This document shows, piece after piece, positions 1 to 64,000 of a DNA stretch of 64,000 bases. The stretch covers positions 102,734,001 to 102,798,000 of the forward strand of contig NC_083229.1 of the NCBI RefSeq assembly GCF_032191835.1. The letters are read 5' to 3'. The stretch is from Heteronotia binoei (lineage: Eukaryota). The notes beneath the pieces were generated by a model. It was given only the letters and a program-made list of their open reading frames with translations, had not been told where the DNA came from and ran no database searches. The number at the start of each line of letters is the position of its first letter. Within the stretch, counting starts at the first letter, position 1. Position numbers and translations under genes: made by a program.

Positions 1-423
1 CTGCCTGGTGCGAAGGTAGCGGACATTACGCGTGTAGTAGATAGGCTGATAGACAGTGCTGGGGAGGAGCCTGTGGTCATGGTGCATGTTGGCACCAACG
101 ATGTGGGGAAATGCAGTCGTGAGGTCCTGGAGGAGAAATTTAGGCTGCTAGGTGGGAGACTTAAGGCCAGGACCTCCAAGGTGGCCTTCTCGGAAGTGCT
201 ACCTGTTCCACGTGCAGGGCAGGAGAGACAGGCGCAAATTAGAAGTCTCAATGTGTGGATGAGACGATGGTGTAAGGAGGAAGGGTTTAAGTTTGTTAGG
301 CACTGGGATGCTTTCTGGAACAAGCCGGAGCTGTACAAAAGAGACGGTCTCCACTTGTCTCCGGATGGAACCAGGCTGCTGGCGCTTAAAATCAAAAAGG
401 TGGCAGAGCAGTTTTTAAACTAA
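1..423 (+). CDS. CR1 ORF1 C-terminal part, SGNH esterase-like domain
   Basis: Open from base 1 (LPGAKVADI...VHVGTND...DGLHL) to TAA at 421-423; SGNH blocks PGA, GTND and DxxH are typical of CR1 ORF1. Confidence 0.88.
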   Translation: MPGAKVADITRVVDRLIDSAGEEPVVMVHVGTNDVGKCSREVLEEKFRLLGGRLKARTSKVAFSEVLPVPRAGQERQAQIRSLNVWMRRWCKEEGFKFVRHWDAFWNKPELYKRDGLHLSPDGTRLLALKIKKVAEQFLN

Positions 424-452
424 ATCTTGGGGGAAAGCCGACAGGAGATGGA

Positions 453-3420
453 ATGTCTCTGGTTCGGGAGGACTCGTCTCAAAGAGATGAAGGGTTGGCT
501 TCTATTTTTCTACCGAGTAACGGATCAGAGTTGTCCACTGTGATGGTGACAAACAGTATGGACTGTCTGCTAGAGTCTCGAGGCGGCAGGAGAGAGGTGG
601 CGGGCCTAGCTTGCTTGGGAAATTATAAATGTTTGTATGCAAATGCTAGAAGTGTCCGAAGTAAAATTGGTGAATTGGAATGTTTAGTGTTGGGAGAAAA
701 CATAGACATTGTGGGAATTTCAGAAACTTGGTGGAATGAGGAGAATCAGTGGGACACGGTGATTCCTGGATATAAGTTATATCGGAAGGATAGGGAGGGA
801 AGGGTTGGAGGTGGGGTGGCTCTGTACGTCAGAGAGGATATACGGTCCAGTAAGACTGAGGTCAGAGAATTAGATTCCCTTTTAGAAATGCTTTGGGTTG
901 AAATAGAGGGCCCAAAAGGAAATTTAACTATGGGAGTTTGTTATCGCCCACCAAATCAAAAGAGAGAGGACGATTATAATATGATGGAGGGATTAAAGAT
1001 AGCGGCTACACGTAAAAACTGTGTCGTAATAGGTGATTTTAACTACCCGCAGATTGATTGGGTCAATATGTGTTCTGGTCGAGAGAAAGAGATTGAGTTT
1101 CTTGATGCTCTCAATGACTGTGCTATGGAGCAGATGGTCTCAGAACCTACCAGGGGTGGGGTGATCCTGGATCTGGTCCTAAGTAATGCCCAAGACTTGG
1201 TGAGAGACGTAAAAGTGATTGCGCCGCTTGGGAACAGTGACCATAATGTTATTGATTTCACCATTTGTATAAATAGGGAGTTGCCCAAAAAGACCGCCAC
1301 AACCACATTTAACTTTAAAAGGGGTAAATTCTCTGAGATGAGGAGGCATGTGAGGAGGAAACTGAAAGGAAAGGTAAATACGGTCAAAACCCTTGGGGAA
1401 GCTTGGAGACTATTTAAAACTATAATCCTAGAAGCTCAGATAAAATACATACCACAAGTTAGGAAAGGCACAAACAGGTATAAGAAGAGGCCAGCATGGT
1501 TAACAAACAAAGTAATGGAAGCTGTAAAAGGTAAGAAGGACTCCTTTAAGCAGTGGAAAACCAGTCCAAGTGAGATTAATGAAAGGGAACACAGGCAGTG
1601 GCAAATCAAATGCAAGACTGTGATCAGGCAGGCAAAAAGGGACTATGAGGAGCATATTGCAAAAAACATAAAGACCAACAATAAAAATTTCTTCAAATAT
1701 ATTAGAAGTAGGAAACCAGCCAGGGAAGCAGTGGGGCCCTTGGATGACCATGGGGTAAAAGGATTACTGAAGGAGGATGGGGAAATGGCTGAGAAGCTGA
1801 ATGCATTTTTTGCCTCCGTCTTCACCGTGGAAGACGGAGAAGTGTTTGCCCGCCCCAGAACCACTAATATTGGAAGGGGTGTTGAAAGACCTGAGTCAGA
1901 TTGAGGTGACAAAAGAGGAGGTCCTACAACTAATAGACAAATTAAAAACTAATAAGTCACCGGGTCCGGATGGCATACATCCGAGAGTTCTGAAAGAACT
2001 CAAAGTTGAACTTGTGGATCTTCTAACAAAAATCTGTAATCTTTCATTGAAATCTGCCTCCGTTCCTGAGGACTGGAAGGTAGCAAATTTCACCCCCATC
2101 TTTAAAAAGGGTTCCAGAGGAGATCCGGGAAATTACAGGCCAGTCAGTCTGACTTCAATACCGGGAAAGTTGGTAGAAACCATTATCAAGGACAGAATGA
2201 GTAGGCACATTGATGAACACGGGTTATTGAGGAAGACTCAGCATGGGTTCTGCAAGGGAAGATCTTGCCTCACTAACCTGTTACATTTCTTTGAGGGGGT
2301 GAACAAACATGTGGACAAAGGAGACCCGATAGATGTTGTTTACCTTGACTTCCAGAAAGCTTTTGATAAAGTTCCTCATCAAAGGCTCCTTAGAAAGCTT
2401 GAGAGTCATGGAGTAAAAGGACAGGTCCTCTTGTGGATCAAAAACTGGCTGAGTAATAGGAAGCAGAGAGTGAGTATAAATGGGCAGTCTTCGCAGTGGA
2501 GGACGGTAAGCAGTGGGGTGCCGCAGGGCTCGGTACTGGGTCCCATCCTCTTTAACTTGTTCATAAATGATTTAGAGTTGGGAGTGAGCAGTGAAGTGGC
2601 CAAATTTGCGGATGACACTAAATTGTTCAGGGTGGTGAGAACCAAAGAGGATTGTGAGGAACTCCAAAGGGATCTGTTGAGGCTGGGTGAGTGGGCGTCA
2701 ACGTGGCAGATGCGGTTCAATGTGGCCAAGTGCAAAGTAATGCATATTGGGGCCAAGAATCCCAGCTACAAATACAAGTTGATGGGGTGTGAACTGGCAG
2801 AGACAGACCAAGAGAGAGATCTTGGGGTCATGGTAGATAATTCACTGAAAATGTCAAGACAGTGTGCGTTTGCAATAAAAAAGGCCAACGCCATGCTGGG
2901 AATTATTAGGAAGGGAATTGAAAACAAATCAGCCAGTATCATAATGCCTCTGTATAAATCGATGGTGCGGTCTCATTTGGAGTACTGTGTGCAGTTCTGG
3001 TCGCCGCACCTCAAAAAGGATATTATAGCATTGGAGAAAGTTCAGAAAAGGGCAACTAAAATGATTAAAGGGCTGGAACACCTTCCCTATGAAGAAAGGT
3101 TGAAACGCTTAGGGCTCTTTAGCTTGGAGAAACGTCGACTGAGGGGTGACATGATAGAAGTTTACAAGATAATGCATGGGATGGAGAAAGTAGAGAAAGA
3201 AGTACTTTTCTCCCTTTCTCACAATACAAGAACTCGTGGGCATTCGATGAAATTGCTGAGCAGACAGGTTAAAACGGATAAAAGGAAGTACTTCTTCACC
3301 CAAAGGGTGATTAACATGTAGAATTCACTGCCACAGGAGGTGGTGGCGTCCACAAGCATAGCCACCTTCAAGAAGGGGTTAGATAAAAATATGGAGCAGA
3401 GGTCCATCAGTGGCTATTAG
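453..3420 (+). pseudogene. CR1 ORF2 (endonuclease + reverse transcriptase) with one frameshift and one late nonsense codon
   Basis: ORFs 453-1904 and 1801-3321 join if one extra G at ~1836 is removed (GAAGACGGAGAAG vs GAAGACGAGAAG in copy 2). TAG at 3319-3321 corresponds to TGG in copy 2. Natural stop at 3418-3420. Confidence 0.9.
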
Positions 3421-3425
3421 CCACA

Positions 3426-3461
3426 GTGTGTGTGTGTATGTATATATATATATATATATAT
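3426..3461. repeat. (GT)n(AT)n microsatellite inside CR1 3' UTR
   Basis: Read directly from the sequence. Confidence 0.95.
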
Positions 3462-4383
3462 TTGGCCGCTGTGTGACACAGAATGTTGGACTGGATGGGC
3501 CATTGGCCTGATCTAACATGGCTTCTCTTATGTTCTTATGTTCTTATTTGTCCATATAATTCCACACCCAAATACAAAAATAACTAGCAAATACTGCCAT
3601 TTCAAATTTCTTACGCATAACATTTAATCTGAAAAGTCTAAAGCCTGAATAAAGCTTTGGAAAAAAAGGCAATAATATGCATGTATTTATTTCTGACATG
3701 GCAATTTTGATAGCTTTCCAACCCATTCTAGGAGCTATAGCTCCAAGGCAGTGGCTCCTAACACCATATTCTTTGCATGAAGAGACAGTCCAATCCCAGG
3801 ACCACTGTATTAACTCTGGTTGCTGCCCAGAAACAGCTGTACTTAACAAAAGACTTTACATTCAGGGAGAGGAATGATTCCTCCTAAAATCTCCTGTATA
3901 GCATCTTTTATGACTATTTTTGGCCCGCAGGACAAAAAAAGCAGACACAAAAGTGAAAGCAAGAGAACAGCTAGAGGTACACTGGTAAGGCACTGCCAAC
4001 TAGTTTTGCCTCCTACAACAACTTCAGCTGTAACACTGCTGCAGCTTAAGCCAGCTGACTGGATCCAGTTGCCCAACTCCTGTAGTTCAACTCAGTGGAC
4101 TCATTGATTTTCCTCACTAAAAACAAGGCTTTTCAGAAAAGCCATCAACTCCTGAACTAGTGATGCAAGTTGTTTGTAATATCACAAATGGCCCAGAGGG
4201 TTACTCTTTGTTTTAAGGACTGCAGCTTCTTAACAGAATGGCTGGCATGAGTAAAGAATCCAATTCTGATTACAGTCAAATCCTGTATAGTACAATAATA
4301 GAAATGTTATTGTGTAATAATGTTTGCACAGCTTATCAATGGAGAACATATATGTTATAGTGAAGTGTAGGAATAAAATATAC

Positions 4384-4487
4384 CTGAAGAAAAACATGAC
4401 CGTACAGGGATCATAAAGTTCATACATCTTGTTGAAATCTGGTACTTCTGTGATATCCACAAGATAAATAACAGCAAAATTTTTCAC
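4384..4487 (-). CDS. TXNL4A: TXNL4A coding exon 2 (104 nt)
   Basis: VKNFAVIYLVDITEVPDFNKMYELYDPCTVMFFFR, AG acceptor and GT donor on the minus strand. Confidence 0.97.
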
Positions 4488-7400
4488 CTATTGAGAAAAA
4501 TATTTAGACCAGTGTATTGAAACTAAGCATTCATGGTCAAGCATTGTAAGCTTACAAAGACATATGAACACAGCATTTAATTTAAAAAAAGAGAGAAGTG
4601 ATACGTTAACACAGGATCCATTTTCTAGACCATGACATCTAAAATGAAATTTTATCCAATATCCATTTCTATATCTCCCAGTGGTCATCAGAATTTAATT
4701 TTCAACCCTGTGCAACTCTTTTTAAGTAGTCCCAAGATAGCACAGTGTTACCAAATTAGACCCCCCCCATGTTGACATCATGCTGAGCCACCCTTGCTAA
4801 ATGCTTGAGACTAGACAGCTAGATTTCTTCAGTAACCTGTTGGAGGCACGTGCAACCAATTAGGTAAGCCATCTGCTCATCCCTTACATTGCCCTTTTCT
4901 GCATGATGCTACAGCTTTGCACAATTCTGCAACAGCAAATATTTCTACTAGAGATAGCCTGTTCTGCTGAGCAAGCAGTGTCTTGCACTGACCTATATCT
5001 ACAGTGCAACAGATCATATTACAACTGCAAAGCTCAGTGCAATCTTGGGACATAATTTCTCAAGAACACACTATACTGTAAAAGAACATGTTACTACTAA
5101 GTGATTATTCATGCATATATGAAGATGGGGAAGAAAAGCAAGATGTATTGTTAAGTTTATAGGTACAATTAACTTCCAATATTCCAATTTCAAAAGTTCA
5201 CTCTTAATGTAGCATTCACAGAATGTAAACATTTCTTAGAAAATACGTTGCAAAACATGTTTTATTAGCTTGACTAATTGCTCTAGATATAAAGGTCCAA
5301 ACAAACATTACAGGGCCTGACAAATCCCAGGGACCCAGAAACTTTATTTTGGTGCTAATATTTTTAGAAGTCATTTATTTTAAGTGCCTCTTAGTGATTC
5401 TCAGTAGAAGTACAAAACTCATTTAGGTGAGGGATAGAGATTAGCTTTTTGTTGTGATGACAACCAGTATTACCCCAATTTATTTCTACACTACAACACT
5501 TTTGTTATAGCTTTTTTTAAAAAGACAGAGTTTATAACTAGGTTTTGTGGTAGCAATAAACTGTTATTAAAATATTTAAAAGCCTGAAAAAGAAGTCTAG
5601 CTCCTAAGTTTTTGAGGTGGCTTATAAAGCCGAAGGAAATTTGTCAAGGCCTGCACTCAAATATACCCTAAGTCGATCAAATTATATGCATTTTATAAGT
5701 ATTTGCTTTGAATGTGCAGTCCATGAAATACCATCTATAGGTCTTCACAAGGATTCTGAAGATCTACTAAAATATCTACTCTTGTGTTACTATTACCATT
5801 ATTGAAATGGTAGTGTATCATAACAGCGTATCATAAGAGGTAATGTACCAAGTGGTGGTGGGAGAGAACAGTTTCCCCATTTTAAATAACTAATCTGCAT
5901 TTTGACAATGGACATCTAAAAATACCAAGATTCCTGACTATACCAGCTTTTAGGATCATCCTCACATCTAAGAAATCAAAAACTGTTTTTTTTTTTTAAA
6001 TGAAGAGTCAAAGGAGAGATAGATACGTAACTCAAAGGAATTTCTAATGCAGGAAATATTAAAACAAGTCAGGGACCCACAAGGATTTGTGGGGGGCATC
6101 TCATTTTTCTCTCTCTCACTACATCTTTATTCCCTTTTCTGAAAGCTCCCATAGTCTTTCCCCTTTTCCTGCTTCCTTCTTGTCCTTTCCTCCCAGCAGT
6201 CTTTATCTCCCCCTTCAGCTTTCCTTCCCCTGGCAGCCTCTCCTCAGGAGAACTATGACCCAGTTGAATGATGTCAGCTGAAATGGGCCTATTTGCGTTG
6301 TGGGGGACCTTCAAATGGCATCTCACTTTGCCGTGCATTCCCTCCCTACACTATTTCCCCTTTATCCATCCCAGCATCTCTCAAATCCTCACCTTTCCTT
6401 CCTTCCCTCTCTCCTTCACACCCACCAATCTACCTTTTATCTGTACCGCATCTTATGTTCTTCATTTATAGCCTGCCTTTCTCCACAGTGAAGACCTAGT
6501 GCAGCTGACATTATTCTCATCTCCTCTATTTTATCCTCACAACAGTGTAGGGTAGGTTAGGCTGAGAGTGTGTAACTGGCCTGAGGTCATCCAGTAATTT
6601 TCCACAGCAGAAAATGGATTTGAGGTCCCAATATGAAACACTAACTACTACACCTCACTGTCTTTTGTCGGGTGGCTGCTGCTGAACAGTAGTAAACAGC
6701 CAAGCCTGAGTAAGTCATGCAGTTCAAGAAGTATCAAGTTGCCTGATGGCAGCTAGCCCCAATGAGTACTCCCTCAAAAGCCAAAACAGCACCAGAGAGG
6801 GCCCTGCTCCCCCAGATCTTTTACTGACAAAAGTCAAACAGACACCAAACCTGGAAAGCTGGCCAAACTGTTGCGGTTGCCTAGCAACAGCCACTGAAGG
6901 CATCTTTTTATTAAAGCTACAGGTACCCTACATTTTTCAGGTTTGTTGGAAGACCCACCTTATCTACCACTCCAGCCTCTGGATTTAAGTACCCTCAGAT
7001 GGGGCCATATTTTGCTGATAGAATACATGAATGTAAGTGAATCAGTGCAACATGAAAACACACCATAGCTTCCCTTTAGATGCACATATTGGCAAATATT
7101 TCTTGGTGAACTGAACAAAATGTCAAGCTTGCTTCAAATTTTGTTGCCTTTACAGCTCAGGATGCCAATACTGTATCAGAGAAAAAACACCACTTACAGT
7201 AGAGGAAAGAGCTGCAATTTTTATTGGCTAAAATATTACCAGTATGGAAACTGGCGACTTTAATGTTTCAGGTCTATTGTGTTTTCCAACTAGCATGACA
7301 ACAGATCTGTATGACTTTCTACTATGAATACATGGTACAATGGGAACTGTTTACTCACTCTTTATATGGCAGCGAAATCCCAACTGGACTCGTAAGCAAG

Positions 7401-10246
7401 AGGATGACGAACGATCACCCTCTTTAATCTGCTATTTCTGCAGAGGGAGATGTTTAAATAGAAAGTTATATTGCTCTTTTTCCCCTCATTATGTGCCAAT
7501 ATGTCTGCCAACTACCTACAACAGAATTTCCAAGAACACTCTGTCCTTTAACTGGCAAGAAAATAGTACAAAAGCAATGTTTACGGATTTTCCCCACATC
7601 TTAAACAAAGTGATAACCTCTTTTGAAGTGCCAGAATACTTAATAGCTATTAGATTTCAACTGTATTTACCCCAATGTATTTAAAGTTTAACTAATCACA
7701 TTCTCTCGTATAGCTCAAAAAGGCAACATTTCAGATTAACACATGCTTTCTAAAGAGATGGGCCTTGTTACAGTTATCCAGCAGCCAGATTTTCAAACCA
7801 GATTCACCACAGCAAGCATCTCTCACTTATACTTAAATATCTAACTGGCTTTCAATTTGTTTTCAGGCGTAATTTGAAGCACTAGTTTTGAAAATCTAAA
7901 TTGTCTAGGACCAGAGTAATCTTAAGGATTACCTCCTATATTAATATTAATGGCCTGGCTTTAGAGATGTTCAGAAATGCCCTTTTTAGGTTGCCCTCAC
8001 TATTGGAAGTAAAACGGGTAGCTACCAAAGACCAGGCCTTTTCTCTGTATGTATGCTAGTTACAGAATTCTTTCCTGTGTTATGTTATAATGGTGCCCTT
8101 TTTATTGTCCTTTGGACAGTAGGAGATAACTATCCCATTTGACAAGCTTTTCATAGTTAGTGGCAGGCAGCTGCCTGTTTAATTATTATATTTAATTTCA
8201 CCACTGCTTTGATGTAATATAGTTGGCTCATTTACATCTTGGAATGTATTTTTTTGTTTTCTGATACTTTGTGGTAATAAAAATAGACAGTTTTAGCCAC
8301 TTTTTAATTTGTCAGTTGATTGTTTTGTTTCATGGATTTTATAAAATATTCTGATGTTACTAACAGGTTACTTAAAAACTCAGTAAAATACTCCCCAGGT
8401 GAAACTGCCCCGCATAGAAAGTCATTTCCCCTCTCCCCGCACTGTAATCATGTTTTCCCCCAATGTTGAGTCCTGTGGGCCAGTGGACCCTCCAAAACAT
8501 AATGGAGGTTGAAGTGGGAGGGCTGCTGTGAGAAAAGGGAATGAGTGAAAATGCCTGTCCCCCTCTTCACATGCAGAAATGGAATGGAGCCTTGAGATGT
8601 GGCCCCTCTCTGCATTTTATTTGTGCTGTGGCTTTACTGATACCAAGTAATGGGCAGGCAATACATCCTTCACTTAATGACAGTACCTAACACTACAGTC
8701 TTTCCCTGGTTATATTACCATGACTCTCTGATCTGAACCTAGCCACTGAACAGATAATGAAAGTCACTTGCATACTATCGAATCTCAGCATTACTAAATT
8801 GATCCACACTGTACTATCTTCCCATTTATTATTTAATACAGATTCCAAACTAGGCACAAGACTTCAACTTTAATATATCAGCTACTTTGAAAATAATGCC
8901 ATGCCTTTCTTCACTGACCATACTAGTATTATACCTGCAAATGAATCCTCTCTTTTCATTTCAGTGGTTTTCAAACTGTGTTCCAAGAGTTCCAAATATA
9001 TCAGAAGACCCTCAAGGAGAAGATCAATTCCTTGCTGGTCTTCTGACCGTAATAAACTTGATTGATTGAAGATCAATTCATAAAATGTGTCCAGACCATT
9101 CTGCAGCAATGCAGGGCTGCCACAGTATCCAAGGAAAGGACTCTCAGCAGTTAAGGTATTACGGAAAGTTAGAAAACCACTAGTCTACAAAAAATTCAGA
9201 GAAAACAAAAAGGGGTCACTAAAAGCAACAATAACTACACAAGCTCAAAAGCCATAAATCAGACACCAATATGATATGGAGGGCATAACAATGAATTTCG
9301 CCTTATTTTACTTACTTTCTAGTATAATCCTCTACTAGTAAATCCACTTTTATCTATTAGGGAAGCTTGTAAGCTCTGTTCTAGCTAGAACAGATATTGA
9401 TTCTGGCATATTCGTGTGCATGCAAACAAAAGCTTACACCCAGAATAAAACTTCAGTCATCTTGAAGGTGCCACTGGACAAACTTTATTCTGTTGCTTCA
9501 GAGCAACACAGCTACCCACCTGAACAAGTTAGAAGAGTGCTCGATCAGAAAATGGATGCATTGTGTCAGCAGAATTAGTCAACAACAATTTGTTTTATTG
9601 TATTTCAGCTCAATGTATAAAGGTTAATTTAAATCATAGTTACTAACAAAATCTACAAACTTTAAATTTTTTCCCCAATGTTTTCAGATTAGCTTTTCTG
9701 GCTTCTGCTGTATTAAAAGCCTATGTAAATGATTAAATCCCATGCTTTGGATACATAAGAGCAATATATTATTTTTTCATTCAGAACACGTATAATTTAC
9801 ACATACCACAGCAGTTAATGGCCATATAAGTTGTAACTGAATTGCCTTATGTTTCTGGGAGTCCTTGAGGTATAAAGAAAGTATCTTGTGCCTGAAATGT
9901 TGTCCAATTCTTACCTCAAAAATATTCTAAGTAAAAATTTCTTGCATACATCACAATAGAATCTTCTTATGCATGTAAACAGAATAACTAACAAGTGAAA
10001 CCTACCTTCATGTTTGTGTGCTGGGTTTGTGTGCCGTTGTATTTTATTCAAACAACATTTTAAAAGTTTATCAATATTAGTAGAACAATGTACCTTTTCA
10101 GCAATACTATACAAAACTTCATCCATTTTCATACAAGTAGGATCCCAGTCATGCCCAAAGCGAATCACCACCACACGGTCTTCTTCTGAAAGAATGGCCT
10201 GATCTACTTGCCAGCCATTGTGTAAATGAGGAAGCATATAAGACAT
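4384..10246 (-). CDS. TXNL4A: TXNL4A (Dim1/U5-15K), partial: coding exons 10246-10094 and 4487-4384; final exon is outside the window
   Basis: Spliced translation MSYMLPHLHNGWQVDQAILSEEDRVVVIRFGHDWDPTCMKMDEVLYSIAEK|VKNFAVIYLVDITEVPDFNKMYELYDPCTVMFFFR is essentially invariant Dim1; canonical GT/AG sites; 153 and 104 nt exons. Confidence 0.97.
5311..5653. mobile_element. Old non-autonomous DNA transposon (MITE)
   Basis: Imperfect TIRs CAGGGCCTGACAAAT / ATTTGTCAAGGCCTG; no TSD recognisable. Confidence 0.5.
6511..6654 (-). mobile_element. MIR-like/L2-tailed SINE, degenerate
   Basis: Reverse complement of CCTAACCTACCT...TTGTGAGGATAAAA tail shared with copies at 14935 and 30672. Confidence 0.6.
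9414..9525 (+). mobile_element. Penelope-like pLTR relic
   Basis: GTGTGCATGCAAACAAAAGCTTACACC...AAGGTGCCACTGGA...GCTACCCACCTGAA; inverted homolog at 10788-10915. Confidence 0.6.
10094..10246 (-). CDS. TXNL4A: TXNL4A coding exon 1 (153 coding nt; exon extends to acceptor at 10266)
   Basis: ATG at 10246; MSYMLPHLHNGW...SIAEK; TTTTACAG acceptor 20 nt upstream of ATG; GTA donor. Confidence 0.97.
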
Positions 10247-10787
10247 TTTCAAAACTTATTCAAGACCTGTAAAAGGATAGAACATGCATATTCATAATCT
10301 GGATAATTCTTAACAAAAATCAAGGAAAGAATTCATTCAATTTGTATTTTATTTCATATAAATAACTACATCTTGCTTGTACATCTTGTCAGGCAAGAAG
10401 CTTTATGAACTTAGAATTGTTTGTTGTGGGTAATGTTAGCATAATATCTGTGCATTAAATACCTATTAATAAATATAATCAAATATATACTCCTTTTCTT
10501 GACTAGTACTGTTTATTTTTTTAAACCCAAACCCATTTCCTGTTTATCCCCTGACAAGCTCAGGAACCCCTTTGTCTGCTGCTTGTCCTAAAGACCAGGC
10601 CAGACTTTCCTAGAGTTCATATTTCAAATCACTTTGGGATACTGGAGAGTTTACCACCCCAAAACTCTTTTATCGCTTATATCTGCACCCCAACCATCAT
10701 TTCATTTCCTATTTTCAATCCCCAATATAGAGCAATCACTTCACCTACAGTTGACACAAACTGAAAGAGTAACTATACAGATGAATG

Positions 10788-10915
10788 ATCCAGGTGGGCA
10801 GCCATGTTGGTCTGAAGCAATATGACAACGTAGGAATCCAGTGGCACCTTTAAGACCAACGAAGTTTTATTCAAAGTGTAAGCTTTTATGTTTTTATGCA
10901 CTTTTAGCAGGCACC
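10788..10915 (-). mobile_element. Penelope-like pLTR relic (inverted relative to 9414-9525)
   Basis: GATCCAGGTGGGCAGCCATGTTGGTCTGAAGCAA...CCAGTGGCACCTTTAAGACCAAC...GTAAGCTTTT. Confidence 0.6.
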
Positions 10916-12292
10916 TGAAAGGAAAACCTATCCCCATTCTAGTCTTGGTTTATGCGTGCCACACCTTTCTTTTATCATCACTACATCCATAAATCACATG
11001 TCAAGGGTTATTAATACTATTTATGAAGAAAAACCGTTTACTCTTTCAGAATATTAATACAATTTATTGTGACTAAAGTTTCATCACAAAAATAAAGATT
11101 TGTTTTTAGTTGCTACAAGACACTTTGTAATTTCTGCTATGGCAGATTGCTTCACTTCTCAGATTCATGTACAAAGACAATACTACTTATGCCATGCTAT
11201 TACAAAACCTTCAGAAATAAGGATGAAGAACAGTAGAAACATAGATGATTTAAGAAAGACTACACTGTGTGACATGTACGGCTGTATCTAGGCATCACAT
11301 CAAGTGGACATTAAGCCCATATGTGCTCACATCTAGCTTGTTGTCTGGTGAGATGCCTGTGTCTGGTTCACACAGGCATCTCACTTCTTCCTCCTCCCTT
11401 TTGACAGGAAACATAATAAAGGAACAACATTTTTAAACTTAACCCCAGTTACTCTTGTGACACACAAATGTAGCCACTTAACTGAATTAGTCCCCTTCCT
11501 CACATTCTAAAACTGTATTAAACCTTGGTGGGAGCAGCTAACAACATATAAAGCTAGTTTTAAACCAGGATTTTCTTCATCAAACTCTAAATGAGAATAC
11601 AAGAAAGCCCAGCAATAAACCAAGTTCATGGACATACAGTTTAACCAAACACCCAAAGGCATTCAAAAACTTTTCACCAAAGAAGGAAAAACACATGGAA
11701 GACCCAAAGGCCAAAGCTCAAGATCACCCGCCTATCACAGTTTCCAAACTGGGAGACCTTTCCTCCAGAGCGGCATAGTAAGTTGCAGTAGTCAGAAGAC
11801 TGAACTATATATCAAAAGCTTCTGGTTCAAATGTCATGTATTCAAGTTGACTGTTGTGTGATTCCCACAACTTTGGAATCCCAAAGTGAACAGAGTCAGA
11901 TCTGACAGCAGACGTCTGGTAGCAAAACAGTTCTTATGTAAGTGGAAACGCTGTAGCCTTTGCAATACGTCCACTTGACTGAGCAGTGTTGAGCAGCTGG
12001 ATGATATGGATTATTCACAAAATTTCAATGCATGCTCCCTCACCCTATTTCATTTATATTTTATTATTTACTTTTACTTATACTCCACTTTTCTCGCTGA
12101 GACTCGAGACTGATTACACAGAATAAAATTGTGCAAGCCAGTTCAGGTGCAAAGACGAAAGCTTGCAGATTCTGGAGGTGACCTAAACCATCCACTGCAT
12201 ATACCTTTCTACTCCCCCCTTCCTCATCTGCCCTCTACAAGGAATCCATTTTCCTCCCTTACCCCAGGCCACTGCCCTCCCCACCCCGACAC

Positions 12293-12503
12293 AGCTTGCC
12301 AGCCTCCAGATAGGGCCTGGAGATCTCCAGTTTTTACAACTGATCTCCAGCTGGCGGAGATCAGCGCCACTGACAACTGGAGAAAATGGCCGCTTCTAAG
12401 GGTGGACTCTATAGCACTGTACCACGCTGAGGACCCTCCCCTCCAAAAAAACCCGCCACCCCCAAAGTCTCCAGGTGTTTTTCACACAGACCTGGCAACC
12501 CCA
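12293..12503. mobile_element. Abundant ~200-bp MITE-like repeat (AGGGTTGCCA...TGGCAACCCT family)
   Basis: Same internal sequence recurs at 16844-17045, 43351-43470 (partial), 47032-47170 (partial), 48499-48702 and 58676-58870. Confidence 0.8.
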
Positions 12504-12595
12504 AGCCTCACTGTTTTCTACCTGTCCAGGCTAAAAACCCTTTCAGGAACTTTCTTCTTTCTCTCCCGCCCCCCGGAAAAATCCCAACCACTTAC

Positions 12596-12740
12596 CAAAG
12601 GCCAACAATATACGTTAAAACGGCCCTCAGAAACAGCCCTACAACCACGTGGGCGCTCGCGGCTCAAGAAAATAGACGACGGCGGGTTGGCGGGGAGAAA
12701 GCCGCAGTAGTGGCGCACAGTAGCGTCATAGGAGGAAGTG
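12596..12740 (-). other. TXNL4A: Probable non-coding first exon of TXNL4A (5' boundary approximate)
   Basis: Strong minus-strand donor TTG|GTAAGTG at 12596/12595 at the edge of a CpG island; the ATG exon has its own acceptor and needs an upstream exon. Confidence 0.65.
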
Positions 12741-13630
12741 CAGCTCATTGGACCGTCCCGGTTTAGGGCATTTCCGGAACGTTCAAGAGCCCGAGAGGAA
12801 GGCGAGATGTTCGTTGGTAGTCCACACAAAAAAGTTAGACTCAGGACTGGTCCGTTAAATAAAAAGGGAAGGGGTGACGAAACGGCCGCATAGCTGTTGA
12901 GGGGCGTCTTTCTGCGTCCAAAATGCATGGAGTTCAAAGTAGCGCTACGAAGAAGTCAATTAGCCCCTAGACATTGTGTAGACGTCTCTCACCCCGGATT
13001 ATTCGTGACATTTCTTCTTGCTATAATAACTTCTCTTTTCACAGCGTAGTCCGATCTACACGGAACCAGAGCGCGTAATCGGGTCTGATCTGTCGCCCTT
13101 CCTTTCCTTCCCATCGAGAACAGCGATGGGAACAGTATTGGTGCCAGGTCTCATGGTCCTTTCTGTTTCTATGTTTGTATTTTATTTTATTTTTGTAGCA
13201 TCCGGGTTAGCTAAGTTCTCGCGAACTCAAAAGTTGACACAATTATGTTTCACTTGATGCAATAATATAGGTAACACGGATTTCGTTGTTGTTTTGGATT
13301 CGTTCAAAATAGCCTCTGAATGAAAGGGGGGCATGGAAGTAACAGAGCTTGATAGCTGTTCAAGAATGGGGTTAAACAAAATTGGAAGGGTGGGCAGTCC
13401 TGTGCTTCTACTGTGATCCATTGTATCTGAGTCACTGTCAATAACTTCTACTGTGATCCGTTGTAACTGAGTTTGTCAATACAGGTTGCCCCGGGGAAAG
13501 TTGGGTCAGCACCGCCCCCGCCGCCAAATCCGTGTGTGTGCGCGCGTGCTTGAGCACCTCATAGGGAGCCTCCTTCCTGCAGGCGAGTTGGGGCCCGTTA
13601 AACCAGGGGATACCCCGCCCCTGGCAGGAA
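12620..13630. promoter_or_regulatory. CpG island; promoter of TXNL4A, probably shared head-to-head with dehydrogenase gene A
   Basis: Marked CpG enrichment over a CpG-poor background; ETS-type GGAAGT/CCGGAA motifs; no other CpG island precedes gene A. Confidence 0.75.
13405..13481. repeat. Two-copy ~39-bp imperfect tandem duplication
   Basis: CTTCTACTGTGATCCATTGTATCTGAGTCACTGTCAATA / CTTCTACTGTGATCCGTTGTAACTGAGTTTGTCAATA. Confidence 0.85.
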
Positions 13631-14309
13631 CTTGGCAGCCCTAGCACCTCAGCACTCCCAAAGTTTATACCTAAATATGACAGATCCTGAACCATTGTCA
13701 AGTTAAAATATAACAAGCTCTTGATCATTCTTTTATTCTGAATAAATGATATCACAAAGGAAATAGTGTGTCTTTCATTGCCGTACTTTGGTATAAAGCG
13801 GGAGGGGGAACCTTATCTTGTTGAATACAGAATTTGGAAAGCATTGTCCTTCTATACAGAAAAACAAGGCGATGAGCACTTCAGCCCACCAATCTCTCCA
13901 AATAAAGATAGTCCTTATTCCAAGGGGTGATGAGATCAGCAGAGGAGCTATTTACTGTTGCACCAACCCAGCAACAGTAGCTGAGAAAAGAGTAAAAATC
14001 TTTTTAATGGGATGTGTGGACTTATTGTTTGTCCCTCACTTATCAGAGTATTATTTATTTAAAACATTTCTATTCTGTCTTCACCCAAATAGTGTCCCCA
14101 AGGCAGTGACCATGGAAACATTTCAACATCAAAGCAACATTTAAAATAAAGTACATACAAAATGATGAAACTGTCCAATAAAACATATAAACACACTCAT
14201 AAACACAACCATGGCCAAACAAAACAAAACAGGTGAAATGACAGTGATAGAAGGAAACAGACAAATCTTCCTGGGGAGCCAGTTCCAATTTTGGTGCCAC
14301 AACCAAGAA

Positions 14310-14535
14310 GGCCCTTTCTCAGGTTGCCTCACATCTAGCCTCAGGTGAGTAGGGTACCTGAAGCAGAGCCTCAGAAAATGAGTGGACAGGTGGGTTCATA
14401 TGGATGTAGGCAGTCCTTCAGGTATGCTGTTGGAAGCTATACAGGGCTTTAAAGGTCAATACCAGCACTTTGAAATGACTTGGAAGCAAACTGGGAGCCA
14501 GTGTAGATGGGAAAAGAATGGAGTGTTATAGTCCC
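14310..14535 (-). mobile_element. L2-clade LINE ORF2 C-terminal fragment
   Basis: Reverse strand reads LHWLPVCF..FKVLVLTFKAL..LKDCLHPYEP with indels. Confidence 0.7.
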
Positions 14536-14934
14536 TGACTGTTAGTTGCCCTGAGTCTGCTTGCGGAGAGGGCAGGATAGAAATTTAAGGTAATAATAAA
14601 TATGACCATGTGGAAATGTAATAGCAACAGTGCAATAGAAGAAAGTTCCACTTCTTAGGAATATGGAGTCTCTGCTAGCACATATATATGACTGTGTTCC
14701 TTACTAATCTGCATAGCCCCCAGCAGGTCACCTTTAATTATTCTTATATGTTTGTTTTTAGAAAATGTATACATTATCTGTCCAGACACCTGTTTGAGGT
14801 AGCTCATAAAATAAAAGCAATAAAATAAAAAATAGCACAACAATTATCAATAATGAACAAGACAGGGCATAAAAGTGGCACAAAACAGTCAACAGCCTAA
14901 AATGGTATTCATACAGCAGTCCTCAGGCTAGACA

Positions 14935-15162
14935 GGAATCAGTGTAGCATAGTGGTTCCTGTGCCAGACTAAGATCTGGAAGACACGGGTTAAAAGCCCT
15001 GCTCTACCATGGAAGTTCACTGAGTGACCTGAGTCCAATCACACTCCCTCGGCCTAACCTACCTCACTTGTTATGAGGATTAAACAAAAGATAGGAGATC
15101 AATGTAAACTGGTTTGGGCCCCTGCTGGGGAGGAAGTCAGGGTATAAGTCAAGTAAATAAAT
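14935..15162 (+). mobile_element. MIR-like/L2-tailed tRNA-derived SINE
   Basis: Decayed A/B boxes, GGCCTAACCTACCTCAC..TTATGAGGATTAAA tail, TAAATAAAT end. Confidence 0.7.
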
Positions 15163-15424
15163 GTTTTGGCTTGGTGCTTAAAGGGCAGCAAGGTAGATGC
15201 TAAGTGAGCCTCAAGGAGGAGAGCATTCCAAAGGGGATGTCAGCACTGCAAATGCCTATGTTGCCATCCACCACATCTTTGTAAGCAAGAGCACAGAGAG
15301 CAGGGATACTGCAAAGGAGCTTAACTAGTGGCCTGGGCAGTACAGAAAGAGACAGTTCTTCAAGTACTCCAACTCTTAGTTGTTTGAGGTCTTAATAGTA
15401 ACAACAGTGTTAGCCATAGTGTGG

Positions 15425-15720
15425 TTATTTTTATTTATTTATTTACTTTCGATTTATATCCCGCCCATTCCAAATGGACTCAGGGCAGCTAACAATCATA
15501 ATAAAACCAACATCTCAATTTCAGGTATAAAATGATAAGACATAAACAATTTACAATTTAAAACAAAATATTGGTGCGATACAGAATCTTAAAGCATAGG
15601 AGGCTCAGATTGTATTAGACCTTCTATTTATCTGTTGGTGGTCTTCCGGTGGAATTGCTCAGCAGTATAAAAGCTGCAGTCTTCTCCCCTAGTTGCTATA
15701 GGCCTGTTTAACTGTTTTAG
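15425..15720 (-). mobile_element. L2-type LINE 3' end fragment
   Basis: TTTATTT...GATTTATATCCCGCCC...CTCAGGGCAGCTAACA is the reverse of the 3' end seen at 25900-25955. Confidence 0.55.
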
Positions 15721-16843
15721 TGAGAACTGCTTAGAACAACTCTACCTTGGTGTAAAAAAAATAAACTCTCTCTCTCTCTCTGTAATGTTATCTAATAGGC
15801 TAAAGAACATACAATCCTGAACACGTCCTTTCAGAAGTAAATCCCAATTTTTTTCAACTAGTCTTAATCCCAGAAAAGTGTTTTTAGGACTACTGCCTGT
15901 TTTACAGAACCTAAACTTTCTCTAGAAAACACAAATCAGAATCAACAGGAAATGACAGTACTACATTCATCCTGTACGTGATTAACTAGAATTAATAGTT
16001 CCTAAGAAAAGGGTATTTAACGGGACCAAAGCAAGCCTCACTGGAGAACACTCAATATTAATTGATCTCAAGACTAGCGTGTGCACTGCTGTCTTGTCTC
16101 ATTACAAAGAGGGTGGCATTCTCTGCACCTGTGGATGTAAGCATGAATGAAGCAGGTCTGATGTTGAAGATCATGCCTGCTTGAAGCAAAGCTGTCTTCA
16201 AGTGTGTATTTTGGTTTAAACATAAAATGTTATATGCAAGATGCTTAACTCCGACTCCTGAGTCTATCCCTTGTTTAAATATTGTATGTAAAAAGCTATA
16301 ATTCCAGCACTTGATCTCTGCAAAATAATGTGTATGCATGCTGTCTGTAAAACAAAGAATGTGCAGTAGCTGAGAATATAATTGTTGCTTTTAGCTGTAC
16401 CAAAAATAGCATGTGGCTTTAAAGTGGAGTTCTATATTGGTATTCAAATAATCCCATACATGCATCAAAAGCTGTGACTGGATATTGAGTATCCTGCTTA
16501 ACAGAATTTAGATTGATTAACAGATTTAAATTTATTCTTCTGAAGAGTGCAGGGAGGTTACATCATTTTAGACATCACTCTTCATAAATGTGAAATCAAT
16601 GGCTGACATCTATCCCTGAAGCATTGTTCATGTCGGATGCTAATGCTGTCTTCAAACAAGAGCACAATCAAAGGGGTTTGCTGCTTGGGTTTCCTAGATT
16701 AGGACCACAGTTTCTGATTTTTATTGTAAACAGGTTGCTGACCACTGCTGACCAATCATAATCTCAGAATTCTCATATCAAGTTAAAAGCTGAAACATTC
16801 ATGATACAATTTAAAAAGTGTTTGGGCAGAAGCAGCAAGGAGA

Positions 16844-17045
16844 TAAGGTTGGTAACCTCCATGTGGAGCCTGGAGATTTCCCAGTGTTACAGCTGATTTC
16901 AGAGTGACAGAGATCGCTTTCCCTGGAGCCAGTGGTCGCTTTGGAGGGTAGAACCTACGGCATTAGTTCTGGATGAAGTCCTTCCCTTCCCTTGGCTCCA
17001 GCCCCACATCTCCAGGAATTTCCCATCCTGGAACAGACAACTCTA
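16844..17045. mobile_element. AGGGTTGCCA-family MITE-like repeat, degenerate
   Basis: Homologous to 12293-12503. Confidence 0.7.
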
Positions 17046-17353
17046 GAGTGAAGGAAAGGAAGGCAGATCTTTTAAAAATTCCAAACATAATGCTTGTTTA
17101 CAGAACTGCAGCATTAGTACTACAGATTGTGAGTAAAGGCTATGAGCAAATAAAGTTTATATAGAAGGCATTCACATGATTTTATTATCAGCGAATGCTG
17201 ATGCTAATTTCAGGTAGAGGTACACAATGCAGTTAATTCTGTCAGATTTATTTTCATTTTCCAGAGGGCTAGGCTTTAGCAAAAACACAGGGATGCTGGT
17301 ATTTTCCATTGAACAAATGGGCATCAGTCACTCAGCCTAAGTTGATCACTTAA

Positions 17354-17578
17354 GGGAGGGACAGTGGCTCATTGGTAGAACATCTGCTTGGTAAGCAGAA
17401 GGTCCCAGGTTCAATCCCCAGCATCTCCAACTAAAAAAGGTCCAAGCAAGTAGGTGTGAAAAACCTCACTTTGAAACCCTGGAGAACCGATGCCAGTCTG
17501 AATAGATAATACTGACTTTGATGGACCGAGGATCTGATTCAGTATAAGGCAGCTTCATATGTTCATATATGTTCATAT
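17354..17578 (+). mobile_element. tRNA-derived SINE with CR1-like 3' tail (Squam3-like)
   Basis: A box TGGCTCATTGGTAG, B box GGTTCAATCC, tail CTGATTCAGTATAAGGCAGCTTCATATGTTCATATATGTTCATA; homologs at 52664 and 54468. Confidence 0.85.
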
Positions 17579-18256
17579 AATAAAGCTTACATTCTGTCTG
17601 GTCTCAGTGGAATAAGCATATACCTACTGCTGTCCCAATGAACTAAACTGAACTTCAGTATACTTTGATTTTAATTTAATTCCTGGCAAGCAAAAAGGTT
17701 TAAAAAGTAACCAGATAAGCCAATGTTCAAAGTTCAGCACTAACCTTACAATTTTCTTATGAGGGATCATTGTTCAATGGATTGTCTACACATTTGGTGA
17801 TCTGCTGTTAATTTTCCATGCTTCTTGAAATTTAGAATCTAGATGATCAGCAGGAATGATAAGGATCTCAACTTCAAAGTGCTGTTCTACAACTCAAGGA
17901 GAAGCTTTGCATTTTAAAAGGCCCCTTTGGAGAAGAGGCATTGGATGCAACTAGCTGTTTCACTGCTGTAATGAGGGAAGGGTCCCAGACCACTCAAAAG
18001 CTATACTGTAGATTGCAGAGTCTGCACAGACAAAAGCCATGGGGAATGAGGGCTGGAGTAAGGAGGCAAATTGAGTGTGACTGAATGAAAAAGCTGGGTG
18101 GCCCCAACCCTCCATCTTCTTAATAAGTATTTTATATATTTGTTGGGAAGGCAGAGTGTTGCTGGTCACAATGAAGGGGGGGGTGATATTTACCGAGAAG
18201 TTCTTTAATGCTTTTAGACTGTTGTTGAACAAAAGAGCTGTCTTTTGTTGCAGATC

Positions 18257-18638
18257 ATGGAAGAGCCAGAGCTGCCTGTGCTGCTAGTAAACGAAGTGGG
18301 AGGAATGATTGGAGTCTTAGAGGCACATCTGCCATTTCTGAAGAAACACTTTCGCCTTCTCACCATGAAGGAGTTTCTTGAAAACAAAGCCTATCTTGGT
18401 GTAACAGTTGAAGCAATTTATGTGTGGTGGCACAGACCAGTCATCGATCAAGAACTTTTGAAGAGCCTACCTCATTTAAAAGTGGTGGCAAGTTCAGGGG
18501 TAGGAGTGGACCATCTGGATCTGAAGCTGATCGCAGGATTTGGAGTCAGGGTGGCCAATACACCCCATGCTGTCTGCAGCAGCACCGCAGACACTGGGGT
18601 GGCACTGCTGCTGGCAGCTGCTAGAAGACTCATTGAAG
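18257..18638 (+). CDS. Dehydrogenase A coding exon 1 (acceptor at 18254)
   Basis: MEEPELP...SGVGVDHLD...NTPHAV...ARRLIEG; donor GAAG|GTAACA. Confidence 0.93.
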
Positions 18639-21600
18639 GTAACATTTCTTATGCTGTGCCTATTTCTTCAGTATTCCATTCCAATCCAATTACCGTTCCT
18701 TCAACGATTGTCATGAACAGGATAACACATTGTTTTTTCATATTGTATAAACTTTCACTTATTGCTCTCATTTGCAAAGAGTTAGTTTCACAATAGTAAT
18801 AGCTAATCGCTTGAGCCTAAGATTGTTTATAAAACACACCAATGTTTTATTTAATAGTTCTAAGCCAAAGATGTCCATATGGCAAAAAGGTTCAAATTCC
18901 TAAACATTTGCCAAGTTTTGAGAAACCTAGTGGGAGCCCCTTAGAGCTTATAGCCTTTTCCTTTGTGTGTTCACATAAGTTCCGCTATAGTCTGTGGAGC
19001 TTACCCCAATAAGTGCACTTAGACTTTCAGGATGACATCATGTGGATGCTTCTGAAAACAGTGCTGTTGTAAAGAAACCAAGGCAGAGCAAACTATTCAC
19101 ATGAAAGCACCTTTAGTTTCCTCTGAATGAGTCTTTGGAATACTGGTTTATTTACAAATATGAAAGTGGAGCACAATAGACCCAAATAGGCAACTGCAGC
19201 AACCACTAATACTGCTTCCTCCCTGCGCACACACACACACACAAAAAAGCAAATCTCTTGGGTCCTCCAGAATTCTTCCAGACTAGCGACTTATTTCTTT
19301 CCTCGTCTACCAGTGCCAGCAGTCTGAACTGTACATTTGGAGAGATAGCCAGACATCAAGAAATATTGATGTTTTTTATTAAGAGGTCAGGCACTCATTT
19401 GTCTATTGGAAAAGTCTGCTGCAATATGTTTATTATGCTCCTCAAGCTGGTAACACCATCCTCTTCTCAACAGGAGCTCTCATACCAAAAAGTCCCAGAC
19501 AGCCTCCATCCTATCCTAGAAAAAAGAGGATAACAAAGATGAAAACTATACATAATGAATGGTTAACTGTTTACATATTTACAAGGATATTTCTCCTTGA
19601 AACCTGTACCAAACGGAAGTAACTCCCCCCTTTGAACAGGATTAATTCCTGTCAAACAATTACAGACTGTTTGCCATTGTATCCCAAGTTCAAATGAGTG
19701 CTTCTTTAGAAGACAGTCTCTTCTTTGGCATCGTTTCCTGTTTCTCTTGAATGTATTAGCGTTTCCTAATCTTTATGGCCCCTTCCTACTCCCCATGAAG
19801 CCAATTTTCAAAGATGAATGGGTTTATCTTGATACTTTGTGTCATTGCTCAACACTCCACAAAGAGCTTGAGAGTGTCTGCATTTCCACCCCATGTTACA
19901 GATTTGGCTTTGGAGACCACCATTTGTTCTCTTCCACTGAATCCTTCATGAGGTACAGTTGCAAATGTAGAACTACATGGATGTGTGAGGAGGGAGGGGC
20001 ATGAATGAGTGAGGAGGGAGGGGAGAGGGAAATTGCTCCGATTATGGTGGAAACTCCGGGAGCAACCGTACTGCGGAATCAAACCACACGGAACAGATTG
20101 GGAATTGAATCCAGGAGAAATCCTCTAGTGCGGAATCAGGAAATCAGGCCTGCATGGAACAACCCTGGAGCAAAAGGAAGGCAAACGGCAAATGCGGAAT
20201 CACCCTAGATCTCAGACACAGCCAATTGTGCCATGTATTGAAGGCTGAGCTGTGAAAGAATTTTGCTGCTTGAACAGAAGGAGAAGATTTATACCCCACT
20301 CTTCTCTTTGAATAGAGTCTCAGAGCAGTTTACAATCTCCTTTATCTCCTTCCCCCACCCTGTGAGGTGGGTGGGGCTGAGAGAGCTTTCCCAGAAGCTA
20401 TTCTTTCAAGGACAACTCCTATGAGAGCTGTGGTTGACCCAAGGCCATTCCAGCAGGTGCAAGTGGAGGAATGGGAAATCATACCTGGTTCTCCCAGATA
20501 AGAGTCGGCACACTTAACCACTACACCAAACAGGAAGTAATATTCTAAGTAATTATTTCAGTTTAGCTGCTAATATGGGTTTTAAAGTTCCTGTCTTAAT
20601 AATAACACAATTGTAGCTACCCAGGTCTTCCTGGAGAATGGAAAGCCGTTCTACCCATTTGTACCTATTTCTTACATTGGGTACAAATTTTGAGAGAAGA
20701 GAAATATTCTTCTAAATATTGTAATTCTAATATATTTATCTGAAATGTACGGATTGCCTTGGAAACAAATCCCATTGATTTCCATGGATGAAAATCCAAG
20801 GAAAGATATTAAAGATTGAAACACTGCAGACATAAACATACATTGCAATCCCTTTTATTACAACCTTGTCTTTCTATAACTGTCTCTCTCCCCCCACCCC
20901 CCACTTTATTTCTTTGCCACATAGGTTGCCAGGTGGCTACTTCCCCAGACACTGAGTATTTCCCTTGTAACATGTTAGGAGACGAAGTCACTGGGGCTAC
21001 TCTGGGTATCATTGGAATGGGCAGCATTGGCTACAAAATTGCTCTGAGGGCCAGAGCATTTGAAATGAACATTCTTTATCACAACAGGAACAGAAGGTAA
21101 AGATACTTGTTGACCCATACAAAGTGCTTTTTTCTAATCCCCTCACTTCTGTTCCTTTTGGAAAAGGAATGTGTGTGTAACTAAATGGACTGATTTCAGG
21201 CATTAACAAACCCAACTGCTGTTTTTCAGGTGATGTGATCTCTTTGTTAAATATACTGAAGGGAGCCTAGATGATTGTACTTGATGGTGATGTTAGCTAA
21301 CCATATTAAAAAAGTGGATCCCAAAAGATTATTAGGGCCTGGCACACAACCATATTGTTATTCTTGAGCAGGGATCTCTGGGAAAGGGAGTGCATGTTAC
21401 AGTTTAGCAAGTGGCTGAGGAGCTTTCCCAGCATTTCAACTAATCCTCTTTTCATTATATGATGACGTCATGGCAACCTTCCAGGCAGGAGAGTTGGTTG
21501 GACCAGGAGACATCTCAGTTTTTAAGACCCATCTCCTTCTGAATTAGCAATTCCCAACTTTACTTTTGTTGTGATTAACTCCATTCTCACTGTAGTATTC

Positions 21601-24600
21601 TAAACAATATTTATGCCAGGACAGAAGTAAATGTTACAAAAAACACACACCTGATGCAGAAAATGATAAACGTATATGGTTTACTCTTCTGAAACGTCTA
21701 GCAGAACATAGTGAAAATCTTGGTGTCACGCTGTTTCTCTACCATGGGTCAGTACACAGAGGGACTTGAAGCCATATGACAGATGTGAACTCACAGCTGC
21801 TGTACAGCTACAAATCCCTGTGGTGATCAAATGCTAGATGTAACCACACGTTTGGACCAAAGTTGATGGCCAGAGAGTGGAAGGAAAAGGCATTTTCGTG
21901 TAGTTTCCATTTTCAGCACCTGCACTTTTAAAATACTATTGGAACATTCTGTTAATTTGGATAGTATTGCTTTATCTAAGCGACTGGATTTTTTGTTTTG
22001 TGCTATTTATAAAGAAATAAAAGTGTGTTCCAATTGTAGGCTACCTTAATTTAGAATGATTTTTGAATTGCACTGCAAACAAGATTAAAATCACCCATGA
22101 ATAAGACTATATCCATTTCCCTGTGACAGATATCTGTTGAATCAGGATACAAAACTGTTGCCCAGGATTAGGTCATATTGCCTCTGATGCAATGTGTGGG
22201 GGAACAGCAGCACACAAGGACTCAAATCACACAAGGAAGGGGGGATAGTTAAAGGATTGTTTGCTAAACTGTTTGCTGAACTGAAGAAGAAAAAAAATTG
22301 TAAAGGGAGGATGAAAGCTAAGCACTATCTTAGTCATTTAAAAAAATGGTAGAAATTTGCCTAGGTGGATGACCTTTGGCACCAGATCTAACTCTCTATT
22401 CTTCCTCAGATATAGAAAGATGTTATAGATAGGCAGGGGTCATTTCATAGAAAAAGAGCTGCCAGAGTTACACTTGCACTGCATGTCTCTCTACTTTGGA
22501 TTTTTCAGAACAGAAATTTCTAAAAGATGACCTAGTCAATCAATCAAACAGCAACCTACAATTCACTATCCAGGTATAAGAGGACACTTGTTAAAGTGTC
22601 TTGTTTGAACAGGTTCTCAGATAATGATCACAACAGCTGGGATCATATGAAGTAGCCAGCTGTAACAAAAATCTAGTTTTCCTATAAGTAAGTACTTGTC
22701 AAAGAGGACATAATGGCTATTTTCTGCCAGGAAAGAAGATGAAGAACTGGCTGTGAGTGCCTGCTATTGTGGAAAGATAAAAGATTTGCTCCAGCAGTCT
22801 GACTTTGTGATGCTTGCTGTCAATTTAACCCCTCAGACATACAAACTGATTGGGAAAAGGGAGCTGGAATTAATGAAACCAACAGCTACTCTCATAAATA
22901 TCTCTAGAGGTATGCAATGAAATAGCTGCTTTAAAAATATGCTTGAAGCACAGATTACTCCATAGGTTTCATACAAGCTGATCAATGTAATATGAATTGA
23001 AAACCAGTAACATTAATACGTACATTTATATTATCCTGTTGTTACAGGGATGCTTAGATTTAAAATTACTGGAGAAACTCTTAATATCTGATGAACTAGC
23101 AGGATTATCTTTTACAACAGATTAAATATTACTTCCAGAGTGTCATTGAGAATAGACACAGATACTATTAACCAATCGTTATAGACCAGATTTCATTGCA
23201 ATATCTAATTAAGCAAGCATTGTTTGAAAGCAAGTTTCTGTGCTGAGAAGCCCAAAAGTTATAGGATGAACTGATGAAAATACAACCCCCAGTTCAGATG
23301 GGTTAAAGGACAGGATGAAATTGAGAAGTTGATAGAGGGCTTACTCTAGGATGGTGGTCATACAAAATAATAATGCAACATAAGGCTATTTGTAATTGTA
23401 ACCATGCCTGTGTTCAAGGGAGGTTAATTTTCTAGTATTTGTTGATGATGACAGAGTCTGGCAAACTGAATTCATTTGTTGGGCATCACATCAGGATTAT
23501 TTTAATGCACTGTGCATTTAACAGCTAAGGGACCAAATATATAAGATGTGATGATTTTAGGAGAGTTCTCCAGAGAGTCCTTGGACAGTCTTCATTGTAC
23601 AAGCTGCAATGATTGTGGGAAGAAAAGCACTGCAGGCATCATAGGATATAATGATTCCGATAGTTTATATATGCCTTAAGCAGCATCCACACTAGCTCTA
23701 CATTGGCTATTATATTAAATGTATACTAATTTGTATTAAATGTCTTTTTACTTGGTGACTGCTGCACAGGGTCAGTTGTAGACCAAGATGCACTCGTGGA
23801 AGCTCTTCAGACTGATGTTATTAAGGGTGCGGCTTTGGATGTCACTTATCCTGAACCACTGCCCAGGTAAACGTCTGTTTTTCAGAGGGTTAAATATTTA
23901 AATGTCAACTAGCACTGTGTAAAAATGCAGAAGAGCATAAGAGATAAAAGCAGAGCCTGGCACCCCAGCCTTCTATCATAGCTTGCAAAAGGAAACAACA
24001 TGCTTCTATTCCAGACCAAAACCCAAAGGGAATAAATACTGTGTAGTGCTGTTAAATGAAGGTTAAGTCTGCAAGGTTCAATCTTATCAATCTGCAGAGC
24101 AATCCTGTGGTTCTAGTATGCAACAGCTTCACCACAGCTAAGCTTGTGTAATATAGCCTCCGTCCTACCAGTTCTCAGAAACAAAGAGATGATGCCAACG
24201 GCTACTCCCACAGCACCCATGGCAACTCTGCTGACACCCATTAATTACAGCGTATTGCACTGACAATGTGTACACACAATTTATCTGCTTCAAAAAACAA
24301 CAACAGTGCACAACCAGGGAGAAATCTGAGTGCCGTGGTTGGGAAGACAACAGCAGCAGACAGCTACAGGCATGACTTTACAATTTCCTTAGCCAGGATT
24401 CGAATCTGTTGTCTGGTTACACAGCAGCAGTCTGCTTGATGCCCTGCAGCCTGTTTGATCAAGGAACATTTTGCTAGCTACTTGGAGTCCATGGGGAGCA
24501 GCCTTTCCCCTCCCTGTCTCAGTGTTTTAGCATACCAGCGGCTGTGTTATGTGACATCACAGAAGAACAGCACCTGGTTTCAAACTGACAGCCAGGGCCA

Positions 24601-25161
24601 GAGAAGAAAGGACGAATGCCATTTCATACTTGACAGGCAGCCACTCACCTATCCTGGTGTATGGGATGAATTCATGGAGTACTCCTTCCCCCCTCCCACT
24701 TTAATTGGCTAGTGGGAGCCAATTTGAATTAACTAAACTGAAATGTCAAGGGTGCACTTGTTGCTCTTTAATTGCCATTTTGGCTGCGGTATGTTGCTGT
24801 AAGAGGGAATGAAACTGATAATCATAAATATATTTACCGTAATTCTCAGCGTGGGCAAATCTGTGGACACTTAAAGCCAAGGACTGGGGCTTCTTTTGTA
24901 TGGTAGAGAGCCCTACCTACTTCTTTTGAACTGAATGCTGTATTTGTTAGGATGAATTGACCTATCTGTCTTAACCACTTGTCTTTTTACTCTCTTCTTT
25001 TCAGAGATCACCCATTATTAAAATTAAGGAATGTTATTTTAACCCCTCATCTTGGTTCCAGAACACACAAAACCACTCATATGATGACTGAGGAAGTGGT
25101 AGAAAATATACTGGCTGCTCTCCATGGACTCCCAATGACTAGTGAAGTATTTCCTGACTAA
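18257..25161 (+). CDS. D-isomer-specific 2-hydroxyacid dehydrogenase, glyoxylate/hydroxypyruvate reductase (GhrB/2-ketogluconate reductase)-like, copy A, 328 aa; exons 18257-18638, 20925-21096, 22731-22909, 23770-23866, 25005-25161
   Basis: All GT/AG sites; 987 nt in continuous frame; motifs SGVGVD, NTP, GIIGMGSIG, YHNR, INISRG, LDVTYPEP, TPHLGS. Confidence 0.93.
20277..20531 (-). mobile_element. tRNA-derived SINE (MIR-like/L2-tailed relative)
   Basis: Reverse strand begins GTTTGGTGTAGTGGTTAAGTGTGCCGACTCTTATCTGGGAGAACCAGG and ends GGGGTATAAAATCTTCTCCTTC. Confidence 0.75.
20925..21096 (+). CDS. Dehydrogenase A coding exon 2 (172 nt)
   Basis: GCQVATSP...GATLGIIGMGSIGYKIA...YHNRNR. Confidence 0.94.
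22731..22909 (+). CDS. Dehydrogenase A coding exon 3 (179 nt)
   Basis: KEDEE...LLQQSDFVMLAVNLTPQT...MKPTATLINISRG. Confidence 0.94.
23770..23866 (+). CDS. Dehydrogenase A coding exon 4 (97 nt)
   Basis: SVVDQDALVEALQTDVIKGAALDVTYPEPLPR. Confidence 0.94.
25005..25161 (+). CDS. Dehydrogenase A coding exon 5
   Basis: DHPLLKLRNVILTPHLGSRT...EVFPD*. Confidence 0.94.
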
Positions 25162-25261
25162 GCATGTGTAAGGGCATTCAATATAACAATAAGTAATCAT
25201 CCTCTCCCATTGAATTAAGCTGTTGTCAGAGTTGTAGAGTCACTTTGAATATTGATTGGCC

Positions 25262-25953
25262 CTAGGCAATCAACAGTGATCCATGCAACGGTCACCTCAA
25301 GATTGGATTACTGTAATGCCCTCTGCATGGGGCTGCCTCTGTCCCGAACCCGGAAGCTGCAGCTGGTGCAGAACAGCTAGGCTGTTATTAGGGCTCCTGA
25401 AATGGGAGCACATACAGCCAGGGCTGCGCGGACTGCACTGGCGGCCAGTTATATACCGGGTTCGTTACAAAGTGCTGGTTATTACCTTTAAAGCCCTATA
25501 TGGTCGAAGACCTGCCTACCTGAAGGACCGTCTCTCCCCATATGAACCCCAGAAAGCACTGAGGTCAGCTGGGAAGAACCAGCTGACTATCCCCGGGCTG
25601 AAGGAGGCAAAATTAAAGAACACCCGTACACGAGCCTTCTCCATTGCAGCTCCGCACCTATGGAACCAGCTCCCGGAAGAAGTGCGGGCCCTGCGGAGCC
25701 TCGAATAATTCCGCAAGGCCTGCAAGACCTTCCTTTTTGGGATGGCCTTTACCTAACTGAACGACTGATAATTTGCCTTAAGTGATTCCGCCATAGTATT
25801 TACACCTAACAGAGTAGCACTAGGAATGTTAATTTTAATTGGAATGCTTTTAAGTGAATGTGATTTTAAAACCTGTTGTATAATTATTGTATGGATCGAT
25901 GTTGTTAGCCGCCCTCAGCCTGCTTCGGCGGGGAGGGCGGGATATAAATAAAA

Positions 25954-25955
<2 letters not shown>
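25262..25955 (+). mobile_element. 5'-truncated L2-clade LINE in the 3' UTR region of dehydrogenase A
   Basis: VTSRLDYCNAL, LHWRPVIYRVRYKVLVITFKAL, AFSIAAPHLWNQLP; 3' end AGCCGCCCTCAGCC...GGGCGGGATATAAATAAAAT followed by a (TAT)n tail. Confidence 0.9.

Positions 25956-26028
<73 letters not shown>
25953..26028. repeat. (TAT)n microsatellite, L2 tail
   Basis: About 25 near-perfect units. Confidence 0.97.
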
Positions 26029-26029
<1 letters not shown>

Positions 26030-26390
26030 GGCCCTGTCAGTTCTAGACCAAAGCCTTCTGCATGTTGTTCATTCCTTTCTGTCAAATACTCTTTGCTGCA
26101 ATCGGAGTTTAAACTCAAAACCCTTACATTCCCTGAGGCCTATGCAGCCAGAGGTGTAGGCAGACTCCACTGTGGATAACACCAAGAAATCAAGGTGGGA
26201 ATGAAGAGCCATTAGGTACAATAAGTAAAAAACATCTCCTGATGAAACAGGCAGGTCCCCATGGGAAACTCTCACTCCCCTTCAGACCTGTCTTGTGCCT
26301 CCATGGGATTGCCAAAACGAAATAATGACTTTACGGGACCATAACCTCCGCAAGGAGTGTCCCAGATAACACAGACCAGGCTATCGTGAT

Positions 26391-26510
26391 CAGGGTTGGC
26401 TCTGGTCGGTACTTGGAAGGGTGACCACCAAGGAAGTCACAGGCAATGGCAAGCCACCTTTGAACTCCTCCTGCCTTGAAAACCCCATGGATCACCAGAA
26501 GTCAGCTGTG
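26391..26510 (+). mobile_element. 5S-head/Sauria-type chimeric SINE fragment
   Basis: CAGGGTTGGCTCTGGTCGGTACTTGGAAGGGTGACCACC (5S 3' half) joined to GGCAATGGCAAGCCACC...CCTTGAAAACCCCATGG (Sauria-SINE-like body). Confidence 0.6.
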
Positions 26511-26712
26511 CACCCCCCTCCAAACAGTAAAGTAATCAAATTCTCAATCAGCAGAGTACCTTTATCACTTGCCCCCTGAAGATTTCCCTTGAAGAAGCTC
26601 AAGTATCACTATAATCTCATTCCTGCAACTGGTGGAAAAGCACATGGATGTTGGACATAAAACAATCCCCCTTTTTAGCTCAACCTTTAGATTCAGTTTA
26701 AGTTCAGCTTCA

Positions 26713-27119
26713 TGTCACAACCATCCTTCGACCACCATGATTCTTGACAGCACTCATATTTCAGGATCAAGCAATAGAAGAACCTTTCTGTTATGTATTG
26801 AGCTGAAGGCATCTGCTACATGCCTGGACCTGTTCCTCTGGAGACTGACAGAGCTTCAAGCGAGGAGAACAATAGAAGCTGGGATCCAAAGACTAACCAA
26901 TCAGAAGTGGGATTATGTGTTGGGTTACCTATTGCATGAAGATATTAGATTTGAATGCACCAATGGTGTCGGGAGAAGGAGGGGCAGAGTGCTATTTAAG
27001 CAGGGCAGTTTACCCTGCTGCTTTGTCTTGTATTTGCTCAACCACTAATAAAGGATGCTGATTCACTACCACTGCGCCAGTATTTAATACTTTCTCTCCT
27101 CTCCCTTGGCATTCTCACA
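26713..27119 (+). mobile_element. Putative solo LTR
   Basis: TGT...ACA termini; CCAAT boxes, TATTTAAG and AATAAA in promoter order; no matching TSD found. Confidence 0.35.
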
Positions 27120-27613
27120 CTATGCCCATTTCCCCCATATTGCCTCTGATTGTTTCTTTCTTCCCTTGCTTCTCTCTCTCTTCCTCTGTTCCTTCCAAAG
27201 CTTCATTATGCAGCCCTTTGGCCCTTTCTCCTTCCATCCTTCCCCAGTTGATCTGATCAGCCTGACCCCTTTTTCAGTCTTCATGGCAGTATGTTCCCTC
27301 TTCTCTGTTGCTCCTTCTCCTTTATCCCCCCTTTTGAGGACACCTTACTTAGACTGGACATATCTAATGAATTACTTTCACTCAGCATTGTTTTATTGTT
27401 TTGCATTGCACCCCTGGACTGTAACTAATTGAATTGCATTTTGGACATCTACTTTCCCTTCTTGTTTTTGTTTGTTTGTTTTTGTTTTAGCCATTGGTGT
27501 ACTCAGTAAAGACTGATCTCTTTTCCATATTTCCCCAAACACCACTACAAGCACTTGCCTCTGCATCAACAGGATCCCATAGCAAGGTGGAAAGGTGTGC
27601 ATTTAAAGGGCAT

Positions 27614-30574
27614 TATGGACTGTCTGCCAAAGTCTCGGGGCGGCAGGAGGAGGGTTGAGGGCCTAGCTTGCCTGGAAAATTATAGATGTTTGTATGCAAA
27701 TGCAAGAAGTGTTCGAAGTAAAATTGGTGAGTTGGAATGTTTAGTGTTGGGAGAAAACATAGACATTGTGGGAATTTCAGAAACTTGGTGGAATGAGGAG
27801 AATCAGTGGGACACGGTGATTCCTGGATATAAGTTATATCGGAAGGATAGGGAGGGAAGGGTTGGAGGTGGGGTGGCTCTGTATGTCAGTGTGGGTATAT
27901 GGTCCAGTAAGACTGAGGTCAGAGAATTAGATTCCCTTCTAGAAATGCTTTTGGTTGAAATAGAGGGTTCAAAAGGAAATTTAACTATGGGAGTTTATTA
28001 TCGCCCACCAAATCAAAAGATAGAGGACTATTTTAATATGATGGAAGGATTAAAGATAGCGGCTAAACATAAAAACTGTGTCATAATACGTGATTTTAAC
28101 TACCCGCAGATTGATTGGATCAATATGTGTTCTGGTCGAGAGAAAGAGATTGAGTTTCTTGATGCTCTCAGTGACTGTGCTATGGAGCAGATGGTCTCAG
28201 AACCTACCAGGGGTGGGGCGATCCTGGATTTGGTCCTAAGTAATGCCCAAGACTTAGTGAGAGATGTAAAAGTGATCGCACCACTTGGGAGCAGTGACCA
28301 TAATGTTATTGATTTCACCATTTGTGTAGAGAGTTGCCCCAAAAGACCAGCACAACCACGTTTAACTTTAAAAGGGGTAAATTATCTGAGATGAGGAGGC
28401 ATGTGAAGAGGAAACTGAAAGGAAAGGTAAATACAGTCAAAACCCTTGGGGAAGCTTGGAGGCCATTTAAAACTACAATCCTAGAAGCTCAGATAAAATA
28501 TATACCACAAGTTAGGAAAGGCACAAACAGGTATAAGAAAAGGCCTGCATGGTTAACAAACAAAGTAATGGAAGCTGTAAAAGGTAAGAAGGACTCCTTT
28601 AAGCGGTAGAAAGCTAGTCCAAGTGAGATTAATAAAGGGAACACAGGCTGTGGCAAATCAAATGCAAGACTGTGATCAGGCAGGCAAAAAGGGACTATGA
28701 GGAGCATATTGCAAAAAACATAAAGACCAACAAATATATTAGAAGCAGGAAACCAGCCAGGGAGGCAGTGGGGCCCTTGGATGACCAAGGAGTAAAAGGA
28801 TTACTGAAGGAGGGTAGGGAAATGGCTGAGAAGCTGAATGCATTTTTTGCCTCTGTCTTCACTGTGGAAGACGAGAAGTGTTTGCCCGCTCCAGAACCAC
28901 TAATTTTGGAAGGGGTGTTGAAAGACTTGAGTCAGATTGAGGTGACAAGAATCCTATAACTGATAGACGAATTAAAAACTAATAAGTCACCAGGTCCAGA
29001 TGGCATACATCCAAGAGTTCTGAAAGAACTCAAAGTTGAACTTGTGGATCTCCTGACAAAAATATGTAATCTTTCATTGAAATCTCTCTCTGTTCCTGAG
29101 GACTGGAAGGTAGCAAATGTCATCCCCATCTTTAAAAAGGGTTCCAGAGGAGATCCGGGAAATTACAGGCCAGTCAGTCTGACTTCAATACCGGGAAAGT
29201 TGGTAGAAACCATTATCAAGGACAGAATGAGTAGGCACATTGATGAACACGGGTTATTGAGGAAGACTCAGCATGGGTTCTGTAAGGGAAGATCTTGCCT
29301 CACTAACCTGTTGCATTTCTTTGAGCAGGTGAACAAACATGTGGACAAAGGAGACCCAATAGATGTTGTTTACCTTGACTTCCAGAAAGCTTTTGATAAA
29401 GTTCCTCATCAAAGGCTCCTTAGAAAGCTCGAGAGTCATGGAGTAAAAGGACAGGTACTCTTGTGGATCAAAAAATGGCTAATTAATAGGAAGCAGAGAG
29501 TGAGTATAAATGGGCAGTCTTCGCAGTGGAGGATGGTAAGCAGTGGAGTGCCGCAGGGCTCAATACTGGGTCCCATGCTCTTTTAACTTGTTCATAAATG
29601 ATTTGGAGTTGGGAGTGAGCAGTGAAGTAGCCAAGTTTGCAGATGCCACTAAATTGTTCAGGGTGGTGAAAACCAGAGAGGATTGTGAGGCACTCCAAAG
29701 GGATCTGTTGAGGCTGGGTGAGTGGGCGTCAACATGGCAGATGACGTTCAATGTGGCCAAGTGCAAAGTAATGCACTTTGGGGCCAAGAATCCCAGCTAC
29801 AAATACAAGTTGATGGGGTGTGAACTGGCAGAGACTGATCGAGAGAGAGATCTTGGGGTCATGATAGATAACTCACTGAAAATGTCAAGACAGTGCGCGA
29901 TTGCAATAAAAAAGGCCAACGCCATGCTGGGAATTATTAGGAAGGGAATTGAAAACAGATCAGCCAGTATCATAATGCCCCTGTATAAATCGATGGTGTG
30001 GTCTCATTTGGAATACTGTGTGCAATTCTGGTCACCGCACCTCAAAAAGGATATTATAGCATTGGAAAAAGTCCAGAAAAGGGCAACTAGAATGATTAAA
30101 GGTTTGGAACACTTTCCCTATGAAGAAAGGTTAAAATGCTTGGGGCTCTTTAGCTTGGAGAAACGTCGACTGCAGGGTGACATGATAGAGGTTTACAAGA
30201 TAATGCATGGGATGGAGAAAGTAGAGAAAGAAGTACTTTTCTCCCTTTCTCACAATACAAGAACTTGTGGGCATTTGAGGAAATTGCTGAGCAGTCAGGT
30301 TAAAACGGATAAAAGGAAGTACTTCCTTCACCCCAAGGGTGATTAACGTGTGGAATTCACTACCACAGGAGGTGGTGGCGGCTACAAGCATAGACAGCTT
30401 CAAGAGGGGGTTAGATAAAAATATGGAGCAGAGGTCCATCAGTGGCTATTAGCCACAGTGTGTATATGTGTGTGTGTGTGTGTGTGTATAATTTTTTTTT
30501 GCCACTGTGTGACACAGAGTGTTGGACTGGATGGGCCACTGGCCTGATTCAACATGGCTTCTCTTATGTTCTTA
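27614..30574 (+). mobile_element. CR1 LINE copy 2, 5'-truncated at ORF2 start, multiply frameshifted
   Basis: Colinear with 557-3545 and highly similar by eye; broken ORFs 27555-28394, 28322-28609, 28672-28959, 29044-29586, 29543-30346; same 3' end and UTR microsatellite (30457-30490). Confidence 0.96.
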
Positions 30575-30671
30575 AGGCCACACAGACTTGTCCTCCTGAC
30601 TTTCCAAATAACAGCTTCTTACTAAATAACATTCTGAAACATCTAATTGCTGCTGAATAGACAGAAACCAG

Positions 30672-30896
30672 AGAGTTAATGTGGTCTTGTGGTTAGAATG
30701 TTAAACTGGGATCTGGAAGCCTCAGGTTCCAATCCCCACTCTGCTATGAAAGCCTGCAAGGTGACTTTGGGACAATCTCACTCTCTCAGCCTAACCTACC
30801 TCAGAAGAGTGTTGTGAGGATAAAATGGAGGAGAGAAAAAAACCTGCTTTGAGTCCCCCCTGCAGAGAAAGGCAGGGTATAAATAAGCAAATAAAT
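30672..30896 (+). mobile_element. MIR-like/L2-tailed tRNA-derived SINE
   Basis: GTGGTTAGAATG A box, GGTTCCAATCC B box, CCTAACCTACCTCA..TTGTGAGGATAAAATGGAGG tail. Confidence 0.78.
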
Positions 30897-32012
30897 AGAT
30901 ATAAACAAACTTTTTATGGTTGAATAGTTGCATTGCTTCTAAGTTGCTGCTTTAGCATAATTTGTGACCAAGCTGATGTCAGGTATACATCAATACACAT
31001 GTTTTTTCTCATGCTGGGTGAACATCATTAAAGTTTATTTGACTAGGATTCCAAAGTTATGTTTTTAAAAAAAAGGATTTCAAATTAATGGATCACTTCC
31101 ATACATTTTAAACCTACGGACTTGAAAATATACCTGTGTGTTTCATAATTTTCACATAATAGTATCAAAATGATGAAGGGTATCAGTGTCATCTGTTAGT
31201 GTTGACATATTCACTATCAGCTTTTACATATCTAACCAAACTTTTTCATGTTCATTTAATAAACTTTGTATGTGTTATATCAACCATTTCCAGGATGTAA
31301 CACCCTGTGGAAGAAATATACCAATTTTCACTTGGGGAAGATTCAAGGTAGATAAAATACCAGAGAATATCCTCACACTACATAGACGCTGTTGCCTGAA
31401 TCTTATTATGCCATATTATGCCACCCTGAGCCTGTTAAGGGGAGGACAGGTTATAAATCTAATAAAATAAAAATAAAATATGGAATTGAAACAGAAGTGT
31501 AAAAGTACCAGGAATAAGATGTGTAATTGCCTTTTTAAAACCAAACATACCGCAAAAGGGAGTGTTCTGAAACAAAGTTATTATTTCTTTCCCAACAAAT
31601 TGCTATGCTGAGTAATCTTTGAATCCTTTGGCATACTTCTGTAGCTACAGCTGCACCTGGGAAACCAGCCTGTAGTAATAGATTTATCTTTCCTGAGTTC
31701 CACTGTTCCTCTTCACGGCTCTTGCTGATGAAGTCCCAACAACCATAACTGAGGTCTTTGTAATCTCATAGTTAGATAAATATTGTAACATTTTTTTTAT
31801 GTAGGGTTGTTCTTGAGAACTGTACAGATACTTCAACTAGCATACTACATGGTGGTCTATCTCTGCACCCAATACATGACATCATACAAGCTCCAGCATA
31901 TACAGCAGTGGCTTTCCGTTATTTTCTTAGCATCATTCAAGATGATAGTTTCAAGTTCAACCTATAAAACAGTAGCTTTTTGGGTTTTTTTTTTTTAAAT
32001 ATGTGCATGTGT

Positions 32013-32214
32013 GCACCTGGAAGTCATGGCAACCTCTGTGACCGATCCCTGTTGGGGGCCTAGAAGACATTCAGGGAGGTGGCTGAATAAAGCCTGCCTC
32101 CGTCCTCCTGACTGCTGGTATTCCAAGGAGGTCTTCCCCCATCCAAGTACTTGCCAGAGTTGACGCTGCTTAGCTTCTGATGAGATCGAGCTTGCCTGGG
32201 CTATCCGAGTCAGG
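32013..32214 (-). mobile_element. 5S rRNA-derived SINE (SINE3-type)
   Basis: Reverse strand has GATCTCATCAGAAGCTAAGCAG...AGTACTTGGATGGG..AGACC..GGAATACC (5S internal promoter) plus a non-5S tail shared with the 55953 copy. Confidence 0.85.
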
Positions 32215-32811
32215 TCAAACTCTCAGTAGCTTTAATGATTTTCTGTTTATTATTTGATCGTATTTGGACAGCCATCAATGTATGTAGGTCTTCATAGAAT
32301 AAAATAAAAGCTATATTCCTGCCTCAAGGAGCAGGACTGGAGAAGACACAGAGACGCAAAGATATCCATGTATGCTGATATGCATTTTGGACACTTTTAG
32401 TACAGGATTAGGACTATTGCAGTTTGTCTCTAACCTACCTCAGAAACCACTTTTGCCCTTACGCCCTACAATGACCTTAAATATCAACAAAGGGCACCCT
32501 CATTGTCTGTGTTTGTTTTGTTGGTGTTTTTCATCATGACATATTCAGACAGAGTTTCCATCTTTTGTCTGTGGTGAAAAACAAATGACTTAATCAATTA
32601 CTTTATTTTCTGTACTGTAAGGTGAATCGTATTTCCTCTTGGCTACTTCCAGAAGCCTCTCTCTCCTAGCACCATAATTTCAAAAATTAAGTTGACAATG
32701 AAAGTCTTCACAGAAAATTCCCTTCCTTTTCTTGATTATCAAAGACATAGCTCCTGAAACAGAATTAACAAAAATCACAGATGGCTGGCAAACCCACATT
32801 TTCTAGAAGAA

Positions 32812-32988
32812 GCAGAAAAGAGTAAGAGTCCAGTAGCAGCTCAAAGACTAACAAAATTTGTAGCAGGGAATGAGCTTTTGTGAGTCATTGTTCACTTCTT
32901 GAAGAAGTGAGTTGTAACTCACAAAAGCTGATACCCTGCCACAATTGTTTTAGTCTTTAAGGTCCTGAACTCTTGCTCTTTTCTACCC
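32812..32988. mobile_element. Penelope-like inverted pLTR palindrome with decayed hammerhead cores
   Basis: ~87-bp inverted arms; right arm TTGAAGAAGTGAGTTGTAACTCACAAAAGCTGATACC. Confidence 0.75.
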
Positions 32989-33347
32989 ATCTTGATCTAG
33001 CTCTGTTTATGTGGCTTGTACTGTGTTTACCGGAAGCAGTGGAGGTTTACACGGAATTAGGATTTTCAGATAACAAATATTCTGGTACCTCTCTCTCCCA
33101 AGAGAAACCCTGTCATTTTTCACCCATTGCCTTTCAGTGGTATCCTACACAGATTTATACCAGGTTGAGTCTCTGCATCGGAACTGCACAGCCAATTTCC
33201 ACCGCTGCTTAAGTCACCTGAGTCAGGCTCCCAGTTTGCAGCAGGGTTAGCCATGACAGACCTCTTGCCAAAGATCACCTTTCTGGCTTCTTCACACTAC
33301 TTAGAGCCAATCTAATGTTTTTGGCTAAACATCACGAGAAGGAGGGC

Positions 33348-34433
33348 CAGGCCTGTAGCTAGAGTGGAGCCCCGGGGTCCTGGCCAGGGCTGGCCCTAAA
33401 CTGTCTGGCACCCCAGGCAAGGCTAATTTCTGGTGCCCCCCCCCCCCCGCACTGATTCACCAAGTCACATGGGGGTCCCAATTCTGTGCCCCCAGAAGGC
33501 CAGCACCCTAGGTAATTACCTAGTTTGCTTAGTGACAGGGCTGGCCCTGGTCCCGGCCCCACCATTTCACCTTCAATGCAAAGTTCTTGGCCCCAAGCAC
33601 AGTCCCCTATTGCTCCCTTCAAGCCTCACACGGCCAGCACCACCTGCAGGGCCTGGACTGTCGTTTCAGCCAATTGCCAAGAGGCAGGGTATAGGGAAGG
33701 AGACAAAAGCCCTTTGTGGCCCATGGCAGATCCCTCTCGAACAGGGGGGCCTAGGTAGATGGAGAGTCCAGTGCGTGAAAGAGGAAACAAGTGTGGGATG
33801 TTGCCACACTTGTCCTGACATGTGGCGGTGCTGCGGCTCTGCATCCTACCTGCATTTGAGTCATTGTGGCCACTGCTCCTCCCACTAGGTCAGGCTGTTT
33901 GGCAGTTGATGCAAAGTTAGAGAGTAGCTGAAAAACACATCAAGGAGCAACCCTTCCCCCTCCCTCAGTTGGGATAATCAATCAAATTCAGCTTTGGTTT
34001 AGACATCACTTCTGTTGCAAGTTCCCTTTTTCCAATAAGACTCTAGCTTGCAAATCATTTCAAAGAAACATTTCATTTCCTTTTTTTCATTTCTCCCTTT
34101 TTTGAAGTGGGGGGGAGGACAATGAAATACTTTTATTTTTGTTTTTTATCCACTCCACTCCTATCTAAGAGAAGGATTGCTTTCATTTTCCAAGGCTGAA
34201 CAGCTGTACAAGAAAGCAGCCATTTTTCCAGGAGTAAATACAACATTAGTGGTGTAGGATGTTCCCTCAGGAGGGTGTTCATTTTGATTGGCCCCTTTCT
34301 ATGGTATGTAGGGGGACATTGTTGGTTTGTTTTTTGCTGTGGAGTTTATTGGCAGCCCCCTGCACACACACCCCCCCCAACAAAAATTATGTCTGTGTGC
34401 CTCACCAAATTCGAAATCCTGGCTACGGCCCTG
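33348..34433. mobile_element. Non-autonomous hAT-like element, 1.09 kb
   Basis: TIRs CAGGCCTGTAGCTAG / CTGGCTACGGCCCTG; perfect 8-bp TSD AGGAGGGC. Confidence 0.8.
33385..33549. mobile_element. hAT MITE nested in the 33348-34433 element
   Basis: TIR CAGGGCTGGCCCT; TSD GTCCTGGC/GTCCCGGC; inverted sister copy at 45464-45628. Confidence 0.85.
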
Positions 34434-34663
34434 AGGAGGGCAAGAAGGAATAAGCCAGTGCTTGGCTGTTATGACTTTTTCTTACATGCCCAGGGTAATG
34501 CTGATCACCACTTTGGGGTCAGGAAGGAATTTCCCTCCAGGACAGATTCACTCAGGGATTCTGGGAAGTTTTTTGCCTTCCTCTGGGCCTAGACCAGGAG
34601 TCATTGGGGGAGTACATGGGGTAGTTGTGAATTTCCTGGGACATGCAGGGGGTTGGACTAGAT

Positions 34664-34985
34664 CAGGGGTGGCCAAACATGCTTAATGTAAGAGCCATAT
34701 AGAATAAACCTCAGATGTTTGAGACATGAATGCAAGATGTTTGAAAGCCAGAAGGATGGAAGGGAGGCAGGCAGGCAAATAGATGGGTGGAAGAGGTGGA
34801 AAGAAAGCAACTTTAAATGTCTCCTCCAAGCCACTGGCTAGCTTGGCTTGGAGAAGTGATTTCAAGAGAGAAATGCCTTCTCCAAATGCCTGGCTGACAG
34901 GGCAGCGGGGGCTTCAAGAGCCACACAATATGTGTGAAAGAGAACAGCCACATGTGGCTTCTGAGTTACAGTTTGGCCTCCCCTG
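34664..34985. mobile_element. hAT (Charlie-like) MITE inserted in an old CR1 3' end
   Basis: TIR CAGGGGTGGCCAAAC / GTTTGGCCTCCCCTG; perfect TSD GACTAGAT; flanks rejoin to GGGGTTGGACTAGATGATCCTT, a CR1 3' motif. Confidence 0.85.
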
Positions 34986-35329
34986 GACTAGATGATCCTT
35001 GCGGTTCCTTCCAGCTGTTTCAGATGTCATATGAAAACGCATCAGATAATCTGCCTAGCTCCATAAACTCCCAGTCCCCCCTTTGGCAATTCTGAAGGTT
35101 TGCTGTGGGGGGGTGGTGGTGGTGCGGGGCGATATAGAACTGTTTGCATCATCAGTATCTGTGGCTGAATTGGAGAATAAGGAAAGAGAAACTAAAAATA
35201 CACAGGAGGAACCAACTTCAGCAGCCTGCAGGCAGGAATAAATTTCAGACTACCTTTCCTCACGTCCTGCAAGTTGGAAGGTGACCCATTTGGCTTTACA
35301 ACTAAGGCACAAAGTTCTCCCTGCTTAAA

Positions 35330-35770
35330 GCCTTCCGGTAACCGCAGTAAGCGTAGGATTTAATCGCTGCATTTCATTTTCCCCGTCTGAGCGTCGGAAG
35401 CAAGTCGGAGGAGTCGAAAAGGTCTCAGAGCAAATTCCTCATTGCTTTTGGCAGCATCCGAAACGGTTCGGTTCAATCAGGTAGTTTTATTTCTTAGGGG
35501 CGGGGTGGGGGGGGGGAGAGAAGAGGTATCGTGTTGTTGCGTCCCGCTGCGAAGTTTCTCATTCAAAAGACTGCTTAGATTTGTCTTTGGGGTTGAATCT
35601 TCTTCGGCTACTGCTTAGCTACCCAGGGATCCCTTGACTAAAAACTATCGTCAGAGAGAAACTCTGCAACGCTAAACTGCTTTAATTCAGTGGGATTTAC
35701 GCTCTAGAAAATGTTGAGAATTGACCCTCATTCCCTTCCTCTCTCACTGACGAACGACTAATTTCAGCCA
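35330..35770 (+). promoter_or_regulatory. Small CpG island, probable promoter of dehydrogenase B
   Basis: Local CpG cluster; GC box GGGGCGGGG at 35497; ~2 kb upstream of the ATG exon, which begins at an acceptor. Confidence 0.6.
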
Positions 35771-35900
35771 ATAGGATTTAAACTAGTAAGGGAGGGCGCT
35801 GTTATTCAAGTTTGCTGTACTATGGAATCTGCTTTATTTTACCGCTAAATGTGTTGCATTTAATATTTTATAGCAACGGAGATCTCCTGTTTCTACTGTT

Positions 35901-35956
35901 TTTCTACTTGTAGGAATGTATTAATTATTTTCTACTTGTAGGAATGTATTAATTAT
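35901..35956. repeat. Perfect 28-bp tandem duplication
   Basis: TTTCTACTTGTAGGAATGTATTAATTAT x2. Confidence 0.95.
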
Positions 35957-36000
35957 TAATACATTTAAGATATTAATACATACCTAAATACAAAAAGTAT

Positions 36001-36061
36001 GACGTGACTTTGTCCATGGAGTCGCAAAGAGTCGGACTCGACTGTGCGACTGAACAACAAC
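36001..36061 (+). mobile_element. Extremely 5'-truncated RTE-BovB (or BovB-tailed SINE) insertion
   Basis: GTCCATGGAGTCGCAAAGAGTCGGACTCGACTGTGCGACTGAACAACAAC; perfect 15-bp TSD AAATACAAAAAGTAT at 35986-36000 and 36062-36076. Confidence 0.88.
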
Positions 36062-36769
36062 AAATACAAAAAGTATTCTGGTTAGCAGAGTAAGACGGGG
36101 TCAGGTATATGTGGAGTTTGCCGAGTGCTTCGGCTGGCCTATTGTTCTGCAGTTAACATTCCGTAGAAGCTTTTTTGTAGGAGGGTCTTGTTTGCTTTTC
36201 TCCAAAGTTCGAATACACAATAATCTTAGCATGTCGCCTTAGGAGAAATGGAAACGCCTCACAGCCAGCTGAAATAAGATGTACACCTACCCGTTGATGA
36301 TTTTGGTGGGTTTCATCGATTTCCATGAAATTTACTACTTTGAATAGGACAGCAGCCAGCCTTAAAGTCACGCTGTCAGTCGTGAATCGTAATAATGGAA
36401 ACAGGACTACCCTCTGAACAGATGTGCATTTGGCAGTCTGGAATGGGGCCTCTTCAAATTGTAGAAAGTTACTATCCTGATAATGACCATGAGTAAAGGT
36501 AAACAATATGTTAGAGTTTCTTGATCCTTTCAATCAACACTTTGCTATTTTTATTTTTTTTACAAAACTGCAGCCTCTGGAATCATAATATGAGTGGGAA
36601 AACTGCCAGAGGAGAAGAGGAAGTTGTTAAACTTTTTTCCTGCTGAAAGTCAACAAAAGCAGCTTGCAATGGCCATTTTAAGCAGAAAACAGTCCAAAGG
36701 AAAAGGGTTAAAAACCTTCCCTTTCTGCAACAATGCTCCCAGATGCTCTTCTCCTTTAGGACGTGAGGG

Positions 36770-37605
36770 GAGGGGTGATCTGAGGTTCCAACTCCCAGCT
36801 CTTGACAGTGTGCCGCTAATACCAGCATAGACAGTTACAAATTTGGGTGTGCTCCTGGATCCATTCTTAACTGTGGAGGCCCATGTAGCTAATGTTGCCA
36901 GGCTGGCATTTTTCCAACCGTGCCAGGTCAGGCAGCTAGCCCCCTACCTCGCCACAGTGATCCAAGCAAGTCACCTCAAGGCTGGATTACTGTAACTCAT
37001 TCTGTGTAGGGCTACCCCTGAAGCTGATCCAAAAATCTCAGCTTGTCCTAAACGCAGTGGTGTGGGTACATACAGCTTGTGCTTCACCAGTTGCACTGGC
37101 TCCTAGTCAAGTACTGGATCTGTTTCAAGGTTTTGGTGCTGACTTTTAAGGCCTTTAACAGTCTAGGACCAGTGTACTTGCAGGACTGCCTTTCCCAGTG
37201 TGTTCCCCGAAGAGCTTTATGCCCAGAAGAGAAAAAATTACTGGTGGTCCCTAACCCAAAATACATCCGGCTGTCCTCAAACAAGGCCCCAGCCTGGTGG
37301 AACTCTCTACCTGGTGATTTCTGTGCCCTGCAGGACCTAGTTCAGTTCCACAGCGTGTATAAAATAAGAGATTCTCTGCCAGGCCTACAGTTGAGGACAG
37401 CAACAGTCTACACACTGTGGCTCTCCCTTTGCCTTCTCCATGACTGGCCCCCTGATGTGCCAGAAGGGAGGGAGGGAATAAAGCACAATTTTCTGCCTGC
37501 TGCTGATTGTACTCGTAAATTAATTTATTGTATTTTAACCTGATGTGCACCACCCTGAGCCCTTCAGGGAAGGGTAGTCTATAAATTTTAAAAACAAAAT
37601 AAAAA
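36770..37605 (+). mobile_element. Degenerate L2-clade LINE fragment just upstream of the dehydrogenase B ATG exon
   Basis: NLGVLLDP, SRLDYCNS, LHWLLVKYWICFKVLVLTFKAF, APAWWNSLP; L2-type 3' end. Confidence 0.85.
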
Positions 37606-37762
37606 TGTTCCATAATACTGTTTAATAATGTTATTTTCTTTTTTCAAAATGCTGTTTACAAGACTGTATGGTTAAATATATTTCTGCCTTGAAACAAACA
37701 ATATTTCAACATTAGCAAACCAAAGTTTACAATTTTGTATATAGTTTTGTGTTTTATAGACC

Positions 37763-38144
37763 ATGGCAAAGCAAGACTGTCCATATACACTAATCAGTGT
37801 AATAGGAGGCAGGGATGGAGTCTATGAAGATCATGTCGAGTTCCTAGAGAAACACCTTAAGCTTATCACCATGCAGGAATTTCTTGAAAATCAGAAAGAT
37901 CTCAGTCAAAAAATCCAAGCGATATATCTGTGGTTTAAAAAACCAGAAGCTACCAGAGAGCTCCTGCAAAGTTTGCCCAACTTAAAGGTGATTGCAAACT
38001 CTGGTGTTGGAGTGGATCACCTGGACTTGAAACTGATCTCCAGCTTCAAAGTTAAAGTGGCAAACACCCCATTTGCAGTTGCCAGTCCTACAGCTGATCT
38101 CGGGATGGCTTTACTGATGGCGTCTGCTAGGAGGATTGTGGAAG
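37763..38144 (+). CDS. Dehydrogenase B coding exon 1 (acceptor at 37760)
   Basis: ACCATGG Kozak; MAKQDCP...ARRIVEG; donor GTAAGA. Confidence 0.94.
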
Positions 38145-41100
38145 GTAAGACTGAGTGTCCCATTTGGATGGCTTTCCTTTCAAAATACATAGTTTCGTAT
38201 CTTGGGTCCAATGCAGTGTTTCCACAGATGGAATGATTTCCACTAGGTGAAATCATTCCATCTTACCTCCTCCTCGCTGTAGCCCCATGTCCCCCACCCC
38301 TTTTGTTCCTGGAAGGCCCCTAGCCTCCAGGAACAGTGGGGTTTTTTGGGGGTGTGTGTGTTATTTTGAGCTGAAACAGAAGGAGGAAGGTGAAAAAATT
38401 GATTTCAGGAAAATCATAATTAATGCCTGTGGAGATGTTAAACCATAGTAATAATCTATTGTGCATCTATTTCTATGGTTTTAAAAAAGAATCACACAGT
38501 GATCAGAAAACAGAATTTCTGGAGTCACCTTGTCATATCCTAGTCTTTAAAAGCACCCAAGGCACCATTATAGTCTCTTGGATTTTGAAGTCTGTTTGGA
38601 GAAGTAACTTTCTCATACACAAGTTCTGTAACTACCTCATGACCTTGCCTAGAAAAAGGAAGCGATCATGTGCCTGGATGCCACATACATACAAATCCTA
38701 AAGGCAGATGTGGCTCATACTATTGATCATATTTGTATAACTGGCTTGGGTTTCACTGGAAGCCATCTTGGTAATCCTGTTTTACTCCAGTTACAGTGTT
38801 TACAGTACAGTACAGATTGTCATCTGTTGCATTGCAACAGCCTAGTGTCCATAGGAGGAAGAAGTGCAAGTGTTGACTGAAGAGTGTGATAACTTTCTCC
38901 AACTGGAAGTTTCATGAAAAGGGATTGATACCCTGATTTTAAAATATTTGTGCTGGAAGTTCTGGCCACAAGCTTGATAGACAGTTCCAGCACTAATAAG
39001 GAACACAATGGTGTGTTCTGTGCAGGGCTTTTTTTGTAGAAAAAGCCCATCAGGAACTCATTTGCATATCAGGCCACACTTCTTGACATCACCATTATCT
39101 CACACAAGGCTTTTTAGTAGAAAAAGCCCAGCAGAAACTTATTTGCATATTAGGTCACACCCCCTGATGCCAAGCCAGCCGGAACGGCATTCCTGTGCAT
39201 TCCTGCTAAAAAAAGCCTTGGTTCTGTGATAGCCAGCTGAATATAGCCAGCTTTCATTCAGCTAATTTCCTTTCTTACTGCTGTTCTCATCCCACACAGC
39301 TGTTGTCCATATAGGTCCCATGATGCCCAGCATAGCCTCTAGTGGAAAAGCAGAATAGCACAGAAACTGGTGTACCCTTAACTTAATATGCTACTGTAAT
39401 CCTTAGGATCTTGTTACTTGAGAATGCAGATCAGTTCCATATAACATAAAGCAATTCTGTATACTGATTTTTTTGAAGTGTGGATTGCATACCAGACCTT
39501 TGGAGATCTGCTGTCTCCAAAAATACTACCAACTGTTTCTCACTTTTGTGTATTTTTATTTTTAGGTTATTATATTGCAGTTTCTCCTGAGACCAAATAT
39601 TTTAATGCTGACTGGTTGGGTGATGAAATCAATGGTGCAACTCTGGGCATCATTGGAATGGGACATATTGGGTACAAAATAGCCCAGAGGGCCAGAGCTT
39701 TTGAAATGAAAATTCTTTACCATAATAGGAACCAGAGGTAAACATTTATTTGATCAGATTTGTAAATATGTAACCAATTTATACTCATAGCTTGTATTAC
39801 TTCATTAAGTTCAATAATTGCTCATTTCTGTATATGTAGGCTTCAAATCTATATTTGTTTATTTGCATTACAGTCCACCTTTCTCACTGAGACTCAAGGC
39901 AGATTACACAGTGTAAGTCAATGCAATTAGTAGGGTGTGAGACATCTAATAAGCAAGGTAATAGGACTAAGATTACAGAAATCTGGAACACAAAATACAT
40001 ATTAGACATGGTATGTTACTCAAGGCAGAAGATGGTATGTATAAGTAGAAAACAATGCAGTGAGAGCAAGATAACACATAGAATGTTCTTGTTCCACATC
40101 TCCTTTGCATTGTTCTAACCCTCACAATGAACTGATGGTCTGTTGTCAATTTCTAAAATCTATAGTTGGCATAACGTTTTGGCAGATGACTGTGGTTTGG
40201 ATCCGGTCACCTCCCATGTTTCCTCTAATTTCTTTCCTCCCTATTGTGCAGAGCAGTTGACATCCTGAGCTGAATATAACTGCTGTAATCTTAAAATGCA
40301 ACACACCAAAGGGGTCTTAGCATTAAGCAATTGAAAAACCGGTTTTTCAGTTGCTTCGTAATCTTAAAATGGGCAGTGCAAAACTCCAGACTGGAGTCTT
40401 AAAATGGGCAGTGTGGCTCCAAACTGCTGTTGAACAGGGCTTCCTATGTTAATCAACAGCTGTTCAGATGCACAACTTAAAGGAAATATTGGTCTCCTCC
40501 TTGTAACTTGTCTGAGTCACATTGAATATTCAGGTCATAGGCATACATGTCACAAAGTGTTTTCAAAGATAAGAGATTCTCAAGGAATGAAAAGCTCTTC
40601 AGCAAATGACATTTTTTCAGTATACCAATTAATTAACTGACAAGCTAATTAGAGCTGTATTTGGTTTTTGTGTAGACCGGTGGACGAAGAACAGGCTGTT
40701 GGTGCTGTTTATTGTCAAAAGAAGGAAGACTTGCTCCAGCAGTCTGACTTTGTGATGCTGACTGTGGCTCTAACACCCCAAACGCGCAACTTGATTGGGA
40801 AGAAGGAGCTAGAGCTCATGAAACCCACTGCTACACTCATCAACATCTGCAGAGGTATAGCAAAAATGTCTTGTTCCTTATCATAAGGGGAGCTTCTTCA
40901 TTGTAATGAGCCTTGAAAAATAATTTCTGGTGATAACAAAGAATTTTTATGCAAAATAGTTTTTGGAAATGTGAAAACTGAAACAACTCTACCTTGGTGG
41001 ACAGTATTCCTAAACAGGTCTGAACGCTTTGAGGAAGGACAGAATATTTTCTCCCCCCCCCCCCATTTCCTCTTCTCCTTCCCCAGTATTTAAAAGGCTG

Positions 41101-44100
41101 TGTGTTCCCCTTCACCAGTACTTGAATACATGTCTGCATCCCTACAGCAGGAATGAATGCCCATGTCCTCCCTATAAGTGACAGGTTTAGAACACTGCTG
41201 GTAGTGGACTGAGGCTAGCAAAGAAACTGTGCAAAGGGAAAAAAAAGTTTAATTATCTTTTGCAAAGGTCTACAGTGTTCTGAAGCTCCCTGCAAAGGTC
41301 TACAGTGCTCTGAGTCTCTGCAGTATTTGCTACTATTCTGCTGTAATATGATGGTAGAAAGTGTGGTCAGAAAGCAATCAACTTACAGTGACCCCGTTTC
41401 AAAGCAAGAGACAAACAGGGATGGTTTCCCATTACCTGTTTCTGGGTAACAACCCTGGACTTTCTTGGTAGTCACTCCATCAAACTGCTAATCAGGGCCA
41501 ACCCTGAGACAGGATGAGCTCTGGCTAGCTGAGACCAATTAGGGTTGCCAATCCCCAGCTGGGGACAGGGGAATCCAAAGCACAACGCTTCCGTGAAAAC
41601 CAGCCTCAATAAGAACAAAACAGTACAAAAATTTTTAGCAAACAATGAATGCAATATGTTATATAAACACAATTTGGAACAGTGAATTCAATCAGTCTCT
41701 TACAAAATACAAGGAACATATTCACCAGGAAACCAGTTCCATTTCTTCCATGCAACTCAATGCCAACTCTTATTAGGAAAATCCAACTGAATTGGAACTT
41801 GATAACTGATGTCAAATCAGTCCAATATTTCTTGATATGCAGCCAGCAGTCCAAGATAGCAACAAGGTCGTGCTGGTGCCCTTGTAACGTGAAAGGCACC
41901 AAATTTTTGGCATAGCTGCTGGTGCCTCTCCTCAAAAAAGTCTCCCAAGTTTCAAAAAGATTGGACCAGGGGGTCCAATTCTCTAAGCCCCAAAAGAAGG
42001 AGCCCCCCCATTCTCCATTATTTTCTATGGAAGGAAGACATTTAAAAGGAGCACAGTCCCTTTAAATGTGATGGCCAGAACTCCCTTCAGAGTTCAGTCG
42101 AGCTTAACACAACCTTGCTCCTGGTTCCACCCCCAAAGTCCCCAGATATTTCCTGAGTCAGACCTGGCAACCCTAAGACCAATTCAAGGCAACTCTTATA
42201 CCATTCAAGCATGATAAAAGCACTGGGGAGAGTTTCATGTCAAATGCTTATCACTCTTCCACTGTTCCCAGGCTAAAAACGTTGCACCTTGGAATATTAA
42301 AGTGATCTGACAAAATTACACACCTCAGATGGGAGGGCAGAGAATCATCTTTTGGATCATATTCTTGATTGGCTCACACTGATCAGGGAGTCAGTGATTT
42401 AGTTCTCCTATAAAGTTAATTTACATCCATCTGGGAGAACAAAGAGAATTTACAACAACACTTGAAACAGCACACAAGGGACTGAGTTACAAGTTACTAG
42501 CCTGGGCCAATATTGCCACAGGGAGCCAAGAAACATCTCAATGCATCTCCTCTCTGTTGCTTTGTTACTGATTCTGATTTGAAGGTACTCATCTTGCTTA
42601 CATTTAATCCTGAATCAATTCATCCTGGAGAACACACATGGAGTTGGGAACCCACAATGCACACAGGTTGAGTTGCAAAATGCTAGTGGAAAGAAAATAT
42701 GCCACTTTTAGCAAATCGTTCACAGTTGCTCAGCTACATGCATCCCATGTAGGTGTGGCAAAGCTAGGTGGACTAAATATTAAATTCTTGTTCCAGCTGG
42801 AAAAAACCCCTCAACTGCTGGAATTTTAAAATCCTTGTTCTCTAGCATGCTGTTACTCATTAAGTCAATGTTATGGTTCAACAAACTTACTCTGCTTTGA
42901 ATTTAGGTCAGGTGGTTGATCAAGATGCCTTGGTGGAGGCACTCAAAAATGGAGTTATTAAGGCTGCAGCTTTGGATGTGACCTATCCCGAGCCATTGCC
43001 AAGGTAAAAACAATTAAACACGAAATGCTTAACCAGCATTCAGAATCAATAGTTTTATGTGTACTTCTGGCTCAAGTTACTTTGTTTGTGGCATAAATCA
43101 CTCTGTTTGGGATATTATCTATCTCAAATGTTCTCTAATGCTTCTTTCTTCTGGAATGGAACTTCCCTGCATTCCCCTCCCAGTACAGCCCAGTGGGACC
43201 CCCACCTCACCCCGATTCTGCTCCTGGGAATGAAGGGATCCTCATAGAGAGCATGGGGGAGGGAGAAAGGCAGTCTCTGCAGTGGGAGGAGAAAGGCAAG
43301 AAATGGCCCCGCCTGCAAAAGAAATGCCATTCCCTTGGTGTAAGTGCTGTTAGGGTTGCCAGCCTCCAGGTGGTGGCTGGAGATTTCCTTCTATTACCAC
43401 TGATCTCTCGGTGACAGAAATCAGTTCACCTAGAGAAAATGGCCACTTGGGAAGATGGACTCTATGGCAACAGGATACAAATGAATAAATAAATAAAAAC
43501 GCAATATGTGACTTGCCAACACTTGGCTCACAACACACACGGAGATACATGTATTTCAAAACTCATTTTAAGGCTTGGATCTCACTGTAGGCATGATGCA
43601 TGTGTAAGTGAAGGGAATACTATAGACCACATCTGAATTGGCCATTTTAAAAACAGTTGCCAGCAGACTTGCGGTAGTGACCTCAACTGGAGCTCAATTA
43701 CTGCAGTTGGTCCTTACTAAGCCAATCCAATTCTGCACACACGATCAAACTGATTCTTTAGAAGAGCGTTATTTGTAGTAGTGCCAATGAAGGAGAGCAG
43801 GTGGAGGTGCAGGTGAAGGAGAGCAGACTCCAGGTGGAGAATGCACAGCTTCCTGTCCTCCCACAATTATCCCTAAAGAATCCTGGGAAAAAAACTTCTC
43901 AGATTTTGCAGGGATGCAAAGTATCTTGAGACAAACAATACAACTTTGAAACAACCAGTCATTAAAACTTATATTAATCTCATTTCATTTTTGTAAGATT
44001 TTTAAATATTAAGAGTTAGTCTACTAAAATGTTACTTACATATCTGCCATTTTCCCCCTCCAGAGACCATCCTTTGTTAAAGTTGAAGAACGTCATAATA

Positions 44101-44217
44101 ACACCTCACATTGGAAGTGCAACTGTAAAATCCCGCCAGCTGATGATGATGAGCATGGTAGAAAGCATTCTGAATGGTGTAAATGGTCTTCCAATCACTA
44201 ATGAAGTACATGGGTAA
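37763..44217 (+). CDS. D-isomer-specific 2-hydroxyacid dehydrogenase, glyoxylate/hydroxypyruvate reductase (GhrB)-like, copy B, 327 aa; exons 37763-38144, 39566-39737, 40676-40854, 42907-43003, 44064-44217
   Basis: Exon sizes and phases identical to copy A (382/172/179/97); motifs SGVGVD, GIIGMGHIG, YHNR, INICRG, YPEP, TPHIGSAT; AATAAA at 44482. Confidence 0.94.
39023..39220. mobile_element. hAT MITE (CAGGGCTTTTTTTG family)
   Basis: TIRs; perfect TSD GTTCTGTG; sisters at 46328 and 51101. Confidence 0.9.
39566..39737 (+). CDS. Dehydrogenase B coding exon 2
   Basis: YYIAVSPETKYFNADWLGDEINGATLGIIGMGHIG...YHNRNQR. Confidence 0.94.
40676..40854 (+). CDS. Dehydrogenase B coding exon 3
   Basis: PVDEEQAVGAVYC...SDFVML...INICRG. 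Confidence 0.94.
42907..43003 (+). CDS. Dehydrogenase B coding exon 4
   Basis: QVVDQDALVEALKNGVIKAAALDVTYPEPLPR. Confidence 0.94.
44064..44217 (+). CDS. Dehydrogenase B coding exon 5
   Basis: DHPLLKLKNVIITPHIGSATVKSR...EVHG*. Confidence 0.94.
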
Positions 44218-45463
44218 AAACAGTTGCATCTCTTGCTGGTAAAACAGCAGTTCTGTGGGAAGGATGTCATCTGAATTTTGGGCATGGAAGCATGACTTCC
44301 CTTCCCACAGCAGTCCCAAGAGCTGGAGGGCTGCCACGGGAGGGCAGAATTGCCCCCTTTTCCACACGTTAATATTTCTGATGGGTGCCAACCTCATGTA
44401 GTCATTCTATGCCTTGTCTCCCCAATTTTAATTGAAAAAAGCTACCTTTGATCTTTAGTTCTCTGGTGTATTAAATAAGAAAATAAACCATACTTCCTTT
44501 ATTTTTGCATCCTTCAAAATGCAAGTTCTTTACAAAACAGAACATAATTCTTTAAAATGGCAATTAGTGGTTTCATAGAATTCACTGTTATCAATGCAAG
44601 CCTCATGAAGATATTTGTGTCATTATGTTCCACACGGTATATACCACTGTAAGGCATGCGATTACTCTCTGTGGAGAGTAATGCATTTTTCTCAGGTACA
44701 AAACGTTATACTTCGACAGCACAGTACTGCATTTGCTAGTACAAGAAACAAAAATATGGTAATATTTTAGTGCAGAGGTCCTCTTTGAGCCTGCAGGCAC
44801 ATCTGGAATTCTGACATGGCACAGTGGGCACAGCAACAAAATGGCTGCCACAGGAGGTGGAGCCAGCCACAAAATGTTTGCCACAGCTTAACTTTAATAA
44901 CACAGTGCAGATCCTTGTACTGTGGTAGCAGCTGCTGCTAAAGCAACATCTTTTAAAAAATCTGCACAGCCAATCAGAAGCCTCGCTAGTCAAAATCTGT
45001 AGCTAGCCCCGCTCACTTCCTATAAACACTTGGGTGCCAGAAGAGGTGTTGGCAAACGGGACCCATTTTAGTGGCTTGAATTTAACAGTCTCCATCCACA
45101 GCTGTATTTTCTGCACCAACAATAGGCAGAAGTGTACTCCTAAAATGAAAGCTGAAATTGAGGGTTTGAGGATGCTGGAGAAAAAAAAAAATCAGAAATA
45201 TAGTAGCCTGTTGTCCAGTCTTACATGTTGAATAAGAAGTTTCATTGAGCTCTACCCTGTTGATGTTTGTGGGTGTGTGTGTGCATGCATGGTACAAATG
45301 TTTTAATAAATAAAATGAACATACTCCCATGTAAATGTGCACACAAGTTCTGTCTTAAGAAATATTGAAATACCAAAAGCCAGATACACCCTTTATTCTT
45401 TTAGAAAGACGAGACATATGAGAGCCAAAGGTTGTGATTCCTGGCAACACAATGCGGAGGAGG

Positions 45464-45628
45464 CAGGGCTGGCTCTGCCGCTAGGCAAACCAGGCAATCG
45501 CCTAGGGCACCAGCCTTCTAGGGGCACTGAATTGGGTGCCCCCCATGTGACTCAGTGATGTTATCAGTGCAGGGGAGCGCCAGAAGTTAGCCTTGCCCAG
45601 GGTGCCAGACAGTCTAGGGCCAGCCCTG
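45464..45628. mobile_element. hAT MITE (CAGGGCTGGC family)
   Basis: TIRs; TSD GGAGGAGG/AGAGGAGG; inverted homolog of 33385-33549. Confidence 0.85.
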
Positions 45629-45963
45629 AGAGGAGGGGCAGAGCTTGCCTTCACTGCCATGGGTTATCTCATCCACTGGGGATACTGACAAAATGCCAAA
45701 GTCTGGGGAAAGAACAGACTTTAGATTTAGCATTCTGGTCAACTCTGAGGAACAGATTTTGGGGGACTAATGGAGGTAATGGGGATTGGTTTTTCCTTTC
45801 CCTGCATTTCAGGTGGCTGGAAATTGTCGCACTTTTCCAGCTTTTTTGGACCTGTTCATGGGTCCCAACTTTTAACTGCAGGAGTGAGATTATGGATCTC
45901 TAAAAATATGCGCATGTGCAAAGAGAGCATACCTGCAAGATTTTAGGGTCCTATACTCTCTTT

Positions 45964-46130
45964 CAGGGCTTTTTTTTTCTGGAAAAAGAGGTGCTGGAAC
46001 TCTCAAAAGGGAAATGAAGGAGAAACACACAGGTGCCCCCATGAACTTGTAAACATTTTTTGGGGATTTTGATTCCACCAAGAGGTTCCGGAACTCCATT
46101 CCACCATGTTCTCCCAGAAGAAAAGCCCTG
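45964..46130. mobile_element. hAT MITE
   Basis: TIR CAGGGCTTTT / AAAAGCCCTG; perfect TSD CTCTCTTT. Confidence 0.88.
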
Positions 46131-46327
46131 CTCTCTTTGGGTTTTAAGAGTTACATAGAAGGCACAGGGCAGCTTTTGCCATCACAGTAAGAGGAGAAAT
46201 TGCTCTTTGGTGGTCTCTAATAAACTCTACAAAACATGAGTTTTCTGTGGGCCAACTGAAGAGTAGTAGCACTGTCCTATGTATGTTTTTTGAAAAACAA
46301 AACACACTGAGTTCAGTGAGGTATATA

Positions 46328-46510
46328 CAGGGCTTTTTTTGAGCAGGAACGCAGTTCCCACTGGCATCAGGGGGTGTGGCCTAAAATGCAAATGAGTTTC
46401 TGCTGGCTTTTTTTAAACAAAAAAGCCCTGTATGAAACAAGTGACATCAAGGGGCGTGGCCTAATATGCAGATGAGTTCCTGCTGGGCTTTTTCTACAAA
46501 TAAAGCCCTG
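46328..46510. mobile_element. hAT MITE (CAGGGCTTTTTTTG family)
   Basis: TIRs; TSD GGTATATA/GGTGTATA. Confidence 0.88.
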
Positions 46511-47479
46511 GGTGTATATATATTTCCTAGCTGAGTACGTAGGATTTTAGCCCTTGTTGATATTTTTTATGGGGAACTGGCTCCACTGAACTCTGTGGAA
46601 GATTTTTGAATAAACATGATAGGGTATAGGAGGGACCAGTGGATGTTGGCGTTTAGTGTGTGGTCTCTTGAGACTCGAAGGAATAAAGTCTGCACACAGC
46701 TGCTGTTAGGCAAACTACCGTATATGTTATATTTATTTACAGATATTTACACAGACTAACAAAGTGCTCCACATATACAACCACCATCCATCCACCACAC
46801 GTAGCACTGGGATACATTACATTTATACAGTTCAGCACAGTTAATTATCCAATCAGCTTAGTGCTCTTCCCCCTTACATCATTCTAGCTGATGCAATCTG
46901 GAGGACTGCCAGCTGTCAATTGTCAGTTAGATCATCTACTGTCCTGTAGATCATTGCAGCTCTAGCTGTGGTCTGATGACTGTATAGTCTGAGAGTGTAT
47001 TCCCAGAATTATAGCTCATCATCGCTATACTACAGAGATCAGTTCCCCTGGAGAAAGCAGATGTTTTGGAGGGTGGACTCCATAGCACTGTACCCCACTG
47101 AGGTCCCTGTCCTTGCCACACTCCACCCCCCAAATCTCCAGGATTTTCTCAGCTACAGCTGGCAACCTACTGAGTCACCCCCACCTCCTGCTGGTGGCTA
47201 GGGAAGACCTGGCAACTCTAAAATAGTGATAATTGACTTGGAGAAAGATGAGCAGATTGGTGGACAACAGCTCACAAGTGGCGCTCAAAGGAAAAATGAA
47301 AGCCACAGAATAGCTTTTATTAAGACCAACGAGGAGCACACAAAGAATGTGCAAGCTTTTGAGATCTTCAGCACTCTTCATCATGCAGAAGTTTTTTAAA
47401 GGACATAATTCAATTTCCAGGCCTTGACCTTAAAGTCTCTTTTTTGCATCCAGCCCAGAAGCTTTGAACCTAAGGCAAA

Positions 47480-48000
47480 GGCTCAATTGCGTGACGTGCA
47501 TCTGGCGCCCACTAGGGGCGCTGTGCAGTTCCTGCTTTCCACGCTTGCGACTTAGGGAGGCCTGGCGGGGCGGAACGAGGGTCGGGCCGGCGGTCTACAG
47601 CTCGGAGTGTTCGGGCTTCTTCGCTCCAATGTGGCGCGTTGGAGGCGGTTCAGCAGCCGCGGCCGTTGCCGCTAGAGGCCGAGCGACGCACGAAATGGTA
47701 ACGGCTGCTACAGGGTGGCGACGGCGGCAGAATCCCGCTTCCAGCGGCGACGATGGAGGCCTTTTTCTCCTGGGCTGCCGGGCTCTGCACTACTCCGCTC
47801 CTCTCTGCGGCTCCAGGAACATGCTGAAGAAGTTACTCTACAAAAAGAAGTAAGTGGGCCCGGAAGGCTTGGAGAAAGAGAAGGGGTTGGAGACTGCCGC
47901 AAGTCTTGAATTCAGCAGGAGCTCACAGGAGCACAGCTCCTGAACCTTTCTGAGGGTTCCCCCTCTTCCTCCCCACCTACCTCGTCCATTGAATAGGAGG
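47480..48000 (+). promoter_or_regulatory. RBFA: CpG island / promoter and first exon of RBFA
   Basis: Very CpG-rich; TGACGTG motif at 47492; overlaps the RBFA start. Confidence 0.85.
47629..47849 (+). CDS. RBFA: RBFA exon 1 (mitochondrial presequence); alternative in-frame ATG at 47695
   Basis: MWRVGGG...RALHYSAPLCGSRNMLKKLLYKK; donor GTAAGT at 47850. Confidence 0.85.
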
Positions 48001-51000
48001 TGCAGCTGCATAACAATCCCTGGATCAGGAGAGCGGACAGCTAGCCAGTCATCAGGAGCTTTGCCACGCCTCCAGCAGCCCTTATTAACCCCTAGAGAAG
48101 CCCACACCATCCTTTCCTCACTTATGATTTTGGGTAGCAGACGGCTTGCTGGCCTTTTGACGGGGGGTGGGGGGTGGGCAAGGAGAGCCCCAGGTGAGCG
48201 AAGCTTGCTTGGGCTGCCTTGATCTCTTTGCAGCCCAAACAGATCTCGCTCGCCCAGGGCTCTCTTTTCTTGCATCGGGTTGCTTTTGGCTGGGGGGGGT
48301 GGTGGTATATGGTAATAAGTTATGCCAATGAGCCCCACCATCTGTTTTTCTACAAAACGACTCCTGGTTTTACCCACCCGAGAGCTGCAATCCCAGGCTG
48401 CCTGCCTGGCAGTCTTCCTCTAATTGCTTAACAAGTTTGTGGCAGGCATTGTGGTGACCAAGATTTTTTTTTCCTGGGTAGCTCTTTAAAATACTTATTG
48501 GTGTTGTCAGCCTCCAGGTGGTGGCTGGAGATCTCCTGGGTTTACAACTAACCTCCAGATCAGTTTACCTGGAGAAAATGACCACAATGGGGGTGGACTC
48601 TATGGCATTCTACCCCATTTAAGTCCCTCCCCTAATCCAGCCCTCCCCAGGCTCCACCCCCAAAATCTCCAGATATTTCCCAATCTGGAGCTGGCAATCC
48701 TAGCTCCTCTCTTTGTGGAAGATCTGTTCCCTTAGAAGGCCAGTCAATGGGAATTCTGTTTTTAATCTGGGTTGATATTGGAAATTGATTTAAATAATGT
48801 CGAGACATCTGACCACTTTTTTCCTGTTTTATTCTGCTTTAGGGCTAACGTGAGTGGCTCTGAATTCTTTTACCTAGAATAAACCCCTATTTTGTAATCC
48901 AAAGTAATCTTACTGCATTATCAATATTAGCTTTTGCGAGCCTCAGTTCACTTCCTCAGATATGAAAATATTTCATGTATGCATTTGTTTAAATTATACC
49001 CCAGGGGAGAATTCTTTTAAACTAAATTATCATAGCTTCCTCAGAATATTCCAAGATAAAACATGGATCGGGAAAGTAGAACAGTTTTTCGATCGGCTAA
49101 GGCTCAGTTTTCTACCCAAATTTGTGGAACTAGTCAATTATTTTTTACACTTAACACTCAAGTATAGCTGTAGCCTGTTGATACATTTTTGAAGTGGCCT
49201 CACTGGAACATGAACACTTTGTTATTTACTAATGGAAAGGGCATTATATCAAGCATGCTGTGACAACTCTGAAATGCATAACGTTAACAGTTATTTTATT
49301 TATTTTTTTATTTATACACACATAGTAGTAATATAGATTTTTTTTTTCTTCAACAGGACTAAGTTTTGGTATGATAGCCCTGCACTGGGATCCCATCTGG
49401 TAAGAACAGGCAAGAGTTTTAAATTTTAAAACAACCTGTCATGGCTGCAAGCTGTCTCTATTCTTTAAATTAGTGGTCTTCAGTTTATGGGGCAGGACCC
49501 TCAAGTAGGTCATGGAGCCTCAGCTGCTGGGTTCATAGCCCCTCTAGAGCTTCCATGTGTTTTTTTCCTGCCTTCTGGAAGGAACATCTAGTACGGTTAA
49601 TAGCGAGTCAGGGTGCTAGGGTTTCAACTTCTTTTTGCTCGTGTTATGAGAAGAGTGGCAGGAAACAAGATGGAGATCTCCTTCAGTGATGGAGATCTCC
49701 ATGGCTTTGACAGTTTGCTTTTTCCTCAGTACAGTACACTTCTCAGTTCTTGGCTTGTATTTTGTGTCTTGCATGCTCTGTTTGGTTGTCAACAGACCCT
49801 GGCTTCCCTTCTTCAGTCACATGACTCTCAATGTCATGTTCTCACTGCTCTGATTTGGAAAGGTTGAAGACCAGTGCTTTAATGCATATCCTTCACAGTC
49901 CCATTACGAAAAAACATCATAAGAAATAAAAGTGAATGCCACTTACATCATGGTGGAGTTTACTTAGGACCACAACTTTAATAAGCCCTTTTCTGAGCAA
50001 CAGCGCCATCATTTTTATATGTCCTGAACTATCTTTAGAAGTTGGCTGTGGCTATGTGCAGTGTTCTTCCCCTTTGCAGTCTGTTTTGTTTTTAAAGGTA
50101 AATAAGCCATCCAATTGGAACAGTGCTTTAAAGCTTCCTGCATCAAAAGATAGAAAAGAAGACAGCATACGCAAAAGAACTCTAGATGTTCTGTTGTTTA
50201 GAGCTGTGAGAGATATTCTGAATACTTGTGAAGCTGGTGAAGAACTTTACAATCTCAATGTAGAAGTGTCTAAAGTAAGTACAAAAGGTATTGTTCCAGT
50301 CATTTTAGATAAGTTTTAACACTTGGATGGCTTTGAATACTTAAATCCCAGTCCTTCAGGCAGCTCTGAGCTCACCGGAGGTGGGGGGTGTCTGTACAGC
50401 TTGTAGATTTCCCATGAGAGGCATAGCAAACACAGTATCATGATTTTATCTTCAGTTCTGAGACCTGTTACTCAAATGCTTTGCCTTTTGGGTGTTGTAA
50501 TGGAAAAGCAGTCCAGTAGGGGGGAAAATAGTTGGATTTAAAAGGGTCCCAAGAGTTCACAAACATGTGATTTTCATATATACAATGTGAAATTCAAGAC
50601 TGCAGTTTGAACTCTCTAGTGGCAAAATAAAAAAATTACTGGTATGCATATCCCTACGTAAGTTTTTAAAAAACAAAACAACCACCTTTGGGTTACTCAG
50701 AGAATCATTAGAAGTGATTGATTGCAGATTTTCCTTGAGCCTATGTTTCAAGGAGTCCAAACACTTCTTTTAAAGGTTTCTGCATGGAAAATTGTTAACT
50801 TAGATGCATGTCCACACCTATATGAGCTTTCATTTAAACCCTGAACTTCAGTTCTGCAGTCTGAGCCACTGAAGGGAATGGGCACATATGACAGAAGTTA
50901 TCCTTTTGGCCATGAAACATGTCTTGAATGTATCTTATGGTTCCTTCCCCCTTGAATTGGGTTTTATTTAGAACATTGGTGCATGGAGAGCCACAATTGC

Positions 51001-54000
51001 TGTTGCCATCAGCCTAAAGAGCCATATGGCCACTGTTTGTCCTGTGCGCCACCTACCAAATATGTATAAGATATAACTATTGATATTAAATAGATAACTG
51101 CAGGGCTTTTTTTGAGCAGGAATGCACAGGATCGCAGTTCCAACTGGCTTGGCAGCAGGGGGTGTGGCCTAATATGCAAATGATCTCTGCTGGGCTTTTT
51201 CTTTAAAAAGCCCTATGCTAAACAATGGTGATGTCAGGGGGTGTGGCCTAATATGAAAATGAGTTCCTGCTGGACTTTTCTACAAAAAGCCCTGGATAAC
51301 TGTAATCTTTTAAAAAATAACCAGAGTACCTCTGAGTGTGTAGGGTTGTCTTTCTCCACCACTGTTGAACCTTAGCCAGCTCTTGTATGTGTGGCATGGG
51401 GAGGAAAGGACTTCCTTCTCTGCATGAGGCACAGTAGCTCAGACAAGAGACTGAGATCGCCAAGGCCCTTGGAGGAGAGCAGACTGGTGTTGGAGAAAGG
51501 GGAATAAAATCAACACCACCCCACTGTGGTCAGCTTTTTCTTAGGTGACTGCCATGGTGGAGGAGCTTTACTCTCTTTCTCTTCCGTTTGGCCAGCTTGT
51601 GGCAGTCCTGGCAGCTGCCAGGATGAGAGTGCAGAGAAGGGTAGAGGGTTCCTGAAGTGAATGGGCCCTTTATTTCCATGCCAGGCACAAAGCCCATAGC
51701 TCCAGAAGGCTAGCAGTTTACCTCTCCTTCAGTCCCTCCAATGGTGGCTACAGCCATTTGCCAACCACAAGCCCTACCCTCTTTTCCTGGAACATGGGGC
51801 AGGTGCCACATTGGGGAACACTTCTCAGAAGAGCCACAGGTGGTATGTCAAACAGCCGCTGAGTTAGTATTATTGAAGTGGAAATTTTTTTCTTGCATGT
51901 TTAGTTTAGTTCTCAATCTGGTTACTTACAGCTACATAGAAGGATTCAATTTTCTTTTGCTCTAAGAATATTTTAATTTTTTTTATTGTTTGAAGTGTCA
52001 AAATCATTAGGTGGATTGCTCTGTGATGAGAGAATAATTTTTAATGTAAGAAACTTTAACGTGTTCTGGACTTCATTTTTTTCTAGTTAAAAATGCCTCC
52101 GTGACACTTAATCCTAAACAATTTTTAGTTTACTTAACTCCTGCTGGAATCGAGGGTAATTATATTAAAGTGCAAAGAGGTTAGATTCTGTTGATGTCAA
52201 TGGAACTAGGCTGGGCCTAAAATTTTGTGAACTGCACCTGTGTCATGGATGCCCTCTCAAATAATACTGCCTCTGCTTTTTGTTGTATTATAGCTGTCTT
52301 TTAATCTAGTTGGGTTTTTTTGTTTATAATCGTTTCACGTATTAGTAAAATTTAACTCCTGCCCTTCCCCCCCCAACATTGTCTTTCTAGGCAATGGTGG
52401 TGATATTCACTCCTTCGCTTCCCTGTTTATAACCTAGAATAGGATTGTTCTCTTGGTCCTTCAAAACTGATTTCTTTACCATAAAATATGTATTTGTAAC
52501 AGGTATTTTGAATTTTTTAGGGATCCCTTGCACCTCGTTTTTCAACGTGTCGTATATATTGGAGGACTACTGGTAATATAGAACAGGATGACCATATTGA
52601 TAAGGTTCTCCGGCAGTGTGCTCCACATATAAGGTACTAACATACTATTACCCAGTAAAGTTAAGGGAAAGACTGTGAGTCAGTGGAAGAGAACTTGCTT
52701 TGCATGCAGAAGGTCCCAGGTTCAATCCCTTCTAGTTTAAGCAGGCAGCGGTGATTAGGAAATACTTTCTCTTCCCTAGGTGCTGGAAGGGTGCTCCCAG
52801 TCAAGGGAGACTGTACATGACTCATTGGACTAGTGCTCCAGTTCTCTATAGGGCAGCTTCATATATTCTCTGGAGGCCATTGATATCAAGTTTCTAAAGG
52901 CTTGAGAACTGGAACAAGGAATATATCTGCTTGCTGGATCACCCAGATAGAAGATAGTGTGTATTTTTGCATATACAGCTTCTTTCCCCCACACCTGCAG
53001 ACAGTATATGCACATTTCCAGAAGCAAGTCTGCTCACTGTTACAGTGCCATAGAAATTCATTTTTTCATACTGTCTGGACTAGGAACCACCCCCCACTCT
53101 CATTCTCTGGTGCTGAACCCACAGCCACCTGGAGCTCCTATGGTCTCACTGTGTTCTGGTCCTTTATTGAGGCCCTTTAGCTTCTGGGTTTGCTTTGTGG
53201 ATTTAAATAGACCTTCAGCAAACACTCCTGACACAACAGGAAAAAACACCTTTATTTGCATTTATTTAGTCTTCCAGTAACAGAGAGCATATGCAAAGCA
53301 GAAATCACCCTCACATCACAATAGCACAGAAATAATAACAATATACTTAAGTTGGGTAGAGGCTAAGCCTCTAAAACATTAGTTGCTTGCTGGCTTCCTT
53401 CTCTGGGATAATCCCACAAGCTGACTTCTTCACCCGGAGGCTCAAGGAAGAAAGTCCATCCCTGCTGAAGCAAACCTTGACAGCCCCAGCTTGAAGTCAC
53501 GGAGGCCTCTGTCCTTCTGGTGCTCTGCAGCGACCAGATAAGAGCATTCTATATCAGCTGGTCAAGACTGCCAGTCCAAACAGGCTACAACTAACCTGTC
53601 GGAACTTGCAGCTTGGCCACAGTTAACAGAAGCCTTCAGATCTATAAGCGCTGACTATTACACAATAAAAAGATCGCTCTTGTCTTTTGCATACCTTCTC
53701 CCTTTTCTTTGTTGCTACTTGATTGAGACTTAAGAGGACCAAAGCTGCTGTGTAGAATGAATAGGAAGAGAGTGGCTTGTTCCCTGTGTCAGAAGCCCAC
53801 TTGTGCTGTACCTCTTCCATTGGCTGATAGGGCCCCATGGAATGGGGCGGGGCACAGATCAAGATCAGAATGGGTCCATCTTGCGCTTTCAGAAACATCA
53901 GTAGTTCAGCAGATGACTTAGCTGAAGTGTGTTTTGCTCCTTTTGAAAAAAGGGAAGCTTTCTTCATCTTTTTGTTTCCATTTTGGTCATTGTTAACTAA

Positions 54001-56859
54001 CATTTCAGCTGATTTAAAGATCGTATTTTGAACACTATTTTTTGTTTTGCAGACACTTGTTGATTTCAAATCGGGTCATAGGAAATGTTCCTCCAATAAT
54101 ATTTGTCAGAGACAAAGTGGATGCTGCAGTACAAGAGGTAAGGAAGAAAGAATGTAAACACTGGGTTGGACTCAGTAAGTTCTTTAAATGAAGAGTCTTT
54201 CAGTAGAACAAGATTCTTCACTTAGCAGAACTGAATCTAATGGATTAACTGTTAAAAGCACTGGAGATACGTTCATAACAACATGAAAAAAACCATTATT
54301 CCTGTAATGCAGCGCTTGGTAAGTCTCCAGGGTAGATTACCCTGGATGAGATGGAGGAGAGAGGAGGGAATGTCTCTTTAGCTCTCCCATCCTGAAAGCA
54401 CTCCACCAAAGTAGGATAGCCTTCAGCCTTCAGAAATGATAGGCATGAGGCAGGCCATTGGAACAATCATATGAGCATATGAAGCTGCCTTATACTGAAT
54501 CAGACGCTGGGTCCATCAAAGTCAGTATTGTCTACTCAGACTGGCAGTGGCTCTCCAGGCTCTCAAGCTGAGGTTTTTCATTCCTATTTGCCTGGACCCT
54601 TTTTAGTTGGAGATGCTGGGGATTGAACCTGGGACCTTCTGCTTAGTAAGCACTTCTTTCTCCAGGCACACGCAAAAAAGACTTTCTGCACTTGTGCAAG
54701 GTCTAGGATCCTTGGATCCTGGCCAGTCTTGCCTTTTCTGAGAAACAGAATAGAGTTGATAGTTAATAATCCTGAAGAGACTGAGACACATCTGGATCTC
54801 CAGTTGCTAACCAAATGGCCCCTTAGAAACATTGGAGAAAATACCATTGGAAAAAGTATTGGTGGTTTACTAAGGTGATTTATTGATTTAAAAGGTATTG
54901 GCCATTCAGCCAAGTAAAGGCAAATTTTAGGTGCCTTTATGCTATTTCATGGGTGTGTTTGTTCACTTCCAAGTAAATGTGTCTTTAGGTTTTTTAATCT
55001 CAGAGGGAGAGTAAAGATTCCTTAGCTGACTCGTGTCATTGAGACTATTCCAAATCAATTGAGCACATAAAATGTTTTTAGACCCACTATTTATGGAATT
55101 GGTAATTTGCATATGAAGGCAACGTGCCCAAAGCCAGGGGGACTGGGAATGTGTGTTCCCATCTAGATTTTATCAAAATGGCTATATTTCTGGGCATCTA
55201 AACTTTGTGTTGACTTTATTGCAGGTTGAGCGGTTATTGGCAATTGCAGATTTTGGGCCTGCAGAAGAAGAAAATGAATTGGATCACAATGATTTTAGGT
55301 AGATTTTTTTAAAAATTCAGATTCAGTACAAATGTCTTTGTTGGCAAAAACAAGTTTAAAATATTTGGAAGTGTACTTATGAATTGCATCCTCTCCTGTT
55401 TCATTTTTTAAAGAGGTCTTAGTAAACATTTGCTTTAAAATATGCTTGCCTAATAAACCCTGTTTCATACTATTAAACAGGAGTCCAGTAACTCCTTAAA
55501 GGCTAACTGAATTTATTCCAGAAAATGTTTTTATGAGTTGTAGCTTGTCTCATTAAAAGCACTGGAGTATCATAAAACAGTGATTTGACTAAAAGCTTTG
55601 AGGGTTGTGTCTTGGTAACTATACATTTTTAATGCCTTTGGATGTTTGTCTGGACAGTGAACTGCCTCTATTCAGATGCCATGAGCAAATAGGTTTCAGT
55701 TCCAGGGGCCTGGCCTTGGTCTGTTGAAGCAAAAATAAAGAGTTATTATCTCAAAAAATTAATAAGTATTTATTCTAGTATAACCTTCATGGACTGAAGA
55801 CCACTTTGTCATAGTTATGCACTGGGTTTTTGTTAGATCCACATATTTATGCAGGGTGTGATGAAAAAAGTTGTAAACAGCATGGCCGTGAAATTCAGGA
55901 AGTACATAAGATTATACAAAGTGCAAATATCATAAAGAAAAGTCCAGAGATACCCTGACCTGGATAGCCCAGGCAAGCCTGATCTCAGAAGCTAAGCAGG
56001 GTCGACTTTCGTAAGTGTTTGGATGGGAGACCTCCTTGGAATACCAGAAGTCATGAGACAGGGGCATGCTTTATTCAGCCACCTCTCTGAATATCTTCCA
56101 GACCCCCAGTAGGGGTCAATCACCAGAAGTCACCATGACTTCCAGCAGTGTTTCCTCTAAGCTGCAGAGTCTTGTGAGCAAAAATTCTACTTTGTAAGCT
56201 ACGGGCATTAAAGTTGTGAGCTACTGGCATTGAAGTTGTGAGCTACTGCATAAATTGGTATGCTCTGGGGTCGTCCTTCCTGAGCTAAGACAAAAATGTG
56301 TGAGCTGGAGGCTAAAAATATGTGAGTTAGTGCACGCTAACTCAGCTTAGAGGGAACACTTCTTCCAGGTGCAGATATGTTTAGCAGAGCCTGAATGCAG
56401 TTTGCTGTTTATTTGCAGAGTATAAAACATGTTATACTGTAGTTTATCAGACTTTTGTATCTTTCTTGCAGCAAACAAGGATCTGTGAAGACTGATGTAT
56501 CTCTGGACACCACAGATCCTACTATGCTTTCTAATATGTTTGGAATTGATCATGAAGAATTAAATAAGCAGATACTTGAATACAAAAAAATGAGAAAGGA
56601 CAAGGAAATAGAAGGGATTGGACTGTCAGAGCAGCAGCAGAAGCAACTGGCTGAGATACAGAAGCAAAAGAAATTGCGAAGGAAGAAAGCCAAGAAAGCC
56701 TCTGATGATCTCACACCTGAGAAATATTTAATGGACAAATACAATGAAGATTATTGGGACAGTGAAGATGAATTCCGCCAAGAAAAAGAACTTGATTATC
56801 AGTTACAGGAAATAGAAAATGAACTGGAGGGAGATGGTAGAAACACAAAACTTAAGTGA
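47629..56859 (+). CDS. RBFA: Mitochondrial ribosome-binding factor A, 366 aa; exons 47629-47849, 49357-49399, 50098-50274, 52521-52633, 54053-54137, 55225-55298, 56472-56859
   Basis: Continuous spliced frame with GT/AG sites; RBFA motifs WYDSP.LGSH, ELYNLNVEVSK, CRIYWRTT, NVPPIIFVRDK, LLAIADFG, GIDHEELNKQILEYK. Confidence 0.95.
48499..48702. mobile_element. AGGGTTGCCA-family MITE-like repeat
   Basis: Homologous to 12293-12503. Confidence 0.8.
49357..49399 (+). CDS. RBFA: RBFA exon 2 (43 nt)
   Basis: TKFWYDSPALGSHL. Confidence 0.93.
50098..50274 (+). CDS. RBFA: RBFA exon 3 (177 nt)
   Basis: VNKPS...RKEDSIRKRTLDVLLFRAVRDIL...VEVSK. Confidence 0.92.
51101..51294. mobile_element. hAT MITE (CAGGGCTTTTTTTG family)
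   Basis: TIRs; perfect TSD GATAACTG. Confidence 0.9.
52521..52633 (+). CDS. RBFA: RBFA exon 4 (113 nt)
   Basis: GSLAPRFSTCRIYWRTTGNIEQDDHIDKVLRQCAPHIR. Confidence 0.92.
52664..52864 (+). mobile_element. Old tRNA-derived SINE with CR1-like tail
   Basis: GCAGAAGGTCCCAGGTTCAATCC B-box region and GGCAGCTTCATAT tail, as in 17354. Confidence 0.7.
53157..53638 (-). mobile_element. Putative solo LTR (left boundary uncertain)
   Basis: Minus strand starts TGAAGG and has AATAAA signals near its end; TSD only 3/4 (GTTC/GATC). Confidence 0.3.
54053..54137 (+). CDS. RBFA: RBFA exon 5 (85 nt)
   Basis: HLLISNRVIGNVPPIIFVRDKVDAAVQE. Confidence 0.95.
54468..54652 (-). mobile_element. tRNA-derived SINE with CR1-like tail (Squam3-like), 5' clipped
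   Basis: Reverse complement of the 17354-17578 element. Confidence 0.85.
55225..55298 (+). CDS. RBFA: RBFA exon 6 (74 nt)
   Basis: VERLLAIADFGPAEEENELDHNDF. Confidence 0.95.
55953..56378 (+). mobile_element. 5S rRNA-derived SINE interrupted by a MITE
   Basis: GATCTCAGAAGCTAAGCAGGGTCG...TTGGATGGGAGACC..GGAATACC; tail resumes (CTTCCAG GTGCA) after the MITE. Confidence 0.85.
56146..56361. mobile_element. hAT-like MITE nested in 5S SINE
   Basis: TIR CAGTGTTTCCTCTAAGCTG / CAGCTTAGAGGGAACACT; CTTCCAG duplicated on both sides. Confidence 0.88.
56472..56859 (+). CDS. RBFA: RBFA exon 7 (last coding exon)
   Basis: ...SNMFGIDHEELNKQILEYKK...RNTKLK*. Confidence 0.94.
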
Positions 56860-58123
56860 TTTTGGAAAAACAGTGGCTCAGTTCAGATACCATGTGTCCC
56901 CCAAGCTGTTAAAGGATTTAAGCCTTTTTCAATTTTGGGAATGCAGACTCTTGTTATACGTAGTAGGGAAATAGATGGTACATATAGAAATAGTGATTCA
57001 GGAATTGCTTTTGAAAAACAGCTAGTGTTGCAAGAAAAATTTAAACACTGAACCTGTATGAATTAACAGAGGTGGGGGCATGATTTTGTGCCCTGTCATA
57101 CACCAGTAGGACAGCATATGATGGTGTATAAGGCTTCCCCAGTACTGGTGGAAAGAGGGAACTGGGAGAGCAGCTGCTTTGGGCACTGCTGTGGGAAAAC
57201 CCATCTGCTATACTACACAAAAGAGTAGGAGAACAGAAAAACAGAATCTGTGAGCATGAAGATCCAAGGGCTGTAGGAGAGAGACTGTTCCCTTTTCAGC
57301 TATACAGAATTATTCCAGCAAAAAGGTGTGTGTGACAGGGTCTGTTCGGACAGTTCTGCTGCTGTTGCCTTGTGTAAGAAGCAGCTCTTGCTGAGGATAG
57401 CCAAGTACAATGAGCTAATGGCATAAAGAAACCTCATCAGATTACAGCAGAATTGCGTTAAAGTTCATTTCATTGCTTTTTAAAGTGTGCTTATAATTTA
57501 TTATGGAACAACAGCAAACATATAAAAGAAAGCACAGTTAGAGTGAAACAAGAATTGAATTAAAGCTGTCCTTAATAGAAAATTTTAAAAACTGAACTAG
57601 AGCATAAACTGCAGAACACACAAGGATGGGTATTCTGTTATTCACAACATTGTGAATAAAATTAATTTATCTGCAGAGTTAGCTTCTTGGAGCACAATTT
57701 GATGACCCTGACAAACTTCATTTATTTATTTATTTAGTAGGCTTATAGTCTGCCCTGCTATAACATCAATAGTATGTCTGGCTTTCATGGCTGCAATACC
57801 AAATCTGTGCTGCAGCTGCAAGTATCTTCTCTGCCTACGGTGAGGTCTTATCCTTCCCTTGAACATGCTGGTCTCCTAGAATCTTGCATCCATTCCAGCC
57901 CCAGTTTGAGACTTAGTGGAATAAATGAAAATCAGGAAAAAGAGCATGAATACGCATGCTTGCACATGGGGCCATTTCTGACATGCAGCTTCTGCTTACA
58001 CAAAGGAAAGCAAAAGTCACTTCATACCAAACTAACGTTGCAGATTCTCACATCTACCAGCCCTTAGTTGATTCAGAAGTTGATAGAATTTTATAATTAA
58101 GAGGATAACGCATAAGTCATCCT

Positions 58124-58525
58124 CAGGGCCGGTGCTAGGCTTTCTGGTGCCCTAGGCGAATCACCCACTAGTGCCCCCCCCCCTTTATGATAAAATATAG
58201 GGAAAATGAAGAGCGCCAAACTTGAAACTTCACATTTTTAATTTACTGATTTTTAGTTTATTTTTTTTTTTTAAAATGTGATATGTTATAAAAAAACCTG
58301 TGACAATAAGTGCTTGCTGGCCACACCAGGAAAGAGGGCGGTGGGATAGGATGAGGTGGGAGACCCAAGTCGCACATTGGGGAGAGGGGGGTGGCTTGGC
58401 TTTGTTGAGGGTAGCTTGGTGATGGGAGAAGACAAGGTGACAGTGGTCAGGAGCCAGAGTCATGCGTCTGGGAGGGGGCACCCTAGGCGACTGCCTACTT
58501 TGCCTACTCCCACGCACCGGTCCTG
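58124..58525. mobile_element. hAT MITE
   Basis: TIR CAGGGCCGGTGC / GCACCGGTCCTG; perfect TSD GTCATCCT. Confidence 0.9.
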
Positions 58526-58675
58526 GTCATCCTCCCCCAATCCTAGTGGAATGGGGAAGATCAATGGAATACTGTTATTGCTGGCTATAAATCCATAGAC
58601 GATGTAGGTGCTGCTGTGCTGTACATCAAGGAAAGCAAACTCAGGCTAGAAAATATTAAGGGAAGATTTCCTTCA

Positions 58676-58870
58676 TGGGAATTACCAGCCTCCAGGTGAG
58701 GGCTGCAGATCACCTGAAATTACAATTGCTCTTAAGATGTCAGAGAAAATAGCCACTTTGGAATGTGGAGTCTGCAGCATTATACTTTCCTGAGGCTGCT
58801 TCCCTCCCCAAACCTCACCTTTCCATCCCCAAATCTCCAGGAATTAATTAACCTGCTGCTGGCGACCCTA
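58676..58870. mobile_element. AGGGTTGCCA-family MITE-like repeat, degenerate
   Basis: Homologous to 12293-12503. Confidence 0.7.
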
Positions 58871-58929
58871 AGAGGAACTCATCTCTAGTTTGTTGAGGGT
58901 TCCCAATTGATCCAATGTCCTCGGGACAA

Positions 58930-60250
58930 ATATGGGCCACATTCAGCATAGCCAGCGTTGCATAATTGAGTCCAGCCCCGGCAGCAAAGCAACCCGTCAC
59001 CTCAAGCTGAACCAGCTTTCAAGCGTCCTTCAAACCTCCCAGCAGCGAGAACCGAAATCCATACGAGAAGATTGCGCTCTGGTTGCTATTGGCTGGAGAA
59101 GGTCTGACGTATCTGCGTAGTCTGGGCGCCACCTGCCGGTCATACGGCGCAGTGCCCGCGTGTCTGCGGGATTAGCCGCTGGGGGAGTGGAAAAGTTTCG
59201 CTCGGGACACCGAGTGGCGCCAAATTTAGAAGTTGCTATTGTTTTCGTGAGGGGCATCCTTCCCTCCCCCCCGCCGACTGAACGTCGACTGGTTCTCACT
59301 GGAAACACCCGGAGAGAGGTAGTCGCGCACGTTTAAAATCGCATATTATTATTTTCCAGAAGTGTCTGCTTCTGTAGAGTCTATATTTCCATCTGCTTTT
59401 CGTTTCTTCCCTCTGTCCGGAAATCCGAAACGGCGTTTTCTTAGCTGTCCTTTTCTTTTTCGGAGGCTGCAGGCGAGAGAGTGGAAGGGAGTCATTTTGG
59501 GAAGAGATCCGCGCTGGTGCTAATGAGTCGGGTGGGTGTGACCTGGGAGCTAAAATTCGTGATGGTGGGAGGAGATGAGGGGAAGGTGGACGGGATTGAG
59601 TAGGGGGTGCGGCCTCTAAAGAGGAGCAAGTGGCCTGCTGTGTGGCTCGGGGGCTGCATCTTCCCAGGCGTGGCTCCCACTTTCTTTTTTGCTTTTCCTT
59701 CTGCTGCGAAGCGGTTTCCTGGCCGTTCCTCTAGTTTGTATCGGAATCGGCGCCTGCAAAAGGGGTCTTGGGAGCGCTGCAGACGGGCTTTGTGAACTAA
59801 GGGGAAAGAGAAGTGAGCAATTGCGCGTGCAAGACCCTGGGGCGGAGAGCAGTCCGTTTCCTGGTTGCTTGCACGTGGCGAAGCAGTCCGTTGCCCCCGA
59901 CTGTGAAAAGCTCGGATCAGCCCATCGTTGAGCTCGTACTAATCTCCTGGGTTGATGAAGTTTGCAGAATCCATTACAACAGTAGTTGGCTGATAGAACA
60001 GCCCGGCCACATCGGCATGTTTAACTCAGAATGGAGCCTGCATAGGAGGCGCAGCCTTGCTTGGAAATGAAACCTCGGCGCTGAAACATTCGTGGCTTTG
60101 CTTGTCGCGTCGAGCAGAGTAGGACTTGCTTCCAGTTAACAACGCATTGGGTCAGGCCCGGCTGCAGGCATGTTTTCAGTTGTGGGTTGCCGTCGGCGCT
60201 TTTATTCCATCGCCGATTTAAATATGCCTGAAATTTTATTTATTTAGCGG
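58930..60250 (+). promoter_or_regulatory. CpG island; probable promoter/non-coding first exon of the next gene (ADNP2 by synteny only)
   Basis: Strong CpG enrichment, CCGGAAAT ETS motif, candidate donor CGG|GTGGGT at 59531/59532; no coding exon of the gene seen in the window. Confidence 0.65.
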
Positions 60251-62214
60251 ATTTATATTCCGCCCTTCCCCATATGGGCTCATTTTTATGTTTTGCCCAG
60301 GGTGACAGGAGTAGAGTATCGAATGGAGCAATTTTAGAATCAGCTCGTGTTGGGTTTGTATTGTATACAGGAACCAAGTTTATGGCTCCTTCAGCTCTCA
60401 AGTTTATTATGGTGCTTTAGGCAAGTCAGGAATTCACCTTGCAAATAAATGCAAAAGAGAGAGAGAGAGTGGCTTTCCTCACCAGGCATGGCTTTGTGAG
60501 CCACTTGGAATGTCCCACTTAATTTGCTCAAGCGATTTCTGCCTCATCTTGAGGTAACTTGTGCAGAGCGATCCAATGTATTAACTCAGAAATAGATCGT
60601 ATTGAACTGGATGGAGCAAGTGTGCACAAGGCTTACACATGTCTTTTCCGCAGGGGACCGAATATTGATAAGACTGACTGCCTAATTTAGGGCCTTCTGA
60701 CTTTTATTCCATGGCTGATTAGAATACATGACTGAACGTTTATGTTTTGCCCGTGTGACAGGAGTAGAGTATCTCAGCAGATAATAATTGGACCCAGCAG
60801 ATAATAATTTTAAAAGCATAATTATCAGTTTGTGTTGTTAACTTTCGATGTTTCTGCTATTAGATTCAAATTTGACAAATACATGGGGGGGGGGTGGGTG
60901 TGTGTAAACAGGGCACTCTAGATTCCACTAAAGTTTCTGGAAAGATCATCTTGCAGGAACTGGTTTCTGAGCCCCGGAGTGCTTTGTGACATGTGGGAGG
61001 ATTCTAGGGAGCACTCTTGGTTAGGATGGTGGAGACAGCTTAGACTGAATTCTGTGAAACAAGGACTGTAGCGTTTATCAGTGGAAAATCATACCTTGGT
61101 AAGTCAGCAGTTGAGTAGGTGAGAAGGACAAATTCATTGAGTGAAGAAAAGCCATACATATTTATTGATATCTTTGATTTATAGTCTGCTCTCCCCTGCA
61201 CAGCAGGGCTTATATGCGTCTTCATTCTAAAGAATACTGAATGCTGCATTCCCTTAGCACTGTGCATTGTTGCCACCCCCCATCCCCACTCGTGGTCTTT
61301 CAATCATGCATAGTTGGACCTCCTTCCTCAAGCAGTGATAGAAGATGGGGAGGAGGCACAAATGGAACTTTGTTGTATCATTTCTGGATAGCAACCGAAG
61401 AGTTTTGCCCAGGTGTTCTCTCAGGCTCTCTCCTGCAACCCTGGAAGAGGCTACAAGTGAAGAGGCATGGTACAGGGAAATACCAAGGTATGGGACAGGA
61501 GGTAATTTGGTGAGGGCATGACATCACAAAATTAAAAAATACAATAATAAAATAGCTCACTCAGTCTAGAAGACTCGAGGGAGACTTTCTCCAGCAGCCG
61601 CCTCTGGCATGAGGCAGCAGAAGCACCAAGGCAGCTCCCACCCACCCCCTGTGGCCAGGGCATGTGCTCTTCTCCATCAACTTCAACAGGGTCTAATGCC
61701 ACTACAGGTGAGGGGATATCCCAGATAGATATCAGGAACTGTTGACTAACATAATTTGTAGTTTGTTTCAAGGAATGCAAAGAGTTAAAACTGGGACAAG
61801 GAAATTTCACCACCTATCTCACTTGGAGGCTGAAGGCAAGGACCAGCAATTTATTGTGTTTCCATCTGCTTGCTGAGTCGCCCTTTTCAACTCTATCAGG
61901 TCACAGCTGCTCTTTGGTCCCAGATTGTCCAACCAAGTTTTGAAAGGCCAGATGGAAGGCAGCCCTCGGGAGTCTCTGCAGGAGTTGGTGTTTGACAGCT
62001 GCTTGGAAACTGGGAGGGGAGAGCAATTCTCTCCTCTTAGCTCCCGCCTGCATCATCACCTAGTGACCCAGGCCCCCAGCTTATGGCTACTCAAGTCCTT
62101 GAGTGTGTGGGGGTCACAGAGAGACTTGCTTCGAACGAACGACATAGATGGCTTGGGAGGCTTAGCTGAACTAAAGGGACCTCAAGGTACAGCAGCGCCA
62201 CCACTTGGCAGCTG

Positions 62215-63055
62215 ATGGATAGAAACAGTGGCGGCACAGTATTGAATATAAACCCAAAACAACTGCGCCAAAAATACCAAACACTTGATTCAAAATTAGA
62301 AAATTATCATATTATATGAAAGTGCATAAACATCCAGAAATTCTTACAAACATTACAAGAATAAAAATAGACAGTCCTATGTTGAGTCCCATACAGAACA
62401 TGTCAATTTCACTGGGTGACTCTGAAGAATCAGCCAAACGTGGTGTCAAGCCGGTGATCTCATGAAGGTGAACTTTCCTTTGAAGCCGATATCTGTGGAT
62501 GGACTCAGCTTTGTATATAATTTCGAAGTGAATATACCCGTGAAGATTTGTGAATTTCTTCGGAGTCGCCCAGTGAAATTGACATATTCTGTATGGGACC
62601 CTCAACATAGGACTGTCTGTTTTTATTCTTGTAATGCAGGGGTATCGAACTCATTTGTTTTGGGGGCCAGATCTGACATAAATGAGACCTTGTTGGGCCG
62701 GGCCATGTGTGTCATAAAATGTAATGCCAGGTAGTGGAGACATAAACTTTATAAAGTTTTTTTTTAATGAAAGGGTTTTTTAAAAAAAAAATGCTTCAGA
62801 TAAAGCATGCTTAAAAGATTATCACTCTTGCAATATTTTATTTAACAGTCTCTGATAACTGAAGGAAGCAAGAGAGAGGGAGAAGGAAGCAGATTTGCTC
62901 GTGGGCCTGATTTGGACCCCGAGCCACATGTTTGACACCCCTGTGTAATGTTTGTAAGAATTTCTGGATGTTTATGCACTTTCATATAATGTGATAATTT
63001 TCTAATTTTGAATCAAGTGTTTTGGTATTTTTGGCGCAGTTGTTTTGGGTTTATA
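62215..63055. mobile_element. Unclassified fold-back insertion with ~185-bp inverted arms and 14-bp TSD
   Basis: Arms 62247-62429 and 62556-63055 (interrupted by a MITE); CCACTTGGCAGCTG at 62201-62214 and 63056-63069. Confidence 0.85.
62637..62943. mobile_element. hAT (Charlie-like) MITE inserted into the fold-back arm
   Basis: TIR CAGGGGTATCGAAC / GTTTGACACCCCTG; TGTAATG duplicated. Confidence 0.87.
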
Positions 63056-63227
63056 CCACTTGGCAGCTGGCAGGGCAGGGCGCCAGCTGGCACGCCGCAA
63101 TTAAAACGGATTTAAAATTTTAAAGGGCTTTAAAAATTGGTGTAAAAATATAATTTTCAGTAAAGAGAAGTTGTGGGATGTGGAAGGAAAGTCGGGGGCA
63201 TGGCCCCACCATGGCTACAGGCTTGTT

Positions 63228-63360
63228 GCAACAACCATATGAGGTAATTTAGGCTGGGAATGTGTGACTGGTCCAAGGTCATTGAGAAAGCTTCCATGGC
63301 AGAGCAGGGATCAGTTCTGGGACATCTATATCTTAGCCTGACTCTTCAACTGCTACACCA
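63228..63360 (-). mobile_element. Degenerate MIR-like/L2-tailed SINE
   Basis: Similar to 6511-6654. Confidence 0.55.
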
Positions 63361-64000
63361 CAGTTAAGTTACTGAGTTCATGCTCATTCATGTCAAATCC
63401 TATATACTGAAAGCATGTTTTATTTTAGGGTTGTTGTTTTTTTAATTTTTAATTGTGTTTATGTCTTTTCTCAAGTTTATATCTCTGCTACCTGGCATTA
63501 CATTTTATGACACTCATGGCCCAGCCCGACAAGGTCTCATTTATGTCAGATCTGGCCCCCAAAACAAATGAGTTGGACACCCCTGACTTAACTTATTTAT
63601 CAATGAAAATTCTCAATGTAAACAAGAAACACTTGTCAATTTTCTTTTAGTTTCAGCGGAGATACTTTATTGCCCAATGTTGGGATAATGTTAAGGGATT
63701 TCCTTGGATAGGTGACGAGTTAAATTAAAGAATATAGTGTCACTTGAAAAATTAACAAATGAAAGCGGAGACAAAAGAAAGATGATTTAAAGATAATTTA
63801 GAATAATTTCCAGAATATAGCTGAATTGAAAATTGCTTCTAATTGGATGGAGAGAGGCCCTTAAATGAAAATTTGACTTAGGCATTGAATAGTTATATCA
63901 GAGGATACTATTTTTCCAGAAATGGGATAAGTTTAAAATTATGTAAAAATATAGCCAACTAAATGGAAGCACTTCCCCCTCACTCCCTTCTCCCCCCCCC

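Follow-up and report, generated by a model that had tools for sequence, protein, structure and literature searches.

A tandem pair of dehydrogenase genes in the genome of the gecko Heteronotia binoei raises the question of whether one of them, copy A, has kept the substrates of its neighbor, copy B, or has come to prefer others. The window analysed here is a stretch of 64,000 nucleotides in which both genes are intact, lie on the forward strand and have five coding exons each. The comparisons described below suggest that copy A is probably a working GhrB-like 2-oxoacid reductase that belongs to an old, sauropsid-only clade and has an altered loop and a shifted substrate preference.

Two intact genes and the relic of a third

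The exon models were assembled manually and by script, and GT-AG is found at every intron (Table 1). Coding exons 1–4 are 382, 172, 179 and 97 nt long in both genes, the last exon is 157 nt in copy A and 154 nt in copy B, and the predicted proteins are 66% identical; each matches a Heteronotia binoei protein in the database. The sequence-only reading had begun copy A at position 20925, a span that does contain exons 2–5 but misses exon 1, which lies upstream of it.

Table 1. Positions of the genes, exons and key codons in the window.
Feature	Position	Strand	Content
Clade C paralog relic	13675–13702	+	Last 28 bp of exon 4, then intron 4
Copy A	18257–25161	+	328 aa; database protein P0001
Copy A exon 1	18257–18638	+	ATG at 18257, donor GT at 18639; Met1 to first base of codon 128; substrate-binding domain including β3-α3 loop W57-W58-H59-R60-P61
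Copy A exon 2	20925–21096	+	Dimerisation loop (Tyr139, Phe140, Asn143, Met144; Met144 codon 20972–20974) and GxGxxG dinucleotide-binding motif
Copy A exon 3	22731–22909	+	Terminal N-I-S-R-G, catalytic Arg244
Copy A exon 4	23770–23866	+	Y-P-E-P, catalytic Glu273
Copy A exon 5	25005–25161	+	Altered βG-α5 segment: His292 25048–25050, Ser295, Arg296 25060–25062, Thr301 25075–25077, Met304 25084–25086; stop TAA 25159–25161
Copy B	37763–44217	+	Canonical tandem paralog; 327 aa; database protein P0132
Copy B exons	37763–38144, 39566–39737, 40676–40854, 42907–43003, 44064–44217	+	Asp143-Trp144 (Trp144 39613–39615), Arg244, Glu273, His292 (44107–44109), Ala296, Arg301 (44134–44136)

A third gene once stood beside these two. 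In the Eublepharis genome the order is C-A-B, with the gene of a paralog clade that we call C (e.g. P0101) adjoining copy A; its 3′ region aligns to window positions 13675–18125, and the alignment has a gap at exon 5. Apart from the relic the clade C gene is missing from the window, and it has been deleted or has decayed in Heteronotia.

The loss of so close a neighbor invites the view that copy A is itself a relaxed or decaying duplicate whose odd residues are simply damage, as does the variability in clade A of Phe140 and Trp144, which reach 90% conservation or more in the rest of the family. We consider this extremely improbable, and a pseudogene can be rejected. The reading frame and splice sites of copy A are intact in every gecko, lizard, turtle, crocodilian and bird sampled, and pairwise dN/dS (NG86) is 0.15–0.23 among gecko and lizard A genes, similar to the 0.16–0.20 found for B (the Paroedura A, Tiliqua A and Hemicordylus B proteins have no gene on record). 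Heteronotia A departs from the family at only one of the positions that are at least 95% conserved. Both copies also keep the catalytic Arg244, Glu273 and His292, as the sequence-only reading had it, and its description of copy A as an intact enzyme stands; these patterns indicate that the gene is under purifying selection.

A vertebrate family beside GRHPR

Both proteins contain the Pfam domains PF00389 (2-Hacid_dh) and PF02826 (2-Hacid_dh_C). The AF2 model of copy A (mean pLDDT 86.6) matches solved or modelled PDB entries of 2HADH enzymes in Foldseek at TM 0.76–0.81; the nearest structural relatives are an E. coli TkrA model and the Pyrococcus, B. subtilis and human GRHPR structures, at TM 0.76–0.80 and 34–37% identity. 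The closest relatives in phmmer and profile searches of the PDB are likewise GhrB/GRHPR-type enzymes, which places the pair in the GHRB subfamily. The best NCBIfam models score below their equivalog cut-offs (251 against 455 bits for glyoxylate reductase PRK13243; 216 against 492 for GhrB PRK15409). Orthology of copy A to GRHPR was rejected, with 34–35% identity to the human enzyme versus 62–92% to a family named 'probable 2-ketogluconate reductase', which occurs in mammals and frogs too (human and mouse are not among the best 120 matches listed per search). The database names in this family rest on similarity alone, and a literature search found no biochemical study of it. The only paper found on the chicken gene gives its function as '?'.

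In a tree of 90 family members (FastTree, SH-like supports, no vertebrate GRHPR sequence among them), clade A, within which Heteronotia A nests, has a support of 0.998, clade C 0.992 and the grouping of A with C 0.978; each clade includes squamates, turtles and archosaurs. Judged from these relationships, copies A and B belong to a separate vertebrate GhrB-like family beside GRHPR, with three paralog clades in sauropsids. None of the 90 sequences departs from Arg244, Glu273, His292 or G155-x-x-G158-x-G160. A search with C-terminal words (residues 278–328), which collected just 28 candidates, gives a weak indication that A-type proteins are confined to sauropsids.

The altered specificity region

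The motifs that first drew attention to copy A were read correctly from the sequence: N-M-L-G and H-L-G-S-R-T-H-K-T-T in A, D-W-L-G and H-I-G-S-A-T-V-K-S-R in B. Several features stand out when they are placed in the family alignment. First, position 296 (His+4) is Lys in 17 and Arg in eight of the 25 clade A sequences, which represent squamates, turtles, crocodilians and birds; of the 64 sequences from B, C and mammals, 62 have Ala there. Second, position 301 (His+9) is never Arg in clade A, where Thr or Ala takes its place, whereas Arg is present in 33 of 35 B and all 14 mammal sequences. Third, the β3-α3 loop of clade A is fixed as W-W-H-[K/R]-P, with Trp58 in 25 of 25; position 59 is His in A, Lys in B and Leu in GRHPR (Leu59), and an HMMER alignment sets Pyrococcus Met52, Leu53 and Ser54 opposite residues 58, 59 and 60. 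Finally, position 304 is Ile in 22 of the 25. Heteronotia A has the clade's Leu293 (His+1), Arg296, Thr301 and complete tryptophan-containing loop, and it retains Met304 and a Gly294-Ser295 pair where most other members have Ile, Ala, Cys or Val at 295; since it keeps this motif and Met304, its divergence is smaller than that of A in birds and turtles.

Because the basic His+4 and the Arg-less His+9 are found in every clade A sequence from geckos to birds, they predate the lepidosaur/archelosaur split, which makes the changes in the specificity loop ancient and clade-wide, with an age of roughly 280 million years or more. Substitutions private to this genome, which the sequence-only reading had named, together with dN/dS near 1 or no expression, as evidence against itself, are not what the alignment holds. 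The fixation among orthologs that it proposed to check holds for a basic His+4 and an Arg-less His+9 but not for Met144: the replacement of Trp144 is real, yet Met is confined to geckos, and birds have Phe, Ile or Leu there. The description of the arginine as having moved five residues is also too simple. An Arg was lost at His+9 and a basic residue gained at His+4, but clade C has lost the former while keeping Ala at His+4, so a mere exchange of charge does not describe the change; together with the His+10 Arg retained in many A and C members, this suggests that loss and gain were probably separate events, an order argued solely from the distribution of states among the clades.

Published structures connect the choice of substrate with Arg at His+9, Ser at His+3, a Trp from the partner subunit, an Arg-X-X-Met motif and the Leu59 loop, and place Arg302 (human numbering) in an Arg-Ser-Trp water network (PMC6303947; PMC4749974). 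The Gly-Ser motif is associated with hydroxypyruvate activity, and Arg-X-X-Met occurs in most, not all, GHRB members (Matelska et al. 2018). In helix α5, which begins at residue 298 of the AF2 model, Heteronotia A reads Thr301-His-Met-Met304, with the Arg gone and the Met retained; the clade A consensus is Thr-Arg/Tyr-Met-Ile and B has Arg-Gln-Leu-Met. The comparison therefore supports the view that residues by which A differs from B fall at sites tied to substrate choice. Clade A consensus residues unlike the rest of the family make up 10 of 14 positions in 292–305, a segment picked after the finding was seen, compared with 47 of the other 314 (Fisher p = 7e-6).

The same evidence bears on the possibility that copy A has the chemistry and the glyoxylate/hydroxypyruvate-type substrates of copy B, the paralogs being kept for dosage or by subfunctionalisation at the tissue or regulatory level, with near-neutral or mutually compensating changes in the loop. 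In its favor, no change is seen in the catalytic triad or in the S-G-V-G residues whose main chain binds the carboxylate, nor, in geckos, in the Gly-Ser motif, and GHRB enzymes are promiscuous (PMC6303947). Moreover, a pocket set of 14 residues defined from the literature has no significant enrichment for A-specific changes (4 of 14, p = 0.21). Nonetheless, we think such an equivalence unlikely. Lys/Arg296 and Trp58 in every sequence and the lack of Arg301 have been held fixed over the whole age of the clade, which argues for selection for the new state over drift, and mutation of the equivalent network residues in phosphite dehydrogenase alters substrate affinity (PMC4749974). A retuned 2-oxoacid preference is the best reading of copy A; we infer both this shift in preference and an Arg296 that extends into the pocket.

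The dimerisation loop is harder to place. In the GHRB subfamily the partner subunit contributes a large aromatic side chain to the pocket, Trp141 in GRHPR (Matelska et al. 2018). HMMER sets Trp144 either five residues past Pyrococcus Trp138 or exactly on it, depending on the query, and another alignment puts Phe140 rather than residue 144 opposite the network Trp of a Thermus enzyme, one residue-shift off. The counterpart is thus Tyr139, Phe140 or residue 144 in three alignments, and because these disagree the equivalence of Trp144 with human Trp141 is doubtful. The AF2 model has pLDDT below 50 over 125–134 and 139–145, as would be expected of a loop that depends on the partner subunit, and the monomer is an unreliable guide to the dimer loop. 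The changed constraint at 140 and 144 could also point to a mainly non-catalytic or sensor protein whose altered specificity loop binds a ligand or partner, a shift that CtBP has made within the 2HADH superfamily; CtBP appears among the structural relatives. This seems very unlikely, however, as clade A shows no variation in the catalytic Arg, Glu and His, the GxGxxG motif or the cofactor-loop residues, no extra domain is present, and length and exon structure are as in B.

Predicted activity and relation to known reductases

Copy A is predicted to be an NAD(P)H-dependent D-2-hydroxyacid dehydrogenase (2-oxoacid reductase) in which hydride transfer would proceed as in GRHPR and GhrB, with Arg244 binding the 2-oxo acid and His292 and Glu273 forming the acid-base pair. 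The His+9 Arg, water-bridged in GRHPR with the His+3 Ser and the partner-subunit Trp and also the Arg of Arg-X-X-Met, has given way to Thr or Ala throughout clade A; Lys/Arg at His+4, Ile304 in most members and the W-W-H-[K/R]-P loop complete the altered specificity region, most likely shifting preference away from hydroxypyruvate and glyoxylate, and Trp144Met came later, in the dimer loop of geckos. A more specific proposal is that clade A reduces a 2-oxo acid with an additional group that is anionic or strongly polar (e.g. dicarboxylic or sugar-derived acids), the His+4 Lys/Arg serving as a new anchor in place of the hydroxymethyl-sensing Arg-Ser-Trp network. We offer this only tentatively and think it distinctly improbable; if true, it would imply a D-2-hydroxyacid pathway in reptiles and birds that is absent from mammals.

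Whatever the substrate, vertebrates have a whole GhrB-like reductase family in addition to GRHPR, and sauropsids three paralogs of it, with the altered loop of A kept since before lizards and birds diverged. Residues 58–60, 293–305 and 140/144 provide a defined set for studying GHRB substrate choice, with natural variants at hand: gecko A with Ser295 and Met144, bird A with Ile295 and Phe144, and clade C with neither the His+9 Arg nor a basic His+4.

The top structural match is the 9a5q model of E. coli GhrB (TkrA/YiaE; TM 0.80, 36% identity), a glyoxylate/hydroxypyruvate/2-ketogluconate reductase. Its D-W-Y-G (residues 137–140) and P-H-I-G-S-A-T-H-E-T-R, cited in the sequence-only reading, agree with the K-12 genome. 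No gap interrupts the alignment of the dimer loop, D-W-x-G included, and H-I-G-S-A-T-x-x-x-R is common to GhrB and copy B; copy A differs in having Met for the Trp of D-W, Arg at His+4 and Thr at His+9, and the gecko genes are eukaryotic and contain introns. The human motif that it cited is also accurate (P-H-I-G-S-A-T-H-R-T-R in chain 2h1s, with His293 and Arg302, by HMMER alignment). Human GRHPR (2gcg, 2h1s) and Pyrococcus GRHPR (2dbq, 5aov, 6bii) share fold and catalytic triad with A and B, and Ser296, Arg302 and Met305 of GRHPR are matched in B by Ser at His+3, Arg at His+9 and Met at His+12. Against this, identity is 34–37%, A lacks the network Arg, and the Trp-x-Pro motif of the GRHPR dimer loop has no clear counterpart. 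The best sequence match among solved structures is B. subtilis 9m0t (E = 3.8e-58 with A, 8e-79 with the family profile), annotated as a glyoxylate/hydroxypyruvate reductase and 'probable 2-ketogluconate reductase', for which a literature search found no describing paper; it shares the Y-H-N-R-x-R cofactor loop but has a canonical H-I-G-S-A-T-A-K-V-R. Clade C, the sister of A, shares the loss of the His+9 Arg and the x-R-M-x-T pattern that follows, but unlike A has Ala at His+4, Trp144, Thr at His+3 and F-E-C-R-P in the β3-α3 loop. Set among these enzymes, copy A points to a D-2-hydroxyacid activity that may have gone unrecognised in the metabolism of reptiles and birds, but it is not a new kind of system.

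Two tandem genes of a vertebrate GhrB-like family

The window, which is vertebrate DNA, contains two intact spliced dehydrogenase genes, copies A and B, on the forward strand (exons read by eye and checked by script). Every intron is GT-AG, coding exons 1–4 have the same lengths in both copies (382, 172, 179 and 97), and the translations, 65.7% identical to each other, exactly match the Heteronotia binoei proteins P0001 (A) and P0132 (B), named by NCBI on similarity 'probable 2-ketogluconate reductase' and 'glyoxylate/hydroxypyruvate reductase B-like', respectively. The span assigned to copy A by the sequence-only reading (20925–25161) takes in exons 2–5 but leaves out exon 1. Its description of A as intact with the catalytic residues kept is borne out by the five exons and by Arg244 (NISRG), Glu273 (YPEP) and His292, a triad shared with B, and the motifs that it quoted are all present: Asn143-Met144-Leu-Gly, Arg296 (four residues after His292, or His+4) and Thr301 (His+9) in A, and Asp143-Trp144-Leu-Gly, Ala296 and Arg301 in B. 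The motifs quoted for human glyoxylate reductase/hydroxypyruvate reductase (GRHPR; P-H-I-G-S-A-T-H-R-T-R, with His293 and Arg302 in chain numbering) and E. coli GhrB (D-W-Y-G at 137–140 and P-H-I-G-S-A-T-H-E-T-R; translated from the K-12 genome, L007:12311-13285) are also correct.

Coordinates of the dehydrogenase features in the window
Feature	Position	Strand	Remarks
Copy A exons	18257-18638, 20925-21096, 22731-22909, 23770-23866, 25005-25161	+	328 aa
Copy B exons	37763-38144, 39566-39737, 40676-40854, 42907-43003, 44064-44217	+	327 aa
Dimer-loop residues 140 and 144, copy A	20960-20974	+	
Clade-C paralog relic	13675-13702		last 28 bp of exon 4, then intron 4; alignable stretch 13675-18125

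Among solved or modelled structures, E. coli TkrA/GhrB, Pyrococcus, B. subtilis and human GRHPR come closest (34–37% identity, TM 0.76–0.80), and matches to the NCBIfam glyoxylate reductase and GhrB equivalogs fall far under their cut-offs. Searches revealed a dedicated vertebrate family, 62–92% identical to A and B, in frogs, many mammals (pig, rabbit, pika, bats, sloth, tenrec, tarsier and marsupials), turtles, crocodilians, birds and squamates; with human GRHPR among the 34–37% relatives, identification of A and B as GRHPR is rejected. We found no biochemical study of any family member; a liver transcriptome study includes the chicken gene and enters '?' for its function (PMC6839265). Bird gene models P0121–P0124 (467–563 aa) merge two adjacent paralogs (e.g. 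Gallus, 509 aa; Zonotrichia, 508 aa), probably an annotation artefact caused by read-through across the tandem array.

In a frog-rooted tree of 90 non-redundant full-length family members (FastTree, LG+gamma), mammals (support 0.986) and sauropsids (0.924) form clades, and the sauropsids split into a weakly monophyletic B group and A+C (0.978; clade A 0.998, clade C 0.992). Squamates, turtles and archosaurs are represented in each of A, B and C, and the duplications are therefore older than the lepidosaur/archelosaur split. Gene order in Eublepharis is C-A-B on a single strand. Heteronotia retains A-B, and its clade-C gene, the counterpart of which lies directly upstream of A in Eublepharis, is destroyed: solely the end of exon 4 and intron 4 can be aligned, exons 1–3 have no match, and exon 5 sits in an alignment gap (window 14744–14776). 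Among the matches listed (best 120 per protein search) there are snake B-type proteins (Liasis, Erythrolamprus and Candoia) and no snake A-type protein, and snakes may have lost A.

The segment following the catalytic His

Column counts per clade (A, n = 25; B, C and mammals, n = 64 at position 296) reveal several features of clade A. First, position 296 is basic in 25/25 sequences (Lys 17, Arg 8) and Ala in 62 of the 64 others. Second, position 301 is never Arg in clade A (Thr 17, Ala 4, others 4); 33/35 B and 14/14 mammalian sequences have Arg there. Third, clade A is marked by Leu293 (Ile in other clades) and Ile304 (Met elsewhere, and retained as Met in Heteronotia A), and loop 57–61 is fixed as W-W-H-K/R-P. 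Fourth, most non-gecko members have lost Ser295, to Ile, Ala, Cys or Val. Finally, the A consensus differs from the rest at 10/14 positions of segment 292–305, picked once the sequence-only finding was known, versus 47/314 elsewhere (Fisher p = 7e-6); a pocket set predefined from the Pyrococcus tunnel description, the majority of its 14 residues being catalytic and invariant, is not enriched (4/14 A-specific, p = 0.21).

The proposed remodelling after His, with Lys/Arg at His+4 and no Arg at His+9, is thus real, but is an ancient clade-wide trait of a sauropsid paralog and not specific to this genome. The further proposal that the charge was relocated by five residues is probably too simple. 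Clade C lacks Arg301 (Thr/Leu/Ile) and yet keeps Ala296, and many A and C members retain an Arg at His+10, which suggests that loss and gain were probably distinct events rather than a single charge moving. The His+9 Arg would have been lost first, ahead of the A/C split, and the basic His+4 residue then gained on the A stem.

In the orthologues whose exact coding sequences were extracted, three for A (Eublepharis, Gekko, Hemicordylus) and three for B (Eublepharis, Sphaerodactylus, Tiliqua), the five-exon structure is the same; pairwise dN/dS is 0.15–0.23 (A) and 0.16–0.20 (B) by NG86, and 0.19–0.32 and 0.21–0.24 by YN00. Heteronotia A departs once (Thr50), and B twice, from positions conserved in at least 95% of the family. 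Decay of A, with private substitutions and dN/dS near 1, is contradicted on both counts by the clade-wide states and dN/dS of 0.15–0.32, and copy A is therefore maintained by selection.

Trp144 and the dimer loop

A conserved water in human and Pyrococcus GRHPR, bound by Arg(His+9), Ser(His+3) and a Trp from the partner subunit, touches the 3-hydroxymethyl of D-glycerate, and the network so formed has been proposed to control substrate selection; mutating the equivalent residues of phosphite dehydrogenase alters substrate affinity (PMC4749974). Copy A reads N-M-L-G in Heteronotia, Gekko, Euleptes, Eublepharis and Sphaerodactylus (N-I-I-G in Paroedura), and Trp-to-Met at 144 is restricted to geckos. 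Trp144 is retained in A of other lizards, most turtles and alligator, with Phe/Ile/Leu in birds and Leu in Chelydra; outside clade A it is present in 63/63 non-redundant sequences, an Emys B copy (D-L-L-G) being the sole exception in a larger set. Position 140 is Phe in at least 90% of sequences outside A; the counts within A are Phe 13, Cys 9, Leu 2 and Ser 1. Replacements at 144 in clade A are all hydrophobic save Arg in Elgaria, consistent with a packing position. Bird A copies have both dimer-loop aromatics replaced (Y-C-E-A-D-F/I-L-G versus Y-F-x-x-D-W-L-G in other clades), independently of the gecko change. These patterns suggest that the dimer loop may have been repeatedly released or retuned after the His+9 Arg disappeared.

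Loss of Trp from copy A is evident in Met144, but its claimed equivalence to GRHPR Trp141 is doubtful, as the HMMER alignments conflict. Pairwise alignment of A, and of exon 2 of B, with Pyrococcus GR sets residue 144 on Phe143, five past the network Trp138, with Tyr139 on Trp138 and Pro141 on Pro140. When B is aligned with the Thermus enzyme, Phe140 falls on the Trp in the W-H-P motif of that enzyme. With the family profile or B residues 100–175 as query, Trp144 instead lands on Trp138 of Pyrococcus GR, followed by a five-residue insertion. The network Trp of Pyrococcus GR, which has a Pro two residues after it, lies 7 residues ahead of the conserved Gly, and residue 144 of A and B just two; the spacing is presumably also 7 in human GRHPR, and 6 in phosphite dehydrogenase. 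The AF2 monomer has pLDDT <50 at 125–134 and 139–145 and so is uninformative on Trp144 placement. From these alignments, Trp144 could be the structural counterpart of Trp141, though we consider this the less probable assignment. Trp-to-Met came later, in geckos, at a position with a putative pocket role.

Comparison with characterized reductases

By HMMER mapping, Heteronotia A and B differ at specificity-linked sites 58 (Trp/Phe), 59 (His/Lys), 60 (Arg/Lys), 296 (Arg/Ala), 301 (Thr/Arg) and possibly 144. Judged by sequence, the specificity segment of A departs from the canonical form in a manner that published structures tie to substrate choice. Of the overall proposal, an enzyme retuned to a different 2-keto acid, the intact enzyme and altered specificity segment stand, but not an origin specific to this copy, and a single charge move is improbable. 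A is a variant inside a well-known enzyme superfamily, its kind itself unsurprising, and is a good target for enzymology. In the GHRB subfamily, hydroxypyruvate activity correlates with a Gly-Ser motif, larger C2 substituents are believed to be kept out by the Arg and Met of the Arg-X-X-Met motif, and activity on 2-keto-D-gluconate goes together with lack of the partner Trp (PMC6303947). GRHPR differs from both copies in having Leu59 at the site that is His in Heteronotia A and Lys in B.
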